Shown here: piece after piece, positions 1-64,000 of the stretch
Layout of the letters: the number at the start of each line of letters is the position of its first letter
Position numbering within the stretch: position 1 is the first letter of the stretch
Program-made: the position numbers and the translations under genes
Source: a virus
Virus record (IMG/VR): IMGVR_UViG_3300045971_000431
Span: 23,756 to 87,755 of that record
Direction: 5' to 3' (one strand)
DNA length: 64,000 nt
Notes under the pieces: model-generated
Database searches by the model: none
What the model saw: only the letters and a program-made list of their open reading frames with translations
What the model was told of the DNA's origin: nothing

Positions 1-289
1 TCACAGCCTTCTGGAACTCGCCTGACAGATAGCCTGCGGCGCCAGCTGAAGTGATCGTCATAGTGACCACTGCAGCAATCAACCCGTACCCTCGCATCGT
101 GTACCCAAGCCGGGTCCAATGCTTGTAGAGCAGGGTGACGACCACCAACTTTCCCACATCCAATGCCACCGCCAGCGCGATGATGATTGGGTTGGCACCA
201 AACAGGGCCGAGAGACCGATCACCGAAACAACGGTGCCGATCGCCTCGATCGAGAATGCTGCGAGGAAAGTTAGTAGTGCGAGGATCAT
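1..289 (-). CDS. Conserved large-phage membrane protein (partial, runs off window)
   Basis: Hand-translated ORF MILALLTFLAAFSIEAIG...ALDVGKLVVV...ITSAGAAGYLSGEFQK; several hydrophobic helices; start overlaps the GroES stop. Confidence 0.7.
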   Translation of the reverse strand, partial: MILALLTFLAAFSIEAIGTVVSVIGLSALFGANPIIIALAVALDVGKLVVVTLLYKHWTRLGYTMRGYGLIAAVVTMTITSAGAAGYLSGEFQKAV

Positions 290-621
290 AGGGACTGGGG
301 TTGGCAGGACGCGAAGTCGTTGGTGACGGCCATGATCTTGGAGTCATCCGTCTTCCACAGCTTCTCGCCTTCGAACTTGATGCCTTCCATCCACATCAGT
401 GCTTCGACGAGGATGTAGTCGCCTGGGTTCAGGCCAGCTTCAGCAGCCTTTGGACCAACCGAGACCACTTGACCCCAACGTGCCACCTTCTGGGCAGTCA
501 CAGTCGATGGGATGATGATGCCAGATGCACGTACGCGTTCAGCGAAGCGGCCCTTGGAGCCGCTCGTCTCTTCGACGAACTTGAACATGACGACGTTATT
601 CAGCGGGCGGAGTGTGGACAT
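286..621 (-). CDS. groES: Co-chaperonin GroES-like (functional analogue of T4 gp31)
   Basis: LRPLNNVV...SGIIIP...GQVVSVGP...GDYIL...IMAV Cpn10 motifs. Confidence 0.85.
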   Translation of the reverse strand: MSTLRPLNNVVMFKFVEETSGSKGRFAERVRASGIIIPSTVTAQKVARWGQVVSVGPKAAEAGLNPGDYILVEALMWMEGIKFEGEKLWKTDDSKIMAVTNDFASCQPQSL

Positions 622-835
622 TGGAAGCCTCTGGTTGTTTACTGAAGATCGACCGCAGCGCGGCTGTCAGCTTCAGTTCGTTGATGATTGTCTTTTCCTC
701 GTCCGTCAGATAATTCCAGGCGTCAGAGGAAACGTATGCTTCAGTGATTGGAACAGGCTGGCCGCGCTGTTTGCGAATGCATGGGCAATCGCCAGGCGGA
801 CCCATGCAGGCGCACAAGCTCATCTCAGAGCTCAC
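596..835 (-). CDS. Hypothetical protein with N-terminal Cys cluster
   Basis: CACMGPPGDCPC; overlaps neighbours in operon fashion. Confidence 0.6.
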   Translation of the reverse strand: MSSEMSLCACMGPPGDCPCIRKQRGQPVPITEAYVSSDAWNYLTDEEKTIINELKLTAALRSIFSKQPEASNVHTPPAE

Positions 836-1071
836 TTCTTCTTGATCTGCTTGCCAGTGGAAGCAGACGTCTTGGCAGCCTCAGTTGACACAGCGAAGAT
901 GTCCATGTTCAGGTCAGGGACAACATCGGTCTTGACGCCGTCCTTGAGATCGATTGCGACCTTGCGTTGCTCAACAGCCTTTGGGACTGGGGCTGAAGCA
1001 AGTTGGGCCTTGATTGCCAGAAGCTCGAAGTCGACGACTTCGCCTCGAGCGCTGCGGGTGGTACGAGCCAT
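832..1071 (-). CDS. Hypothetical protein (late-expressed)
   Basis: SARGEVVDFELL; SD GGAG; TATAAATA upstream. Confidence 0.7.
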   Translation of the reverse strand: MARTTRSARGEVVDFELLAIKAQLASAPVPKAVEQRKVAIDLKDGVKTDVVPDLNMDIFAVSTEAAKTSASTGKQIKKK

Positions 1072-1113
1072 TGGTTAAGTCTCCGGGGTGTAGTGCCCTA
1101 TACGGCACGCTCG

Positions 1114-1121
1114 TATTTATA
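1114..1121 (-). promoter_or_regulatory. T4-type late promoter TATAAATA
   Basis: Perfect octamer, intergenic, upstream of the 832..1071/groES operon. Confidence 0.8.
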
Positions 1122-1142
1122 CTTGCCCGCTCATGAGCGGGG

Positions 1143-1616
1143 TCACACAAACTGGTTGGTGACGTTCTCGACGTTGTCAGGGAAGTAGAAGACTTCGGCG
1201 TCGTCGAAGACCCGGCAAAAGCGGGTGTACTCGTAGCGATACATCTCCTCGACGGGCTGGCCGAGAATGCGCCCGCAGAGCAGGTCGTACCAGCGGTCGG
1301 CCAGAAGTTCGCCATCCAGGTCATCATCGTCATCGACTTCTTCGCGTTCCTGCATGAACAGCTGGGTCAGATCCCACGATGGGTGGTACTTCTCGATCAG
1401 GTTTTCGATCAGGTCGATCAGTTGGTCAGGAGTTGTGCCGCCGTTGCCGAGACCCTGCACTTCGCTGTTCTTCGACACGAATGCGCCAGCCAACGCCAGC
1501 AAGAACTTCACGTCATCAGAATTCTGGATGCCAGACCAGATGGTGGTCAGACGAGCATCGGCGTCGTTTTCCCAGGTGTTGAAGTGGATCTGGTAGCCAG
1601 CGAGAATGTCAGTCAT
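1143..1616 (-). CDS. Acidic hypothetical protein
   Basis: 157 aa; SD GAGGAG. Confidence 0.7.
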   Translation of the reverse strand: MTDILAGYQIHFNTWENDADARLTTIWSGIQNSDDVKFLLALAGAFVSKNSEVQGLGNGGTTPDQLIDLIENLIEKYHPSWDLTQLFMQEREEVDDDDDLDGELLADRWYDLLCGRILGQPVEEMYRYEYTRFCRVFDDAEVFYFPDNVENVTNQFV

Positions 1617-1625
1617 GGGATCTCC

Positions 1626-2180
1626 TCAATCGTGGAAGAATTCTTCCATTGGAACGTCGTATTTGATGCAGTCCACTGCGTGTAGACCGAGAATGAACAA
1701 CAGGTAGCAAGCACACGACGACCCGCGGCCAACTCCCCAAACAACGCCCTTCTCGCGAAAGACGTCTAGCACGTAGATGATGGTCTTCATGAACAAGCCC
1801 ATCCCACGACGCTGGATCTCAACGTACTCCATCTCCATGCGAGCGAGCGCATGGTTTTCTTCTGTCACGTTGTACTGCAGATCTCGCTCGCGATCGGCGT
1901 AGGCATCTGCGAAGCGTGTCCACAGATCCATTTTCAGGTACTCGTCAGGCATCTTCCAACGGAAGTCGAGGTTGATGGGTTCCTCGACTGCTGGCTTGAT
2001 CTCGTCTTCAGCTGCCACGTTGGCGTTGAACTGCGACAACTCCCAGGTGTCGCCAGTCACACGCAGCTGAGCAGGATGGATGCCACTCAGAAGGCAGTGT
2101 GCAACCATCTCAGCGTCGATGATCGAGACCCCGTCGAAACGGAGGATTCGACCATCGAGGGAGGTGCTAAGCCGCTTCAT
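1626..2180 (-). CDS. DNA polymerase III alpha (DnaE)-like fragment
   Basis: VWGVGRGSSCACYLLFILGLHAVDCIKYDVPMEEFF matches the DnaE GxGRGS...LGIT.VDP..Y.L.FERF block; start placed at the MKRL ATG. Confidence 0.8.
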   Translation of the reverse strand: MKRLSTSLDGRILRFDGVSIIDAEMVAHCLLSGIHPAQLRVTGDTWELSQFNANVAAEDEIKPAVEEPINLDFRWKMPDEYLKMDLWTRFADAYADRERDLQYNVTEENHALARMEMEYVEIQRRGMGLFMKTIIYVLDVFREKGVVWGVGRGSSCACYLLFILGLHAVDCIKYDVPMEEFFHD

Positions 2181-2460
2181 GCAACGTCTTGGCCGCCAGC
2201 CGCTCGCTGCGTTCAATGGCGGTCTCGCGTACCACACCTTCGGTGTACATGGCCGCCTTCATCAGCACGGTCATGGGCACGTCGGTGTACGGGTGCTCGC
2301 AGTAGAACTGCACATCGCCCCAGTTCCCGGTGCGCAGGAACGTGCGGAACGATTCGAGATGTGACTCGAGCGACGGGTCGAAGAAGGTGCGGTTGGCGCC
2401 CGAACGACGAAGCGTCGTGGACAAGTTCAGACAGTCGGGAATGTCAGTGAAGTCGGGCAT
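2167..2460 (-). CDS. Hypothetical protein
   Basis: 97 aa; SD GAGG. Confidence 0.65.
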   Translation of the reverse strand: MPDFTDIPDCLNLSTTLRRSGANRTFFDPSLESHLESFRTFLRTGNWGDVQFYCEHPYTDVPMTVLMKAAMYTEGVVRETAIERSERLAAKTLHEAA

Positions 2461-2478
2461 GGTGTCCTCTGTGGTTGA

Positions 2479-2748
2479 TCAGTCGCGAATGAGCATCTTG
2501 TAGATGTGGCGGAAGGCCAAGACCGAACCGAGTTGGTTCTCGTTCGGCTCGGCGACGATGACGCGGGTGATGGGTGAACCGTGGCCGCAGTCGTCGTCTT
2601 CGACGATTTGCCCCTCGAGCGAGAGGTACGCGTCGTACGGAATGCCGACAGATTGGTAGACCTTCTTGCGCAGCGCCTCGAGCATCTCACCAGCGTCAAT
2701 GTCAACTTCGACTTGACGATGGGTGACTTCGGTTCCCTTGATTCTCAT
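2479..2748 (-). CDS. Hypothetical protein
   Basis: Start re-placed at MRIKG, ATGA-coupled to the dCMP deaminase stop. Confidence 0.65.
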   Translation of the reverse strand: MRIKGTEVTHRQVEVDIDAGEMLEALRKKVYQSVGIPYDAYLSLEGQIVEDDDCGHGSPITRVIVAEPNENQLGSVLAFRHIYKMLIRD

Positions 2749-3206
2749 GACGTTGCCTTCAGTTGTTCGGTTGGAATTCCGAGTCGTTCGAGCATTTGGA
2801 TTCCGTCGAGAAGACGGTACTGACGCCTGAACACGACGCGCTTGATGCCGCACTGCTTCGCAAGTTTGGCACACTCGGGGCAAGGCGAATCCGTGGTGTA
2901 AAGCGTACCACCACTCGCTCGGCCATGGCCGTCTCGGGCGATCTTGGTGAGGGCGTTCGACTCGGCATGGAGAAGTTCAGGCTTCGTGAGGAGGTTCCCA
3001 TCGGGACCCCAAATTTCACAGACGTCGTCATCCCAGCCGTGTGGCATTCCGTTGTACCCGTCGGAGATGATCTGGGTTCCGACGACCACAAGGGCGCCGA
3101 CCTGTAGTCGGTTCGCCTTAGATCGCTTGGCCCAGACTTCGGCCATTTGCATGTAGGCTTCATCGAGTTCGATGCGGTTGGGATTGACTGTGATTGATGG
3201 CTGCAT
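2745..3206 (-). CDS. dCMP deaminase
   Basis: VGALVV, GYNG, HAESNA and PCPEC zinc-deaminase motifs. Confidence 0.93.
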   Translation of the reverse strand: MQPSITVNPNRIELDEAYMQMAEVWAKRSKANRLQVGALVVVGTQIISDGYNGMPHGWDDDVCEIWGPDGNLLTKPELLHAESNALTKIARDGHGRASGGTLYTTDSPCPECAKLAKQCGIKRVVFRRQYRLLDGIQMLERLGIPTEQLKATS

Positions 3207-3217
3207 GAGCCATTGTA

Positions 3218-3868
3218 TCACAGTTCCTCGAAGTAGAGACCGCGGCCGGTCAGGATGGCGATCTTTTGGTCAGGAGCGACCCACTTAATGGTGCCTTGGA
3301 CGTTCAGGCGGATGCCCTCTTCCAAGCACTTACGAGCGACGTCCAGAACCTTCTTGGAGGTGGTGTTGACCTGGAAGGGACGGCCGTAGTGAGCGGTGAG
3401 CTTCACCTTCCAGAAGATGCCGTAGTCGTTCGAGCGTTGTTCGATGCTGACGATGCGGGCCAGGAATGCGACCTTCTGACCTTCTTCGATGTGCGGCCAG
3501 ACGGCGACTTGGGCGGCGGTTTCCAGCTGCTTGTCGTACTGCTTGACGACGATGGCGATCTGAGCGGGAGAGAGAAGACCGCGGTTCTTGAGCTGGGTGG
3601 CCAGGCTCTCGATGAACTCGTTGTCGTATTGGTCGTGAGCGCTGCCGTCGATGTTGTCGTACGTGGTGCGCGACGGCTTCAAGATGGCAGCGATGGCAGC
3701 CTTGACGTGGTCCGTCAGGCTGGCCTCGAAGGCTTGGCGAGCGGCCAGACGTTCGGCTTCCCATTGTTGTTGACGCGCCTTGTAGGCGGCTTCCCGTGCT
3801 ACGATCTTCGCGGCCTTACGGTCGATGTCACGTTGTGCACGTTCTTCGGGGGTAAGTTTCTTTGCCAT
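3218..3868 (-). CDS. Hypothetical protein, N-terminal coiled coil, possible C-terminal OB fold
   Basis: Start at MAKKL, 6 nt after TATAAT. Confidence 0.7.
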   Translation of the reverse strand: MAKKLTPEERAQRDIDRKAAKIVAREAAYKARQQQWEAERLAARQAFEASLTDHVKAAIAAILKPSRTTYDNIDGSAHDQYDNEFIESLATQLKNRGLLSPAQIAIVVKQYDKQLETAAQVAVWPHIEEGQKVAFLARIVSIEQRSNDYGIFWKVKLTAHYGRPFQVNTTSKKVLDVARKCLEEGIRLNVQGTIKWVAPDQKIAILTGRGLYFEEL

Positions 3869-3874
3869 GATGCT

Positions 3875-3880
3875 ATTATA
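3875..3880 (-). promoter_or_regulatory. Sigma70-type -10 box, probably leaderless
   Basis: TATAAT-N6-ATG; TGTACA 16 nt upstream. Confidence 0.65.
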
Positions 3881-3920
3881 CTCCAACCTGACTTCTTGTA
3901 CACATCTAGAGTGTAACAGT

Positions 3921-4319
3921 TCAATAGGCGTGTACCGCGTAGATGTGTGCAAGCACCGATCCTACCAGTATGTAGAGCAGAGGGATGTGGAAGACATGCC
4001 AATGGCCGAAAGCTTTCTGCCAAACAGTGCCAGGTTTGGCGCGCCGCAGCAGGAATCTACCAACCACCCCACTAGAAACAACGATGAGCATGCTGTAGTA
4101 CGCGGCCCCTCCATTGATCGACTGTGGGTGAAGCTTTGCGTGAGCCAAAACGGTGAAGGTACACAAACAACCGACAATGATGTGCACTCTAAACCAATGC
4201 CACATCGGGCCCAATCGATGAACACGTCGAAAGTATTTGCGGATAGGGTACGTGAACAAAACAAGCATCATGATGCCTGCTACTAACCCGGAGTAGTAGG
4301 TGAATTCGTAAGGTCTCAT
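3921..4319 (-). CDS. Ferric-reductase-like transmembrane protein (putative b-heme binding)
   Basis: Four TM segments; WFRVH...LAH and WHVFH...LAHI His pairs. Confidence 0.6.
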   Translation of the reverse strand: MRPYEFTYYSGLVAGIMMLVLFTYPIRKYFRRVHRLGPMWHWFRVHIIVGCLCTFTVLAHAKLHPQSINGGAAYYSMLIVVSSGVVGRFLLRRAKPGTVWQKAFGHWHVFHIPLLYILVGSVLAHIYAVHAY

Positions 4320-5257
4320 TGATTAGGGAAAGCAGCAGTAGGCGGAGTGAAGCCTGTAGTGTAACGCGCGATGCCATGAGTCCAGCGGAATCCATCAATG
4401 TACCCATTGATTGATGGATACCCTACTGATGGGCTTGGTGTACCGCCGATGTACAACGGCGACGTACCTGCACTGCTGGCCGAAGCAGTCGTGAACGTTG
4501 ACTTCGCAACGCCGTTCGCATAGAACGTGAATACGTTCCCGTTCCGAACCATCGCGAGGTGTTGCCATGCATTAAGCACGAGTACTGGCGGGTACAAGTA
4601 GAAGAACCCACCAGAGTTTCCAACGTATGCCTCGACGCTGCCATCACCGCCCTCGAGAAATTCTTGGTACGATGTGGGAGTGATACGTTGGAAGCTTTCA
4701 GCATTCATGGTGAATGCATTCAGGTACTGCCACCACTCGATGGTGAAGTTGCTAGACCCCAGGTCAAAGTCGGTGCTGTTCGGAACCATCACGTGGGAAC
4801 CGAGTGTGCCGAACTGCATCGATGTTCCGCCGAACTTCGATTGCGTTGAACTCAATTGCGCGCCACCGACCATTGAGATTGTGCGATGGTATCCAGAACT
4901 GTCGGTGGTAGTTGTTGCGCCATTAGCGCCATCACCCTGCAACAGAAGTCGAACGTTAGCGAAGTACGGATCTGTTGGTTGAGCAACGTAGTTGGGCTGA
5001 TAGAGACCCAACCCAATGGTGGCCACTGAGGTTCCTACCACACCATTGGGCGATGGCTTCAGACCGAGACCTGGTTGAACGAGTAGACCGCGTGCAACGT
5101 TCGGCTCAGCACTAAGCCCAAGCTGTGCAACAGTGGTGACTTTGGATCTGGCAGTGTTGGGGCTTTCTGACAGCGCAACAGGAAACGCTACAAGCTTACC
5201 TGTTGCGATGTGGGCATTTCGTACCGCCGCCAAAATGCCAGTAATGGCTGCATGCAT
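4316..5257 (-). CDS. LamG/concanavalin-A-like virion protein
   Basis: DPYFANVRLLL, SKFGG, DLGSSNFTIEWW, WQHLAMVRNG, GYIDGFRWT..ARY..FTPPT. Confidence 0.85.
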   Translation of the reverse strand: MHAAITGILAAVRNAHIATGKLVAFPVALSESPNTARSKVTTVAQLGLSAEPNVARGLLVQPGLGLKPSPNGVVGTSVATIGLGLYQPNYVAQPTDPYFANVRLLLQGDGANGATTTTDSSGYHRTISMVGGAQLSSTQSKFGGTSMQFGTLGSHVMVPNSTDFDLGSSNFTIEWWQYLNAFTMNAESFQRITPTSYQEFLEGGDGSVEAYVGNSGGFFYLYPPVLVLNAWQHLAMVRNGNVFTFYANGVAKSTFTTASASSAGTSPLYIGGTPSPSVGYPSINGYIDGFRWTHGIARYTTGFTPPTAAFPNQ

Positions 5258-5815
5258 TTAGTACACCCAAGACGTTGGGAATTGCAGTCGAATGTTCATG
5301 ACACGGTATTGCTCGCCGACGACAATGTTCGTTGAGACCATTTCAAGGTCTGCACCCGAGCCAGTGATGCCAACGGTCCCAATGATCTGGTGCGCAGGCG
5401 CAATAGTCTGATCACGTTGTCCTGAGCCCAATGTGTAGGGTACAACCCACCAGAACCATGTCGCTGTGCCTGCAACTGATGCGCTTGCATATTGGGTAGA
5501 GATGACTGCTGGATTCACGTTGACTTGGGATGTAACGAAATCACCGGCAGTTCCAGCAGTACCAGAACCAAACGTAACGAGAATGTCTGAGGCTCTTGCA
5601 TTGATGGTGGCTGTGGCAGTTGCAGAAGCAGGGATGACTCCCTTCATCAGATAGATTGTGCCAACGAAAGCACCGCTGTAACTAAAACCGCTGTGGAGTA
5701 GACCAGCACCTGCCACGCCAGTGGCGCCTGCTGTAGCTGGGCTTCCGTCAGCCAATCTGAAGATGCGCGGCATCATCGAGGTAACCCATCCGGAACTTAG
5801 TTCAATTGTTGCCAT
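5258..5815 (-). CDS. Virion structural protein (fibre-associated), paralog of 5825..6286
   Basis: IYLMKGVIP...GTATWF...IIGTVGITGSGADL. Confidence 0.65.
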   Translation of the reverse strand: MATIELSSGWVTSMMPRIFRLADGSPATAGATGVAGAGLLHSGFSYSGAFVGTIYLMKGVIPASATATATINARASDILVTFGSGTAGTAGDFVTSQVNVNPAVISTQYASASVAGTATWFWWVVPYTLGSGQRDQTIAPAHQIIGTVGITGSGADLEMVSTNIVVGEQYRVMNIRLQFPTSWVY

Positions 5816-5824
5816 GGTTGTTCC

Positions 5825-6286
5825 TTAGACCAGGGTAGCGCCAATGGATCCATCAAGGATCACATTCGAGACGCCAGCCGTGAAGCTGAGTGATGTGAAT
5901 CGGACAATGCCTTGACCAACTGAGTCTGATACCGGACCAACAATGAATGCTGTCGATGGCAGTGTTGACAGAGCGACGGTTGCAGCTAAGACGTTGGAGC
6001 TCCACACAATGCACCAAGTTCCAGTGCCGGTGTTTGTCGCATTGACGGTGGGTGGTACCGTCAATTGAAGTAGGATGCCATTAGACGGTTGCGTCCAAAC
6101 GGCACCAACATAATGCGCAAGGAATGATGCATTTGTGGATGCATAAGTTGGCCAGCTTGCAGCGATCTGCGCAGCTGTCGGTTGAACGCCGCTGTAGACG
6201 CTGATGGCGGAAGAAGCAGAGAATCCTGCTTGCAGGCCTCGACCGATAAAGAGGTTTCTAAGACTTGGGCTGAAGAGCATTGTCAT
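5825..6286 (-). CDS. Virion structural protein (fibre-associated)
   Basis: ISVYSGVQP...GTGTWC...IVGPVS. Confidence 0.65.
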   Translation of the reverse strand: MTMLFSPSLRNLFIGRGLQAGFSASSAISVYSGVQPTAAQIAASWPTYASTNASFLAHYVGAVWTQPSNGILLQLTVPPTVNATNTGTGTWCIVWSSNVLAATVALSTLPSTAFIVGPVSDSVGQGIVRFTSLSFTAGVSNVILDGSIGATLV

Positions 6287-6295
6287 ACATAGTCC

Positions 6296-7843
6296 TTATG
6301 CTGAGGCGAGGTTGCCTTCGAGATCCCACTCATTAGGACCGACCTTCATGAGCATGATCTTGCCATGCATCTTCGTGATTGTCAATGTCTCGGGAGTGTT
6401 GATGGTAACACCAGGTGCGCCAGCGATGATTACATTGCCGGCCCCATGCTTGCCGAACATGATGACACCACCCGGTGGCATTGGAGATGTAGAGGCCGTG
6501 TTGCTCCACCACTCTCCTGTTTGGGGGAATGCTGAATCAGCAAGCACGTGATAGGTGACGTTTGTCGTGGCTTTGCAGCGGTAAAGCGTGTTGTGATCAG
6601 CAGCTGATCCAACATCCGTGTTCACGCCAAGAGCAATGAGCGCATCGTCTAGGGTACTGATACCGATTGGCTTTGGGTTAGGCTGAGATGCCCATTGCGG
6701 TGGACTCACCGGACCCGTAGACATCAAGACCATACCTGCTTCGTCTACGCCTCCTTGACCAAACACAAACGAACCAACTGGATTGATACGGAGGTGACGA
6801 ATGCTACCAACGTAGAATTCAATTGCGCCTGACTGGGTGGGCTCAATTACCGAACCCTCACCGCTGAAGATCATATGTGCGCCAGCGGCAATACGAATAT
6901 CACCACCACGATTGGCCGTGTTAGCCGATGGGTGCACGCTACCACCGGTAATTTCAACACTGCCACCATCACCGTCTACTGCATAGCCGCCAACGATTCT
7001 AATGCCACCAGCATTGTAGATGCTATCTTGAGGAGCACCCCAAAGGTTGATACCTGCAGAACCTTGGCGAACTTCGATAAGGCTTGCACCCCATCCATCA
7101 GCACCGACCACACGTTCAGGGGCGGTTTCCAATTGGACATAGCTGCCTGGAATTGCAACTGGATTGAGAATTCCAAATTTCAAGATCGCTGTTGCTGGAT
7201 CGAAAGTGAAACGTGGTGATGATGTTGAACTCGTTCCCGTGCCAATGACAACTTCAGTTGCCGGATGTGCAGTCACTGATGGCAGTGGATAGAGGTGCAT
7301 GTCCCATTCAGTTGCGGACACTTGCGAAACTCGTGCATACTCTCCCTGCTTGATGAAGGCAGTGCCGCTCAGTGTGGTAAGAGTAACACCAGCGAATCCA
7401 ACGAGCTTAAGTGGTGCTGTTGCTGACAAGTTGACAACTTCAATGAAGCAGCCAGTTGGCCAGATTTGGCCCAAGTCACCAACTACAACATGGATCTCAT
7501 TCGATCCATATGAATTGATTCGCACCCGCGTCGTATGATCTGCTGGGGTAAGCGAATGCATGACATACGCAGGTGCTGTTGCGGTGATGAAGCCCGCCTT
7601 GATCTGTGAACGCTGCGTACCATTGAAGTCTGCAATCAGTGTGACTGTGAATGTCCCGGCCGTTGTGTATGTGTGGGTAGGATTCTGATCAATCGATGTG
7701 TTGCCGTCACCGAAATCCCAATTCCAACTTGATGGCGATGTAGGGCCGCCTGGACTTGAGAGGTCAGAGAATGTGACGACAAGCGGCAGCGTGCCCGTTA
7801 CCGGAGATGCTGTGAAATCAGCTGAGTAAATTACTGCTGGCAT
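6296..7843 (-). CDS. PKD-domain tail fibre/appendage protein
   Basis: PLVVTFSD...WNWDFGDG...QNPTHTYTTAGTFTVTL PKD signature; C-terminal LMKVGPNEWDLEGNL. Confidence 0.85.
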   Translation of the reverse strand: MPAVIYSADFTASPVTGTLPLVVTFSDLSSPGGPTSPSSWNWDFGDGNTSIDQNPTHTYTTAGTFTVTLIADFNGTQRSQIKAGFITATAPAYVMHSLTPADHTTRVRINSYGSNEIHVVVGDLGQIWPTGCFIEVVNLSATAPLKLVGFAGVTLTTLSGTAFIKQGEYARVSQVSATEWDMHLYPLPSVTAHPATEVVIGTGTSSTSSPRFTFDPATAILKFGILNPVAIPGSYVQLETAPERVVGADGWGASLIEVRQGSAGINLWGAPQDSIYNAGGIRIVGGYAVDGDGGSVEITGGSVHPSANTANRGGDIRIAAGAHMIFSGEGSVIEPTQSGAIEFYVGSIRHLRINPVGSFVFGQGGVDEAGMVLMSTGPVSPPQWASQPNPKPIGISTLDDALIALGVNTDVGSAADHNTLYRCKATTNVTYHVLADSAFPQTGEWWSNTASTSPMPPGGVIMFGKHGAGNVIIAGAPGVTINTPETLTITKMHGKIMLMKVGPNEWDLEGNLASA

Positions 7844-7857
7844 GTTCGTTCCTTATT

Positions 7858-10122
7858 TTACAGTCCTGGACCATACGCAATCAGTGCCCTGACATCATAC
7901 AGCGACAGCATTAGCGGCGTGGTCAGCACCAACGCACCATTCTTGAAGAACGAAATTATCGTATCGCCATATCCACCAGGCCGCTGTTCAATTACTACAC
8001 CGACAACATCACCAGCAGCTAGTGTTGGATTTCCGGCATTAGGTACACCTTGCACGTTTATTACGCCTGTTGCTGCGTATGTCAGTGCATTTCCACTATT
8101 GACGTAAGAGGTATTTGGTTCGACGAATGCGCCGGGACTAATGACACCAATAGCAGTGTTAGTATCAGCGATTGATACTTCGAAGCAAACAGTGTTGCCG
8201 CCACCAGGAACCATGTTGGCGCCTGCTGCACTGCCTGGACCAGAAAAGGAAATCGTTCTATTGCTATTGCTTAGTGTTGCGCTTGCTGCGATCCAGCTCG
8301 GATCAAGATTACCAACTGCCATCTGCGCTAAAGCTGGATATGCAGCTTGGTAGTTTGCCAAATATGTTGGTGTTGTTGTAGCATCCCAATGTGTGAATGT
8401 TGTTTGTGGCGGCGTGCCAAACACGATGGTGTTTGTTAGCAAGGACGCGACGAAAGTTACGGTACCAGGCACCCAATTGGATCCATCCCACACGAGCGCT
8501 TGACCCGTAGATGGGGCTGGCGCAACAACATCTGACAGGCTGTCAAGAGTATGAGTGTGCGTGATGTCTGACTTGAATGCAAGAGCAGCTGTCAAACCCG
8601 CCACATCAGCCATCACGTGTGTGTGACCGATGGCCGACTTCCCAGCAAGAGCAGCTGTCAAGCCAGTCACGTCAGCCATCACGTGGGTGTGAGCAAGATC
8701 CGCTCTGTTATTGATGTTGAGCTGCAGATTGTTGAGCGCGTCTTGCAGACCTGACACATCATTGATGTTGTGTTGGTGACCCAGCAGTGAGTAGACCAGA
8801 TCATGGTTGTGGTTCAGGGCCGCATACAGCAGATCGTGGTTGTGACCAATGTTCGACTTCGCGGCCAGCAGACCCGCGAGGTCAGTGATGTTGGCTGCAA
8901 CGTGGGTGTGTACCGTGTTTGCCTTGTTAGGCAGAATGCTTTCGACATTGGTGAGGCGTGTGCCCTGATCTTCGAGAGCAAGCACCTGAGCGATGCTCAT
9001 GTATCCATCAGTTGCATTTGTGGCGCTTTGAATCTGGATAGACCAGATCCGCTCGCCAACTGGATTCGTTGAGAACGAAGTGAAGACTGGTGCGACACCG
9101 TTGATGATCAAGCTGTTGGCATTTGCTTGGTAGATCTGCGGCTGTGTTTCACTATCAATGCCAAACAGAATCGTGTTGGCATTCTTGACGAAGCCGATGC
9201 GGAATGCTAGCAGCCCATTGGGACGGACTGGGGTGATCTCGCCATTGCTGCCACAGTAGAGTGGCTTGCCAATATGACCCGACCAGTTCCACTGATCCCA
9301 TTGGATCTCGCCGCTTTGGGTGACGACACCAAACTCGCCATTGTTAAGGTCTTCCTGCACAACGCCAATTGGCGTCTTTGGGTTGATCAATGCTGGGTTG
9401 CTAGAGGCAAGACCAACTGCATCAGGGCCAGAGAAGTAGACGAGGCTGAACTGAGGGATGTTCTCAGAGGCCTTGACTGGAATGAAAGCATTTGGCGGAA
9501 TGGCCAGAATACCCGAGGTGCCTGACGTCGTCTGAATCCGGATGGGAGATGTCGTCGTGAGGAACTCGAGATTAGTGTTGGCACGGATTGGACGTTGCTG
9601 AGAATCCAGCATGATGTATCCAGGATCCGATGGGACATTCAAGCCTACCTGAGACATGCCGATCGGCATGTAGATACGAGATGTGATGATGCCGCCCGGA
9701 ACCGTTCCGGCGAACACAGCAATCTTCGTGTCCCACTTCGCGCCATTCCATACTTTCATGGTAGTGGCTGTGGTGTCGAACCAGTGCTGGTCGTTTGCCG
9801 GATTGGTTGGTGCAGTAGGACCCGAGATTGGAGCAAGGGTCGTGATGCGATGGTAGACTTCAGGCTTCCACGATGCAACCTTCGAGACAATTTCCCAGTA
9901 GAGGTAGCTCGTCACGCCCGATTGGATAGGGCCCCAAGCCAAGTCTACGTCTTGTGAAAAGACCTGGAGGTAGTCACTTGAACCGTGCGCGAAGGCAACC
10001 ACTGTTGGGGTGGGAGCCACCGTGAACGAGATGTAGCCGGCGGTGGTGGACTGTTGAAGAAACTGTGGGTTCACCCCCGCCATGTAGGCAGAGACAATGC
10101 CCTGGCGGAATGAGATCTTCAT
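7858..10122 (-). CDS. Long tail fibre protein with HxH repeats
   Basis: Repeated H(T/N)H...D(V/I)xGLxxALxxK units; WFDT...KVWNG motif; C-terminal SPRY-like GDVVGV...FFKNG. Confidence 0.8.
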   Translation of the reverse strand: MKISFRQGIVSAYMAGVNPQFLQQSTTAGYISFTVAPTPTVVAFAHGSSDYLQVFSQDVDLAWGPIQSGVTSYLYWEIVSKVASWKPEVYHRITTLAPISGPTAPTNPANDQHWFDTTATTMKVWNGAKWDTKIAVFAGTVPGGIITSRIYMPIGMSQVGLNVPSDPGYIMLDSQQRPIRANTNLEFLTTTSPIRIQTTSGTSGILAIPPNAFIPVKASENIPQFSLVYFSGPDAVGLASSNPALINPKTPIGVVQEDLNNGEFGVVTQSGEIQWDQWNWSGHIGKPLYCGSNGEITPVRPNGLLAFRIGFVKNANTILFGIDSETQPQIYQANANSLIINGVAPVFTSFSTNPVGERIWSIQIQSATNATDGYMSIAQVLALEDQGTRLTNVESILPNKANTVHTHVAANITDLAGLLAAKSNIGHNHDLLYAALNHNHDLVYSLLGHQHNINDVSGLQDALNNLQLNINNRADLAHTHVMADVTGLTAALAGKSAIGHTHVMADVAGLTAALAFKSDITHTHTLDSLSDVVAPAPSTGQALVWDGSNWVPGTVTFVASLLTNTIVFGTPPQTTFTHWDATTTPTYLANYQAAYPALAQMAVGNLDPSWIAASATLSNSNRTISFSGPGSAAGANMVPGGGNTVCFEVSIADTNTAIGVISPGAFVEPNTSYVNSGNALTYAATGVINVQGVPNAGNPTLAAGDVVGVVIEQRPGGYGDTIISFFKNGALVLTTPLMLSLYDVRALIAYGPGL

Positions 10123-10128
10123 GGGGTG

Positions 10129-10590
10129 TTATGCCTTTGGTGGCTTGAGCGATGGGTCGGCTGCGTCAACAGCGTCAGAACCTGTGGCGTCCTTGACGGA
10201 AACTTCCTTGTAGCCGTGCTTGGCCGCAACGTACTTCGAGTAGCCTTCGATGGCGCCGACATAGGTGAGGTAGACACCGAGCAGAGACTCGGTGATGGCA
10301 CCAGCCAGTGTCAACTTGATGATGACCCACGTTGCAGTGGCACCGCCCAGGAGCTGGAGAACCTTCGTCAGAGACACAGTGCGGCCGTCCTTCGTGATCA
10401 TGTCGGCGAAGTCCAACTTCTCTGCACGCTGAATGCGCCAGAAGAGCATGAAGATGCCAAACATCAGAACAGTGATCATGACCAAACCGAAGTTGATCTG
10501 GTACCCGAACAGTTCAATGAGGACAGAAGATGAGGTGAGGGGTGCGGAAGCTGAAGCTGCGGATGCTGCGGGTGTCATATGGAACTCCAT
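10129..10590 (-). CDS. Small membrane protein, holin candidate
   Basis: Three hydrophobic segments, charged C-terminus, TAAATA upstream; holin role is inference. Confidence 0.5.
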   Translation of the reverse strand: MEFHMTPAASAASASAPLTSSSVLIELFGYQINFGLVMITVLMFGIFMLFWRIQRAEKLDFADMITKDGRTVSLTKVLQLLGGATATWVIIKLTLAGAITESLLGVYLTYVGAIEGYSKYVAAKHGYKEVSVKDATGSDAVDAADPSLKPPKA

Positions 10591-10604
10591 TGGGGTGTCA
10601 AGCC

Positions 10605-10610
10605 TATTTA
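10605..10610 (-). promoter_or_regulatory. Late promoter core TAAATA
   Basis: Intergenic, heads the fibre cassette. Confidence 0.6.
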
Positions 10611-10633
10611 CGGGACCGAGACCCGGGCAGCAC

Positions 10634-10653
10634 AAAGGGCCCGGAGGCCCTTT
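10634..10653 (-). terminator. Intrinsic terminator after glutaredoxin
   Basis: aaagggcc/ggcccttt hairpin. Confidence 0.6.
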
Positions 10654-10706
10654 CAAAACGCGCGCGCTATCTTGAAGCTAATGCTATAAATCGCGCGCGG
10701 TGGGTG

Positions 10707-10973
10707 TCATGCTGCTTGTTGTGTTTGTTGTTCAAGGTAGCGACGCAGCTCCGTGGCTCCGCCGATCTTGATGTCGCCGCAGGTGATGAACGGCACAGTC
10801 CGCAGGTTTGGGTGTTCGGCCAAGACGGCCTCGCGAGTTACGTACTCCTCACCTTCAACGCGCGGTTGACCGACGTCGATGTTGATGGCCTTGTAGGTCA
10901 GGCCTTTCGATTTAAGGAGGGCTTTCGCCTGGTCGCAGTACGGGCAATTGGGCTTGCTGATCACAGTGAACAT
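10707..10973 (-). CDS. Glutaredoxin
   Basis: CPYC, RTVP, IGGATEL. Confidence 0.93.
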   Translation of the reverse strand: MFTVISKPNCPYCDQAKALLKSKGLTYKAINIDVGQPRVEGEEYVTREAVLAEHPNLRTVPFITCGDIKIGGATELRRYLEQQTQQAA

Positions 10974-11142
10974 GTTTCTTCTCCGGGTAGTTTTGGAATG
11001 CCTCTAAGAGGACACGAGTATAGATCTGTTCCCGCTGGTCATTTGTGAGGTACATCCAGTCGGAAATCTCTTTTGATGTTCTACGGCAGCCCGTGCACTT
11101 CTCATCCTGCAAGTTGCAGGCGCCGGCGCACGGGCTGAGCAT
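10912..11142 (-). CDS. DUF1289-like putative Fe-S protein
   Basis: SPCAGACNL..KCTGCRRT.KEI..W. Confidence 0.75.
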   Translation of the reverse strand: MLSPCAGACNLQDEKCTGCRRTSKEISDWMYLTNDQREQIYTRVLLEAFQNYPEKKHVHCDQQAQLPVLRPGESPP

Positions 11143-11144
11143 GG

Positions 11145-13034
11145 TCAGATCTCGCAGCCGCCAGCCGTGCAGGCCAGAAGCTGAGCACCTTCGACGTTGT
11201 CGTCGACCTCGACGATGCTGTCCCAGTTCAGGTTGCCCGGAATCTTGTCCAGCAGGTCAAGGTACTGCTTCTCAGTGCAGTCCTCGTACGGGGCTTGACG
11301 ATAGGAACCGCCGTCGTATGGCAGGAATGACACCCCTGACATCTCGTCGAAGTGGTCCCACACGAAGGCACCGACGGCCGGCCATTCCTTTTCAGTGACG
11401 GAGATGGTGACCGACGGCTTGTGCTCGCAGTAGTGTCGCTGGAACACCAACCAGAGCTTCAGGTGTTGGATTGCTGTCAGATCCTTACGCAGGAGAGCGC
11501 CTTCCGGTGCCTTCTTCGGAAAGGTGAATACCGTAGTAGACCCAGGCTTCGTGACATCAGGTTCGTGCGGAACGCCAGCAGCGATCATGAACTGCGTCAA
11601 CGGATCCTTGTTGTCAGCACGAACGCGACGGTAGTAGTACGCGGCGTGACGAGCATGCAGACCGGAGGCGGTGTCGCAGCGTTGGCTGACCGTGCCCGAT
11701 GGCTTGATTGCTGTCGTGGCGGTAGCTTGCGGGATGCCGAGTTCTTCAGCGAAGACGCGGTTGATGTCGATGACATGGTCCCGAATCTCTTCCAGAATGC
11801 GAGCCATCTCAGGATCGTCTGGGTTCGTGAACATGTGGTTGTCGAACACACCTGTCATCGAGACGCCGAGCAGACGCTCAGCTTCGGTGTTGTCGCGCCA
11901 GACCTTGCGAAGGTACGGGAAGTGGGTCAGTGTCGACTGGAACGTGCCGAGAATGGCAGCAACACGGGCCTTCCGCTTCAGTGACTCGACCGTATCTTCA
12001 GCGCGAACGATCACTTCGGTCAGGTTGCAGAACTGGTACGGACGGAGGATGATCTCGGAGCACGGGTTCGTGCCGAAGTCGAAGTTTGGATCACGACGAC
12101 CATTCTTCTTCACGACCTTGACTGCAGCTTCGCGATTGAAGATGCCGCGCTCACCTGACTTCGACTCGTACAGGGACAGCCATTCGCGCATGAACACGCC
12201 GACGTCTGGCTTCTCGGTGTAGCATGCCGAGTTGTTGGCGAGAGCACGTTGGCCTTGGGTTTCCCACCATGCACCGCTCTTCGCGTGACGCATCCGGTCA
12301 TCGGACAGGTTCGACAGCGAGATCATTGCCGAGCGACGAACGCCGCCGACGACCACAACTTCACCGATCTTGCACATGATGTCATGGCACTCGAGCGAGT
12401 TCAGCTTCCGCCCTTGAGCGTTCTTGAACGTGCGAACCACGAACTCGAACAACGCGATCAGCGGCTCAGGACCCGAAGCACGACCACCAAACGTCTTCAG
12501 GCGGGCGCCAGCTTCACGAACCTTCTCAGTGTTCCACCGTGGTGCTTCACCGGCGTACAGCAACGTGATGATCTGGCGCAGTGCCTTGGACCAGCCTTCC
12601 TTGGAGTCGGACACCACAACCGTGGTCTCGCTGTCATAGATGCGCTCAGGAATCTCAGGCAGCTTGTTCACGTACTGGCGTTCGACGCTGAAGCCAACAC
12701 CGGTGCCACAGAGCAGGATGTACATGGCTTCGTCGAACGACTTGATGTCATCAACTGGCAGGTACGAGCAGTTGTAGCCAGCGGTGTTGTCACGTTGTAA
12801 CGCCTTACCTGAGGTCATCAGGGCGCGCATTGACGGCATGGCTTCTTGGAAGTTGATGGCGTCATGGAGCTCCTGATAGAGGTCCACGGGCATCCGATAG
12901 TTGTGCTTGGCTTCGAGGTGGCCCTTCATGAAGTCCATGTAGCGGGTGACAGTCTCGCCCCAGTTCTCACGACGGCGTTCCGCATCGATGTAGCGGGCGT
13001 AGCGGGACTTGGCAATGAATGTTTCGTAAAGCAT
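11145..13034 (-). CDS. nrdJ: Class II (adenosylcobalamin-dependent) ribonucleotide reductase
   Basis: YNCSY, GTGVGFS, GGVRRSA, TNPCSEI, IKPSGT, C-terminal CTAGGC. Confidence 0.95.
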   Translation of the reverse strand: MLYETFIAKSRYARYIDAERRRENWGETVTRYMDFMKGHLEAKHNYRMPVDLYQELHDAINFQEAMPSMRALMTSGKALQRDNTAGYNCSYLPVDDIKSFDEAMYILLCGTGVGFSVERQYVNKLPEIPERIYDSETTVVVSDSKEGWSKALRQIITLLYAGEAPRWNTEKVREAGARLKTFGGRASGPEPLIALFEFVVRTFKNAQGRKLNSLECHDIMCKIGEVVVVGGVRRSAMISLSNLSDDRMRHAKSGAWWETQGQRALANNSACYTEKPDVGVFMREWLSLYESKSGERGIFNREAAVKVVKKNGRRDPNFDFGTNPCSEIILRPYQFCNLTEVIVRAEDTVESLKRKARVAAILGTFQSTLTHFPYLRKVWRDNTEAERLLGVSMTGVFDNHMFTNPDDPEMARILEEIRDHVIDINRVFAEELGIPQATATTAIKPSGTVSQRCDTASGLHARHAAYYYRRVRADNKDPLTQFMIAAGVPHEPDVTKPGSTTVFTFPKKAPEGALLRKDLTAIQHLKLWLVFQRHYCEHKPSVTISVTEKEWPAVGAFVWDHFDEMSGVSFLPYDGGSYRQAPYEDCTEKQYLDLLDKIPGNLNWDSIVEVDDNVEGAQLLACTAGGCEI

Positions 13035-13292
13035 TTACTCTCCGTTAGATTGTTCGTTCAGTTGTTTTCGGGTCATTTGGGGACGGAGTTTGATTGCAGC
13101 TTCGGCATCGCCTTGAAGGACAACTTTGCCAATCAGCTTACGTCGGTACTCACCAGTTTCCCACTGTGTCAATGCAGGTTCTCCAGCCACCTTTCGGCGG
13201 ACAGTCTCCTGCGAAATCAGATACTCCACGAAGTCCATGTTGTACGTCACATTCGCAGATGTAACGACACTGAATACCCGAGGAGGTTTCAT
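13035..13292 (-). CDS. Hypothetical protein
   Basis: Start at MKPPR, 6 nt after TACAAT. Confidence 0.6.
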   Translation of the reverse strand: MKPPRVFSVVTSANVTYNMDFVEYLISQETVRRKVAGEPALTQWETGEYRRKLIGKVVLQGDAEAAIKLRPQMTRKQLNEQSNGE

Positions 13293-13361
13293 ATCAGAAT
13301 TGTAACTCACGGCGACAAGTCTCCAGAGACAACAACAGGCTGACGATGCAGCCCGTGTAGG

Positions 13362-13964
13362 TTAGGCGAAGGACTTGGCCGGGTCAGTCGTGAACGTGCG
13401 CATTTCGTTGATGCGCCGCAACCAACCATTGAGGTACTTGGCTTGTGTCGGCTTGTTTGCGACGATAGAGCGGTAGAACGCCTCACGCAGATCGCAGACG
13501 CGATTGCATGCAGCAACTTCGTCCATGGCCTTGGCATGAGCGATCGTGTTCGGACCAATGTCACCATCAGGATCTACCTCGACGGCCTTCTGGAGAAAGA
13601 CTGCTGCACGGCCCACGCCGTGATTGACGGCACCGTCAAAGTGCAGAACAGCAAGACGAGGCGCAAACACAGTAAGTTCATCGCAATGCGCCGCGAGCCA
13701 GTAGCGGCGGAAGTAGATACGCTCGGCTCCAGCCCAGTCGAGCGTCGTGATGTCGAGATCGGGGTTCGGGTTCTTGGCAACGCCATACTTTGTCTCACCG
13801 CCCGGATCCACTGGATCGTTGACATAACCGCAGGCGCGCTTTTGCGCAGTCGTCGAGATAAGACCTTCACGTACCCCCGGAGTGTCAAGGTTCCAGAACC
13901 CGCCCACCTCATAGAGCATTGCATGATTGACTGCTTCTTCGAACGACTTAGTGTACTCTGCCAT
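13362..13964 (-). CDS. Endolysin, glycoside hydrolase family 108 with C-terminal peptidoglycan-binding domain
   Basis: EVGG...YVNDPVDPGGETKYGV, FDGAVNHG, DGDIGPNT, YLNGWLRR. Confidence 0.92.
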   Translation of the reverse strand: MAEYTKSFEEAVNHAMLYEVGGFWNLDTPGVREGLISTTAQKRACGYVNDPVDPGGETKYGVAKNPNPDLDITTLDWAGAERIYFRRYWLAAHCDELTVFAPRLAVLHFDGAVNHGVGRAAVFLQKAVEVDPDGDIGPNTIAHAKAMDEVAACNRVCDLREAFYRSIVANKPTQAKYLNGWLRRINEMRTFTTDPAKSFA

Positions 13965-13967
13965 GAT

Positions 13968-13993
13968 GGTCTCCTGTGGGGAGACCTATTTAT
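13968..13993 (-). promoter_or_regulatory. Late promoter plus RBS-occluding hairpin of endolysin
   Basis: ATAAATA-GGTCTCC-CCACA-GGAGACC-ATC-ATG. Confidence 0.75.
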
Positions 13994-14011
13994 CCAGGGC
14001 CGGTCGGCCGA

Positions 14012-14521
14012 TCAGGTAAGCACGTCGCCTACGGCTTTTCCACCTACCCAGCGGTAAAGGTCATGCGGGCCCATCACGATTCCGTAGAAAAGCGACTTGC
14101 CGTGTGAGAGTTCGGGACCCGTGGGATGCACCATGGCTGAACCCTTGGGTACCATAGGGTGGTATACCGAAGCCTTCGGGCTGAAATCCACGATGTTCAA
14201 CCTGGTTGTCACGAGCTTCCCGTCATCTGGGGAGAAGAGCAGGATGTCATGTTCGAACGTGGCGATCGCCGGAACAGGAATGCAGTCGACTGAATACGTC
14301 TCACGATCAACTGCCATGATGTGCCAGCTGGTCGGGATGTCGATCTCGAGGTTCTGCACCCGCACCTTCACAGTCGGGCCGATGGTCTCTTCGAGGTACG
14401 CGAGCTCCTCCAGTTTGAAGTCCATCATGTGGCCACTGAATGACCAGAAATGGGAGACACCCATCGGAGCCGTGAGACTGTCGATGATGTAGGGACGGGA
14501 GACTTCAGATAGGATTTGCAT
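14012..14521 (-). CDS. Conserved large-phage hypothetical protein
   Basis: 169 aa; LAYLEETIGP...IDIPTSW. Confidence 0.7.
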   Translation of the reverse strand: MQILSEVSRPYIIDSLTAPMGVSHFWSFSGHMMDFKLEELAYLEETIGPTVKVRVQNLEIDIPTSWHIMAVDRETYSVDCIPVPAIATFEHDILLFSPDDGKLVTTRLNIVDFSPKASVYHPMVPKGSAMVHPTGPELSHGKSLFYGIVMGPHDLYRWVGGKAVGDVLT

Positions 14522-14524
14522 GGG

Positions 14525-14743
14525 TTACTTGATTCGCAGCGATTGGTTGAAGAGTGAAGTCACGGCTTCATGCCATTCGAAAAGGGCAGTCTTGACGCGT
14601 CGATTGTCTTTCTTGTCCGTCTCCAAGCAGATGCACCCTGGGCCGAGTGCATGAGAGTACGCAATCTCTTCGTGCTTGAAGATGACAGCCAGCGCATCAG
14701 CTAGCGCAGGCGTGCATTCAAACCGCATGCTTGCCACCGTCAA
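14525..14743 (-). CDS. Hypothetical protein
   Basis: Fills operon gap; exact start uncertain. Confidence 0.5.
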   Translation of the reverse strand: MTVASMRFECTPALADALAVIFKHEEIAYSHALGPGCICLETDKKDNRRVKTALFEWHEAVTSLFNQSLRIK

Positions 14744-14993
14744 AGAAGTCGGGGTAGAGCTTCATGAGACCTTGAACGCTCTCAGTCTTCTCAACGATCT
14801 CCTCGTCCGTGCAGCCGCATGTGCACTGGTAGACGGCCTTCACCTTCAGCTCATCACCACTGATGGTGAAGCTGATGGTCGGTTGTTCCAAGCCCCGCTC
14901 CTGACGAATGAGATTGAAGAGCTTGATCATGGCGATGGTGGCATGTTCAGCCACGTCGAGATCGCTTGGATTGGTACGGGTCTTGATGAGCAT
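14718..14993 (-). CDS. Hypothetical protein
   Basis: Start at MLIKT directly after upstream stop; CTCGC. Confidence 0.6.
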   Translation of the reverse strand: MLIKTRTNPSDLDVAEHATIAMIKLFNLIRQERGLEQPTISFTISGDELKVKAVYQCTCGCTDEEIVEKTESVQGLMKLYPDFFDGGKHAV

Positions 14994-14994
14994 T

Positions 14995-15315
14995 TCAGCG
15001 CCTGAATTCGTAGGTGAGTTTGATGGCGTACCACTCTTTGCCGTCACCAGAGAAGTGCACGAGCTGCGCCCACTTCTCAAGTTCGTAGGTGGACTTGTTG
15101 CTCTCCAGCGGAGTGTCGATGCGGAAGGTGTTCAGCACCTTCGCAGCCACCAGCGTGCCGAAGATGATCCTCAGCATCAGCCCGTACTGTGGCAGGCTGG
15201 GCACCACGTGCTTTGGCTGGAGGTCTCCTCCATTGACACGATAGAGCTGGTTTAGAGCTTCGAGAACGACAGGCTCACATGCCTGCGCTTTGATTGGACG
15301 TGATACGATCTTCAT
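14995..15315 (-). CDS. Hypothetical protein
   Basis: ATGA-coupled to upstream gene. Confidence 0.6.
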   Translation of the reverse strand: MKIVSRPIKAQACEPVVLEALNQLYRVNGGDLQPKHVVPSLPQYGLMLRIIFGTLVAAKVLNTFRIDTPLESNKSTYELEKWAQLVHFSGDGKEWYAIKLTYEFRR

Positions 15316-15704
15316 GCGCCGTCCTTGACCATGTTGATTGAGTGGATGACGAAGTCCTTGACCTCGCCGAACACCGAGACGGTGCCGTACCCAGCAGTGC
15401 GGAAGTCGTAGGACACCCCCGCATCGAGCAGCTCTGCAGCGATCTTCCCTTGCGGGGTTTCCATCAGCACCACATCACCGATCAACTCATTCGCCTCGTT
15501 GAAGCGGAGGTTGCCCACGATGTGCGATGCCTTGGCTAGGTCGAGCCCACCTTCTGGCATACCGATCTGACCGAAGAGGCGGCCATGAAGGCCAGCACTA
15601 TCCTCGACCTTCTTCACGGCAGCTTCGAGAGTTGCGCGTGAATAGATCCGGCCGTTGGCATTGGGAGTATCGGCCTTCATGATGACGACAGTAAATTGTT
15701 TCAT
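15312..15704 (-). CDS. Prohead protease (gp21-family) paralog, predicted inactive
   Basis: AD.PN.NGRIY, SHIV, TPQGKIA..LL.AG retained; GELxHP>GQIGMP, GVSSRG>DFRTAG, xDxV>INMV. Confidence 0.8.
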   Translation of the reverse strand: MKQFTVVIMKADTPNANGRIYSRATLEAAVKKVEDSAGLHGRLFGQIGMPEGGLDLAKASHIVGNLRFNEANELIGDVVLMETPQGKIAAELLDAGVSYDFRTAGYGTVSVFGEVKDFVIHSINMVKDGA

Positions 15705-15744
15705 GAGTAATTGTAACACGCTCAGGTGTTTATCTTGGTCGTTT

Positions 15745-16116
15745 TCAGGACCGGTTTTGGGCTTTTAGCTGAACGTAGCTGACACCGGGATTTGGATCAC
15801 GTATTGTGAAGTAGACACCACCTTGCTGATCTTCAAGCCAAAAGGTGGTTCCGCCAGGCTCTTGATACGCATCCATTAGTCCTGTGCTGTTGCCAACCTT
15901 GAGGCATAACTCGTGGCCGTTGCGCGTTATGAAATCAATGATGCCAGTTGTATCTTCATCCAACCCGGTAACATCTATTCTTCCAAACATGCCCAACGTT
16001 GCCAACACATTGATGGCTCGCAAACCCAATGCGATTTCGCTGTTAGACACCTCGAGATCAATTCTGCCAAAAGCATAACCAGGACTTGTCATCGGTTTCT
16101 CCGTATAAATAAGCAT
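15745..16116 (-). CDS. Hypothetical protein
   Basis: 123-aa ORF, lower GC; start uncertain. Confidence 0.55.
   Translation of the reverse strand: MLIYTEKPMTSPGYAFGRIDLEVSNSEIALGLRAINVLATLGMFGRIDVTGLDEDTTGIIDFITRNGHELCLKVGNSTGLMDAYQEPGGTTFWLEDQQGGVYFTIRDPNPGVSYVQLKAQNRS
16104..16111 (+). promoter_or_regulatory. Late promoter TATAAATA for the homing endonuclease
   Basis: Perfect octamer 21 nt before the TTG start; SD GGGAG. Confidence 0.75.
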
Positions 16117-16132
16117 TTGCGGGAGAGCAGTC

Positions 16133-16753
16133 TTGTTCTACGTCTACACGTATTCTTCCAACGGCGTTCCCTACTATGTGGGTAAGGGGCAAAAGGCTAG
16201 AGATGTGGTGCATCTCAACATGGCGAAAAATCCAAAGGTCGCGAAAGAAACCGCGTGCATCGCCGAAACGCGCAGGCTTCTAGAAGGTAACTCGCCAGTT
16301 GAAGTCAAGCGAGTGGCAGATGGTCTGTCCGAAGTCGAGGCTTTCGAATTGGAAAAAGCGCTCATCACCCAACACGGAAGACGCCAACATGGTGGGCTGC
16401 TAGTAAACAGGACCGCTGGAGGGCAGGGCGCCTGCGGCGCGGTTCGATCACCAGAAGAGCGAGCACGTGTTGGCGCAATGTTTAGGGGCATCAAACTTTC
16501 ACCGGAACGCTGCAAGAAAACGTCTGATTGGAACAAGGCCCATGGTAAGCGGCCACCGCTAAAATATGGCGCAGAACACCCACGTGCGAAGGCGGTTACT
16601 GTGCGCCTGCCGGACGGCACACACCACTCTGTACCCTGTTTGAAGGAATTTTGTAGCGTGAATGGGCTAAACATGTCGACGGTCCGCAACACTCTTTACG
16701 AGAAGAGACCCATCAAGCGCGGGCCATGGGCTGGCTTGATGCTCATGTGTTGA
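16133..16753 (+). mobile_element. Free-standing GIY-YIG homing endonuclease with NUMOD3-like region
   Basis: FYVY...YYVGKG...R, AFELEKALI, LVNRTAGGQG; antisense to all neighbours. Confidence 0.85.
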
Positions 16754-18152
16754 TCTTGGTTGTCTTCAGGACTGGGTACTTCGCTTCCGTGTACCATTTT
16801 TTACGTTCACGAAAATGTTTGCGAGCCCACTTCAGACAGGAGTGAACGTCCACACAGTGCACACGATCCTTGTCGTGACCCTTGCGGAGCGACCGGCCGA
16901 TGGACTGGATAGAGCGGATGAACCCCTTGCCAGCATCGATCATCATGAAATTAAAAATCCTATCGATGCTGATGCCTTGCGAAGCAATGCCGAAGGTTGC
17001 GATGACGATGAGGTCGTCACGGTTTTCGAACAAGTGGTACCACTCAGCCCGTACCTCGTTCTCGGTCTCACCTGCCAGGAACACGGAGTCCTTGATCAAC
17101 TTCTGCAGCGCCTTACCCTGCTTGATCGAGTTGACCAGCACCAGCGTGTTGCCGTACTGGTCTGCGCGAGTGATGACGAGGTCAGCGATCAGATCCAGGC
17201 GGGCTGGGTTCTTGTTGATGAATGACCGCTCGGTGCCGTAGTCAGGGAACTCCTCATCTGCTGTCTCTTGAATCTCGATTGGTTCAATCTCGAGCTGAGC
17301 AAGGTAGCCCATAGCGATCAGTTCGTGGGCATGGATCTCGTAGAGGATCTCACCGATGGCACCACGCAGGGTCATCTGATCGATCTTTGGTTTCGGGAAG
17401 GTGCCCGTGCAGCCGAAGCGGTAGGCGCAGTTCTTGCCATGGTTGTTGATGAGCTCGCCCACCACCTTGGCTGAAGCGCCGTGCGCCTCGTCCACGATGA
17501 TGCAGTGGAAGCTCTCAACGATGGCTGGGTTGTTCTGCAGCGCCTGCCACGTGGCAACCACGACCGCATGGCTGATGTCCTTCTTGGCTCCGGAGTATGT
17601 GCCAACATCAAGATTGCACATCGTGAAGGTGCCAACCGTCTGGCTCACGAGGTCCGAGGATGGCACGATGACCATCGTCTTCAGTTCGTTCTGTGCCATC
17701 ACATCTGCAAGTGCAGCGCAGATGAGGGTCTTGCCAGCACCCGTGCCAGCGATGATGAAGCCGGAGGTGGCGTTCAGGGCGGCATTCACCGCGTCCACCT
17801 GGTACGGCCGAAGCTTGACGCCCAGCTTGTGCTCAGGCTTGCGCAGGAACCATTCGGCATCCATGCGGGTTTCGATGATGTCGACTGGCCGGCGAAGGTC
17901 TCGAATCTCGATGTCGTAGCCCCAGGTTTCCAGGTACGGTGTGATCTCGTCCAACAACCGGAAGTAGACCTTCCCGGTCTTGTCAAAGAACCGAACCTTG
18001 CCATCCCACCGGCCGAGCTTGTAGAGCGGCATGAAGAACGCGCCCTCGACCATGATGGCGAACTTGTTCTCCAGCACTTGGTGGTCAGGCGGCTCGAGGC
18101 CAGAGATCTGGCAGTAGACCTCGTCTCGAACGGTGATGTAGGCCTTCTTCAT
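16743..18152 (-). CDS. uvsW: UvsW-like SF2 helicase
   Basis: WDGK, LRPYQ, GTGAGKT, VDEAH, GCTGT, QSIGRSLR. Confidence 0.93.
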   Translation of the reverse strand: MKKAYITVRDEVYCQISGLEPPDHQVLENKFAIMVEGAFFMPLYKLGRWDGKVRFFDKTGKVYFRLLDEITPYLETWGYDIEIRDLRRPVDIIETRMDAEWFLRKPEHKLGVKLRPYQVDAVNAALNATSGFIIAGTGAGKTLICAALADVMAQNELKTMVIVPSSDLVSQTVGTFTMCNLDVGTYSGAKKDISHAVVVATWQALQNNPAIVESFHCIIVDEAHGASAKVVGELINNHGKNCAYRFGCTGTFPKPKIDQMTLRGAIGEILYEIHAHELIAMGYLAQLEIEPIEIQETADEEFPDYGTERSFINKNPARLDLIADLVITRADQYGNTLVLVNSIKQGKALQKLIKDSVFLAGETENEVRAEWYHLFENRDDLIVIATFGIASQGISIDRIFNFMMIDAGKGFIRSIQSIGRSLRKGHDKDRVHCVDVHSCLKWARKHFRERKKWYTEAKYPVLKTTKINT

Positions 18153-18625
18153 TGCGCGAAGCGGAAGTGGCGTTCGAGGTTGTGGGAGCGGATGTAGGAG
18201 ATGGGCTTCGCGTCATGCAGCGGAGCAAGCATGAGACCCGCAGTGCTGAGGTGTGTCACGAGCAGCATGATGCGCATCGTCTCGATGGCAGAAATCTGTG
18301 CATCGGGTTCCAGACGAGCAGACACACGCACACCGTTCTCTTCCTCGTAGAAGGTGACAGAGCTGGTGGGGCCAATCGGATCCCACATGAGTACAGGCGG
18401 GGTCGACTTGATGGAACTGCCGCTGCTGTTCGAGTAGTTCAGATGGGCGACGCCTGCACCAATCGTGTAGGTGGTTCCCATTGATGGCTGTGGTGCAGCA
18501 GTCGGTATCGGCTGGTTGCTGAAGCCGTAGTTCTGTGGGTTGCCAACAACGGGTGCACCATTGCCGACATTGCCGTAGCTGTAGCCGCCATGGTATGGCT
18601 TTACTGAGGGATCAGAGGATGACAT
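18149..18625 (-). CDS. Hypothetical protein
   Basis: Start re-placed at MSSSD. Confidence 0.6.
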   Translation of the reverse strand: MSSSDPSVKPYHGGYSYGNVGNGAPVVGNPQNYGFSNQPIPTAAPQPSMGTTYTIGAGVAHLNYSNSSGSSIKSTPPVLMWDPIGPTSSVTFYEEENGVRVSARLEPDAQISAIETMRIMLLVTHLSTAGLMLAPLHDAKPISYIRSHNLERHFRFAQ

Positions 18626-19073
18626 CTTGTAGTTCCGCAACTCGTAGTTTGGTGATATTCTGCAGCATCCAGCCCATCTGCTTGAACGCCTCGACGATTT
18701 CTTCCAGCTTGTCCCGCACGAGGGAGACCTCGATGACGAGCTGATTGTGTGCGACCATCTCAGGGCTACCGGCAATGAAGACGGTAGTCTCGCGGGCTCC
18801 GTAGGCGCGCTGGCCCTGCATCAGGTTCTTCAGCAGGCGCGACTCCAGTTTGCAGCTGAAGTTCTCGAGCAGCTTGACGACGTGCTTGGCTTCCTTGGCC
18901 CGCTGGCTGTAGAAGGCTTGGTGTTGTGGGAGGGTGCGTGCGATGACCTCGAGTCGCTCACCTGCAATCTCGAACATCTTCTCGGCGCCAGCAATGTCTT
19001 CCTCGAAAGCGTCGAGGATAGGACCGAGCTGCTCGGCAAGGCGAGACTCTTCAAGATCGAGTAGAGGACTCAT
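18612..19073 (-). CDS. uvsY: UvsY-like recombination mediator
   Basis: Helical protein ending KQMGWMLQNITKLRVAE; lies between uvsX and uvsW. Confidence 0.75.
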   Translation of the reverse strand: MSPLLDLEESRLAEQLGPILDAFEEDIAGAEKMFEIAGERLEVIARTLPQHQAFYSQRAKEAKHVVKLLENFSCKLESRLLKNLMQGQRAYGARETTVFIAGSPEMVAHNQLVIEVSLVRDKLEEIVEAFKQMGWMLQNITKLRVAELQDVIL

Positions 19074-19336
19074 TCGTGACCGCGATTGGAGATGATGAAT
19101 TCGTCAGTGTTGTAGTCGAAGTCGACCGTCTGATCGACTAGCAGATTCACAGTCTGCATGTCGGCGACTACCTTCGGCACTTGGAGTATTGTACAATCGA
19201 ACTGACGCTCATCAGCGTTAGGTATAAGGTCCACGTGCTGCCCTGCATGAGGAAGGGTGGTCACCTGGACTCGAAAGGAACTACCCGGCTCCAAGAGTTG
19301 AAGGATCTTGGACCGGGCACAGAGAGTGATTCGCAT
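19070..19336 (-). CDS. Hypothetical protein, weak HesB/IscA-like pattern without the Fe-S cysteines
   Basis: ITLCARSKI..LL...FRVQV...VVAD.QT..LL...TVDF. Confidence 0.45.
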   Translation of the reverse strand: MRITLCARSKILQLLEPGSSFRVQVTTLPHAGQHVDLIPNADERQFDCTILQVPKVVADMQTVNLLVDQTVDFDYNTDEFIISNRGHE

Positions 19337-19368
19337 GATAGGGCGGGGCCGTAGTGGCCCTGCTCTAT

Positions 19369-19548
19369 TTACTCGGCTGCGTCGTCGGCTTCTGCCTTCT
19401 TCGGCAGGAGCGAGAGCTCGTCGATGGCGGTGCGAACTGCCTTGATGAGCTTGCCTTGTGACACAAACACCGTGGTCTTGGTGTCGGAGTCGGTGTCAAC
19501 GGTCAGGACGAAGCCGCCGTCGGCGAAGTGGATTGAGAGTCCGTTCAT
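19369..19548 (-). CDS. Small hypothetical protein (59 aa, absent from ORF track)
   Basis: MNGLSIHFADGGFVL...DDAAE; ATGA-coupled to uvsX; SD AAGGA. Confidence 0.7.
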   Translation of the reverse strand: MNGLSIHFADGGFVLTVDTDSDTKTTVFVSQGKLIKAVRTAIDELSLLPKKAEADDAAE

Positions 19549-20669
19549 GTGGTTTCCTTCTTGGCCTTACGGCCCTTTGTGGTTGGTGTTTCGTCTTGGT
19601 CGACGATGTTTTCGATCTCGTCTTCGCTGGGTTCCAAAGCCAACCCACGAGCAGCGATCGGCACGCACGCTTCATGAGCAAGCAGCTTGAGCGCGATGGT
19701 GTCATCGAACTCCTTCTCCTTGAACACGATTCGTTCGCCGTTGATCTCAGCGACGTAACTGAGCTTCTCGCCGGGTTGGGTGCCCTTGCCGGTCACGCCC
19801 ATTTCAACGAGCAGGTCCAGCAGACCAGACGTCGATGCCATGCCGCGGTTGTACGGCACGTCGAGCTCGACCTTGGTACCCAGCTTTGCGAACCGTGACT
19901 TGTAGGTCTCGAATCGCATGCGCACACCGGTGACAACGCCTTCATCCTTCAACTTCAGCTTCGTGACGATGCCGATGATCGAGGACGAGAACTTCGTCGA
20001 GTTGGTGATTGCCCAAGCACCGTCACCCATCATGACGTCTTGTGGGTACACGTGGTCCGTCACAAGCATCGTGATTGGCAGCCGACCCAAGTGAGCCACC
20101 GCCAGCCGAAGCATTGCCTTGCGGCGCTTGGCCAAGATGCCCTGGTCGGACTTGATCGTACCGTCGCGGTCGTAGTTCTCAAACTCCGTGGTGGAGCTGA
20201 GCATCGCCAACGAGTCAAGCACGATGATCGTCTTCTGCACCGCTTCACCGTAGTTGTCCTTGCCGTACGTCTTCTGGTAGTTCGAGAAGAACTCAGCAAG
20301 AACGCGGTTGACGTCTTCGATGGTCGCGACAGAGATATAGGTGAGAGCTTCTTCACGGATGTCGCACCCGATCTTCGACAGGTAGTCCACGTCGATGGCG
20401 TGTTCACTGTCAAGGAAGAGTACGTGGTAGCCGAGAAGCTGCGCCTGAAGAGCAATGTTCGACACGATGAAGCTCTTGCCAGCGCCGGATGGGCCTGCGA
20501 AAAGCGTAATCTTGCCGAGTGGAATGCCCTTCTTGAAGTCACCACTCAACGCGCGATTGAGGGCGTAGTTGCCAGTGCTCAACCAATGTTCGACAGTCCG
20601 CAGACCGACTCCCACTGTGTCAAGCTTCGCAACTTCCTTCTTGAACTTGTCAAGGAATGGTAGTGCCAT
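19545..20669 (-). CDS. uvsX: UvsX/RecA-like recombinase
   Basis: STGNYALN, GPSGAGKS, LDSEHA, VLDSL, KSRF. Confidence 0.95.
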   Translation of the reverse strand: MALPFLDKFKKEVAKLDTVGVGLRTVEHWLSTGNYALNRALSGDFKKGIPLGKITLFAGPSGAGKSFIVSNIALQAQLLGYHVLFLDSEHAIDVDYLSKIGCDIREEALTYISVATIEDVNRVLAEFFSNYQKTYGKDNYGEAVQKTIIVLDSLAMLSSTTEFENYDRDGTIKSDQGILAKRRKAMLRLAVAHLGRLPITMLVTDHVYPQDVMMGDGAWAITNSTKFSSSIIGIVTKLKLKDEGVVTGVRMRFETYKSRFAKLGTKVELDVPYNRGMASTSGLLDLLVEMGVTGKGTQPGEKLSYVAEINGERIVFKEKEFDDTIALKLLAHEACVPIAARGLALEPSEDEIENIVDQDETPTTKGRKAKKETT

Positions 20670-20735
20670 TGATCCTCCTGATGATTAAGAACAGAAGTAC
20701 CAGTTGCCTAGTACTTCCGTTCTACATGGACCGAG

Positions 20736-21629
20736 TTACTCGGCAGCGCTGGCTTGTGCAGCCTTGGCAGCAGCGCGTTGGCGGAGCTGCTCAACGACGG
20801 ACAGCTTCGGAGCTGCGGTCGTCGTGGTGTCTGCTGCAGGAGTTGCAGCAGCTTGCACGGCAGGCTTGGCCGTCACGGCAGGCTTGGCGGCAGGGGCCGG
20901 AGCTTCGTCGTCACCACCGCTTTCGGGCATCGAGGCACCAGTCTGATCGGCGATCAGCATGGCTTCGAGCTGCTCACGACCCGTCTTCGGGGTACGGTAA
21001 GCCTTCAGGTCGTACAGCGTGATGGCTTCGATGATGTCATCAGCCACGTCGGTCTGCTTCGGTGCGAAGCCAGAGGTCTGGTACGAGGCGTACTCACCTG
21101 ACTTGGTCTTCTTGATGCGGAAGTTGTAGCCGCCCTTCAGCTCGTACGGAGCCTCTTCCAGATCGCCAGACTTGAATGCTGCCTGGATCTGGTTGAAGAT
21201 GGCCGGACCGAAGTCGATCAGCTTCACGAGTTGCTCAGCGTCATGTTCGACAGGGCTGTCGATCACGAGCACTTGGCCGAGGTAGCTCTTCTTGCGGTAG
21301 TACTTCTTGCCCAGGGTCTGGTTGTGGTCTGGGGACTTCTCGTCGTAGTAGCCCTGCGACAGCGTGCAGATGGGGCAGTCTTCGCCGTACATCTTCAAGC
21401 ACGCGACAGTTTCCTTCTTGCCGTTGATGACGAGTTCGTGCGTCAAGTTCTCCACAAGGAAGCCCATGCCGTTGTCGTCGTCTTGGTCGGGGAGGAAGCG
21501 CACCGTGGAGGTGCTATCGTGGGGAGCCTTCCAAAATGGAAACTTCAATTTCCACGTTTGGTCTCCACCACCGCCTTGGGTCTTCTGGGCGAAGTTTGCG
21601 GCGAGTTCTGCGAGTGTCTTCTTAGCCAT
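20736..21629 (-). CDS. Single-stranded DNA-binding protein (gp32-like)
   Basis: VRFLPD, H...CLKMYGEDCPIC zinc site, GYNFRIKK...YASY. Confidence 0.9.
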   Translation of the reverse strand: MAKKTLAELAANFAQKTQGGGGDQTWKLKFPFWKAPHDSTSTVRFLPDQDDDNGMGFLVENLTHELVINGKKETVACLKMYGEDCPICTLSQGYYDEKSPDHNQTLGKKYYRKKSYLGQVLVIDSPVEHDAEQLVKLIDFGPAIFNQIQAAFKSGDLEEAPYELKGGYNFRIKKTKSGEYASYQTSGFAPKQTDVADDIIEAITLYDLKAYRTPKTGREQLEAMLIADQTGASMPESGGDDEAPAPAAKPAVTAKPAVQAAATPAADTTTTAAPKLSVVEQLRQRAAAKAAQASAAE

Positions 21630-21674
21630 GGTTCAAAACCTTTCAAAGTTACAAATTGATTGAGTGTACAAAAG

Positions 21675-21706
21675 TTGCACGTCTTCCGACGTGCAAGGTA
21701 TTTATA
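21675..21706 (-). promoter_or_regulatory. Late promoter and GNRA hairpin in the SSB leader
   Basis: TATAAATA at 21699..21706, then TTGCACGTC-GGAA-GACGTGCAA. Confidence 0.65.
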
Positions 21707-21796
21707 CGGAACCGCCTGCTTTCAGCGACTCAACCTGCAAATGTCAGTGTACTGCGGTAACGCAAGTGCTTAACTGACAAGAGCTATTGTAACCAG

Positions 21797-21820
21797 AAGG
21801 GGGACCACGTGGTCCCCCTT
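21797..21820. terminator. 24-bp perfect palindrome, probable terminator
   Basis: aagggggaccacgtggtccccctt just past the 21843 stop. Confidence 0.6.
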
Positions 21821-21842
21821 TCAGGTCGGTTACAACCTAGAC

Positions 21843-22988
21843 TTAGGTCTCGCGATGGTAGACCTGGATGACTGCATCTACCTCGCTGCCCTTCCACGCA
21901 GAGGTCTGCGCGAAGTACTGCTGCTTCAAGGCGGTGTACGGAACCTCCTTGTCGCCACGCGTCTTCTGACGGGCCAACAACGTCTTGAACGTCGTCCAGA
22001 ATTCCACCGCCACGATCTTCATGTGCAATGCGCGGGCTTGCTGCACGTACTGCGCGCGAACCTTCTTCGAGCCGTTGGTGTTGTCGACGATGACATCAGC
22101 CGAATTGCATGGGAACACACGCAACTCCTCGAAGCGGTCAGCGATCCTCGCATTGGCGAAGGCACGAAACGCGCTGTCGTTGGCGAAGGTGTAGGCCACC
22201 GCATCGCGGTAGTCTTGCTTCACGTCCGTGCCGGCACCGAACGGCGTCGTCATCTTGTTGAAGTACTCCAAGCGCATCTCATCCAACGACAAGACGACCG
22301 ACGACCGCTTCTCGTACTGAGCACGCCACGTGGACTTGCCCGAACCTGACGGCCCGACCAAGATGTAGCAGATGCCCTTGCGAGGATCCACGACATGCGT
22401 CTCCAACGGAACCGCCTTGAACTGCGCGATCCAATCTGCGACGGCCTTCAACTTCTCTTCCATGCCGTCGCTGATGCGCCCGAAAGCGTCCGACTGCAAG
22501 TGGTCGTAGAAGCACTCCTCGTCCTCACGCAAGGTGTGGGCGACGGCCGTGCGCAATGCAGAGACCTTCACCTTGTCCTTGTAGCCGAAAGGCAAGTGAT
22601 GTTCGATGATCCAGCGGACCTGACGTGCTTCATCCGGCGTGAGCAACTGCTGCAAGAACGGGTCCGTCAACCACGTTTCCGTGAAGGTGACAGCCGAGTC
22701 CTGCTCGTGGCCTGCGTACCGACGGTACGTGCCAGAGCCGTCCTTCTTCTCGAGTACTTCTTCGGCAGCAGGCTTGCCCGTGTCGTGGAACAACAAGGCG
22801 ATCGACGTGATCTTGTTCTGCTGAGGCGTGCGGAGAGGTGCGAGGTTCGTCGCGTACCAGTCCAACGCCATCTCGGTGTGAACCGCTACGTTCTCTTCAC
22901 GGTGCCAAGGGGAGGCCTCGACAGTTGCGACCAAGCCGGCCCACGCTGGGGTCTGCTTGAAGTGTTCGATGTATTGCTGGTAGTCCAT
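21843..22988 (-). CDS. HD-domain phosphohydrolase fused to a P-loop (AAA_33/PNK-like) kinase
   Basis: WHRE...VHT...LFHDTGK...GHE; GPSGSGKST, SLD, VDNTN. Confidence 0.85.
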   Translation of the reverse strand: MDYQQYIEHFKQTPAWAGLVATVEASPWHREENVAVHTEMALDWYATNLAPLRTPQQNKITSIALLFHDTGKPAAEEVLEKKDGSGTYRRYAGHEQDSAVTFTETWLTDPFLQQLLTPDEARQVRWIIEHHLPFGYKDKVKVSALRTAVAHTLREDEECFYDHLQSDAFGRISDGMEEKLKAVADWIAQFKAVPLETHVVDPRKGICYILVGPSGSGKSTWRAQYEKRSSVVLSLDEMRLEYFNKMTTPFGAGTDVKQDYRDAVAYTFANDSAFRAFANARIADRFEELRVFPCNSADVIVDNTNGSKKVRAQYVQQARALHMKIVAVEFWTTFKTLLARQKTRGDKEVPYTALKQQYFAQTSAWKGSEVDAVIQVYHRET

Positions 22989-23000
22989 GGAGCCATTATA

Positions 23001-23492
23001 TCACGGCTTCCTGCGGATGTACACCTTTTGTGTGGTCACGTTGATCGCATCGGACTTGATCGTGATGGGGCCGGTGATGTTCAGATACGGCGGCCAAAGA
23101 TCCTGACGTGTCGGCTTCGGCGCAGCGATTGGCTCGAAGTAGACGACCAGCATGCGTGCACCACCGGAACCCACGAATCGATACTCGTAGCCCTTGATCT
23201 TGAAGCCAGGAATGGTCAGGGTCGGCAGCGCGCGCCAGTCGTTGACACCGCCTTCCTTCGTCAGACACTTTCCTTCATCGCGCCACGTAACGAACGAGGT
23301 GCGCGGGCAGATGAGGATCTGGCCGTCGGCTGCAGTGTCGTTCTGCAGTGGGCCGAACACCATGACGCGAGGCGCTGTGTCGAACGACACCATGCTCGAT
23401 GGGCTCGTGCTGTCCGACTGGGGCGGGTGCGAGGAGCCGTGGGCGAACGCCGAGGTGGCGGTCAGAAGGGCGAGGGCGAGGAGATGGTTCAT
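23001..23492 (-). CDS. Secreted hypothetical protein
   Basis: Signal peptide MNHLLALALLTATSAFA. Confidence 0.65.
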   Translation of the reverse strand: MNHLLALALLTATSAFAHGSSHPPQSDSTSPSSMVSFDTAPRVMVFGPLQNDTAADGQILICPRTSFVTWRDEGKCLTKEGGVNDWRALPTLTIPGFKIKGYEYRFVGSGGARMLVVYFEPIAAPKPTRQDLWPPYLNITGPITIKSDAINVTTQKVYIRRKP

Positions 23493-23704
23493 GGTGCGGT
23501 GGGTTCTTTGGTGCCGTCGGAGAAGCCAAGTTGATAGGCCCCGTTGAGAAGGAAGACGTGCTTCTTGAGCTCTTCGTCGGTCCAGCCCGAATACGTGCGA
23601 ACTCTCTTCCCCTTGTACAAAACCTCGGCCTGGCCCGGCAGAAGAAAACCGCGTGATTCTTCGGTGATCTTGTAGGTGTATGGCTTGCGTTGACCGAGGT
23701 TCAT
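23489..23704 (-). CDS. Hypothetical protein
   Basis: ATGA-coupled on both sides. Confidence 0.6.
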   Translation of the reverse strand: MNLGQRKPYTYKITEESRGFLLPGQAEVLYKGKRVRTYSGWTDEELKKHVFLLNGAYQLGFSDGTKEPTAP

Positions 23705-23955
23705 CGCTGCACCTTCGCTGTGTACGACGGTCCTTGACCCTGCTTTGCTGGCCGCTTGCGGATCGTCTGCTTGTGGGTGACTTGGCCGAACCACTCAGCA
23801 GGGATCTCGACGAGCACCCCACGGCGGAGACGGTGCGGCTTGCCATCGATCATCTGCACCTTGGCCCGAGACCGCCGTGGCCGGTTCTGAAGCTGCTCGA
23901 GCAGCTCAGCCATCGTACGAGCGGTGAGCGGTGTCTTGGGCCGAAGCTTGCTCAT
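23701..23955 (-). CDS. Basic hypothetical protein
   Basis: 84 aa, Arg/Lys-rich; ATGA-coupled. Confidence 0.6.
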   Translation of the reverse strand: MSKLRPKTPLTARTMAELLEQLQNRPRRSRAKVQMIDGKPHRLRRGVLVEIPAEWFGQVTHKQTIRKRPAKQGQGPSYTAKVQR

Positions 23956-24092
23956 TGCTCTTCAAACCACCGGCGGCCGGTGCTCCAGAGCACCGCGCTA
24001 CCCAAGACGAGCACCACGAGGATGAACGGGCTGAGCACGATCCACGCGAGTAGATCGAGCACCGGATTCTCAAAGCGACCAACGCGGTTCAT
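23952..24092 (-). CDS. Small single-pass membrane protein (46 aa, absent from ORF track)
   Basis: MNRVGRFENPVLDLLAWIVLSPFILVVLVLGSAVLWSTGRRWFEEQ; ATGA-coupled on both sides. Confidence 0.65.
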   Translation of the reverse strand: MNRVGRFENPVLDLLAWIVLSPFILVVLVLGSAVLWSTGRRWFEEQ

Positions 24093-24298
24093 GATTGGCT
24101 TTCTTGGTTCTGTGCACGAACGACGAAGCGTGCTAGCTCGGTGAGCAGCTCATCCGTCATAAAGATCACGTGACCGTTGGAATCGTGCAGCGTGACCCCA
24201 ACGCGTGGAATGCGGGTGAAGACGGAGGAGTTCTCCTCACCCGGGTTGACGACTTCTTCCAGTTGACCGCAGTCATTGGTGTGTAGAAGAGTGTGCAT
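24089..24298 (-). CDS. Hypothetical protein, paralog of 24636..24848
   Basis: VGVTLHDSNGHVIFMTDELL. Confidence 0.6.
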   Translation of the reverse strand: MHTLLHTNDCGQLEEVVNPGEENSSVFTRIPRVGVTLHDSNGHVIFMTDELLTELARFVVRAQNQESQS

Positions 24299-24300
24299 GA

Positions 24301-24639
24301 TCAGTCCATCCTTTCGACGGCGTAGGCACGCATTGAAGGGTAGTACTTCTTCAGGACTTCCACGTAGGCACGTGAGCCGGCCATCTTGGCATCCATCCAC
24401 TGCGTGTGGTTGCCGGATGGGTTGTAGACCTGCAGCCCGCCCTCGAAGTCGTCAGTGCGACCCATGCCGAGGTGCTTGAGCGCAGCGACCAGCGGGCCAC
24501 GAGCCGGCTTGATCTTCACCCACGAGAAACCGCAGGGATACCACTGCGTGGGGTTGGCATCGATCATCGCCTGCGCAGCGGCCTTGGCTGCGTCTTGCGC
24601 TTCCTGGATGATCTTGAATTCAACAGCGTACTTGGTCAC
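24301..24639 (-). CDS. Conserved phage hypothetical protein
   Basis: YPCGFSWV...Q.MDAK.AG. Confidence 0.7.
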   Translation of the reverse strand: MTKYAVEFKIIQEAQDAAKAAAQAMIDANPTQWYPCGFSWVKIKPARGPLVAALKHLGMGRTDDFEGGLQVYNPSGNHTQWMDAKMAGSRAYVEVLKKYYPSMRAYAVERMD

Positions 24640-24848
24640 AGGACATCTCCATCAATGGTGATTGCTGCCAGCCGATCTTCGGCTTCGCGGATGTAGCTGT
24701 CACGCTGGAAGCTGAAGAGCTGGTCCAGCATGTCGTCCGTCAAGAAGATCTGTGTTCCATTGGGTGCCGTCAGCGTGAAGCCGACGTCAGCATGGCGCTC
24801 GAACTTCAACTCGTCGGCCTTGCCAACGTTGATGTGTTGGACTAGCAC
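24636..24848 (-). CDS. Hypothetical protein
   Basis: VGFTLTAPNGTQIFLTDDML. Confidence 0.6.
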   Translation of the reverse strand: MLVQHINVGKADELKFERHADVGFTLTAPNGTQIFLTDDMLDQLFSFQRDSYIREAEDRLAAITIDGDVL

Positions 24849-25069
24849 GTGAGATACTCCGGGTGAAAGATGATGGTGAGCGGCTTCCCGAGGTGGTCAT
24901 GCTCGATTGTCTCCTTGCACAACATGTCGACTGTCGCACCGAAATCGGTGGCGATCACTTCATCGGCAGGAATGTGCTCAAGGTACACGCCGTGAAAACC
25001 TTCGCGCGTGTGGAGACTACGAAACGCACATTCAAACGCTTGACGTTGGATGGTCGTGAGACGGTTCAT
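24842..25069 (-). CDS. Hypothetical protein
   Basis: First gene after the promoter at 25103. Confidence 0.6.
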   Translation of the reverse strand: MNRLTTIQRQAFECAFRSLHTREGFHGVYLEHIPADEVIATDFGATVDMLCKETIEHDHLGKPLTIIFHPEYLTC

Positions 25070-25081
25070 TTGAACGGGAAA

Positions 25082-25122
25082 GGCCTTGGTTGCGATAGAG
25101 TAATTCTATCACAACCAAGGCC
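25082..25122 (-). promoter_or_regulatory. Extended -10 (TGaTAGAAT) inside an 18-bp-arm imperfect inverted repeat
   Basis: ggccttggttg-c-gataga / tctatc-a-caaccaaggcc. Confidence 0.55.
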
Positions 25123-25159
25123 CGAGATGTAGATCAGTGTGTAACTGACCTGGCGTTCG

Positions 25160-25813
25160 TTACACCGGTAGGATTGTCCAGCAGTCTGTGACCTTGCCAG
25201 TGGTGACATTGGCGAACCACTCGTAGCCGAACCAGCAGTAGCCTTCTTGGCCGAAACCGGTGCCGAACGAGTTCCGAACGAGGACCATCTGGGTGGCGTC
25301 ATCGAAGCCGCAGGCGACCATGCAGTGGCTTCCGATCCAGCGAGTTGTAGCTGCAATGCCTGGCTGAACGCCTGAGTACTTCGTCACCGAAGCGAAGGTG
25401 TCAGGCACCATGAGCGCGAACAGAACAGGCAGGCCCTGTGTTAGGGCAGTCTTCATTGCAGCGAAGGACTGCACTGACTGGTAGGCCTTGATCTTGGTGC
25501 GCAGTGGTTGAGCCACGTTGTAGGCATTGGCATCAGGCTTCGTGACGATCTTGGTCGTGTCATACGGCCATGCGGTCTCAGCAGGAGCACCATACTGGGA
25601 GAGGCCCTTCATGGCGTTTCGTGGCTGGCAACCGAAATCGCCGCCAGTCTGGTTCGCATACGAGCGTGCATTCCAGTACACGAACAGGCGTGACAGATCG
25701 GAGACGCCAAGAACGGCTTCAACGACTGAGGTGGCAGCATGGGCGACGCACGAATTTGGCAGGCCTTGTTGTTCGATTGGACCGAACTTTGCGCGGAGAT
25801 CTACTGAAGCCAT
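25160..25813 (-). CDS. Papain-like (C1A) cysteine protease
   Basis: SVDLR...QQG..SCVA (Cys), LSRLFVY, GSHCM (His), VRNSFG (Asn). Confidence 0.9.
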   Translation of the reverse strand: MASVDLRAKFGPIEQQGLPNSCVAHAATSVVEAVLGVSDLSRLFVYWNARSYANQTGGDFGCQPRNAMKGLSQYGAPAETAWPYDTTKIVTKPDANAYNVAQPLRTKIKAYQSVQSFAAMKTALTQGLPVLFALMVPDTFASVTKYSGVQPGIAATTRWIGSHCMVACGFDDATQMVLVRNSFGTGFGQEGYCWFGYEWFANVTTGKVTDCWTILPV

Positions 25814-25814
25814 T

Positions 25815-25964
25815 TCACTTCTCCCCAGTGAAGATCTGGTCGCGCGGGTCGGCGACATCCTTGATCACGCCCGCGAAGACTTGATCGACTACTTGCTCTA
25901 CGGCCTTCTCAGCAATCTTCTTTCCGAAGAGGCTGAGGAGCCAATTGATGAACGCTTGCCACAT
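25815..25964 (-). CDS. 49-aa peptide resembling a detached protease pro-region (absent from ORF track)
   Basis: MWQAFINWLLSLFGKK...IKDVADPRDQIF; SD GGGAG; late promoter at 26009..26015. Confidence 0.65.
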   Translation of the reverse strand: MWQAFINWLLSLFGKKIAEKAVEQVVDQVFAGVIKDVADPRDQIFTGEK

Positions 25965-26031
25965 GAAATGGTCTCCCTGAAATGGATGAAGGACCCCGAG
26001 GGTCCTTCTATTTATGCTGATGGAACCTGAG

Positions 26032-26265
26032 TTACTGTGGGCGACGGCGACGATGGAGCATCGTCAACGCAGCCACACCAGCCACAAACAGCGACAGCGT
26101 GCCTGGTTCCGGCACTGGTGGGGGCGGCGGTTCAGCCACGGCCAGGATCGTGATCGCCGAGCAGAGTGCCATGCCTTCGAATGACGTCGAGTCACACGGA
26201 GGGGCGATCGATGCTTGAGCAGCCGAAGCCGCCAGAAGCATCAGAACGAGCAGCGACTTCTTCAT
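26032..26265 (-). CDS. Minimal PEP-CTERM protein
   Basis: Signal peptide, then VPEPGTLSLF-TM-HRRRR. Confidence 0.85.
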   Translation of the reverse strand: MKKSLLVLMLLAASAAQASIAPPCDSTSFEGMALCSAITILAVAEPPPPPVPEPGTLSLFVAGVAALTMLHRRRRPQ

Positions 26266-26268
26266 CGC

Positions 26269-27054
26269 TCAGGCCTTGCGTGCGCGACGAGCTGCACCAG
26301 TGAGACCAACCAGACCGATGAGCGCGAGCGCCAGTGAAGAAGGCTCCGGAACCGTGGTCACATCGCAGCTGTTCGTCAGTTCGCAACCGCTACCTGGCAG
26401 GATGCTGACGCTCATGAACGACTGATGCAGCGGCTTGCTTGCATACGTGTCGTTGAATGCTGTGAGGGTAGCCCAGTTCGCGCCGATTGCGGCACCGCCG
26501 GCCAGAAGACTGTTCGCTTCTGTCTTGGCGCTGTTGAACGCTGCAACTTGGCCAGAATCCCACGAGTACAGCGCGCCCGCGGTAAAGTTTCCGCCAGACA
26601 GGTTGCCTGGAGCAGTGTCATACAGCGTTTCCCAGACGGCGAGTTGGAGTGCAACTGAGTCGGTCGTGGTGCCTTGTACGTCACCATTCTGGTTCAGCAG
26701 GCCTTGGGTGAAGGCATACGTGAACATCTTGCCGAGGGCCGTGCCGGCAGCAACTGCAGGAAAGCTGTCCTGGATGTACGTGATGCCTGTACCGAACGGA
26801 GCTGCACTGGTGTACAGGTCGGTGCAGAACACAGTGTACGGAATGTCATCGAAACCAGCGGTGCCACCGACCGGCAAGAACGTTGCTGACAGAGCGCCAA
26901 CACCAGCAGAGACGTTCGGTTCACCGGTTTGAACCAGCTTGCCTGCGAGAGCACCAGTGCTGAACCCGTTCAGGGTCAGGGTACCAGTGACTGGGCCAGC
27001 AGACGCGGTGAATGCGGCGACTGCCAGTGCGATTGCGGAGAGAATACGCTTCAT
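26269..27054 (-). CDS. PEP-CTERM (exosortase substrate) protein
   Basis: Signal peptide MKRILSAIALAVAAFTASA; FCTDL, ALQLAVWE..YD; VPEPSSLAL-TM-RRARK. Confidence 0.92.
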   Translation of the reverse strand: MKRILSAIALAVAAFTASAGPVTGTLTLNGFSTGALAGKLVQTGEPNVSAGVGALSATFLPVGGTAGFDDIPYTVFCTDLYTSAAPFGTGITYIQDSFPAVAAGTALGKMFTYAFTQGLLNQNGDVQGTTTDSVALQLAVWETLYDTAPGNLSGGNFTAGALYSWDSGQVAAFNSAKTEANSLLAGGAAIGANWATLTAFNDTYASKPLHQSFMSVSILPGSGCELTNSCDVTTVPEPSSLALALIGLVGLTGAARRARKA

Positions 27055-27213
27055 GGTGAAGACCTTTTCTGTGGTAGATGAGGGGTGCGAAATGCACGGA
27101 TCAAGAACCCGCAGTGCAACGGCGGTCAGCGTCGATCGCCTCACGGCGATATCGTCCATCTCATTGCGAGATGTCCGCGGCAATTCTATTGTCCTGTGGA
27201 CAGGATCTGCTGC

Positions 27214-27221
27214 TATTTATA
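27214..27221 (-). promoter_or_regulatory. Late promoter TATAAATA upstream of the PEP-CTERM genes
   Basis: Perfect octamer, intergenic. Confidence 0.7.
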
Positions 27222-27248
27222 CATTCTAAGCCCACAGGCACCCACGTG

Positions 27249-27461
27249 TTAACCTTGTGCAGGTTGAACCGGTTCCACATAGACCGAGAATCTCATGCCC
27301 TGGGCGAGGTACTTGATGCGCACCTCCATCACCCTGAACTTCACCAGACCATCCACGATCAGGTCGTCTTTACGAGGAACGAACGGCACCGCGTCGGTCT
27401 GACTGGTCTGGAGAACGTCGTCGCCCATCAGGACGCAGACTTCGTAGATGCCGTTTGCCAT
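27249..27461 (-). CDS. Hypothetical protein
   Basis: Start at MANGI directly after upstream stop. Confidence 0.6.
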   Translation of the reverse strand: MANGIYEVCVLMGDDVLQTSQTDAVPFVPRKDDLIVDGLVKFRVMEVRIKYLAQGMRFSVYVEPVQPAQG

Positions 27462-27463
27462 GA

Positions 27464-27925
27464 TCAGAAGTGCGGGTTCTGTTCGGACACAATGCCATCC
27501 ACCATCCACCAGGTGCCGCCGACCATGCGCCATCCGCCGGATTCCTTGTAGCGGTTGAAGGTCTTGCCGCCGTCGGTCGTAACGCGCCAGCCCTTGGTGA
27601 TGCGGATGATCTTGCCGCAGGGGTAGTAGTCGCCGTTGAAGCCGTAGGAGACTTCATCGCCGAGACGGGGAGCCGCAACGACGGTGTAGCGCGGGTAGTG
27701 GCCGGGACCAGCATCGCAACCGAGGTAGGCTGCACCCTTCATCGCGGTCAGGTACTTGGCCATCGAATCGGCATCGGCCTTGTTCTCGAAATCGCGAGCG
27801 CTGATCCAGCCGTTGGCATCCACCAACAGGGTAGTGCGCAGCTTGGCCCAGATGTTGGGGCCGCAGCCGGGATGGGTCTCGGAGGTTTCGACTGGGAGTC
27901 CGTTTTCGAGTCGGATGTAAAGCAT
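27464..27925 (-). CDS. Hypothetical early protein
   Basis: GDEVSYGFNGDYYPCG; SD GGAG. Confidence 0.7.
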   Translation of the reverse strand: MLYIRLENGLPVETSETHPGCGPNIWAKLRTTLLVDANGWISARDFENKADADSMAKYLTAMKGAAYLGCDAGPGHYPRYTVVAAPRLGDEVSYGFNGDYYPCGKIIRITKGWRVTTDGGKTFNRYKESGGWRMVGGTWWMVDGIVSEQNPHF

Positions 27926-27952
27926 CTGAAGCTCCATTGGGTGTATGTTGCA

Positions 27953-27981
27953 ATTATACACTGCAACCTGCGCCCGTGCAA
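27953..27981 (-). promoter_or_regulatory. Sigma70-type promoter
   Basis: TTGCAC-N17-TATAAT. Confidence 0.7.
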
Positions 27982-27985
27982 ACTG

Positions 27986-28399
27986 TTACATCTTGTTGCA
28001 GGCTTGGTGGTAGAGTAAGACTTCCATGGACATTGCTTGAATCTCCCATGGATGTTCAAGCCACGGGGTCTTCTCAAAGTCGACGATCTTGCCCATCCAG
28101 GATCGTAGGCCACCCTCGAGGATCTTCATGGCTCCTCGAATGAACTGCTTCACGTGGATCATCTCATGGGCGAGGGTGCGACCGATGTTGTCAAGAGACA
28201 TGGAAGACTGCAACACGATCCAGTAGAGGTTGCCAAACTGCATCGTGATGCCATCGGCGCCGTACTCAGATCGAACGTCCTTTCGGAGGGTGATGAGGAG
28301 CAACGCTTTCGAACCAACGATCCTCAGCTCACGCGCTACCGCGTTTGCAAAGCGCTCGATGGACTTCTTGTTTCGTTTGGCCTGTACCTCGATTAGCAT
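27986..28399 (-). CDS. HEXXH zinc metallopeptidase-like protein
   Basis: TLAHEMIHVKQ...PWEIQA. Confidence 0.8.
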   Translation of the reverse strand: MLIEVQAKRNKKSIERFANAVARELRIVGSKALLLITLRKDVRSEYGADGITMQFGNLYWIVLQSSMSLDNIGRTLAHEMIHVKQFIRGAMKILEGGLRSWMGKIVDFEKTPWLEHPWEIQAMSMEVLLYHQACNKM

Positions 28400-28647
28400 C
28401 AGACACGCCGCTTCTTCCAGTCGTAGGCAACGCCGTCAGGGCACTTGCCATCGACGATGGAGTCGACGCCGGGCTTGCCTACGCTGTCAGGGTTGTCGAC
28501 AGACATGCAGACATGGGTGGCACTGATCGTGCGCAGGTGCTGCATGCGGTCAAGAGCCTTGGACATCTCGTCCATGCCGAAGTACTCGGCTTGTGGCCAG
28601 CGGTCGCCAGCAGGGTCCGGCTTGTGATAGTAGATAACGATTGACAT
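28399..28647 (-). CDS. Hypothetical protein
   Basis: 82 aa; TATAAT-N7-ATG. Confidence 0.7.
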   Translation of the reverse strand: MSIVIYYHKPDPAGDRWPQAEYFGMDEMSKALDRMQHLRTISATHVCMSVDNPDSVGKPGVDSIVDGKCPDGVAYDWKKRRV

Positions 28648-28699
28648 AGGACCAATTATACACTGATCCTACTACAATTGTTGCTCTTTACAACCTGTT

Positions 28700-28733
28700 A
28701 CTTGTTGAACCTAGGGGTCTAGGTTCAACAAGT
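28700..28733. terminator. 15-bp-arm hairpin after tail fibre gene
   Basis: acttgttgaacctag-gggt-ctaggttcaacaagt. Confidence 0.65.
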
Positions 28734-28751
28734 CGACTGGACGGGCGGTTC

Positions 28752-31208
28752 TTAGAGAGCTGCGATCACGAATGCGAGCAGTTCCTCGTATCGAATACCG
28801 AGGCGAGTAACCAGTGTAGCTCCTGCAGTTTCTGCTGGTACAGTCTCGCCATTCAGCGTGTACCAAGTGTCCTCGCAGAACAAGCCGTAATCGTTGGCAT
28901 TCAATCCAGCAGCAGTAAATGCAGCCTGGACGTCTTGAGCAATCACACCCACGTGAATGCGAGCTGCAGCACCCTTGGCAGCAACAGCATCCTTGAACTT
29001 GAAACGGCGGATAAGACCCTTGATTGCCGTTGCAACCTGAAGCTCCGCGGCTGACAAGGTAAGAACCTGCTCTTTCAGGTTTGCATCAGACGTATTGATT
29101 ACGCTTGAGGAAGCATAGATAGAGCCCCAACGATATGACATGCTTCCAAGGCTTGCCATACCATCCATCACTGGCGTCAATGAGGATTCAATTTTGGTAT
29201 TGCCCCATATCGTAGTGCTCGTGGAGTCAATTGAAATCTTCTTTGCATTACTAGCTCTGATGTAAACGCCACCTGAGTATGACGACGACAGCACAAGACT
29301 ACCAGACATACCGCAGTCCATTACGGATCCGCTAGAATACCCAACGTATGCATCGCTCATACCTGAGAGTGTCATTGATAGATAACCAATGCGCAATGCA
29401 GCATTTGTGCCACTCGACATTCCCATCGCGCTCATCGTACCAATTGCGATGCCCGAAGAACCCGTTCCGCTGTATGAGCCGTCAAGATACAGTTGAGCAT
29501 TATCCATGGACATTGATGATCCAAGTTTAATGCTGCCGCTTCCGGTGTTGCCACTGCTTGAAAAGATTGTGGCTCCCATATAAGAGAAGGTCTGGTTACT
29601 TGTCCAAGTGTTCGAAGCAGTCAGACTGGCGCCACCACTAGACGCATTTTGCCAAGACGGAGAACTTGAAAGTCCACCTGAAGTCAGTACTTGGCCAGAA
29701 TTACCTGCACTGCCATTTATTACAAAAAGTGCGTTGGATGAGAAAGTCAAAGAATTGCTATTGATTGTGAGGCCACCGAAGCAACTCGTTGCTCCACTTA
29801 CCGAGAGCGAAGTCAAGGTGCCAACAGAATTCAGTGACGAGGCGGTGACATTGGAAGCCAATGTCGTGCCGGTCAAAGTGCCGGCGGCCGCGGTAGGCGT
29901 TAACCATGTAGGAGAAGCTGATGTACCTCTCGAGGTAAGCACTTCGCCGGCAACACCAGCCGTGGTTCCTGTGTTAGCGGCGTTTTTCAAAAATAGTTGA
30001 CTAATTGCCAAGCTCAAATTAGTGCAAGCTAGCTCGATAGTGGCTGCGGTGTTGCTACTAGGTGTACGGAATGCGGTAAACCATGTACTTGAAGTGTTCA
30101 ATGCGTCATTGGCGAACTTAAAGCTTACTTGACCAGTAGTCGTCTGGTCAATAACCATAAGCTTGGTATTAGCAGCAGCACCGGAATTTGACAGCCATAG
30201 CGACGGAAGGCCACTAGGGGTACCGGCATAAACACCAGTTGTGCCAATCGTTGCGCTCGGGACCAGTGATGCTGTGGCGGTCAATGTTGTAACTGCAGTC
30301 GTTGGTGTCGTCCACGTAGGAGTAGCACCAGCGCCAGCAGAAGTAAGCACTTGACCAGATGTACCGGCAGAGGCACCAACTTGCAGTGGTGATGAAGCAC
30401 CAGCCAAGTTGAGAGCACCAGTCTGTGTGTGGGTGCCGCTAACGGCAAGTGAGCCGAGCGTGCCTACTGAAGTCAGTGATGAGCCAGTGACACTGGCAGC
30501 AAGTGTAGTACCTGTCAGCGTTGAAGCATTGACAGAGTTGCCACCCAACTGGGCGAACGTCATCGCTTGGGTGCCGACTGCAGAAATAGTGGCAGTTTGT
30601 GTCCAAGTGGTGTCGCTATTGACCGTGCCGTCAGTGGTATACACTGCAGCGCCGTTGACTTCACCAACGTCAGGTGATCCGTCCATATCAGCAGCACGCG
30701 TCCATGCGCCCGCTGCAACAACGTAGACACCATTCTGTGTAGCTGTCGTTTGGTTCTTCGCCAACACTCGGTCACCAGCAACAAGAGCTACGCCGTCAAC
30801 TGTCTGTGTGCCTGACAGCGTGATATTGGCGGTGGTAGTTGCACGTACTGCATTCTTCCAAGAGAGACCTTGCACCAAACTGTCAACATACGACTTCGTA
30901 GTCAGGTGAACAGAAGACGTTGGGTCTGCTGCAACCACATTACCGGTCACGGTAAGTGAGCCGAGGGTGCCAACGGATGTCAACGATGACGAAACGACAT
31001 TCGTGGCGAGAGTTGTGCCGAGCAATGTAGCTGCATCTGCTGCTCCAGCTGAAACCCAGGCAGTGCCGCTGTAGACATACAGCGTACTATCAGTTGCTCT
31101 GAAAAACAACTCGCCGGCGTTAGCGATCAGTGGAAAAGACGTACCGGTTTCAACCGATGCGTTAGAAATTGAAGAACCTTCGACGAGACTGATGCCGTCA
31201 TAAAGCAT
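28752..31208 (-). CDS. Tail fibre with C-terminal intramolecular chaperone (peptidase S74-type)
   Basis: TSDANLKE...HVGVIAQDV...GIRYEEL; repeats SS.L.SVGTL.SL x3 and G(Q/E)VLTS x3; GDRVLAKNQ...NGVY. Confidence 0.9.
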   Translation of the reverse strand: MLYDGISLVEGSSISNASVETGTSFPLIANAGELFFRATDSTLYVYSGTAWVSAGAADAATLLGTTLATNVVSSSLTSVGTLGSLTVTGNVVAADPTSSVHLTTKSYVDSLVQGLSWKNAVRATTTANITLSGTQTVDGVALVAGDRVLAKNQTTATQNGVYVVAAGAWTRAADMDGSPDVGEVNGAAVYTTDGTVNSDTTWTQTATISAVGTQAMTFAQLGGNSVNASTLTGTTLAASVTGSSLTSVGTLGSLAVSGTHTQTGALNLAGASSPLQVGASAGTSGQVLTSAGAGATPTWTTPTTAVTTLTATASLVPSATIGTTGVYAGTPSGLPSLWLSNSGAAANTKLMVIDQTTTGQVSFKFANDALNTSSTWFTAFRTPSSNTAATIELACTNLSLAISQLFLKNAANTGTTAGVAGEVLTSRGTSASPTWLTPTAAAGTLTGTTLASNVTASSLNSVGTLTSLSVSGATSCFGGLTINSNSLTFSSNALFVINGSAGNSGQVLTSGGLSSSPSWQNASSGGASLTASNTWTSNQTFSYMGATIFSSSGNTGSGSIKLGSSMSMDNAQLYLDGSYSGTGSSGIAIGTMSAMGMSSGTNAALRIGYLSMTLSGMSDAYVGYSSGSVMDCGMSGSLVLSSSYSGGVYIRASNAKKISIDSTSTTIWGNTKIESSLTPVMDGMASLGSMSYRWGSIYASSSVINTSDANLKEQVLTLSAAELQVATAIKGLIRRFKFKDAVAAKGAAARIHVGVIAQDVQAAFTAAGLNANDYGLFCEDTWYTLNGETVPAETAGATLVTRLGIRYEELLAFVIAAL

Positions 31209-31212
31209 GGTG

Positions 31213-31243
31213 ATACCTCCAGTGATTAACGGAGGTATTTATA
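31213..31243 (-). promoter_or_regulatory. Late promoter overlapping an RBS-occluding hairpin
   Basis: TATAAATACCTCC-N10-GGAGGTAT-CACC-ATG. Confidence 0.75.
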
Positions 31244-31254
31244 GAAAGTCACCT

Positions 31255-32784
31255 CTAGGCCAGGAACGGAACTGGATCATCCCCGAACTGATCAGCCTCG
31301 TCTGCAGGGTTGACATACTCGTTGACCTGCTTGAAGGCTTCGTCATTCCACTCGGACAGTCGCTTCAAGAGGCGGATGATGCCGACGGTAGCCATCACAG
31401 CATCGTCGGTGCTACCTGCCTTGGCCTCGTAGGAACCGCCCTTGGCCACGAAGTTCTTCAGTTCATAGAGCAGCAACTCGGAGTTGATGTTCAGGCCGTT
31501 CTTCACCTTCTCGATCAGCTGCTTCAACTGCAAGCAGGCCAGGATCTTGGTGCGGCCAGTGGTGTAGACACCCAGCTTGCCAACAATATCACAGAACAGC
31601 TCAGCATGTTCAGGCTGCTTCTCGTCGTTCTGGTAGAGCGCAGAGACTGCCTCACCGATACCGTTCCGTTCGAATGTCCACAGCACCTCAGCACGTCCGC
31701 GTCCTGCGTAGCCACTCAGCTTCTGGATGATCCACTTCAGCTTCGCGTAGAGGAGTGGGATGTTCACGTCATTGGTACGGTACTCAGCAATCTGATTGAG
31801 CTGTGGGAAGTCGAACACCTCGATGACCGAGAAGTCCTTGCCAGATCCGGTTGCAGGGTCGCATGAAACCATGTACGTCTTCTGACCGCCACCGAGAGAT
31901 TCATCAGGCACCCAGAACTTGAAGCCCATGTCCTCATGGTGCGCAGGTATACCCTTAAGCTGGTGGATCTTCAGCGAGTTGATCAGCATAGCGTCTGACG
32001 ATAGGAACTCGCAGCCAACTTCCTGGCGGCACTTCAACAATCCGAGCTGACCGACCATCAAGTCCCAGTATGCGTCGCTACGTTCTGGGTGTTCACGCCA
32101 ATGCACCTCGAATGGCTTGTAGCCATTCGTGCCACCCATGGCACCGCGCCACAGCTGAGCGAAGAGTTCAGTGTCGCCGTTTGGCGTAGACGAAATGATG
32201 GCTGAACCGCCAGTAGACAACGTTGGTGTTAACGAAGCCCACAGCTCTTCCTGAATCCGCGGCGAGATGAAGGCCAATTCGTCAAGGTAGATCTTGGTGA
32301 TTGCAAGACCCCGGCCCGTCTTCTCAGTCGTGGCTTCAGAGATGATCCGCGTGCCGTTGTCGAATTCAATATTGTGGCGATTGTAGTATTTGACGCCGCA
32401 CTTGATCCATGTTGGTAACTGTTCGTAAGCGAACCGAATACGGGCGGCGATCTCAAGGGCGTGGGACTGGTTCTTCGAGGCGATCAGCAGCGTGCTGTCC
32501 TTGTTGAACATGCCGTACCACAAGAGATACATGGCTGCGGTGAGGGTCTTACCACACTGTCGAGGTTGCAGTGTGCAGACGAAACGGTTCTCCTGCATGC
32601 AGCGAACGAACCGTTCTTGGTAGTCGTACAGATCAAACGGGATGGTGCCCTTGGTCGGGTGCTGCACCATGATGTACTTGCGCATGAAGTGGACCGGGTC
32701 CTTCTGACACCGGGCCAACTCCTGAATCATTTGCGGCGTGTATTCATCCGTCGCAAATGCCCGCTTGATTTGGGTGTTTTTCAC
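31255..32784 (-). CDS. terL: Terminase large subunit (gp17)
   Basis: PRQCGKT, YLDELAF, SSTPNG, nuclease DPATGSGKD, ERNG, DDAVM. Confidence 0.96.
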   Translation of the reverse strand: MKNTQIKRAFATDEYTPQMIQELARCQKDPVHFMRKYIMVQHPTKGTIPFDLYDYQERFVRCMQENRFVCTLQPRQCGKTLTAAMYLLWYGMFNKDSTLLIASKNQSHALEIAARIRFAYEQLPTWIKCGVKYYNRHNIEFDNGTRIISEATTEKTGRGLAITKIYLDELAFISPRIQEELWASLTPTLSTGGSAIISSTPNGDTELFAQLWRGAMGGTNGYKPFEVHWREHPERSDAYWDLMVGQLGLLKCRQEVGCEFLSSDAMLINSLKIHQLKGIPAHHEDMGFKFWVPDESLGGGQKTYMVSCDPATGSGKDFSVIEVFDFPQLNQIAEYRTNDVNIPLLYAKLKWIIQKLSGYAGRGRAEVLWTFERNGIGEAVSALYQNDEKQPEHAELFCDIVGKLGVYTTGRTKILACLQLKQLIEKVKNGLNINSELLLYELKNFVAKGGSYEAKAGSTDDAVMATVGIIRLLKRLSEWNDEAFKQVNEYVNPADEADQFGDDPVPFLA

Positions 32785-33671
32785 CGAGTGAACTCACACA
32801 TGTATTCGCGGTTGAACGCCTCTTGGCCAATCATGCTGCGACGTTCCATTGCCCACATCTCGTCAGCCCATGGTACCATTGACCACGAGATGTTGACAGG
32901 AACGAAGGCCAAACCGCCACGAAGTGAAGCACCCTTTGATGCCATCTCCCAGAGCGCCTTAAATGGGTTCTCTGGCAGCCCCTCACCCTGACATGCAGGA
33001 GTAGAAGCAATCACGAGCTTGGTGTTACCGCCATACAAGCAAGGGCCGAAGTTCATGGCCATCTCTTGGTACGGGCCGTATGGCATATGCGCTGCTTGGT
33101 CGACGTAGAGCAGTGATACCGAAAGACCACGCCCAGCGTGTGCAGAGCAGGCAGAAAAACGGATGCTTGATCCATTGTGGAATTCGATGCATTGACGGTT
33201 GAAGTACCTGATATCGCAACGCAACCAAGATGGCAGTGCATCATGCATCTGCTTAATGCGTTTACGCATTTCCACACCAAAGTCAAACTTCGGCACGATG
33301 ACCAGTGAGGTGCGATTGCTCTGGAACATGGCATCCCACAAAATGTAGGCGAGCATCAGAGTCGTGGTGCCCATCTGGCGTGCATGCTTGCAGACGATCT
33401 TGCGGTGATGCGGGTTGTGGACTGCGTCGAGCATCTGGCGCTGGCCCTCATAGAGCTTCATGTCAACTTGACCATGAACTGGATGCATCACCTTGACGTA
33501 TTTCTCGATGAAGTAGGCAGGATCCTGCATGCAGCGCACCAGCTCGCCCTTCTCTTTTTCGGTGTAGACGTGTTCCAACGGATACACACGGCCTGGGCTG
33601 GACTTGATGGAACCTTGGATGCTGACGTCAGCAACAGCTTGTGTCTTGGCGCGCTTGGATAGGATCAACAT
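32781..33671 (-). CDS. Terminase ATPase-domain-only paralog, predicted inactive
   Basis: Collinear with the TerL N-domain; ARQMGTT, YVDQAA, ASTP; ends REYMCEF. Confidence 0.88.
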   Translation of the reverse strand: MLILSKRAKTQAVADVSIQGSIKSSPGRVYPLEHVYTEKEKGELVRCMQDPAYFIEKYVKVMHPVHGQVDMKLYEGQRQMLDAVHNPHHRKIVCKHARQMGTTTLMLAYILWDAMFQSNRTSLVIVPKFDFGVEMRKRIKQMHDALPSWLRCDIRYFNRQCIEFHNGSSIRFSACSAHAGRGLSVSLLYVDQAAHMPYGPYQEMAMNFGPCLYGGNTKLVIASTPACQGEGLPENPFKALWEMASKGASLRGGLAFVPVNISWSMVPWADEMWAMERRSMIGQEAFNREYMCEFTR

Positions 33672-33699
33672 TGGAGAAGTCTCCTTGAAGTGGATCCTG

Positions 33700-33705
33700 T
33701 ATTTA
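33700..33705 (-). promoter_or_regulatory. Late promoter core TAAATA for the terminase pair
   Basis: Intergenic; SD AAGGAG downstream. Confidence 0.6.
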
Positions 33706-33719
33706 CTTCTCGGCGGGGG

Positions 33720-34010
33720 TCATTTCTTGACGTTGATGACGGTGTATCCACCATCGCGCTTCACGAGCGTGAAGTCGTCGTCGGCCTGTGCCCAACCGAG
33801 ACTGATGCGTTCTTCCATGTCATGCTCGAAATCCCAAGCATACACCGTCCCGCGCTGGCCGATGCGCTGGACGGTGCCGATATAGTAGGTGACCTTGCCA
33901 CCGGGATCGCCAACGGTCAAGTCCAACCGCACAGGAACATCCTTCTTGATCAGCTTGTCAATCAGCGTCAAGAGCATGGAGTATTCCTCGAAGAGTTCAC
34001 GTGTCTTCAT
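33720..34010 (-). CDS. Putative internal head protein, family A
   Basis: N-terminus MKTRELFEE. Confidence 0.65.
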   Translation of the reverse strand: MKTRELFEEYSMLLTLIDKLIKKDVPVRLDLTVGDPGGKVTYYIGTVQRIGQRGTVYAWDFEHDMEERISLGWAQADDDFTLVKRDGGYTVINVKK

Positions 34011-34300
34011 ATCGACAATGCCCCGCCGTTCTCTCGTATAGTCCAGATGCCATCTTCTTTGGTAAGTGATATGCCGATATCCTCGTCCCGCTGACCAAGC
34101 GTAAAGCCGTTATCGGACAATACGACTCTGTTGCCTTCCATTTTCACGATAGGTATCATCACGTCGGTGCGGATCTTTTCTGGCCACGGCCAGGTTTTGA
34201 CGTACACCTGCACCTTCTCACCCTTCTTCAGGAGATTGCTGATCAAGCTAGCCAAGAGCACAGTTTCCGCTTCAGCTAGGAATTGCTTGAAGGTCTTCAC
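34007..34300 (-). CDS. Putative internal head protein, family A
   Basis: N-terminus MKTFKQFLAE. Confidence 0.75.
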   Translation of the reverse strand: MKTFKQFLAEAETVLLASLISNLLKKGEKVQVYVKTWPWPEKIRTDVMIPIVKMEGNRVVLSDNGFTLGQRDEDIGISLTKEDGIWTIRENGGALSI

Positions 34301-34620
34301 ATCAGTATCGGTTTCCCGCCCTTCTCACGAAGCGTCCAGATACCCTTCTCCTGCTTGAACTTCATGCGATCATCGTCATCACCAAAGAATTCGTCTTCAG
34401 TGTCATTGAACTCGAACCAAGTTTCGTTTGTGTCAGTCTTGACCCACATGCGCCGGCTCTCGGCCTTTACGATCTGCTTCAGACCTGTGTCAGCCTCCCC
34501 GCCAGGATTGAATATCTCCACGTAAGCCTGAACCTTCTCGCCCTTCTTCAGGAGACTGGCAATCATGCGCGCAAGCAGTGGCACGCTTTCTTCAGCCAGA
34601 AATTCCTTGAAGGTCATCAT
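34297..34620 (-). CDS. Putative internal head protein, family A
   Basis: N-terminus MMTFKEFLAE. Confidence 0.75.
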   Translation of the reverse strand: MMTFKEFLAEESVPLLARMIASLLKKGEKVQAYVEIFNPGGEADTGLKQIVKAESRRMWVKTDTNETWFEFNDTEDEFFGDDDDRMKFKQEKGIWTLREKGGKPILM

Positions 34621-34934
34621 TGGTCGATCACTCGGAAGTAGCCCCTCTTTGGATCCGTTTCATCGCCGGGGCGGGAGTCAGGGCCAATTGCAGGTGGAAT
34701 GCGTTCGAGATCATAACGATCGTCATCATCATTCTGCATCGGGATCATGTAGTATCTGCGGTTCGTGTAGACTTCGATCTTGTTGTCACGAACAGAAACG
34801 ATTTCACCGGTAACGTGGCCCTCAGGTGTATTCGCCACCCAATCTATCCGGCGACGGTCAGCTTTGAGTTTCATGAGAAGCTTCCACACGAGCGGCAGCT
34901 TGAACTCTTGCTGTAGGATTTCGCTGATCTTCAT
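34617..34934 (-). CDS. Putative internal head protein, family A
   Basis: N-terminus MKISEILQQE. Confidence 0.6.
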   Translation of the reverse strand: MKISEILQQEFKLPLVWKLLMKLKADRRRIDWVANTPEGHVTGEIVSVRDNKIEVYTNRRYYMIPMQNDDDDRYDLERIPPAIGPDSRPGDETDPKRGYFRVIDQ

Positions 34935-35227
34935 TCTGCATTGTCCACGAATTGATCACAAGCACTGTTGATGGCAGCGATCACCTCTTCAGGTGATAGG
35001 TTGGCCCTTTCCTGTCGCATCGATCCGCCCTTGTAGATCTGCATGTGCCAGTTGCCGTCATGCTTCTGGTAGAATATGTCGCTGCTGCAATTACCACCAA
35101 CATTGACGGTGATAGAGCCGTTCTTGTTTGTCTTGACCAAGTAACCAGCCTTGTCAATCAGCTTGGTCATGAGCTTGACGTTGAAGGCCTTGTCGTCTTC
35201 GTCTTCGAGTAGTTGATGAACCTTCAT
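34931..35227 (-). CDS. Putative internal head protein
   Basis: N-terminus MKVHQLLE; ATGA-coupled. Confidence 0.6.
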   Translation of the reverse strand: MKVHQLLEDEDDKAFNVKLMTKLIDKAGYLVKTNKNGSITVNVGGNCSSDIFYQKHDGNWHMQIYKGGSMRQERANLSPEEVIAAINSACDQFVDNAE

Positions 35228-36024
35228 ACCTTGAAGTCCTCTCCTGGCATTACGCTCAGAACCCATTCATTGTCATCCACCTTACCGAGGTGGAGCGCAT
35301 CATCATCTTCAGGAAGCAGTTCGAACCATGTGTCTGTTTTGGTCTCGATGACATCTCCATGCCTGTCAAGACGTTCCTTCGGTTCCTTGAAATTGATCTG
35401 GATGTATGGAATGTTGGCAGGCACTTTGTTATCTGAACGCAGCGTCACTGTGCCGATGTGACCGGGTAGTTCACTGTGAATGGTGCCACCATCAGCAAGA
35501 ATCTTCTTGATTGCTCGGAAGACAAAGGAGCTTCGGCCTGGTTCAAACTCTTCAGCCATCAAGTTCTTCTTGATGCGGCGAATGACTTCATTTGCATCGC
35601 CCTTCAGATCAAGCCGCTGCAGTGCATCTCGCAGTTCATCATGTGCAGACTCGACCCAATTGAAACCTATCCAGGGGCCATTGATGTGCTTTCCAATCTT
35701 TGGCATCCAATCGAACATTGGCTTCACGTCAGGGTAGCGTTCAATTCCGGCTCGTAGGATGTCATTCAGCATGTCGAGATCGGAACCCTTAGTCAGCTGG
35801 TAACCGGTGCGGAACTGCAGGCCACCTACGTAGATGCCGTAGTCCTCGAGACCATCCACGCCCCGGGTGCTCTTCACATCGGTGACTGTGAAGAGTTTCT
35901 TCTGCACGAATTGGACAAAGCGAAACAGGTCCTGGGCAGCCTGATTGCCAGCCTCCTGCTTGCGAGCAAGTTCTGCTTGAACTTGCTCTTCCCAGTCGGG
36001 TGATAGGACTTCAGCTACCTTCAT
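35224..36024 (-). CDS. Putative internal head protein with C-terminal family A domain
   Basis: N-terminus MKVAEVL; internal VES and LMAE sites. Confidence 0.6.
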   Translation of the reverse strand: MKVAEVLSPDWEEQVQAELARKQEAGNQAAQDLFRFVQFVQKKLFTVTDVKSTRGVDGLEDYGIYVGGLQFRTGYQLTKGSDLDMLNDILRAGIERYPDVKPMFDWMPKIGKHINGPWIGFNWVESAHDELRDALQRLDLKGDANEVIRRIKKNLMAEEFEPGRSSFVFRAIKKILADGGTIHSELPGHIGTVTLRSDNKVPANIPYIQINFKEPKERLDRHGDVIETKTDTWFELLPEDDDALHLGKVDDNEWVLSVMPGEDFKV

Positions 36025-36359
36025 GCGTCCACCAATTCGTAGTATCCAGCCCATTCGCCATCAGCAATTTTGTGGATCTTGTAGCTGTCATCGACAGGAG
36101 TTTGCAGCATGAAGAAGCTGTTGCTAACGTTTCCCGGTTCGCGCGGCTTGCGCGAGTGATCATAGATGATGTGCTCGTCCTTGATACGGATGATGCGACC
36201 AACAACGTGTCGCTTGTACGATCTCATGCCAATATCGCGGGTGCCGGTGTGTTCACCTTTGCTATGAGCGTTGAGCAGGACAGTTTCTCCCTTGTCTAGC
36301 AGCTTTTGCAGCCAGAACAGGAGATCACTCTCTTCCTCGAAGAGCTCCGTGACTTTCAT
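36021..36359 (-). CDS. Putative internal head protein, family A
   Basis: N-terminus MKVTELFEE. Confidence 0.65.
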   Translation of the reverse strand: MKVTELFEEESDLLFWLQKLLDKGETVLLNAHSKGEHTGTRDIGMRSYKRHVVGRIIRIKDEHIIYDHSRKPREPGNVSNSFFMLQTPVDDSYKIHKIADGEWAGYYELVDA

Positions 36360-36571
36360 GGGTGTGCAATTTGGGCGTGTACGAATTGGTGCTTTGAACG
36401 GTCGATCTTGCCTGTCTTGCGGTCGATCTTGCCACCATACAACTCAGCCTGGCGGTGAACACGGGCATTCAGTTGCTTCATGGCTTTCATGATCGTCTTC
36501 TGATCAACAGGCCCAGCGGGCGTGCCGTCAAGCAGCTTGAAGTCAGGATCAAAGAGCTCGGCTACTTTCAT
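36356..36571 (-). CDS. Putative internal head protein
   Basis: N-terminus MKVAELF. Confidence 0.6.
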   Translation of the reverse strand: MKVAELFDPDFKLLDGTPAGPVDQKTIMKAMKQLNARVHRQAELYGGKIDRKTGKIDRSKHQFVHAQIAHP

Positions 36572-36924
36572 GAGAGGTTGTCCATCTTGTACTTGATCTG
36601 CGCCACGATGCCTTGCAGTTCCTGGTACTTGTTGACGAGGTAGCCTTCGGAGATCTTCTCACTCATGGCTTCGAGACCATCATGGAGCTGGTGCACGAAT
36701 GCAACTGGATCCTGTTCATTGAAGGGATTGGGATCAGACTGCTCGATGTGCACTTCATCCTGACCGTGGGCGCCCATGTACATCTCCATCAGGCTGTCAG
36801 CAAAGTCAGTGAGTGCTTCATACAGCTCACCCAAAGCGAGATGCTGAGCGAAAGACTTGGTCTTCCAGTGGTGCACGTGAGCGCAGCGCTGGGCCATGAG
36901 TAGATTGCGGATGATGTTTTCCAT
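36568..36924 (-). CDS. Dps/ferritin-like protein
   Basis: HVHHW...FAQHLALGELYE.L...AD.LME; TAAATA at 36946..36951. Confidence 0.8.
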   Translation of the reverse strand: MENIIRNLLMAQRCAHVHHWKTKSFAQHLALGELYEALTDFADSLMEMYMGAHGQDEVHIEQSDPNPFNEQDPVAFVHQLHDGLEAMSEKISEGYLVNKYQELQGIVAQIKYKMDNLS

Positions 36925-36944
36925 GGGAATCCCTGTTCTAGTTG

Positions 36945-38120
36945 TTATTTACGGGCAACAGACGCACCTTCGTGCATCCTCTCAATCGGTTCGCCAACGA
37001 ATTTGGCACCGTTCTTCCACTTCTTGAACCAAGCGGCAGCTTCCCGTTTGAAGGAGCCATACTGGATTCGATTCATTGGACCTTCAAAGCTCGGGTGCAT
37101 CGAGACAAAGAGCTCGTAGTGCTTGTCCCAGAGCTTGCCGCCCCAATCTGATTCGAGAAAGTCGTATGCCTTCTCTAGGTTTGCTTCTGACTGTCCACCC
37201 TTCATCTGGCCATCTTGGCAGAGTAGGTCGACAATCTTGTGGATCATGCCGCGTTCGGCAGTGTCGTTCTTGTACTGGCCTTGATCGCTCTCAGTTACCT
37301 TTGCACGCTTGGCAGCATCGGCTTTGATTTTGGCAACGAGCTTGGTTGGTGTGAGACCAAGCACTTTGGTCTTCTTCGCCTGACTGTCATACGGTTGGTC
37401 AATGTAAAGCTGCCATGTATCTTGAGCTTCACTTCCACAGTAGAAGTCGTAGGCCCAATTGCCCTTCATGAACTTTGCAGACATGTCGCCCATCTCTACT
37501 TGGTCAAATCCGTCGGCCACCAATGCCTTCTTGATCATCTTGAACGAGAAGTCTGCATCGCTGGCATCGAGGTCGATTTCCTCAGTCAGCCCCAGCTTCT
37601 TCGTACCTGTCTGCATGGCCTCGATAGCCCACTTCCTGAACTCGTTCACGTCATAGGCTTCATCTGCAGGAACCTTAATGCCAAGACCCTGTGTGAAGTG
37701 GCCGTCTTTGCCGGCAGTGTAGGATGCCCCGCCCTCGTATGCATCGTTGTGGCCTCGGATCGTGCTTGCCGAGAGTTGCACGTTGACAGGTTCACCCATC
37801 AGTTCTTCAACTTCGTACTTGATGTAGTGATCGTAGTGTTGATCTCTTACTGCAATGTACGGGCCGTAGAGGCGAATGACTTCTGGCCAATGCGAGAACA
37901 ACCATTCGATCTCGGCTTCGAGCAGCAGATATTCGCCGAAGGTCATACCTTCGGACAAGCCCATCATCTTCTTGAAGACGTTGACGACCTTGCCCCAGTA
38001 CCAGTGACCGCGTCGCTTGCCCTTCTTGATGGCATGCTTTGCTTCTGCCCACTTGTGTTCGGCTGTCTCGATGGAAACGCCTGCGCGCTCAGCGCTTCGT
38101 TGTACGAATTTAGTCGGCAC
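36945..38120 (-). CDS. Multi-domain putative internal head polyprotein
   Basis: Internal MTFGEYLLLE, LTEE and VTES linkers. Confidence 0.6.
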   Translation of the reverse strand: MPTKFVQRSAERAGVSIETAEHKWAEAKHAIKKGKRRGHWYWGKVVNVFKKMMGLSEGMTFGEYLLLEAEIEWLFSHWPEVIRLYGPYIAVRDQHYDHYIKYEVEELMGEPVNVQLSASTIRGHNDAYEGGASYTAGKDGHFTQGLGIKVPADEAYDVNEFRKWAIEAMQTGTKKLGLTEEIDLDASDADFSFKMIKKALVADGFDQVEMGDMSAKFMKGNWAYDFYCGSEAQDTWQLYIDQPYDSQAKKTKVLGLTPTKLVAKIKADAAKRAKVTESDQGQYKNDTAERGMIHKIVDLLCQDGQMKGGQSEANLEKAYDFLESDWGGKLWDKHYELFVSMHPSFEGPMNRIQYGSFKREAAAWFKKWKNGAKFVGEPIERMHEGASVARK

Positions 38121-38694
38121 TTGGACCTCGGAGGTTGATGATTCGAAGTGCAGCCAGATTGTTGGTGACCCACCACTTGAACTTCAGATCTTCAAAGACT
38201 TCATCTCTGGCAACTTCAATGTCGTTGTAGGCATCGCGACTTGGAATGTTGATGTTCCACTCACAGACATCGCGGCGCAACCGCTGCTTGGCAGAACCAA
38301 TGATGTCATCTTCCATCAGGCGCCTGATGAACCATGAGTGGAGATTTTCTCCACTTGCAGAATCACGCTCCATGTAGTAGCCGTTCTTCAGCATCATGAT
38401 GTCACCTGAGTTCTTGCCCTCTAGGAACATCTTGAAGGTGACTTGCTTGCCTTCCTTCATGTGCTTCACCATGTAATGGATCTTGCCATTAGGCGACTGT
38501 ATCTGAACGAAATCAACACGGGCATGGAAGAAGCGTATAATCCAACGACCATCTGCAGTGGCAACGATTGCATGATCACCTTCCTTGGCTACGTCAAGAA
38601 GTCGCTCATCAAACTCTTCTGGCTCCAAGCGCAGCAGCTGCTTAGTATCAAGCAGCTTCTCAACCTTGTTGCGAACTTCAGCATCGATATTCAT
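38110..38694 (-). CDS. Putative internal head protein (one family B domain)
   Basis: Internal VTFKMFLE followed by NGYYMERD...IRRLMEDD. Confidence 0.6.
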   Translation of the reverse strand: MNIDAEVRNKVEKLLDTKQLLRLEPEEFDERLLDVAKEGDHAIVATADGRWIIRFFHARVDFVQIQSPNGKIHYMVKHMKEGKQVTFKMFLEGKNSGDIMMLKNGYYMERDSASGENLHSWFIRRLMEDDIIGSAKQRLRRDVCEWNINIPSRDAYNDIEVARDEVFEDLKFKWWVTNNLAALRIINLRGPSAD

Positions 38695-39926
38695 TTGATA
38701 AACACCATGTCAACGTAATCACCATTGTCTTCTTGGTCAAAGAGAACCCATCCAGCCTTCTTCAAGCTTGCTGTTCTCTGCTCGATCTTTGCATCAGCTT
38801 TTTCTGGTGTCAGCTTTTCGATATCAACACCAAATGACCTAGCTTGGGTACCATTCATTACAAGCTTGGCAAGCTTCTCACGCTGTTCTTGCTCCATCCA
38901 CATGCCAGCGGCCGAGCCTTGGCTGTCCAACCAATCTATGATGCTGGTAACGGGATCCTCTTCCTTGTTGCCAAGAATGCCACCCTTCGCCATGACGACC
39001 TTACCACCTGACAGCTTGGTCTTCATGGTCTCATCACCATTGTACGAGTACATGTGATGCTCGATCTTTGATCCGGGGTTGAGCTTGACCATGTTGTCAT
39101 GGTGGGCTTTGGCGGCACGCTCATCATCGAAGTAGGATCGTGCATCATGCATTTTGTTTTCTGATCCATCCTTCTTCAACCGATGCAGCCAAACTGGTTT
39201 TGCATCTTGCGCCTTTTTCTTGCGAGCCTTCATAGCATCAGAGCCGAGATCCTCATTCACTGGCACGATGTCGCGTAGGTGCAGTCTGACCCAGTTAGTG
39301 AATGCCTTCTCGTCGTTGAAGGCAGACTCCATACCGATGTTAGAGACTACACGCTTGCCACCACCATCCGTTGCTTCGAGCTTCCACTTCATGTTGCCAA
39401 ACGAATTCGATCGCGTAGCATCTGCAAAACCTGGGCTGTCATCCATCAATCGCTTCACGGTGTAGGTGACGTATGAAGCATGCGAACGTGGGAGATCCTT
39501 CTCCATGTAGAAGCCGCGGCCCATCATCCAAATCTTGCCTGCTTCGTCACCAAATTCCACTGGGCTCTGATCGTCCGTGTAGGTGCTCTCGGCCATGAAG
39601 GCTGGTAGCTTCTTCTCGACCCAAGCATAGAAGTCTGGGCGAATGTGTTTTGGAGTCAGAGGACGCCACAGTTCAGACGTTGGCGGATGATTACGATCGG
39701 GATCCAGCATCTTGAACATCACATCACCAACGATCAACCCGCTGGTGATAGTAGCTTCGCCGCGCTCAGTGGTATCATCATCCATAAGACGCTTGATAAC
39801 CCAGATACCGTAGGCAGGGTTTTTAACCATTTGTGCCTTGCTGTTCTGCGCATCGAACTCCAGGTAGTAGCCACCCTTCAGGTAGACCTTCCCATCATCA
39901 AGGACCTTAACTTCAGAAAGCTTCAT
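38691..39926 (-). CDS. Putative internal head polyprotein (two family B domains)
   Basis: MKLSEV; GGYYLEFD...IKRLMDDD and RGFYMEKD...VKRLMDDS. Confidence 0.6.
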   Translation of the reverse strand: MKLSEVKVLDDGKVYLKGGYYLEFDAQNSKAQMVKNPAYGIWVIKRLMDDDTTERGEATITSGLIVGDVMFKMLDPDRNHPPTSELWRPLTPKHIRPDFYAWVEKKLPAFMAESTYTDDQSPVEFGDEAGKIWMMGRGFYMEKDLPRSHASYVTYTVKRLMDDSPGFADATRSNSFGNMKWKLEATDGGGKRVVSNIGMESAFNDEKAFTNWVRLHLRDIVPVNEDLGSDAMKARKKKAQDAKPVWLHRLKKDGSENKMHDARSYFDDERAAKAHHDNMVKLNPGSKIEHHMYSYNGDETMKTKLSGGKVVMAKGGILGNKEEDPVTSIIDWLDSQGSAAGMWMEQEQREKLAKLVMNGTQARSFGVDIEKLTPEKADAKIEQRTASLKKAGWVLFDQEDNGDYVDMVFIK

Positions 39927-40273
39927 ACTTCATCTTCACGGGTGACAGTACACACCCAACGCCATTCGCTCGGGCGAAAGTATTCATCAAGTGTTTCCAA
40001 GAATTTCTTGAGCTTTGCTAAGTCATCCAGCCCAAAGTGGACGAGACTAGACCCAAGCCGGCCTGGCTTATGTTTGATGATCTTTCGCGCGATGGTTATG
40101 ATGGCATCTTGATCAGCATCTGTCTGTTCAACTGAAAAGCCCTGTTTCACTTCGATATCGACTTCGAGATAATCACACATGAGCGAGAACTTAATGGCAG
40201 GCAGGATATCCTTCCCGCTGTGCACAAAGAACAGATTAGGATCATGCTCAGAAGCGATCTCGAAGAGCTTCAT
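39923..40273 (-). CDS. Putative internal head protein
   Basis: N-terminus MKLFEIASE. Confidence 0.55.
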   Translation of the reverse strand: MKLFEIASEHDPNLFFVHSGKDILPAIKFSLMCDYLEVDIEVKQGFSVEQTDADQDAIITIARKIIKHKPGRLGSSLVHFGLDDLAKLKKFLETLDEYFRPSEWRWVCTVTREDEV

Positions 40274-40722
40274 ACCTTCTTGAACTCCCCGTCAACAGCG
40301 ATCATCTTCATGATGTCTTCACGTGATGCAACGACCACGTTGTTCTGTGTCTTGCCAGCGTAGGGCACGAAGGCATTCGTCTTCTTGCGATCGCTCTTGA
40401 CCTTGGCACGGGTGGCAGCAGCGTTCAGCGCGATGTTTAGGTAGTTCGCGGCAACTTCAGCATTGCGGGCAGCGTAACGCGGCTCCACAATCTCAGTGTA
40501 AGCCATCTGATTCTGGAAGGTGTCGTAAGCAGCATCGTAGACCTGGTCGATCTTCTTGTTGATCTCGATGTCTTCCTCATCAATCTCAGGAGCAGGAGCT
40601 TCAGATTGCAGAGCAGCAAGCTCGCCTTCTGTGGCTTGCTCGTACTCAACGATCTCGGTTGGCTGCTCAGTCTCAAACAGCTCATCGAGCGGGTTGACAA
40701 GCTTGGACTTCACTGGCATCAT
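40270..40722 (-). CDS. Terminase small subunit (gp16-like) candidate
   Basis: Two central helices joined by EPR...AEVAA; C-terminal NNVVVASREDIMK. Confidence 0.6.
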   Translation of the reverse strand: MMPVKSKLVNPLDELFETEQPTEIVEYEQATEGELAALQSEAPAPEIDEEDIEINKKIDQVYDAAYDTFQNQMAYTEIVEPRYAARNAEVAANYLNIALNAAATRAKVKSDRKKTNAFVPYAGKTQNNVVVASREDIMKMIAVDGEFKKV

Positions 40723-41180
40723 ACGGCTCTCCCCATTGCAGGTGGTTGTTTCTGGCGGATGCCGGCAAACATCGTCTTCTCGGTGACCACGCGGAAGGTG
40801 GCGCCGTGTTGCTCAGCAAAGATGGCCGCGGCTTTCCACTTGGCATCATTGACGGCAAGTGCCTGCAGATCCCGAGGTGTAGACTTTGGCGTGGCGACAG
40901 TTTCCTTGTATGGCTTGATCTCGACGATCTCCTTACGCAGGGAACCATCCTTGTGTTTATAGAGCACGACAATGTCAGGGAAGTAGCGGTGCACGCGCAT
41001 GTCGAGAGGACTCACATACGGAATGTACAGCTCTTCAGAACCCCACCGCAGAATTGCAGGGTTGGCATCAAGCCACTGAAAGAACCGCAACTCCCACGAA
41101 CTTCTCCACACCACATTGTTTACGTTACCAACGTATTTCTGTGGATTTTTAGGAATGAACCGTCCTCTTGCTGTTGCCAT
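40719..41180 (-). CDS. Head completion protein (gp4-like, TnsA-type fold)
   Basis: GRF.PKNPQKY.G, RSSWE, WGSE...IPY, HRYFPD, EIKP. Confidence 0.92.
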   Translation of the reverse strand: MATARGRFIPKNPQKYVGNVNNVVWRSSWELRFFQWLDANPAILRWGSEELYIPYVSPLDMRVHRYFPDIVVLYKHKDGSLRKEIVEIKPYKETVATPKSTPRDLQALAVNDAKWKAAAIFAEQHGATFRVVTEKTMFAGIRQKQPPAMGRAV

Positions 41181-41668
41181 TATGTCACCTCGAACAGCAT
41201 GTCAAATCTAAACGGATTTGGTTGCTTTAGTAACCACGCATTGATTGGATGATCTTCAGGTAGGTTGTTATCATACTGAAGCGAGCCCTTGCTTTCCAAA
41301 ATGCTCTGCGTGCGGCGCTCTATCATCTCGGCATACACATCAGCGGGCGCTTCATCATGCCATTTTTTGAGTGATTTTTCCCAAATGGCGTGTTTAGCTT
41401 CTGCTGTTACATGGGAAGCATTCATCCAACCATACGCTTGCTTGCGTTGTTCGTCTGTCATCAATGCATTAGATTTCTTCTTACTGATGGAGATATTCTT
41501 TTTGCGCTGTTCTTGGCCACCAGCCCACTGTTGTGATACTGCCTTTGCTGTCCGTTCCTTGAATTTAGCATAAGCAATAGGATCTGCCTTCAATCTAGCT
41601 TTGGCCAGCTTGGCTCCAGCAGAACGACGAGCACGCTCTTCCTCCGACATTATTCTTGTAGCCATCAA
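41180..41668 (-). CDS. Basic hypothetical protein, NUMOD-like helical repeats
   Basis: SEEERARRS, RKKNISISKK, MTDEQRK; lower GC. Confidence 0.5.
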   Translation of the reverse strand: MMATRIMSEEERARRSAGAKLAKARLKADPIAYAKFKERTAKAVSQQWAGGQEQRKKNISISKKKSNALMTDEQRKQAYGWMNASHVTAEAKHAIWEKSLKKWHDEAPADVYAEMIERRTQSILESKGSLQYDNNLPEDHPINAWLLKQPNPFRFDMLFEVT

Positions 41669-43116
41669 GAGACTCCAGGATCGGTGGAAGTGGTGTAGGC
41701 CGTAACTGTCGGTGCAGAGGTAGAAGTAGAGTCACCTAGCAAAGATCCACCGGTGCCACCAGTAGCAGAGCCGCCTGCACCACTATTGCCTGCACCCTTA
41801 CTGTTTGTGAAACCGGTCTTGAACTTCGAGAATGCATTAGAGATTCCATTGCCTGCGCTGGTAGCAGAAGATCCTAGGAAGTCTCGTGATGCAGCGCCAG
41901 TCAAGTTGCTGACAGAACCGCCCAGCACTCCGCCAAGACGCTGTCCAATGTCAGTGGCAAACTTGCCGTTACCGGCAATGGACTTGACTGCGCGATTCAC
42001 CGCAGTCGATGTTACGTTCTGTGCGCCTCGGGTGGCCGCACCCGAGAGAATGTTCACGTATGGATTGTTGCCTCCCGCCTTTGTGAGAATGCCAGCAGCG
42101 CCAGTTTTCCCATCGACAGACTTGCGGCCTGATAGAATGTCAGCAGGAGCACCTGTGATATTCTTGCCCACCACTTCATGGAAGGATGGCGAGTTGATTG
42201 TTGAGATGCCCTTGTTGTGGACCATCTCCATCCAGTCGTAGTCGAACTGCATGGTGAGCAGAGATGGATCAGAGCTGTCATGTGTCAGGTCATCGAGGTC
42301 GAATGACACCAATCGCGGGTTGATGAAGTCGTAGATGTTTTCCTTGACTGTGTTCTCACCATTGGGATCAGCTGCAGAATTGTCGAGGAACATCTGCTTG
42401 ATGCGAATGACGTCAATGGCGCCACCGAAGTCAGAGTTGATGACGCTTCGGTTGGCAGTGCCCTTAGTACCAAGAATGTTCTTGACGAATGACATGCCCG
42501 TTAGACCTGGTGCAGGCGTTGAGCTTGGCAGCAATCCAGTGTTGTCGCGTGCGAAGCCGCTACGAGTAACAGGTGAGTGAATGTACATCAGCAACCGGAA
42601 GAACTCGAACACCCGATTACCAACGTCATCCATGAACGTGATGGTCATTTCGCGGTGCTTGATTCGCTTCAGCGCTTTCGTGCGGAAGTTGTATTGATTG
42701 ACGTCATCTTCGTATTCGAAGTCAACCTTTGGGCGGTCAACAGTCTTGACCATGAAGGTGAACTTGCTGTCTTCTAGCAGATCAACGTGGGCGAACCCCT
42801 CGGCCTTGAGGCCATCAAGCACTGAGCGCTTGAACTTGAACTCGACCTTGAAGAGGAACTTGAGCTTGGGACGGTAGTCAGTGCCGACAAGACCTGCTGC
42901 GTAAGAGGTCGCGTCCCATGTCCGTGCGGGACGGGGCTTCTTGCCATCGGTAACACTGTCTGAAGCGCTGCCGCCAGGTGGCTTTGGCTTTCCCTTGATT
43001 GCACCGCGGACGAAATCCTCGACGCCATCCCCGATTTGCCCTGCACCCGTGCTCTGGACAGAACCAGTTGTCGACTTGAGAATCGACTTGAGGTCGTTGG
43101 TTGGTGATGTTGCCAT
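41665..43116 (-). CDS. Tail-tube-fold baseplate/tube initiator protein
   Basis: PKLKFLFKVEF, VKTVDRPKV, NQYN, ITFMDD, FDYD. Confidence 0.75.
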   Translation of the reverse strand: MATSPTNDLKSILKSTTGSVQSTGAGQIGDGVEDFVRGAIKGKPKPPGGSASDSVTDGKKPRPARTWDATSYAAGLVGTDYRPKLKFLFKVEFKFKRSVLDGLKAEGFAHVDLLEDSKFTFMVKTVDRPKVDFEYEDDVNQYNFRTKALKRIKHREMTITFMDDVGNRVFEFFRLLMYIHSPVTRSGFARDNTGLLPSSTPAPGLTGMSFVKNILGTKGTANRSVINSDFGGAIDVIRIKQMFLDNSAADPNGENTVKENIYDFINPRLVSFDLDDLTHDSSDPSLLTMQFDYDWMEMVHNKGISTINSPSFHEVVGKNITGAPADILSGRKSVDGKTGAAGILTKAGGNNPYVNILSGAATRGAQNVTSTAVNRAVKSIAGNGKFATDIGQRLGGVLGGSVSNLTGAASRDFLGSSATSAGNGISNAFSKFKTGFTNSKGAGNSGAGGSATGGTGGSLLGDSTSTSAPTVTAYTTSTDPGVS

Positions 43117-43163
43117 TAGATCTGCCTGCAGAAGGTGTTCTATTTATGACCACCCACAAACAA

Positions 43164-43187
43164 CAAGGGGCTCCGAAGAGCCCCTTG
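43164..43187 (-). terminator. cUUCGg terminator after tail tube gene
   Basis: CAAGGGGCTC-TTCG-GAGCCCCTTG-TTGTTTG. Confidence 0.85.
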
Positions 43188-43208
43188 AGATTGGAAGTGC
43201 GATGCGTC

Positions 43209-43802
43209 TTAGGCGTTGTTGCCGCCGAGAGCAGTGCCGTAGCCAGCGCCGGATTCGATGTGACGTGCGTGGTCAAAGCGGATGGACATCGTGATCGTGG
43301 CAGCTTCAGAAGCCGAGTAGTCACGGTCACCGAAGTCGACAGAAGCGAAGTAGCAACCTTCGAGCATCCACGATTGGACAACGCCTTCGTTACCGTCGAG
43401 CTGGTCGATGGTGGCAGCGAACTTGTAGTCAGAACCGGTAGCAGCGGTGTTGAGCCAACGGCCGTCAAGGTCAGCACCGATCAGGCGCTGCATTGTCTCG
43501 GCTTGGTTCTTGATGACAGTGGCTGCGAGGCCAGTGATGTCGTCTTCAACGGTGACGTTGATTGGTTCCCACGAGTGCTTGCCAGCGATGTAGGCCACCG
43601 AGTTGTAGCGGTGAAGCGCCACTTCTTCGTAGGTCAGATTTGGCAGCGTGATGGTCGTGACCTGCATTGTGAGGTCCTTGCCATTCGTACCAGATACCAG
43701 AGCACCGATGTTCTTGAACGTGATGCGGAACTTGTTCTTGAGACGTGGGTGCAGGATACCTGGACCTGCGCCTGGGATACCGAAGTTGCTGAGATTTGCC
43801 AT
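43209..43802 (-). CDS. Tail tube protein (gp19-like)
   Basis: NKFRITF, YIAGKHSWEPI.VT..DD, W.LEGC, SIRFD. Confidence 0.9.
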   Translation of the reverse strand: MANLSNFGIPGAGPGILHPRLKNKFRITFKNIGALVSGTNGKDLTMQVTTITLPNLTYEEVALHRYNSVAYIAGKHSWEPINVTVEDDITGLAATVIKNQAETMQRLIGADLDGRWLNTAATGSDYKFAATIDQLDGNEGVVQSWMLEGCYFASVDFGDRDYSASEAATITMSIRFDHARHIESGAGYGTALGGNNA

Positions 43803-43876
43803 GAGTGCTCCTGCTGAGAGGGAGTTGTTCTTACCACCTATTTATGCTTGCGGCATGTATGGGCGACGTTTCTGGG

Positions 43877-44440
43877 TCAGACCTTCTTACCGTCCTTGTA
43901 GATCGTGTCGAAGGCTTTCACAATAAAGCGCTCTGATCGCTCAGCAAAGACGCCTCGTTTGAGAATAGCAATGCGCTCTGGGGTCAAGTCACGAGCTCGA
44001 AGACCATGCTGAAGGAAGCAATGGACAGGAACTGGTACATCACCATTGGCCATCTTGACCGCAAGCATACGAGCCCGGCCCTCGTGACCTGTGATCTTGG
44101 CTGGACCCTTGTCTTCATCGCCAAGGCTGATGTTGAAGAACGGAATACCGACTGCGTAGCCCTTGAGGATCATCTTGGCAATGCCCTTGGCACGTTCGGT
44201 TGATTCATCTTCAAGTGCTAGCTCAGCAAAGGCCGAAGGCTTCAACATCGTCACAAACCCGTGGTAGTAGACAGACTGGTTGAATGGCACTGAACCTAGA
44301 CCGTCCTTCGCTGAGAACGTGACTTCGCCGATGTGGTAGTTGTCTTCGGCAAGGGATGGATCCCAGGGAGGAACATCGCCCAATTGTTTGGCGTAGATGG
44401 TGCCTTCTGCTTCTTGAAGGAATTGCTTGAATGTCTTCAC
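43877..44440 (-). CDS. Putative internal head protein, ParB/Srx-like
   Basis: MKTFKQFLQE; ITGHEGRARMLA...VPV. Confidence 0.65.
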   Translation of the reverse strand: MKTFKQFLQEAEGTIYAKQLGDVPPWDPSLAEDNYHIGEVTFSAKDGLGSVPFNQSVYYHGFVTMLKPSAFAELALEDESTERAKGIAKMILKGYAVGIPFFNISLGDEDKGPAKITGHEGRARMLAVKMANGDVPVPVHCFLQHGLRARDLTPERIAILKRGVFAERSERFIVKAFDTIYKDGKKV

Positions 44441-44733
44441 GAAATGGGGTTCCCGTGTGTGATGCCATTCTTCCTCATGATTGGCTTGAGATGCTGAATG
44501 ACGGCTTCAACCTCGTCGTCCCATTCAGCATCAGTCTCTACTTGTCCAAGGACGGGCTCGAACAAAAGATCCCAGGCATCAGAACTTACCTCTGTGGCCG
44601 GGATATCGCCCTCCCACCAACGGGCCGCAGATTCAGCTTCGCCTTTGGACAGTCCTAGTTGACGAAACACGAGCTCGATCGGCATGCTGCCGAGAACATC
44701 GTATTCTTCCAGAAACTGTTTGAATGTCTTCAT
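44437..44733 (-). CDS. Putative internal head protein
   Basis: MKTFKQFLEE; TAAATA-N5-ATG. Confidence 0.7.
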   Translation of the reverse strand: MKTFKQFLEEYDVLGSMPIELVFRQLGLSKGEAESAARWWEGDIPATEVSSDAWDLLFEPVLGQVETDAEWDDEVEAVIQHLKPIMRKNGITHGNPIS

Positions 44734-44747
44734 GCTGCTATTTACAA

Positions 44748-44773
44748 CAAAGGGAGACCGAAGTCTCCCCTTG
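44748..44773 (-). terminator. UUCG terminator after sheath gene
   Basis: GGGAGAC-TTCG-GTCTCCC-TTTGTTG. Confidence 0.85.
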
Positions 44774-44789
44774 CGTAGAGTGGAACCGC

Positions 44790-46970
44790 TTAGATTGCGG
44801 CGCTGGTGCTGAGCACGCGGATTGGGATGTAGATGAATTCTGCGGCACGCGTTGGCTTGATAGCAACGTCGAGCCAGAGTTCATTGCGGTCGATCCGGTC
44901 TGGCGTGTTGTTCGAACCATCGCAGATCGAAGCGTAGTCGGTCAGACCGCGCTTGACGAGGATGTCGTTCATGATGCCATCAGAAGCCGTCTTCAGGTTG
45001 TCACGGGTGAGCTGGTCGTTCGGCTCGAACACGAAAGGCAGGGCGCCCTTACGCAGCGAACGACGGAGGTACATCACGAGACGAACAACGTTGATGCGGT
45101 CAAGAGCCGATGCGGCAGGAGCCGACGTCTTCTGACCCCAAACCAAGATGCCACGGCCTGGGAAGAACGTGATTGGGTTGATGTTCTTGTCGTACTCGTA
45201 CAGGTTGTCGAGCTGGCCTTGGCTCAGAACCGATTCCACGAAGGTGGTTGCAGTACCGAGATTGCCGCTGACATAACCCGTCTTCGACACACCAGTGACC
45301 ACACCACGGGCGATACCGGCTGGTGGAGTCCAAACGTAACCGACGTTGTCGCTGTAGGTGATCGTTGCGAGTGCGATGCCCGATGGAGCAATCATCACGT
45401 CACGACCGTCGAGGTTGGAAGCCAGACCCCATGGGTAGTAGTACGCTGCATTCGTGTTGCTGCGACGCTCAGAGGTCAGGGCCCATTGAGCGACCTGGTC
45501 TGGAGTCATGTGGGATGGAGTGTCAGCGAGAACCAGAGCTTCTTCGAAGACGGCAACCGACAGGGAGAGCATCTCGTCCACGGTCTCTGGATAGCCAGGG
45601 CAGAGGATGAGGTTGTACTCGTACAGTGGCGAACGAACTTCAGTGTTGCTGTTGATCTGAGCTTGCAGAGCAGTGACGATTGCCAGGCGGCGTGCACCAT
45701 CGCTGGTGCCGAGTGGTGACGTGATGGTCACTTCGGTGATGACGATGTCATACTGTTCACCAGCTGCGAATGGCGTGGTGCCTGCAGTAACCGTGAAGGT
45801 GATGTTGGTGTGCGAGAAGAGAGCACCAACGGTACCGCTACCCATTGTGCCAGACACTGAACCACGCACGTCGAACTGAGTTGGCGAAGTGAATTGGACC
45901 GAGAGGGTTTCAGGAACGGTGTGGGTTGTAACTGCGAGACCAGAGATCTTGCCATTGCCGATGTTGGCACCAACCGTCACGTTGAAGGTGAAGGTGTCAC
46001 CAGCAACGAATGGAGTAGAACCTGCGTAGATGGAGAACTCAACGCGGTTGTTGTCGAACTTCACGAAAGCTGGGTTCGAAGGAACGTTGGTTGGCGTGAC
46101 TGAACCGGTCCAAGCACCGCTGACCGACGATGCCACACTGAATGCAGTGGCTGACGTGAAGGTGATGGTGTAGGTTTCGGCTTGAGCGAAGACGTCAGGG
46201 ATCAGCGACAGGAAGGTGCCGTTGCCGGTGTTGCCAGCGCCAGGGGTCAGACCAGAGATGCTCGAACCACCGCTTGGAACCCAGGTGTTACCTAGGGAGA
46301 ACAGGAACTTGTCGCCAGCAGCGAAGTGGGTCGTGCCTGCAGCCAACGTGAAGTTGACGAAGTTGGAGCTGAATGGAAGATCCGTCTCACCTTGACCAAT
46401 GTAGCCATCAACGCTGCCAGTGACCGTGAACATGGCGCCAACTGGTGCACCATTTGCATCAACGGTAGGTGGGGTAGTGATAGTGATCGAGATCGTCTGT
46501 GGACGAACGAGCGAGCCGAATGCAGTAACAGGACCAAGAACGCCGTTGCCGATGCCGTTGAAGCTGCGCGAACCAGCAACTTCGACTGGGATGCCGAGGC
46601 TGAGGAAGGTAACAGGTTCGTCGTTCAGATCGATGTCAGCACGAACAACGTAGGCGCGATCGCCTTGGTTCAGGAACTGGTTCAGAGCGAACAGACCGTA
46701 CTCATTGCGTGCATCGCCGTGGTACTCATTGCCAGAGCTGTCCTTGCGGAAGTGTGGCACACCGTAGAGGGCGAGGGACTGGGTGAGCGAGGTAACAGTG
46801 CGTACAACGCCAGCCTCAAGCGAACCGCTTGCAATGGTCTTGCCGTTGGTCTGCAGCTTGCCTTCACGTGTTGCCACGAAGATCAGCGGCACGGTTGGTG
46901 CCGAAACCGGAATGAAGAAGCTTTCGTTGATGACCGAGACGCTTACGCCTGGGGAAACGAGAGTTGCCAT
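44790..46970 (-). CDS. Tail sheath protein (gp18-like) with three inserted beta-rich repeats
   Basis: LVSPGVSV, YYYPW, PAG..RG, INPI, WGQKT, RINVVRL, FEPND, KPTRAAEFI. Confidence 0.96.
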   Translation of the reverse strand: MATLVSPGVSVSVINESFFIPVSAPTVPLIFVATREGKLQTNGKTIASGSLEAGVVRTVTSLTQSLALYGVPHFRKDSSGNEYHGDARNEYGLFALNQFLNQGDRAYVVRADIDLNDEPVTFLSLGIPVEVAGSRSFNGIGNGVLGPVTAFGSLVRPQTISITITTPPTVDANGAPVGAMFTVTGSVDGYIGQGETDLPFSSNFVNFTLAAGTTHFAAGDKFLFSLGNTWVPSGGSSISGLTPGAGNTGNGTFLSLIPDVFAQAETYTITFTSATAFSVASSVSGAWTGSVTPTNVPSNPAFVKFDNNRVEFSIYAGSTPFVAGDTFTFNVTVGANIGNGKISGLAVTTHTVPETLSVQFTSPTQFDVRGSVSGTMGSGTVGALFSHTNITFTVTAGTTPFAAGEQYDIVITEVTITSPLGTSDGARRLAIVTALQAQINSNTEVRSPLYEYNLILCPGYPETVDEMLSLSVAVFEEALVLADTPSHMTPDQVAQWALTSERRSNTNAAYYYPWGLASNLDGRDVMIAPSGIALATITYSDNVGYVWTPPAGIARGVVTGVSKTGYVSGNLGTATTFVESVLSQGQLDNLYEYDKNINPITFFPGRGILVWGQKTSAPAASALDRINVVRLVMYLRRSLRKGALPFVFEPNDQLTRDNLKTASDGIMNDILVKRGLTDYASICDGSNNTPDRIDRNELWLDVAIKPTRAAEFIYIPIRVLSTSAAI

Positions 46971-47061
46971 GGTTTTTCTCCTGGATGGTAGCCGGGTGCA
47001 GCTACTCTGGTTGATTCATGCTGTATTTATGGAGCGAGCAGAAACTACCTTCGGTGGGGGC

Positions 47062-47457
47062 TCACTTTGGTTTGTCGACCCAGATGCTCCACAGGATGTG
47101 GGTGCCTCTGCCCAAGCCCTTGCGCTTCAGCACGTCTTCCCAGGAACGCCAATCTTCACCAGTGTAAACGCCGGGATGTTCCTCTTTGAAGGTCACTCCT
47201 CGTGGCTTGAAGGCAGCAACGATGGCACGCTTCATCATGTCTAGCTCGAACAATAGATCGTCACGTTCGATGCGTCGCTTGATACCGTAAAAGCGAACGG
47301 TGTATTCTACCTTGCCATTTGGGACAGCAAGGTTTGGCCCGTAGTTGACCATCACCTGGCCCAGCCCCATCTGTTGGCCGATCTGCTCACCAGCCACATG
47401 AAGCGAATCTGGTTCAAATCGAGGGGCTTCAGCCAGGAATTCCTTGAAGGTGATCAT
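47062..47457 (-). CDS. Putative internal head protein
   Basis: MITFKEFLAE. Confidence 0.7.
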   Translation of the reverse strand: MITFKEFLAEAPRFEPDSLHVAGEQIGQQMGLGQVMVNYGPNLAVPNGKVEYTVRFYGIKRRIERDDLLFELDMMKRAIVAAFKPRGVTFKEEHPGVYTGEDWRSWEDVLKRKGLGRGTHILWSIWVDKPK

Positions 47458-47855
47458 GCCGGGCCTGCCACCACTTTCACTGTGATCGTGATCCGTTTGG
47501 TGCCAGCTTTGACATCAGCCTTGGCAAGCGGGTTGTGTTTCATTGAGCGATGAAGCTGAATGTTGGGGCCATCCCAATTGACAGCTACGAAGCCTAGAGC
47601 ATCCATGTGCTTGATGAGTTGCTTCTCTGCCAATTTGGTCTGAAACACCAGATCTGCCTTGTCAGTTTCACCGGTGGTCCAGCTCAGGTAGATGAGGCTG
47701 TTGTCGAATGCGTCAGGACCGACTGTTACCTTTTGACCGATGGCCTGGGTTAGCTGTTGGGTTAGCTCACGCCAATGAGTGTGGCCAGAATCCATCATCG
47801 TGGTAGCCACGTCGATACCACCATGCGCCTCGAGAAACTGCTTGAAGGAGATCAT
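47454..47855 (-). CDS. Putative internal head protein
   Basis: MISFKQFLE. Confidence 0.7.
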   Translation of the reverse strand: MISFKQFLEAHGGIDVATTMMDSGHTHWRELTQQLTQAIGQKVTVGPDAFDNSLIYLSWTTGETDKADLVFQTKLAEKQLIKHMDALGFVAVNWDGPNIQLHRSMKHNPLAKADVKAGTKRITITVKVVAGPA

Positions 47856-48742
47856 GGCAATGGTTCTGGCGGGAAGGGAACTGGCCCCTCAGGTGGCTTG
47901 ATCTTCTCGATAGTTGTTGGGATCGAATGCATCTCGATTGGGTCTACCGTACCGTTCGCATTGCTGTCAGAGCCAACAGACATTGTCGGTGGGTTGGTGG
48001 TCGTGTCAACCACGATCTTCGCAAGAGGATCCCCAAACGGCGTGAGGTGCCCGTCTGCATCCACTTCATTCACCACCATCGAACCAAGGCTGGCGATCTG
48101 GATGATGACCTTACGGACCAGGTCGTCTTTCACGCCCATTGGGATGCTCAAGTAGATTGGCACTTCAAAGGACAGGGTCCAGACGATCATGCGACGATCG
48201 GTAGCCGAGGGATAGTTCTCCTCGTTGGCGATATCGGTCAGCTCCACCTTCGTGATACGGGTCCAGTCAAACTCACCATCAGACTTCTGGATCTGGAGGT
48301 CAGGGTTGAAGAGGACCAGGATCTGCTCAAGGATCTGGTGCATCTGTTGGGTGTTCGAGGCGTAGATCGATAGTTCGATCTGTGCGTTGTACGGGATTGG
48401 CATGGCCCGCTTGACGACGGTCAGATCTTCAGGGAAGACCCCGCCGGTCTTCATAGTGACACGCTGGTCCATCAGGCCTGGATTGCGGCGGCGTTCAGGC
48501 GCCAGTGAGAGACCCTGGAGATAGGCTGCCATTGCAGGCAGACTGAACATCTTGTTCTGCGTGTTGCCTGCCATGATGGCTGCGACCACACGATCCTTGT
48601 TGGCAACGACCACGGGCACAGTGATGTACTGCTCCTCATCGCACTCGCCCTTACCGGTCTTGACCTGCAGACCGTAGAAGATGGAGACGAACTGAAGCAG
48701 ATACTGCCGAAGCTGCGCTTGGTAAGTGAAGTGATTGATCAT
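47852..48742 (-). CDS. Tail terminator / sheath stabiliser (gp15-like)
   Basis: HF...LRQY..QF..IF, PIPYN, QILEQILVLFNP, IVWTLSF. Confidence 0.9.
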   Translation of the reverse strand: MINHFTYQAQLRQYLLQFVSIFYGLQVKTGKGECDEEQYITVPVVVANKDRVVAAIMAGNTQNKMFSLPAMAAYLQGLSLAPERRRNPGLMDQRVTMKTGGVFPEDLTVVKRAMPIPYNAQIELSIYASNTQQMHQILEQILVLFNPDLQIQKSDGEFDWTRITKVELTDIANEENYPSATDRRMIVWTLSFEVPIYLSIPMGVKDDLVRKVIIQIASLGSMVVNEVDADGHLTPFGDPLAKIVVDTTTNPPTMSVGSDSNANGTVDPIEMHSIPTTIEKIKPPEGPVPFPPEPLP

Positions 48743-48745
48743 TTG

Positions 48746-49201
48746 TTATTTACGGTCTTCAGGATCGATGGAGCTTAGATCGATATGATCGAATCTGAAC
48801 TCGAGATCAACGCGGAACGGATCTTTCTCTGTGCCTGGATCCCCAGCGATCATGTCACCATTTGTGACAACGCCGGTCAAGTCAGTGTTGACGCGCAATC
48901 CCTTAAAGTATGGAGCAAGCAGCTTGATGAAGAGCTTGGGGAAGAAGAGAGCAAGAGTTTCAGGGTCGTAGACGGTCTTACCAATCTTCTTGGCGCCCAC
49001 ATGAATGTGAATGCGAAGGTACCGATCGTGGGGCTTCTGCCCATTCCAGATGATGATCGTCACATCTTCCCTATGAATCTTCTGCTTCTTCAGCTGTTCC
49101 CAAATCAGGTCTTCAACGATGCGCTCGAATGCTTGCAGCGCATTGTGTACCACGTGTCTCTTGAAGCCCATCTCACCGAGAAACTGCTTGAACGTGATCA
49201 T
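48746..49201 (-). CDS. Putative internal head protein
   Basis: MITFKQFLGE. Confidence 0.7.
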   Translation of the reverse strand: MITFKQFLGEMGFKRHVVHNALQAFERIVEDLIWEQLKKQKIHREDVTIIIWNGQKPHDRYLRIHIHVGAKKIGKTVYDPETLALFFPKLFIKLLAPYFKGLRVNTDLTGVVTNGDMIAGDPGTEKDPFRVDLEFRFDHIDLSSIDPEDRK

Positions 49202-49572
49202 AGCATGCCGTCGTAATCAGGAACACGGTAGCGACCGTAGACGGCTTCACCTGATGGTGACGTGGAGGAGTTAACAGTCTCGAAGATCTCTTCAACGTAT
49301 CGACCGAAATACTCAGTCAGCTTCTTGCGCATCACCTTCTGCAGGATGTTGGCGAACAGAATGCGGTCATCAGGATCTTCGTCTCGAAGATCAGACCATA
49401 CCCGAATGCTCTTGCCATTCCCGTTACTGTTGGCATCTTCTGGCGTTCGGTTCAAGTCGATCTGGTAACGGCGCACCCCGACGAGATCGGCGACCTCACG
49501 CTTGATGTCAATGAGCTTCACTCGGAACTGCTCATGCCAACCTTCAGCGAGGAAGTCTTTGAACGTGATCAT
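49198..49572 (-). CDS. Putative internal head protein
   Basis: MITFKDFLAE. Confidence 0.7.
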   Translation of the reverse strand: MITFKDFLAEGWHEQFRVKLIDIKREVADLVGVRRYQIDLNRTPEDANSNGNGKSIRVWSDLRDEDPDDRILFANILQKVMRKKLTEYFGRYVEEIFETVNSSTSPSGEAVYGRYRVPDYDGML

Positions 49573-51440
49573 AGCTTGCTCGTAATGTCTCGCGTGTCAT
49601 CCAAGTTCAGGATGGCCAATTGTGATGGGCGGTGGGCAGAACGTTCGTCTCGACGGTCTGTCTCGACATAGATCCACTTGTTCTTGACGACACTGAACTT
49701 GTAGAGACGCGCAGCAATCTTCAGCTTTGGATCGTAGTTGAGACGGAAGAACTGACCATCAGTTGCAGACGAAACGTCAGGCAGCTTGAACCCTTCAAGA
49801 TAGGCAAGACCGTCTGGTGGCAGACCATCCTCAGTGTACGGGCCAACACCGTCATACGTGCCAGGTGCGCCAAAGCGGTTCGTACCTGAGCGAGTCTCAC
49901 GAACATTCGTGCCAGTCTCGGGCACCCTCGCCACAGCTTCAGCATGGTTCGCTTCAGCGGCGGTTAGAGGCGCTGTCTGGATCTGTTCGATGCCTTCGAA
50001 GAATGAGCCATCGTCGACGACATACTTCTGCGTGTCAGCCGTTCCGAGAATGTCTCGGTGTTCCTGTGAAGGAATAAGCTGCTGAGCCATGAACTTGTAG
50101 ATGACCGGCTTCCAGCCTGTGGTGTAGCCATCAGCGGCCCAACCCACGTCAGTGACTTCGAGGAACTTCCGGATCGGCTTCAGATTGTGGTCGTACTGCA
50201 TCTGGCTCGGCACTTCAAGCACGTCACCAACAACGATCGGGCGACCCAACAGAGTGATCATCGTAGCGAAGGATGTCGTGAAGGAGTAGATGTCAGCGAC
50301 TTGGAACCCGAACTTGGAAAGATCGGACTGGCTATCGAACGGCTGGTAGGCAGTCAGTAATTGGATGGAGGCGTTCGCATAGTCACGATCGCGGTTCTCC
50401 ATGAAGAGCGGGTCTTGGATGTTGTCGAGGCGCGTGGCTTGGAAGTCAAACATCTCCAGCTTTTCGACAGCCCAAGGATCACCAGTCAGGAAGCCACCGA
50501 ACAGCAGAGGGACGATGCGCCAGTAACGGGCAGGTGCTGATTGCTTCAGACTGATGAGCACTACTGGAACATCAGGCACGTTCACAACATCCACACGGTA
50601 CCAATCGAGTTCCACCTGAGCCGAGAACATGTCGCCTGCAACAAACGCAGTAGAACCAGCGGTGATCTTGAAGGATCCACGTGGTGAGTTGTACTGTGTG
50701 CCTACGTTGGCTACACCGAGAAGCTCAGTACCAGAGGAAGATGTGTACATCACCTGGAAGGTGGCAGCAGTCAGGGCAATTGCCATGAAGACGCCAGGCT
50801 TGGAGTCATATCCCTGAATGTAGCCACCAAGAGAACCATTGCCGGTGCCCGTGAACTGCACCTTGGCTGGGTCGATGCGGTAGCCACCATCAGAACGGTC
50901 GATGCGGATCTGGCGAACTCGGGTAGCCGACAAGGCACCTTGAGTGAGTCGGATCGTCGTGATGTGTTGGGCAGCTGCTACACCCGGACCATTCTCTGGT
51001 TGACCATAAGAGGTCAGGCGAATGCCGAAATCGTAGCCAATGTAAGCAGGTGTCGAGGTCACCGCAAGACCTGTCTCGACACTGGTCCATGCTGTGGCAA
51101 GTGCATCGAAGGCATTTGCTGGAGTACCGCTTGATGCGATTGCTTGACCATTCCCGGTCAGATCAATCAGCTTCCCCTGTTCATGGACACCAAGCAGCTT
51201 GAAGACATTGACTGGTGCACCTGAGATGCTGAGTGCTTCAGCGGCCAGACTTTCTTGGTAGTCAGTCTCAGGGGTAGCGCACTCGCCCTGCGTGATCTTC
51301 ATGTCGCCGATGCAAAGCTCGGGCGGATTGTACGGATTAGACGGGGCCGGTGGGGTTGCAGGCAGGCCACCATGTGGCTGACTGTTGAGGGAACCGGCGC
51401 CGTCTGGGCAACTCGTGATTGGGAGCTTTGGAACTGTCAT
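49569..51440 (-). CDS. Neck protein (gp14-like) with large insertion
   Basis: IQDPLFMENRDRDY, DLSKFG, LGRPIVVGDVLE; lies between gp13 and gp15. Confidence 0.75.
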   Translation of the reverse strand: MTVPKLPITSCPDGAGSLNSQPHGGLPATPPAPSNPYNPPELCIGDMKITQGECATPETDYQESLAAEALSISGAPVNVFKLLGVHEQGKLIDLTGNGQAIASSGTPANAFDALATAWTSVETGLAVTSTPAYIGYDFGIRLTSYGQPENGPGVAAAQHITTIRLTQGALSATRVRQIRIDRSDGGYRIDPAKVQFTGTGNGSLGGYIQGYDSKPGVFMAIALTAATFQVMYTSSSGTELLGVANVGTQYNSPRGSFKITAGSTAFVAGDMFSAQVELDWYRVDVVNVPDVPVVLISLKQSAPARYWRIVPLLFGGFLTGDPWAVEKLEMFDFQATRLDNIQDPLFMENRDRDYANASIQLLTAYQPFDSQSDLSKFGFQVADIYSFTTSFATMITLLGRPIVVGDVLEVPSQMQYDHNLKPIRKFLEVTDVGWAADGYTTGWKPVIYKFMAQQLIPSQEHRDILGTADTQKYVVDDGSFFEGIEQIQTAPLTAAEANHAEAVARVPETGTNVRETRSGTNRFGAPGTYDGVGPYTEDGLPPDGLAYLEGFKLPDVSSATDGQFFRLNYDPKLKIAARLYKFSVVKNKWIYVETDRRDERSAHRPSQLAILNLDDTRDITSKL

Positions 51441-52027
51441 GCGATTGGATCCGTAATGACAAGTTGGCGATCATCGGGATCTACCATGACGTTGCCATCA
51501 TGTAGGTCAGTGCCGTCTTTGATTTTTGATAGGAACAGCGCGATTGCTTTCACGTCTTCGTCTTGCGTATTGGTTGCTAGAACTTCCCAATCGTCGGGGC
51601 TCCAGTCTTCCAGTGATGTTACTCGCCGCACCATCTTCGTTAGTTGTTTCGGTTTGAGATTTAACGGTGCCAGCGCCTGGGTTTCCCAATCACGCGCAAG
51701 CTTCTTGATTTCGGCAGCTGATGCATCGCGCAGCTTCTTCATGAAAACGATGCCGATCCTGTTGCCATCCTCGTCCTTGGTGTATTTCACGTCAGCAATC
51801 TTAGGCACAAATCGATTGTCTTGGTTGCGGCGGCACCACCTCAGGTAACGCTGGTATTTGGTATCTGATGCAGGATCGAAGACCTTCACCACCATGTTGG
51901 TATAAGCAGGTGATTGAAACACGTGTGCGTAGTAACCCGCGCCAAGCGTCTCGATGCGCTTCATCTGACGCAGCCGTTTGATGTAGTGCTTCGCCCGTTC
52001 CTCGAAAAGCAATTCGCATACTTGCAT
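51437..52027 (-). CDS. Protein-kinase-like protein
   Basis: LGAGYYAHVF, VVKVF, MKKL, DLHDGNVM, VITDP. Confidence 0.8.
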   Translation of the reverse strand: MQVCELLFEERAKHYIKRLRQMKRIETLGAGYYAHVFQSPAYTNMVVKVFDPASDTKYQRYLRWCRRNQDNRFVPKIADVKYTKDEDGNRIGIVFMKKLRDASAAEIKKLARDWETQALAPLNLKPKQLTKMVRRVTSLEDWSPDDWEVLATNTQDEDVKAIALFLSKIKDGTDLHDGNVMVDPDDRQLVITDPIA

Positions 52028-52028
52028 G

Positions 52029-53906
52029 TCAACCGATCAAGAATGAGACGTTGCCCTTGCCGACCAGACCACCGTATTCGTAGTTGAGCAGCTCTTCCTT
52101 CAGCTCGGTCATGTCTTGACGGGCTTCAGAGACCAGCATTTCGCCGTTAAGGTTGATCGGACCATTAGCTCCTGGAGTACCAGAGCTAAACTTTGAACGA
52201 ATCATTCCAAGCTGCATCTTGCACTCAGCAAGTGCCCAGTTCTGCATGTACTGCTTGCAGTACCGATCGAGCAAGAGTTCCTGCTCGGTGCGTTCCATGT
52301 AGCATTCGAGAATGACCTTCTCATTGCGTGCAATACGGCGAGTGATCATGAGCTCACGTGATGGCTCATCCCATAGGAAGGTCAAGTCACCAGCGAAGAT
52401 CCGCTGGAAGTCCTCAGACAGCGAGTGCATCATGTGGATGGACAGGATGTCGGTGTAGCCTGACGAGTAGTACTGGTTCAGGAACGTCTGGAAGTAGATG
52501 TTGCTGTCCCAGTTCAGGGAGTTGGCACCAAGAATGTTCAGGCGGTGGATCTTGTTGACAGCAACGATGCGATCAGTTCCATCAGTGGCTGAGTTCAGGT
52601 AGTAGAGTTGCTGACCTTCCATGACCGTGTACATCACGTACTTCATCGTGTAGGCAGCATCTGACAACTGGCGGTAGTTGTCGAGAGCGTTGTCGATGGC
52701 AACGTTGAAGTGTTCTTCCTTCAGTTCGACGCACTGCACGGGCCAACCGAGCTGGGTCTTCAGCACCTTGATGAGACGAAGACGTTCATCGTAGGAACCG
52801 TCGGTACCGATAGATGTCTTGTCTGTAGATGGAGTGCCTTGCTGGTCAGTGTTTGCTTGGATCCAGGTGGAGCCGTTGAAGACGTTCAGCACCTTCGTCG
52901 AGGTGTTGTAGAAGAGTTGACCAAGATACGGAGCGGCCAATGGCACCGACTCAGCGTAGATTGCGGTCGTGAATGCTGGCGTCAGCGGTGGCTTGTTGAA
53001 GAGAGAATTGGCTGATGTTGGGTAGACCCAAGAACTACCATCCCAGAACTGAGCACGTTGCAGTGAGTAGTTCCAGATGAAGTCGCCTACAGCCGGAGTT
53101 TCTGGCACCTTGATAACGCCTGCAACCGTGCCCAGCGGAATCCACGTTGGGCCTGGAGCCATGAAGGAAAGGTTCGTTGCATCACAGGTAATCCATTTGG
53201 TGCCATCAAAGACCTTCAGCTGGTTCAAGCCTGTGTAGAAGTAGACTTGCCCCAGGGTGCCCGGGTTGTAGGGGCCCGAGATGATGGCATCTGCACGGGT
53301 GGGAGTCCACTGCGAACCATTCCAGTACTGGACCAGGTTCATGCCTCTGTCGTGGTAGACAAAGCCAGGAGATGGGGAGGTCGGCGCTTCTGGCAGAGAT
53401 GGGATGTTGCCAGTGTAGGACGAGCTGTCCTTCTCGACGCGAGATGCTTCCAGTGGGTAGGACTGGATGCCGATCGGGTAGTACTGGAGAACGTTCGTGC
53501 AAGCGTGCACCGACGCGTAGTAGAGAGTGTTCGCTACTGTGTTGGTGACCGTGACCGTGAAGGACGAGAAGCCGGTGTCGATGTTTGCCACACCTGGCAG
53601 CGGGTTGTTCAGAATGCCAGAGTAGAACCCCACGACGTGCGCGCCATCAGCTCCTTCGATACGAGAAGCTGGGACCGCCAAATCGGTGCTTGCGGTGTAC
53701 TGGGTACCATCGTCTGGATAGTTGACCGAGCTGACAGCTCGATCATTGATCGTGATGACTGCGCCATCAACCGTCTCGAGAACTGTCGGGTAGGTGACAG
53801 TGAGAGCGATCGTGGTTGGTGTTGGACGGGAGATGGCCAGCGTGAACTGCCGAGCTTCAATCCAAAGGTCATGGGTTGTCTTTGCTGTGAGATCTGATGC
53901 GGCCAT
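52029..53906 (-). CDS. Neck protein (gp13-like) with N-terminal fibre-like extension
   Basis: LGWP...VEL..EH, WALAECK.QLG.IRSKF, LNG..L..EA, FLIG. Confidence 0.88.
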   Translation of the reverse strand: MAASDLTAKTTHDLWIEARQFTLAISRPTPTTIALTVTYPTVLETVDGAVITINDRAVSSVNYPDDGTQYTASTDLAVPASRIEGADGAHVVGFYSGILNNPLPGVANIDTGFSSFTVTVTNTVANTLYYASVHACTNVLQYYPIGIQSYPLEASRVEKDSSSYTGNIPSLPEAPTSPSPGFVYHDRGMNLVQYWNGSQWTPTRADAIISGPYNPGTLGQVYFYTGLNQLKVFDGTKWITCDATNLSFMAPGPTWIPLGTVAGVIKVPETPAVGDFIWNYSLQRAQFWDGSSWVYPTSANSLFNKPPLTPAFTTAIYAESVPLAAPYLGQLFYNTSTKVLNVFNGSTWIQANTDQQGTPSTDKTSIGTDGSYDERLRLIKVLKTQLGWPVQCVELKEEHFNVAIDNALDNYRQLSDAAYTMKYVMYTVMEGQQLYYLNSATDGTDRIVAVNKIHRLNILGANSLNWDSNIYFQTFLNQYYSSGYTDILSIHMMHSLSEDFQRIFAGDLTFLWDEPSRELMITRRIARNEKVILECYMERTEQELLLDRYCKQYMQNWALAECKMQLGMIRSKFSSGTPGANGPINLNGEMLVSEARQDMTELKEELLNYEYGGLVGKGNVSFLIG

Positions 53907-53937
53907 GGAAAGTTCCGGTGACGGTTGTGCCAGATCC

Positions 53938-53974
53938 TATTTATGGCCCACCTGCCTCCCACCCACCGTAAATA
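53938..53974. promoter_or_regulatory. Back-to-back late promoters
   Basis: ATAAATA on minus (53938..53944) and TAAATA on plus (53969..53974). Confidence 0.7.
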
Positions 53975-53979
53975 GGCGC

Positions 53980-54357
53980 ATGCAATATCCATTCACGCTC
54001 CACACCTTCCGACCAACCGAAACTATCGATGCGGTGATTCGGCTATTAGGTCGCCACAGCTTGACCCACGCAGAGCTTGCTCACATGCGGGTGGTCTTCA
54101 ATGACCTGAACGGTAAGGTCGTCCCAAGACCAGGAATGACCTACAAGATCCCGCTGCCGATGGAAGTGACAGACGACTACGGCAACGTGATCGATCTACC
54201 GAAGCCAGAGCTTCCAGAGAATGAGTCGATTACCGCCCCAATCGACTCACCGGTTGAGTCGATTACCGTAGTCCCTGAGCCGGTTGTAGAGCCGCCCAAA
54301 GCAGAGGACCCGCCGAAGCAGGTCCGTGTCAAGCCAGTGCTGCAGATCTTTACTTGA
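53980..54357 (+). CDS. LysM-like domain protein with Pro/Glu-rich tail
   Basis: HTFRPTETIDAV...FNDLN...PRPGMTYKIP; TAAATA-N5-ATG. Confidence 0.65.
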   Translation: MQYPFTLHTFRPTETIDAVIRLLGRHSLTHAELAHMRVVFNDLNGKVVPRPGMTYKIPLPMEVTDDYGNVIDLPKPELPENESITAPIDSPVESITVVPEPVVEPPKAEDPPKQVRVKPVLQIFT

Positions 54358-54691
54358 GTGCTTCGGCCTTGATGGCGTTGGTAATTTCCTGAAGCATCTG
54401 CAGGCGGTTCGCCGTGAACCGACCCATGGTGTCATGCGGCATCTCGATCATCGATTGGCTTAGAAGTGCCTGATACCAGATGATGGTCCATGTCAAGCAG
54501 TTGTCATCGAGTTCGTCGATGAACGCTGCAATCCCCACACGTGTTGGTTCAATCTCGATGCGACTGCCCATCTTGACAATGAGGCAGTCCTTGTAGAGCC
54601 GAGTCGCCACGTTGACTGGTGCCCGTGGATTCTGCTGTGCCATCGCCATTGTAGCAACGCACAGCAGAAGACCAGCGATGAGGTGCTTCAT
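54350..54691 (-). CDS. Secreted hypothetical protein
   Basis: Signal peptide MKHLIAGLLLCVATMAMA. Confidence 0.65.
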   Translation of the reverse strand: MKHLIAGLLLCVATMAMAQQNPRAPVNVATRLYKDCLIVKMGSRIEIEPTRVGIAAFIDELDDNCLTWTIIWYQALLSQSMIEMPHDTMGRFTANRLQMLQEITNAIKAEALK

Positions 54692-54876
54692 GCAGCCAAC
54701 TGTTCAGGCGTCATTGGCCGCTTCTTGTACTCGACTGGCAAATTGCCGATGTGCTCGAAACGCAGCGGCGCAATGTGCTTGTCGCAGTTGAAACCGAGAT
54801 GAGAGCCGGTCAGCGACAGAAGTTCCGTCGTGGCCTCGTTCTCACAGGGTGGAACGCAGGGTGCGGTGCACTTCAT
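54688..54876 (-). CDS. Small Cys-containing hypothetical protein
   Basis: C..C..C...CDKH; ATGA-coupled. Confidence 0.55.
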   Translation of the reverse strand: MKCTAPCVPPCENEATTELLSLTGSHLGFNCDKHIAPLRFEHIGNLPVEYKKRPMTPEQLAA

Positions 54877-55451
54877 GACAGCACGTTCCGCACGATCTTG
54901 GCGATGTTGAAGGCATCGTCGCAGCCGTTGTGGTGCTTGCCCTCGAGGGTCTCACCGATCTTGGCCAGCATGCGGTCCATGCCCATCTCGCGGTCCAGCT
55001 TGTGCTTCAGCGCAAACATCGTCTTGATGTTCATGTGCGCACGCATGTAGGCGAACGGGTTGGCATCGCGCCGAACCCCGTACAGGCCGCCCACGCTGGC
55101 TTTGCCGTCACAGCCGAGCTTGATCTTGTCGTACTCGCCGCAGGAGAACCACACGTGGTTCTTGGTGATGCCGTAGTCAGCAGCGATCGCGCGCAGGGTG
55201 TCATGAATGTCGGCACCAGCGTCCACGTCCTCTTGCGTCCAGCCCGTCAGCTTCGTACAGAAGGGCGAGACCTTTGTAAAGCGCGGCTTGATCACGTACC
55301 CCGATGGATCGAGGATGTTTCCGGTCTTGGTCTCGAGCACGCAGATGCCGACCTCGATGACCTCGTTGGGCTGGTCCCCTTGTTCTTCCTTGGTTTCCCA
55401 GCATGTTGCCTCAACGTCGGCAACAAAGACGTAGCGAAGTTCAGCGCCCAT
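54873..55451 (-). CDS. DEDDh 3'-5' exonuclease (ERI-1/KapD-like)
   Basis: DVEATC, EVIEVG, FCTKLTG, GEYD, HHNGCDDA. Confidence 0.9.
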   Translation of the reverse strand: MGAELRYVFVADVEATCWETKEEQGDQPNEVIEVGICVLETKTGNILDPSGYVIKPRFTKVSPFCTKLTGWTQEDVDAGADIHDTLRAIAADYGITKNHVWFSCGEYDKIKLGCDGKASVGGLYGVRRDANPFAYMRAHMNIKTMFALKHKLDREMGMDRMLAKIGETLEGKHHNGCDDAFNIAKIVRNVLS

Positions 55452-55858
55452 TAGGAAAGCTCCTTGAATCGTGTGAAGGCCATGAAGGCCCGGCTGTTGT
55501 AGTTGGCGAATGGCGAGATGTCTCGCTTGGAAAGCTCTTCAGGCCAGAACCAGTCAAGGCTCAGACCTTCTTCAGGTCGCAGTGATCCTGGATTGACACG
55601 TGCATCACACAGATAGGTGGTGCACCAGTAGTTGACTGCACCAGGACAGACCTCGGTGTAGATGGGGATCAGCTCGGGCGCGAAGAGGTTGACGCCGGTT
55701 TCCTCGCGCATCTCGCGGAGGGCAGCTTCGACGTTGCTCTCGCCAAAATCTACCTTGCCGCCCGGCAATCCCCACAGGTTTGGGTTGTCGCGACGGTTGA
55801 TGGCAAGAACCTTGGCGCCGTGCGGATCGAACAGGAGGAGTGCGACTGCTGTCTTCAT
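55451..55858 (-). CDS. Nudix hydrolase
   Basis: GGKVDFGESNVEAALREMREETGV Nudix box. Confidence 0.93.
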   Translation of the reverse strand: MKTAVALLLFDPHGAKVLAINRRDNPNLWGLPGGKVDFGESNVEAALREMREETGVNLFAPELIPIYTEVCPGAVNYWCTTYLCDARVNPGSLRPEEGLSLDWFWPEELSKRDISPFANYNSRAFMAFTRFKELS

Positions 55859-56103
55859 GAATGCTCCGGCGCCGCTTGGTATTGCTCTTCGTTGTAGGTC
55901 TCGATGACCTGTCGTTCCACCATGAGCTGCATGCGCTCAGCTTGGATGGCGTTGAAAACACCGTGGGCGATCTGTGCAGCACCATTGACCCGCAGCTTGG
56001 CCTCGTAGGTCATGGACCGTTGGCTCAGCTCGTTGGCCATGCGGGCCAGACAGAAGAGCCGTCCCTCAATCCACTGTAGACGTTCGTTGGAAAATGGAGA
56101 CAT
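55855..56103 (-). CDS. Hypothetical protein
   Basis: Start at MSPFS with SD GAGG. Confidence 0.55.
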   Translation of the reverse strand: MSPFSNERLQWIEGRLFCLARMANELSQRSMTYEAKLRVNGAAQIAHGVFNAIQAERMQLMVERQVIETYNEEQYQAAPEHS

Positions 56104-56761
56104 CTTGTCCCTCCAGAGAATGTTGGAACCACTTGGGGACAGGGGTGTCTGTCCAGCGGGCGAAACGGGCTTTCGCCCCAACGTAGAAGCGACGATACGC
56201 CTCCACCACATCTTCATGCTTGTATTCATCTGGCATTGATTGTGGGTGAGGGGTCAGCAGGCCCCGGGGAATGTTGTGTGGTGCCGTACGCAGGAGCGGA
56301 ACCAGCTTCTGGGCAGAATGCACTTTACGGTATCGAACAGTGTATTCGTCGAGGACGCCTTCAAAAAGCTGTATGAGCCAATGGTAGTTGGCATCCGTGG
56401 CGCGAGCCCACATTGAACATGGATGGTTGGCATGCGTTACCTGGTAGCATATCTGGTTTTTCACAGCCCATTTTTGGATGAAGTGCGGCATCGACATCAG
56501 CTCAGGATCATAGAGATGCTCGCCGATCATCTCGCATGAAACGTACGGGGTCTCACCCTCGAAGAGCCAGAACTTCTTCGGCTTTTTCCTGTCGTACACC
56601 GACACCTGTCTGTCGTCTTGCGCAACGACCAACGTGCCGTCCAACAGCCGATGGGCTGTCGAGAGCAGCTGCCCGTATTCGAGGATCATTTTCACCACGT
56701 GCTTGTCGCAGTGCATGCGAGCGGCAACACGGGGTACCTGATCTAGACAGAATATGTTCAT
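56066..56761 (-). CDS. Pyrimidine-dimer DNA glycosylase/DenV-superfamily-like protein
   Basis: MNIF.LD...HCDKHVVKMILE..QLLST, H.NHPC..W, AYR.FY. Confidence 0.75.
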   Translation of the reverse strand: MNIFCLDQVPRVAARMHCDKHVVKMILEYGQLLSTAHRLLDGTLVVAQDDRQVSVYDRKKPKKFWLFEGETPYVSCEMIGEHLYDPELMSMPHFIQKWAVKNQICYQVTHANHPCSMWARATDANYHWLIQLFEGVLDEYTVRYRKVHSAQKLVPLLRTAPHNIPRGLLTPHPQSMPDEYKHEDVVEAYRRFYVGAKARFARWTDTPVPKWFQHSLEGQDVSIFQRTSTVD

Positions 56762-56801
56762 GGTGCCATTGTATCACAATGGCCGACCTACGGACAGAAA
56801 G

Positions 56802-57695
56802 TTATAGTCTGACCAGCGCGTAGCCGTTGTAGGCAGAGCTGAATGTAACCGTGAATGAGTTGGCGTTGGTGAACGTCACATCGCTTGGGATGATCGGCTT
56901 GTGAACACCACCACCCACATCAACGAAGAACTGGCACATCACCACGTACGGAGCCGCAGCATTCAGGTTGTGGGTGATCGTCCAGGTTGCGCCTGAACCT
57001 GCCACCTTGGCGCTGGAAGCTGGTGCAAAGGCCGCCGAGTTCACGACCTGCCAGCCTGCAGTGTAGACCTTCAGGAGACCAACAGTGGTGTCGAACCACA
57101 GCTGACCGATGACGGCTGGTGTTGGAGCCGTGGCTGATGCAAAGTTCTGCAGAAGCTCGGCGTAGTTTTGGTTGAAGACCTCGCCCCAACCAGAGAAGTT
57201 GCGACCGACGTATTCAAGACCGTCTTGTTCGACTGTCACGCCTGGCGGAATCACAACAGCACTTGCACCGCCTGTATGGAAGATGTAGTACGTGCTGACG
57301 TTGGTGACGTAGCCAACGTTGACATCGCCTGGGGTAATCGGTGCACCGATCGGTTCGTTCACACGAACTGTCGTTGAAGCGCCTGCGAAGAGCGAACTGC
57401 CAAGTGCCGGAGGAACCGTGCCAACTGGTGTGTAGACAGTGTAGCGACCTGCGTAGGAGACGTTCTCGACAACTTCAAACTGAGTTGCCTCGATCAGCTG
57501 ATATCCCGTTGGTGCCGAAGCTGCAGTGTAGAAGGCTTGCGTGCCAAAAGGTGTTGCCGTCTGACGGTAGAACTTTCCTTGGAAGACCGCTTCCCAGTTG
57601 CCAGAGACATTATCCGTGGTCGCACCGATGACAAGGGTGCCTGGAACTCCGACGCTAGACGGAGAGATGCTGACGATTGGAATGCGGCGTGCCAT
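56802..57695 (-). CDS. Virion structural protein
   Basis: VGRNFSGWGE..NQN...LLQNFA, GQLWFDT, WTITHNL; ATAAATA at 57721..57727. Confidence 0.75.
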   Translation of the reverse strand: MARRIPIVSISPSSVGVPGTLVIGATTDNVSGNWEAVFQGKFYRQTATPFGTQAFYTAASAPTGYQLIEATQFEVVENVSYAGRYTVYTPVGTVPPALGSSLFAGASTTVRVNEPIGAPITPGDVNVGYVTNVSTYYIFHTGGASAVVIPPGVTVEQDGLEYVGRNFSGWGEVFNQNYAELLQNFASATAPTPAVIGQLWFDTTVGLLKVYTAGWQVVNSAAFAPASSAKVAGSGATWTITHNLNAAAPYVVMCQFFVDVGGGVHKPIIPSDVTFTNANSFTVTFSSAYNGYALVRL

Positions 57696-57723
57696 AGTCT
57701 ACCTACGAGATGTTGTCAGGTAT

Positions 57724-58068
57724 TTATGGCTCTGTCCAGTTGCCCGGTGGGTCGGGCTTGTACACACGAACTTGGTGGTGCAGCCAGTCCCAGATCTTGT
57801 GGTGCTTGATCTTCTTGCGCTCGTCGAGCTGTGCCTGAAGCACGTCACGATTGAGCAGCATGAAGTCGAGAGCCACGAGGATGTCAGCGATCTCGCGCGT
57901 CAGCCGATCACGATTCGTGCCGTTGTATTCCTCGTACGGGTTGACACTCTCGTAGCCGTGGCGAAGGATCTTGCCAATGATCTGGATGGCCTCACCACAC
58001 TCCTCAGCGAGGAGGCCGAGACGCTCGACTTCAGCATCGCTGAGACCGTTGGAGAAAGGTTCGCTCAT
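57724..58068 (-). CDS. MazG-like NTP pyrophosphohydrolase
   Basis: LAEECGE...EIAD. Confidence 0.8.
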   Translation of the reverse strand: MSEPFSNGLSDAEVERLGLLAEECGEAIQIIGKILRHGYESVNPYEEYNGTNRDRLTREIADILVALDFMLLNRDVLQAQLDERKKIKHHKIWDWLHHQVRVYKPDPPGNWTEP

Positions 58069-58274
58069 TACCAGCTTTCGATGTCGGTTATGTCTTCTGA
58101 GATGGTCTCGCCAGAGCGCTTGCTGTGCGCAGTGATCGTCACTGGCACACCAATGCCGTTGCTCGGTCCGAACACATACGCCCACTGCCCGCTGTCATGG
58201 TACGTCAACAGCTGAACATCGAGACGCTTGAGGAACTTTGCAGCGCGTTCTTGTTCAAGTGGAGTAAGCTTCAT
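58068..58274 (-). CDS. Hypothetical protein
   Basis: F.P.NGIG...EDITDIESW. Confidence 0.65.
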   Translation of the reverse strand: MKLTPLEQERAAKFLKRLDVQLLTYHDSGQWAYVFGPSNGIGVPVTITAHSKRSGETISEDITDIESW

Positions 58275-58726
58275 TTCGAGATCCCAAATCCGATCCAGAT
58301 GGTGGTTGTTTCGTCGATCATGAACTGCGTGAGTTCGACGGTGACAGAGTGATCACGGTACGGCATCACCACGAAGTCACCAGGCTTCATGCCCATGAAC
58401 GGCGAGCGCAGTTCCACGTTGTACATGTGGAGCCAGTTGCCTTGCTCGGGCAGATCAATCCAAGGGTGGAAGTCCAATTGGGCTTCCGAGATCTGCATCT
58501 TGTAGGCCTTGATTGGGGTGGCTGGCCTTGGCGGTGGTGGGTAAGGGTAGCCAGGCAGATCGGCCACGTACTTACCATCGAGACACATCATGATCGGACC
58601 CGTCATGTCTTCGCCACGACGCAGCCGCGGATTTTGGCCGATGAGGATGTTGGCGATCCAATCCTTCTGAGCGGCTTGACGATCTGTCTTGTCAGTCTCG
58701 AGGGCGCGGAATTCCTGGAGGTTCAT
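58271..58726 (-). CDS. Hypothetical protein
   Basis: ATGA-coupled. Confidence 0.65.
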   Translation of the reverse strand: MNLQEFRALETDKTDRQAAQKDWIANILIGQNPRLRRGEDMTGPIMMCLDGKYVADLPGYPYPPPPRPATPIKAYKMQISEAQLDFHPWIDLPEQGNWLHMYNVELRSPFMGMKPGDFVVMPYRDHSVTVELTQFMIDETTTIWIGFGISK

Positions 58727-59193
58727 TCGAACACCTTGCGAAGGGTGCCCACATTGTCTTCGTGGGTCGGTGAGGTCCAGCCTTCTGGCTTGATCAGGTC
58801 AGGGAGACCGAACGGATTCGGACGACCTGGCTTTACGCCTGGCGACTTCTCCATGTTCTTCTCGTGAACACGGGCCCATGCCTCGTACGCATCCACGTGG
58901 AACACATCGAGTGTGCCGATGCCGAACACGCACATGTCGATGATCGCGTCGACAACACCGTCAGCGTCGCCTTCAGCAAGGGCTTGCCTTGCTTCGGTCA
59001 GCTCTTCATGGAGCATGTCCAGGCGGAACTTCAGGTACGTGCGAAGCTTTTCCTTGTCGAACGTGTCGACGATCTCACGCACGCCAAACTTCGCGTGCAT
59101 GCTGCGAATGTCATCGACCCAGTCACCTTCGACGGTGAACTCGATAAAATTGCCGTTGTCAAAAGTCATGATTGCTCCTGTTGGTAGGAGCAT
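58723..59193 (-). CDS. MazG-like (PRA-PH type) NTP pyrophosphohydrolase
   Basis: EELTE...DAIID...VH.KNM.K...KPEGW.SP; alternative SD-led start at 59169. Confidence 0.85.
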   Translation of the reverse strand: MLLPTGAIMTFDNGNFIEFTVEGDWVDDIRSMHAKFGVREIVDTFDKEKLRTYLKFRLDMLHEELTEARQALAEGDADGVVDAIIDMCVFGIGTLDVFHVDAYEAWARVHEKNMEKSPGVKPGRPNPFGLPDLIKPEGWTSPTHEDNVGTLRKVFE

Positions 59194-59220
59194 GGGTGTA
59201 TTGTAACCCATGCTCTGGAA

Positions 59221-59745
59221 TTATGGACCTGTTGGCAGGTCAAGAAACCAGCTTACCCCTGGCTTGTTGCGCAGGGTTCGTAGATTGATCGACCAAGGTG
59301 CTTCCTCGCGATCAGTCTCTTCGCAGTAGACAGTGCGCCCCTCTTCAAATCGTCTGATCGCGTAGTGAAGCATCGCAGTGTTGAAACTGAAGAAGCACAT
59401 CAACTGTGTGTCGGTGCCAACACGACGATAGACTGGATAGACGCAGTTGCGCCGCTCTTGTTCTAGCTTCTCCCGATGGGAGAGATAGACGCAGCAGCCG
59501 TACTTGCTAGGGAAGGCCAGCTTCGTGTCAGCGATCTGCCCAGTGTCTGCGCACTCGGCATCCCATCTGCAGTTGGACTCTGGTGGAATGATGAACCGAT
59601 CACCGTAGATGAACTTGCCGGTGGCTTTCCAGGCTGCATCATGGTTCAACCCGATCTGGCGATTATCCAACCGCCATACAAAAGGCGAATGTTCCAAGCA
59701 GCCGAAGTCAGGGTGCAACCAGAACTCAACCGAATCGGCCGACAT
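59221..59745 (-). CDS. Hypothetical protein
   Basis: Start at MSADS. Confidence 0.55.
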   Translation of the reverse strand: MSADSVEFWLHPDFGCLEHSPFVWRLDNRQIGLNHDAAWKATGKFIYGDRFIIPPESNCRWDAECADTGQIADTKLAFPSKYGCCVYLSHREKLEQERRNCVYPVYRRVGTDTQLMCFFSFNTAMLHYAIRRFEEGRTVYCEETDREEAPWSINLRTLRNKPGVSWFLDLPTGP

Positions 59746-59998
59746 GATCTTCGTCTTCGTACTTGACCACCTTGCCGCAGAGCGTACAGGTCCAAGTGTG
59801 CGTGGTTGATGCGCAGTAGTCGTAGCCACCGCTGTGGTACATGCTGTCGTGTTTCGTGTCCTCATGAGGACATGCAGTCTGCAGCGCTTCAACAGCGGTG
59901 TCAAACTTCTGTTGCAAGACAGCGCCACGCAGGTTGTGAATGGCAAGCGCGATACGCGCCACCTCTACGACATCAACGAGTTCAGGAATTTCTTTCAT
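59726..59998 (-). CDS. Hypothetical zinc-ribbon protein
   Basis: CPH...CTLCG; TACAAT-N6-ATG. Confidence 0.65.
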   Translation of the reverse strand: MKEIPELVDVVEVARIALAIHNLRGAVLQQKFDTAVEALQTACPHEDTKHDSMYHSGGYDYCASTTHTWTCTLCGKVVKYEDEDHVGRFG

Positions 59999-60037
59999 GG
60001 AGCAATTGTAACACTGCTCCCGAAAGTTGTAACCTGG

Positions 60038-60457
60038 TTATAGGACGAACGTGATGTTCTCTGCGATGGGCCCAAGGTCAACTGAGGCAACACCTGCCTT
60101 GAGCTTGTCCGCGTTGACTGGGAATCCCGCCTGCTTCAGAAGACTGATCTCGTAGATAGCGGTGTCCTTGCGATACTCTTGGTCGAACAGCCAGTCAGTT
60201 GAGTCGAGGTGGAGCTTCTTGCAAAGTGCCCATACTGAACGCATTTTCGCGCGCTGCTTGGGCGCGGTCTCTGACGTGATCAGCGCCACAAAGCAAGGAT
60301 TCTTATCGTCAAGGTGGATGTTGATCTCGTAGCCCAGGAAGTCTGTGCCAATCTCTTCGAACATGATGCCGATGTACTCAGCGAAGAACTTGCCGATCAC
60401 AAAGGACAACACGTTGTCGGGAACGATCTCATTCTCGAAGAGCTCTTTGACTCGCAT
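60038..60457 (-). CDS. Putative internal head protein
   Basis: MRVKELFENE; paralog of 60459..60890. Confidence 0.65.
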   Translation of the reverse strand: MRVKELFENEIVPDNVLSFVIGKFFAEYIGIMFEEIGTDFLGYEINIHLDDKNPCFVALITSETAPKQRAKMRSVWALCKKLHLDSTDWLFDQEYRKDTAIYEISLLKQAGFPVNADKLKAGVASVDLGPIAENITFVL

Positions 60458-60458
60458 A

Positions 60459-60890
60459 TCAGTAGTTCACTTCCATGAAGGATGGCGGTTCACCGAGATG
60501 CTTCTTGAAAGCGTCCTGCATTGCATCAACGCCCGCAAGCCCGAAAGCATGCATACCCGGAAACCGCACGTCGATCGTATGTGAATACACATCTTCACGG
60601 CTGATGTCGATGTCCAGGCTGTAGTCTTCATCAAGCCCGTACTTTGCAGCCAGATTGGTAATCTTGCCTCGCAGAGCTGGTAGTTTGTTAGGCGTCTTCT
60701 TGAAGGTCAACATGATGTTGGCACTTGTGTAGTTCGAGTCGAGGTTAACTTCGAGCGCCTTCGTGTCAATCTCAGGGCCAGCGAATCGTCTAGCGAACAG
60801 TTGCACAAGCTCAGCATAGAACATGCCAGTCGCATGCCCCAGAACCTTGGGCGGCATGAGTTCGTTCTCGAAGAGGTGTTTGAGGAGCAT
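60459..60890 (-). CDS. Putative internal head protein
   Basis: MLLKHLFENE; TAAATA-N5-ATG. Confidence 0.65.
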   Translation of the reverse strand: MLLKHLFENELMPPKVLGHATGMFYAELVQLFARRFAGPEIDTKALEVNLDSNYTSANIMLTFKKTPNKLPALRGKITNLAAKYGLDEDYSLDIDISREDVYSHTIDVRFPGMHAFGLAGVDAMQDAFKKHLGEPPSFMEVNY

Positions 60891-60914
60891 GGGTCTATTT
60901 AGGGCCGGACAAAA

Positions 60915-60960
60915 GCAAAGGACCCGAAGGTCCTTTGCAGAGATCCTGCCCGAAGGCAGG
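60915..60960 (-). terminator. Two tandem UUCG hairpins after capsid gene
   Basis: CCTGCC-TTCG-GGCAGG then GCAAAGGACC-TTCG-GGTCCTTTGC-TTTT. Confidence 0.85.
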
Positions 60961-60972
60961 TGATCGTTTCGA

Positions 60973-62307
60973 TCAGGAGAAAACGACGTTCTTGACGAGG
61001 ATGCGAGAATAGTAATCTGCCGAATTGCCGAGCGACGTGCCCACGTTCGTGAAGGTGGCCTTGCCGTAACGTGTCATCAGAGACACAGCTGGCATGAACG
61101 TGTTTGCGTCCATAACCACACCGGTGCTCATCAGAGGAATGTATGGGCAGTAGAAGTAGCCAGAGTCGAGTTCCGAAGAACCGCCCTTGTAGCCGATCAG
61201 GATGTCTTCACCAGCGTCGCCCATTGCGTTGACCATGCCGACTGGCGAACCAGAGCTGTCAAGCTGCCAAGCGTCCTGGAGACCCCAGTTGTACGAGTAG
61301 ACCTTCATCTGGCCATTCAGCGTACCGACCAGCTTGTTGCCGGTTGGGTCAGAGAACGAGCCGGAGACGGCAGGTGCGAACACCGACTTCGAAGCGGACT
61401 GGAGGAGGGAAGTGATCAGGTGACCACCAACCAGCCAGTTGCCAGGTCCACGACGGGTCTTGGCGCCGATTTCGTTGGCAACCTTGTTGATCAGGATGCC
61501 GAGGTGGGCATAACGGTCGCCGAGGTAGTTCGGAGCGAAGCCACCTGGGTTGGCAGCCATTGCAGCCATGTCGAACGTAGCAACGGTAGCAGCCAGGTTC
61601 AGAAGGTCAGTCAGCACTTCGTTGTCGATTTCGTGCGCGATCTGGGCCGACAGAGCAGCGGTCAGCTCGGACTCGAGGTCCATGCCGTGCTGTGCTGACA
61701 AGTCCTGAGCGGCTTCCATCGTCCAACGTGCCTGCAGCTTGCGCGAGCCGGCAGTGATGGTTTGCTTGAGAACGGAGAGGCGCATTGACTTGCCGCCGAA
61801 GCCTTCGTAGTTGCCAGACAGGTTGGCCTGTGGGTTGGCAGTCGAAGCATCAGGAACGCCGAGGCCGAGAGACGTTGCATCAGCCAGTGCTGGTGGGTAC
61901 ACAGCTGGGTTGGTAGCAGCAGCAGACGTCGAGTAGAAACGCTTCATCTTGCTGTTGTTTGCCCAGACTTCGTCGCCAGCGGCGATGTCGTTCTGTGGTG
62001 CGCCATTGCCGTCAGCTGCTTCCGAGAAAGCGAAGCGCAGCGAGTACACCAGGCCGACTGGACCGGACATTGGCTGGAGGCCAACGAGGTCAGAAGAGAT
62101 GGTGCCTGGGAGGATACGGCGGATCATCGGAATGACGATCTTCTGGAAGTTGCTCACGGCGCCCATGTTGGTGGACGTTGGGCCAGCGGTTTCCAGCAGA
62201 TGCTGCTTCTGGTTTTCCAGAAGGGTTTCGACGACTTGCTTCTTGGTACCTTGGAGGCCTTCGAGCAAAGCCTCTTTGGTTTCTTGCCAGTTTTCAATCA
62301 GTTGCAT
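60973..62307 (-). CDS. Major capsid protein (gp23-like)
   Basis: LLENQ, VGLQPMSGPVG, SRKLQARWT.E..QDL, EID.E, TRRG.GN, GYKG, YCPYIP, TRYG. Confidence 0.97.
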   Translation of the reverse strand: MQLIENWQETKEALLEGLQGTKKQVVETLLENQKQHLLETAGPTSTNMGAVSNFQKIVIPMIRRILPGTISSDLVGLQPMSGPVGLVYSLRFAFSEAADGNGAPQNDIAAGDEVWANNSKMKRFYSTSAAATNPAVYPPALADATSLGLGVPDASTANPQANLSGNYEGFGGKSMRLSVLKQTITAGSRKLQARWTMEAAQDLSAQHGMDLESELTAALSAQIAHEIDNEVLTDLLNLAATVATFDMAAMAANPGGFAPNYLGDRYAHLGILINKVANEIGAKTRRGPGNWLVGGHLITSLLQSASKSVFAPAVSGSFSDPTGNKLVGTLNGQMKVYSYNWGLQDAWQLDSSGSPVGMVNAMGDAGEDILIGYKGGSSELDSGYFYCPYIPLMSTGVVMDANTFMPAVSLMTRYGKATFTNVGTSLGNSADYYSRILVKNVVFS

Positions 62308-62335
62308 GAGATTTCTCCTTGAGGATTTGCAGAGG

Positions 62336-63229
62336 TTACTTGGTAATGCCTGCGAGGCGGCGAAGCTGAGTCATGCTCTCAGAAAGAGCAGCTGCTTTTG
62401 CCTGGGTACTATCGGTGCCGGTTGGCTCACCAGTAACGACAGTGGTCTTTGGAACGGTCTTGCCTTCAGTCAGAGTAGCTTGCTTTGCAGCAGGAGCTTC
62501 TTCCTTCAGGATGCGGCCGATGAAGAACTTGTAGGACTCTTCAAGACGGTCAGTGTCCACATTGCGGAGGACCATGGCCATTTGTTCGCGCTTCTTGCCG
62601 GTCAGAGGGGAGAGAATCTTCTCCATCTTTGACTCACGAACCATCTTGTTCAGCGCTTCTTCACGTTCGCTCAGACGCTTTTCGGCGTCTTGCAGCTTGC
62701 CCTCGGCAACTTGCAGCTTCGATTGAACTGCCGTCTCGTCGACGTAGCTCTTGGCATATTCGCCAACGAAGGCTTCGAACATCTTGCGGCCGAACTCATT
62801 CTGCTTGACGGTGTCGAGGTCCTCGCGGAGCTCTTCCATTTCGGCAGTCAGGCGCATCTCGAAGAAGGTGTCGATCTTGTCGACCAGCTGGTCAAGTTCG
62901 CTAGCAACTTCGCCAGCAAGCTTGTGCTTCTCTTCCACGAGCTTCTCAGCGAACTCGGCTTCGAGGTCGCGGAAGCGTTCGATGTCGCCACGCAGTTCAG
63001 TGATTTCCTTGGTGAGAGCTTCTGCGACGAAGGCGTCAACCTTGCCGACGAGCTCTTCACGCTCCATAAGCCATTGCTCCGACAGTTGGAGGCGAACTTC
63101 GTTGGAGACTTCTTCACGGACTTGCGTCTTGAATTGGTCGACCGAAGTGGTCCACTGTTGGGAGATTTCAGCTTTCGATTCCTCGCTAAGCAGCTCTGAT
63201 TCGAGCAGCTTCTTCAGGATTTCGTCCAT
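62336..63229 (-). CDS. Prohead core scaffold (gp22-like)
   Basis: Acidic coiled coil directly upstream of gp23; GRKMFEAF; ends LRRLAGI. Confidence 0.88.
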   Translation of the reverse strand: MDEILKKLLESELLSEESKAEISQQWTTSVDQFKTQVREEVSNEVRLQLSEQWLMEREELVGKVDAFVAEALTKEITELRGDIERFRDLEAEFAEKLVEEKHKLAGEVASELDQLVDKIDTFFEMRLTAEMEELREDLDTVKQNEFGRKMFEAFVGEYAKSYVDETAVQSKLQVAEGKLQDAEKRLSEREEALNKMVRESKMEKILSPLTGKKREQMAMVLRNVDTDRLEESYKFFIGRILKEEAPAAKQATLTEGKTVPKTTVVTGEPTGTDSTQAKAAALSESMTQLRRLAGITK

Positions 63230-63325
63230 GCGTGTCTCCTTAAACGTTGAAGGGTCGACCAATCGGTCGGGCTTGGATATTACTGTTTCAATACGCTTTC
63301 ACATCTTGAAACTTTGCCGTGAACC

Positions 63326-63333
63326 TATTTATA
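63326..63333 (-). promoter_or_regulatory. Late promoter TATAAATA for scaffold/capsid
   Basis: Perfect octamer. Confidence 0.8.
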
Positions 63334-63343
63334 CGGGCGCACG

Positions 63344-63381
63344 AAAACCAGTCGAAAACCCAAGCGTTTTCGACTGGTTTT
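63344..63381. terminator. 16-bp-arm hairpin
   Basis: aaaaccagtcgaaaac-N6-gttttcgactggtttt. Confidence 0.65.
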
Positions 63382-63393
63382 GGTCAGATTGGG

Positions 63394-63564
63394 TTACTCG
63401 GTCGCACCTTCAGTCGACTCTTGAGTAGTGTCAGCGGTCTTCGCCAGGCCGGTGACTTCGCGGGTCTTCGCCACGAAGTAATCATGCATCGTCACGGAGG
63501 CTTGCTCCATGCGATCGTTGATCACGTCCTGCAGCATCGACTTCAGCATTTCTTGATGGTCCAT
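63394..63564 (-). CDS. Small prohead core protein candidate (56 aa, absent from ORF track)
   Basis: MDHQEMLKSMLQDVINDRMEQASVTMHDYFVAKTREV; SD AAGGAG; TAAATA at 63596..63601. Confidence 0.7.
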   Translation of the reverse strand: MDHQEMLKSMLQDVINDRMEQASVTMHDYFVAKTREVTGLAKTADTTQESTEGATE

Positions 63565-63615
63565 TGGATATCTCCTTCAGGGTTGATGGTGCAGGTATTT
63601 ACGTGGCGCCGGGTG

Positions 63616-63939
63616 TCACTTCTCAGCGGCAGCTTCATCAGCAGCAACCATCTTCTGCAGTCGAGTGCAGATCGATGAACGCTCTTCAGGTGTTGCGCCC
63701 TTCAGGAACTTGAGAACTGCTGCCTTGTCGACAACAACCTCATCATCACCCTTGGCCTTCAGGCCGGCTGGTGCACCCTTCTTGTCACCAGCAGACTTGG
63801 TCTTCTTTGGCTCAGCTGCAGGAGCTTCGTCGCCGAGATCCAGATCACCGCTGTCCATGTCGAAGTCAACTTCGTCATCAGCAGGAGCAGCCTTCTTGCG
63901 CTTGGCTTCAGCCAGCATTTGGAGTCGTGGGAATTGCAT
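63616..63939 (-). CDS. Prohead core protein candidate
   Basis: Charged low-complexity protein with N-terminal LAE site, in head cluster. Confidence 0.6.
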   Translation of the reverse strand: MQFPRLQMLAEAKRKKAAPADDEVDFDMDSGDLDLGDEAPAAEPKKTKSAGDKKGAPAGLKAKGDDEVVVDKAAVLKFLKGATPEERSSICTRLQKMVAADEAAAEK

Positions 63940-63941
63940 GA

Positions 63942-64000
63942 TCAGATCTTTCCTTTGGTGATCGCTTCGATGAGAGCGTTGATCTCTTTGGTGAAGTACT
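63942..64000 (-). CDS. C-terminal end of upstream gene, probably the genuine prohead protease
   Basis: ...YFTKEINALIEAITKGKI-stop; position upstream of core/scaffold; only 18 codons visible. Confidence 0.45.
   Translation of the reverse strand, partial: YFTKEINALIEAITKGKI

Follow-up and report, generated by a model that had tools for sequence, protein, structure and literature searches.

A catalytically degenerate terminase ATPase paralog coupled to terL in an uncultured jumbo phage

Introduction

Why would a phage keep, directly beside the gene for its large terminase (TerL), a shortened copy of the same protein without the residues that hydrolyse ATP? This question is raised by a locus in the genome of an uncultured jumbo phage from a pond, analysed here in a window of 64,000 nucleotides (the whole stretch of DNA examined). 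The phage packaging motor is the strongest known molecular motor, and terminase and portal are conserved phage proteins that serve as infection signatures for bacterial STAND sensors. No description of the function of paralogous, duplicated or truncated terminases was found in the literature searched.

Results

A TerL ATPase paralog lies directly upstream of terL

The true TerL of the window is a T4-type protein of 509 aa (31255..32784, minus strand) with intact RQCGKT, YLDE and STP motifs and a nuclease domain. Its GTG start gives the N-terminus MKNTQIKRAF, in agreement with the MKNPQ(I/L)KRA start of related TerLs. Directly upstream on the same strand, an ORF with an ATG start (32781..33671 including the stop codon, minus strand) encodes an ATPase-only TerL paralog of 296 aa, hereafter pseudo-TerL. 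A sequence-only reading of this DNA had described the ORF as collinear with the N-terminal domain of TerL up to the ATPase/nuclease boundary, and BLASTP bore this out with 30% identity over 263 residues (E 3e-40), running from YT..EL.RC..DP.YF to REYMCEF in pseudo-TerL and QEVGCEF in TerL. The ORF ends two residues after CEF, at the domain boundary, and the RNase H-like nuclease domain is missing. Pseudo-TerL matched Pfam Terminase_6N with 27.6 bits against a cut-off of 22 bits, which TerL passes too, and its AF2 model (pLDDT 91) found its best Foldseek match in the ATPase domain of T4 gp17 (2o0h, TM 0.79, rmsd 2.2), with which it shares both fold and Pfam family. Pfam and Foldseek thus both indicate an ASCE ATPase domain of the Terminase_6N type. 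Profile matches were to TerL families only, with none to the small terminase (PF11053 / phrog_445).

The two genes are translationally coupled, as the minus-strand bases GTGA (32781..32784) hold both the TGA stop of pseudo-TerL and the GTG start of terL. A Shine-Dalgarno sequence, AAGGAG (33681..33686, minus strand), stands 9 nt 5' of the ATG, and the first reading was right on both signals. Overlaps of 1 or 4 bases between the two genes recur in L009, L020, L091-L093 and other related loci, and this synteny with overlapping stop and start was seen in many contigs. The late promoter that had also been proposed held only in part. Boxes that match TATAAATA fully or with one mismatch occur on the minus strand more often than expected (16 against 5.65), but none lies 5' of the pseudo-TerL gene, where AGTAAATAC stands instead and the string GTAAATAC (33699..33706, minus strand), inside AGTAAATACAGG, is at most a possible variant box. 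AGTAAATACAGG may be a real signal, because the same 12-mer lies directly 5' of terL in L110, a relative without the paralog. No RNA datasets carrying the sequence were listed among public runs.

Catalytic residues are lost while neighbouring motif residues are kept

Alignments with TerL and T4 gp17 placed the degenerate Walker A motif (P-loop) of pseudo-TerL, ARQMGTT preceded by K-H, at 33363..33383 and its degenerate Walker B motif, LLYVDQ, at 33096..33113 (both minus strand). RQMGTT stands opposite RQLGKT of gp17 and YVDQ opposite YIDE, so that the Walker A Lys (GK[ST]) is replaced by Thr and the Walker B catalytic Glu (hhhhDE) by Gln, the very substitutions noted at first sight. A GRG motif lies about 10 residues before Walker B (33126..33134, minus strand), and the C (coupling) motif S-T-P is kept at 32997..33005 (minus strand). 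Pseudo-TerL therefore shares with T4-type TerL the adenine-binding Gln, the P-loop R-Q-x-G, GRG and S-T-P, and differs from it in lacking the Walker A Lys, the catalytic Glu and the nuclease domain.

This pattern extends through the paralogs of the window's clade (clade 1). The Walker Lys, Asp and Glu are each present in 43/43 full TerLs, whereas the Walker A Lys and the catalytic Glu are each kept in only one of the 20 clade-1 paralogs. The same paralogs keep R98, G101 and S223 in 20/20, and Q99 and P225 in 18/20. The GRG position is Arg in 42/43 TerLs and in 13/20 clade-1 paralogs, with Lys in four more; judged from its position, it probably corresponds to R139, the trans arginine finger of P74-26 TerL. 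Within the clade, a P-loop of the form K-H-[AP]-R-Q-x-G has newly arisen and is conserved. The alignments thus point to a selective loss of catalytic residues with retention of their neighbours. Because the Walker A Lys, the catalytic Glu and the nuclease domain are all missing, we infer that pseudo-TerL has lost both ATP hydrolysis and DNA cleavage. That it is still an ATPase working through non-canonical residues seems highly improbable. In the full-length TerLs L006, L071, P0113, P0120 and P0135 the canonical Lys is indeed missing and the first P-loop position is Lys, and a paralog of the L009 type keeps GKT and DE; but the first P-loop position of pseudo-TerL is His, the Lys before that His is also common in normal TerLs, and Walker B reads D-Q, with G-D, D-S, D-N or D-G and hence no consistent carboxylate among its clade mates.

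The paralog is under purifying selection and changes faster than TerL

Two metagenomic orthologs, P0002 and P0003 (68-77% identical to pseudo-TerL), keep both K>T and E>Q and the same C-terminal end. Among related phages the dN/dS of the paralog was 0.37 for the pair L092/L093 (TerL 0.12, hydrolase 0.11) and 0.52 for the window and L091 (TerL 0.10), values below 1 that are no demonstration of positive selection. The paralog shows 35% amino-acid identity where TerL shows 83%, and 39% where TerL shows 84%, a change about five times faster than that of TerL. More than 20 lineages have the frame intact, and every copy examined has a whole ORF with the same end boundary; otherwise the gene is cleanly absent. 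These data indicate a gene under purifying selection rather than a decaying duplicate, and the view of pseudo-TerL as a retained pseudo-enzyme, with both substitutions conserved at dN/dS <1, stood up to this check. The paralogs form an old family and do not cluster with the cognate TerLs. About 45 of the best 150 cluster representatives are ATPase-only proteins, most without the catalytic Lys or Glu, so the class of dead terminase copies is large. No relative was found in the metagenome-contig scan, no match in a viral scan with the single pseudo-TerL protein and no nucleotide-level relative among isolated phages, and contigs from three runs yielded identical fragments and divergent TerL pieces only.

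The N-terminus of the family derives from the portal

Three features lay beyond the first reading: a portal-derived N-terminus of the family, a patchy distribution and a separate small terminase (TerS). The N-terminal 35 residues of pseudo-TerL (33567..33671, minus strand; MLILSKRAK... and ...SSPGRVYPLEH) are disordered in the model (pLDDT 50-55). Aligned with P0002 and P0003, the window copy has an N-terminal deletion of about 46 aa, and only the flanking vestiges align. Residues 17-60 of P0002 are 51% identical to the portal of the relative G001 (E 8e-10), with a further match to the G001 portal at E 2e-7, and homology to the portal stem/clip is significant in the orthologs P0002, P0003, P0012 and P0018, including Pfam Portal_T4 matches; the window pseudo-TerL itself gave no significant match to the portal. 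The portal-like stretch corresponds to residues 261-309 of T4 gp20, which include the gp17-docking clip tip; packaging is inhibited by a peptide of gp20 residues 288-311, which binds gp17 (PMC4493910). By homology, the N-terminus of the family derives from the portal stem/clip, the element to which TerL docks, and is vestigial in the window copy. Most lineages show erosion of the clip piece, and the L009/L020 type lacks it.

The paralog is gained and lost among close relatives

Of 39 distinct related TerL loci, 20 carry the paralog, and its distribution requires 10 presence/absence changes on the TerL tree, seven of them forced by well-supported branches. It is absent from L110/L111, whose TerL is 84% identical to that of the window, and likewise from L130/L148, which have almost the same TerL as the paralog-bearing L129; such natural pairs amount to near-isogenic comparisons. 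No second copy was found elsewhere in genomes G002 (87% complete) and G003 (70% complete), and L121 carries two tandem copies. The pattern points to an accessory gene that is often lost and has gone through at least 7-10 gain or loss events. Since it occurs in about half of the close relatives and changes about five times faster than TerL, pseudo-TerL looks less like a core part of the motor than like an accessory gene of the conflict type; from T4-type TerL it differs in this rate and in being dispensable in relatives. The repeated loss, the relaxed constraint relative to TerL and the eroding N-terminal extension would also suit a leftover of a partial tandem duplication that has no function and is being lost. 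We think this very unlikely, given dN/dS values of 0.37-0.52 instead of about 1, frames that are either intact to the same boundary or gone altogether, selectively kept motif residues with a new and conserved KH[AP]RQxG motif, and the age of a family that does not follow its cognate TerLs.

A separate small terminase and other terminase annotations

A T4-type TerS candidate of 150 aa is encoded 6.6 kb upstream (40270..40722, minus strand; phrog_445 match, E 7e-6); a PF11053 match was absent, and phrog_445 gave a TerS candidate in G001 as well. Because a separate TerS exists, we ruled out pseudo-TerL as a TerS replacement. In L072 a TerS-like ORF directly precedes the paralog, which thereby sits between TerS and TerL. 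Sinorhizobium phage Phosso encodes a half-length TerL ATPase copy (XYS97501.1) that has lost catalytic residues (GRSMGIT and FADN) and has the same end boundary, annotated 'terminase small subunit'; unlike pseudo-TerL, it belongs to another lineage and is unlinked to terL. In the nearest isolates, ORF256 upstream of terL in XacN1 is not a TerL paralog, and RsoM2USA has no same-strand gene upstream of terL. The two 'large terminase' CDSs of the related Salmonella phage SD-6_S16 are a split TerL rather than a paralog pair, and its 227-aa ORF upstream of TerL gave no match to the paralog profile. 'Two large terminase homologs in tandem' are described for XaC1/XbC2 (PMC11273794).

The main rival explanation is a regulator of the packaging motor that the phage can do without. 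Pseudo-TerL would act as a pseudo-subunit with TerL or on the portal, donating its GRG Arg or occupying a ring or portal site and so tuning ATPase, nuclease or assembly timing, and its tether to TerL would at first have been the clip-derived N-terminus. Translational coupling to terL in many relatives, the position of the L072 paralog, the retained GRG Arg, R-Q-x-G and C-motif, the origin of the N-terminus in the gp17-docking part of the portal, whose peptide inhibits packaging, and the annotation of the Phosso homolog are all consistent with such a role. The paralog is nevertheless missing from about half of the close relatives, some of which have almost the same TerL. Its divergence far outpaces that of the TerL with which it would need to fit, most lineages have an eroded clip piece, and a separate TerS exists. 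We regard a regulator as rather unlikely, though a serious contender.

Comparison with T4 vs.8

T4 vs.8 is an uncharacterised stand-alone TerL-ATPase homolog restricted to some taxa, and it activates EcAvs2; the TerL ATPase domain alone activates both EcAvs2 and Upx (10.64898/2026.04.30.721860). Like pseudo-TerL, vs.8 is stand-alone, nuclease-less and TerL-ATPase-like. It differs in that Walker A and B are intact in vs.8, which does not lie beside gene 17, whereas pseudo-TerL has lost the Walker residues and its family is terL-coupled with a portal-derived N-terminus. We therefore rejected pseudo-TerL as a vs.8-like ATPase; a search of the T4 genome with the window protein returned gp17 only, and a phrog_26724 search in T4 gave no vs.8-type stand-alone match.

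Discussion

Our preferred reading, held tentatively and with somewhat less than even confidence, is that pseudo-TerL is a TerL mimic that acts only by binding and serves in conflict, for example in the evasion of host defence. Through the stop/start overlap on their shared strand, it would be co-produced with TerL. Because catalysis is lost while the fold, the P-loop scaffold, the GRG Arg and the C-motif are kept, it would work through binding, in imitation of a TerL subunit, and would engage a partner that TerL ordinarily encounters and that changes quickly. The most plausible candidate is an Avs-like or Upx-like sensor with which the host detects TerL or portal; in another version, pseudo-TerL would engage newly made TerL and mask it from such sensors. 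Dead paralogs that act by binding have precedents. In Phytophthora, PsXLP1 shields PsXEG1, and F1 alpha and the clamp-loader subunits delta/delta' are non-catalytic subunits. Each can be likened to pseudo-TerL as a dead paralog co-expressed with an active enzyme, but none is homologous to it and the comparison is by analogy alone.

The first reading had offered three roles, a sensor decoy, a regulator of the motor or a dominant-negative. A simple decoy role is complicated by the activation of EcAvs2 and Upx by the TerL ATPase domain alone and of EcAvs2 by vs.8. Because that domain suffices for activation, a TerL-like fold could be a liability instead of a decoy, and the loss of the ATP site may simply hide pseudo-TerL from sensors rather than make it inhibitory. 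Two further points weigh against the conflict model: the clip piece is largely deleted in the window copy and absent in the L009/L020 type, and the coupling to terL and the retained GRG Arg fit a motor-associated role equally well. A more elaborate form of the model, which we consider doubtful, takes the family as an imitation, in one chain, of the docked portal and TerL (clip plus dead motor). Jumbo phages would use it alongside TerL as a shield or non-activating decoy against Avs1-4 and Upx, and its catalytic residues would have been lost as the sensors read the ATP-loaded active site. Conflict could also be directed at other phages, with pseudo-TerL as a dominant-negative weapon that poisons the TerL ring of a co-infecting relative or blocks its portal. 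A dead ATPase with an intact fold and ring- and portal-facing parts, its fast evolution and patchy distribution, and the co-occurrence of close relatives in the same samples would suit such a weapon; yet the phage's own TerL, co-translated 1:1, would be threatened as well, and no specificity determinant was identified in pseudo-TerL, so we hold this to be improbable.

Being widespread, selected, catalytically dead, ancestrally fused to a portal clip and gained or lost among near-identical phages, pseudo-TerL can be cloned and is a concrete candidate for either a viral counter-measure or a regulator of the packaging motor.

The paralog is a TerL ATPase domain translationally coupled to terL

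The window belongs to a T4-related jumbo phage whose IMG/VR contig, assembled from a pond metagenome, is 87.7 kb long and 32% complete by CheckV's estimate. The paralog ORF (32781..33671, minus strand, 296 aa) precedes the 509-aa TerL (31255..32784, minus strand, GTG start), and its stop codon overlaps the TerL start codon in GTGA at 32784-32781. Its match to TerL is collinear across the entire ATPase domain (E 3e-40, 30% identity) and ends at REYMCEF in the paralog and QEVGCEF in TerL; both proteins passed the Pfam Terminase_6N threshold and matched TerL PHROGs. Alignment with T4 TerL (gp17) paired RQMGTT with RQLGKT and YVDQ with YIDE, and AAGGAG lies 9 nt ahead of the paralog ATG. The sequence-only reading of a TerL N-domain copy with Walker A Lys replaced by Thr and Walker B Glu by Gln, a Shine-Dalgarno sequence and a stop overlapping the TerL start was thus borne out. 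Its late promoter stood only in part: T4-type late-promoter-like boxes (TATAAATA/CATAAATA) were enriched on the minus strand of the whole window (16 versus 5.65 expected), nearly all of them on the coding strand, but the box upstream of the paralog is an imperfect AGTAAATAC. The AGTAAATACAGG string before the paralog directly precedes terL in L110, a relative lacking the paralog. One of the enriched late-promoter-like boxes (31236-31243) lies between terL and the gene directly downstream, which encodes an 818-aa tail-fibre/tail-spike-like protein (28752-31208, minus strand), an order also found in relatives.

The AlphaFold2 model of the paralog (92-row alignment; pLDDT 91, pTM 0.87) was disordered at residues 1-35. 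Its top Foldseek matches were structures of the ATPase domain of T4 gp17 (2o0h, TM 0.79, rmsd 2.2 Å), followed by the TerL ATPase domains of P74-26, HK97, D6E and Sf6; the Avs3-bound PhiV-1 terminase 8dgc was also among the matches.

Catalytic residues are lost selectively

The two metagenomic orthologs P0002 and P0003 (77% and 68% identical to the window paralog) keep RQTGTT, YVDQ and the REYMCEFT end point, so both substitutions are conserved. A profile search covered 1.8 billion cluster representatives, and about 45 of the best 150 matches were ATPase-only proteins ending 0-7 residues past the same boundary; most of them lack the Walker A Lys, the Walker B Glu or both, and the T/Q pair recurs in P0083 and P0028. 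Among the 20 paralogs of the window's clade, the Walker A Lys and the Walker B Glu were each retained once and the Walker B Asp 11 times, while all three were present in 43/43 full-length TerLs. Other motif residues were kept: R98 and G101 (20/20 paralogs, 43/43 TerLs), Q99 and P225 (18/20, 43/43), S223 (20/20; 41/43 TerLs plus 2 Thr) and the GRG Arg (13/20 plus 4 Lys; 42/43). Since these residues persist and a new P-loop, K-H-[AP]-R-Q-x-G, is conserved clade-wide, the pattern is selective remodelling and not random decay. A cryptically active ATPase is a less likely reading of the paralog.

Five full-length TerLs (L006 from Microcystis phage Mel-JY01, L071, P0113, P0120 and P0135) also lack the canonical Walker A Lys. 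Their P-loop instead opens with Lys (K-x-R-Q-x-G-[IL]-S), and D-E is preserved; the arrangement resembles the lambda gpA type, and these TerLs are probably active.

The N-terminus appears to derive from the portal

The N-terminal insert of P0002 and P0003 matched positions 183-236 of Pfam Portal_T4 (E 2e-6 and 6e-5), hundreds of phage portals, and residues 261-309 of the T4 portal gp20. P0002 residues 17-60 were 51% identical (E 8e-10) to residues 240-284 of the portal of G001, a 98%-complete relative, and residues 27-73 of another homolog, P0018, matched the next stretch, 274-326 (E 2e-7). In gp20 the stem spans 255-278 and the clip, the gp17 attachment site, 279-358; tip residues N291, M292, R295 and K296 contact gp17, and packaging is inhibited by a gp17-binding peptide of residues 288-311 (PMC4493910). 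The matches thus indicate that in the ancestral paralog a TerL ATPase domain was joined to a stem/clip segment of the portal. P0082 combines a portal-type N-terminus with intact Walker motifs. Different parts of this N-terminus were deleted in different lineages; the window paralog, which itself had no significant match to portal, retains only MLILSKRAK... and ...SSPGRVYPLEH. A short M(K)ILSKRA(R/K) motif is common to about 12 members that are about 30-35% identical elsewhere.

The gene is accessory and evolves fast

The paralog occurred in 20 of the 39 distinct related TerL loci whose upstream sequence was long enough to judge. On the TerL tree, built with FastTree, this distribution required 10 gains or losses, and well-supported branches made 7 of these unavoidable. 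It was absent before terL in L110 and L111 (TerL 84% identical to the window's) and in L130 and L148, although paralog-bearing L129 has an almost identical TerL; no second copy was found anywhere in the relative genomes G002 (87% complete) and G003 (70% complete). All inspected copies were intact and absence was otherwise clean, with no frameshifted relics seen among the inspected loci; the gene is accessory, and a relic is a less likely interpretation. One locus, L121, carries two tandem copies ahead of terL (2137-3666; 278 and 230 aa).

Gene order in related contigs was alpha/beta-hydrolase, paralog, TerL and tail fibre, with overlaps of 1 or 4 bases; in the more distant L072 it was gp4-like, TerS (small terminase), paralog and TerL. 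The hydrolase gene (about 192 aa; L009 6664-7239, L020 101-679, L091 1486-2064 and others) is conserved just ahead of the paralog, or just ahead of terL in loci without the paralog, but was not at the corresponding position in the window. In a FastTree domain tree the short forms grouped together, away from their cognate TerLs (3 label changes versus 31 in shuffles), a grouping that long-branch attraction may have influenced, as they sit on long branches; synteny independently supports orthology.

Identities of TerL, hydrolase and paralog were 84%, 75% and 39% between L009 and L020, and 88%, 84% and 62% between L092 and L093; between the window and L091, TerL was 83% and the paralog 35% identical. 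Nei-Gojobori dN/dS for L092/L093 was 0.37 for the paralog (dS 0.82), 0.12 for TerL and 0.11 for the hydrolase. For window/L091 it was 0.52 for the paralog and 0.10 for TerL at an equal dS of about 1.4, which is near saturation and fits vertical descent. With dN/dS below 1, these values and identities show that the gene is under relaxed purifying selection, or that purifying and diversifying selection act on it together. The proposed retained pseudo-enzyme therefore stands as a TerL-domain paralog that is under selection, lacks the nuclease domain and has lost its catalytic residues.

A separate small terminase candidate and neighbouring ORFs

The paralog was ruled out as the small terminase, as a separate 150-aa TerS candidate with a phrog_445 match is present (40270-40722, minus strand); PF11053 (small terminase) was not found. 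The candidate lies beside a 153-aa ORF read by eye as T4 gp4-like (head-completion nuclease), a neighbour it also has in G001. The pair (40270-41180, minus strand) resembles the two ORFs preceding the paralog in L072; in the window phage, inserted genes totalling about 6.6 kb lie between it and terL. Directly upstream of the paralog, six small ORFs paralogous to one another (96-112 aa, along with the C-terminal part of a 276-aa ORF) form a tandem array (33720-36359, minus strand) without PHROG matches; family members occur in the same neighbourhood in relatives. A 118-aa ORF (36568-36924, minus strand) matched phrog_858 (E 5.5e-21), which carries the annotation 'starvation-inducible transcriptional regulator', and keeps its position in L092, L093 and L094.

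Possible roles of the paralog

Literature searches found no functional description of dead, stand-alone TerL-ATPase paralogs. Sinorhizobium phage Phosso encodes one annotated 'terminase small subunit' (XYS97501.1; L099 1809-2654; motifs GRSMGIT and FADN, end ...CEFKDAQI), which, unlike the window paralog, is not linked to terL. In Salmonella phage SD-6_S16 (L098 1810-4102) the TerL gene is split and its annotation comprises two CDSs; an overlapping upstream 227-aa ORF contains PPRIGTT by eye and had no match to Pfam or the paralog profile.

We infer that the paralog acts by binding. The sequence-only reading had offered a sensor decoy, a packaging-motor regulator or a dominant-negative. We tentatively favour a role in conflict, in which it would evade defence by mimicry or mask TerL, because the gene is lost freely and a partner as well conserved as TerL or portal should not call for so much divergence. 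A dispensable regulator of packaging ranks second but seems rather unlikely, and a dominant-negative is less likely still. T4 vs.8, an uncharacterised stand-alone terminase-ATPase homolog with intact Walker motifs, activates the defence sensor EcAvs2; EcAvs2 and Upx are activated by the TerL ATPase domain alone, and recognition involves the ATP-loaded active site (2026 preprint, 10.64898/2026.04.30.721860). These data cut both ways for mimicry: activation by ATPase domains makes a naive decoy doubtful, and it could also account for the loss of the ATP-site residues in particular.
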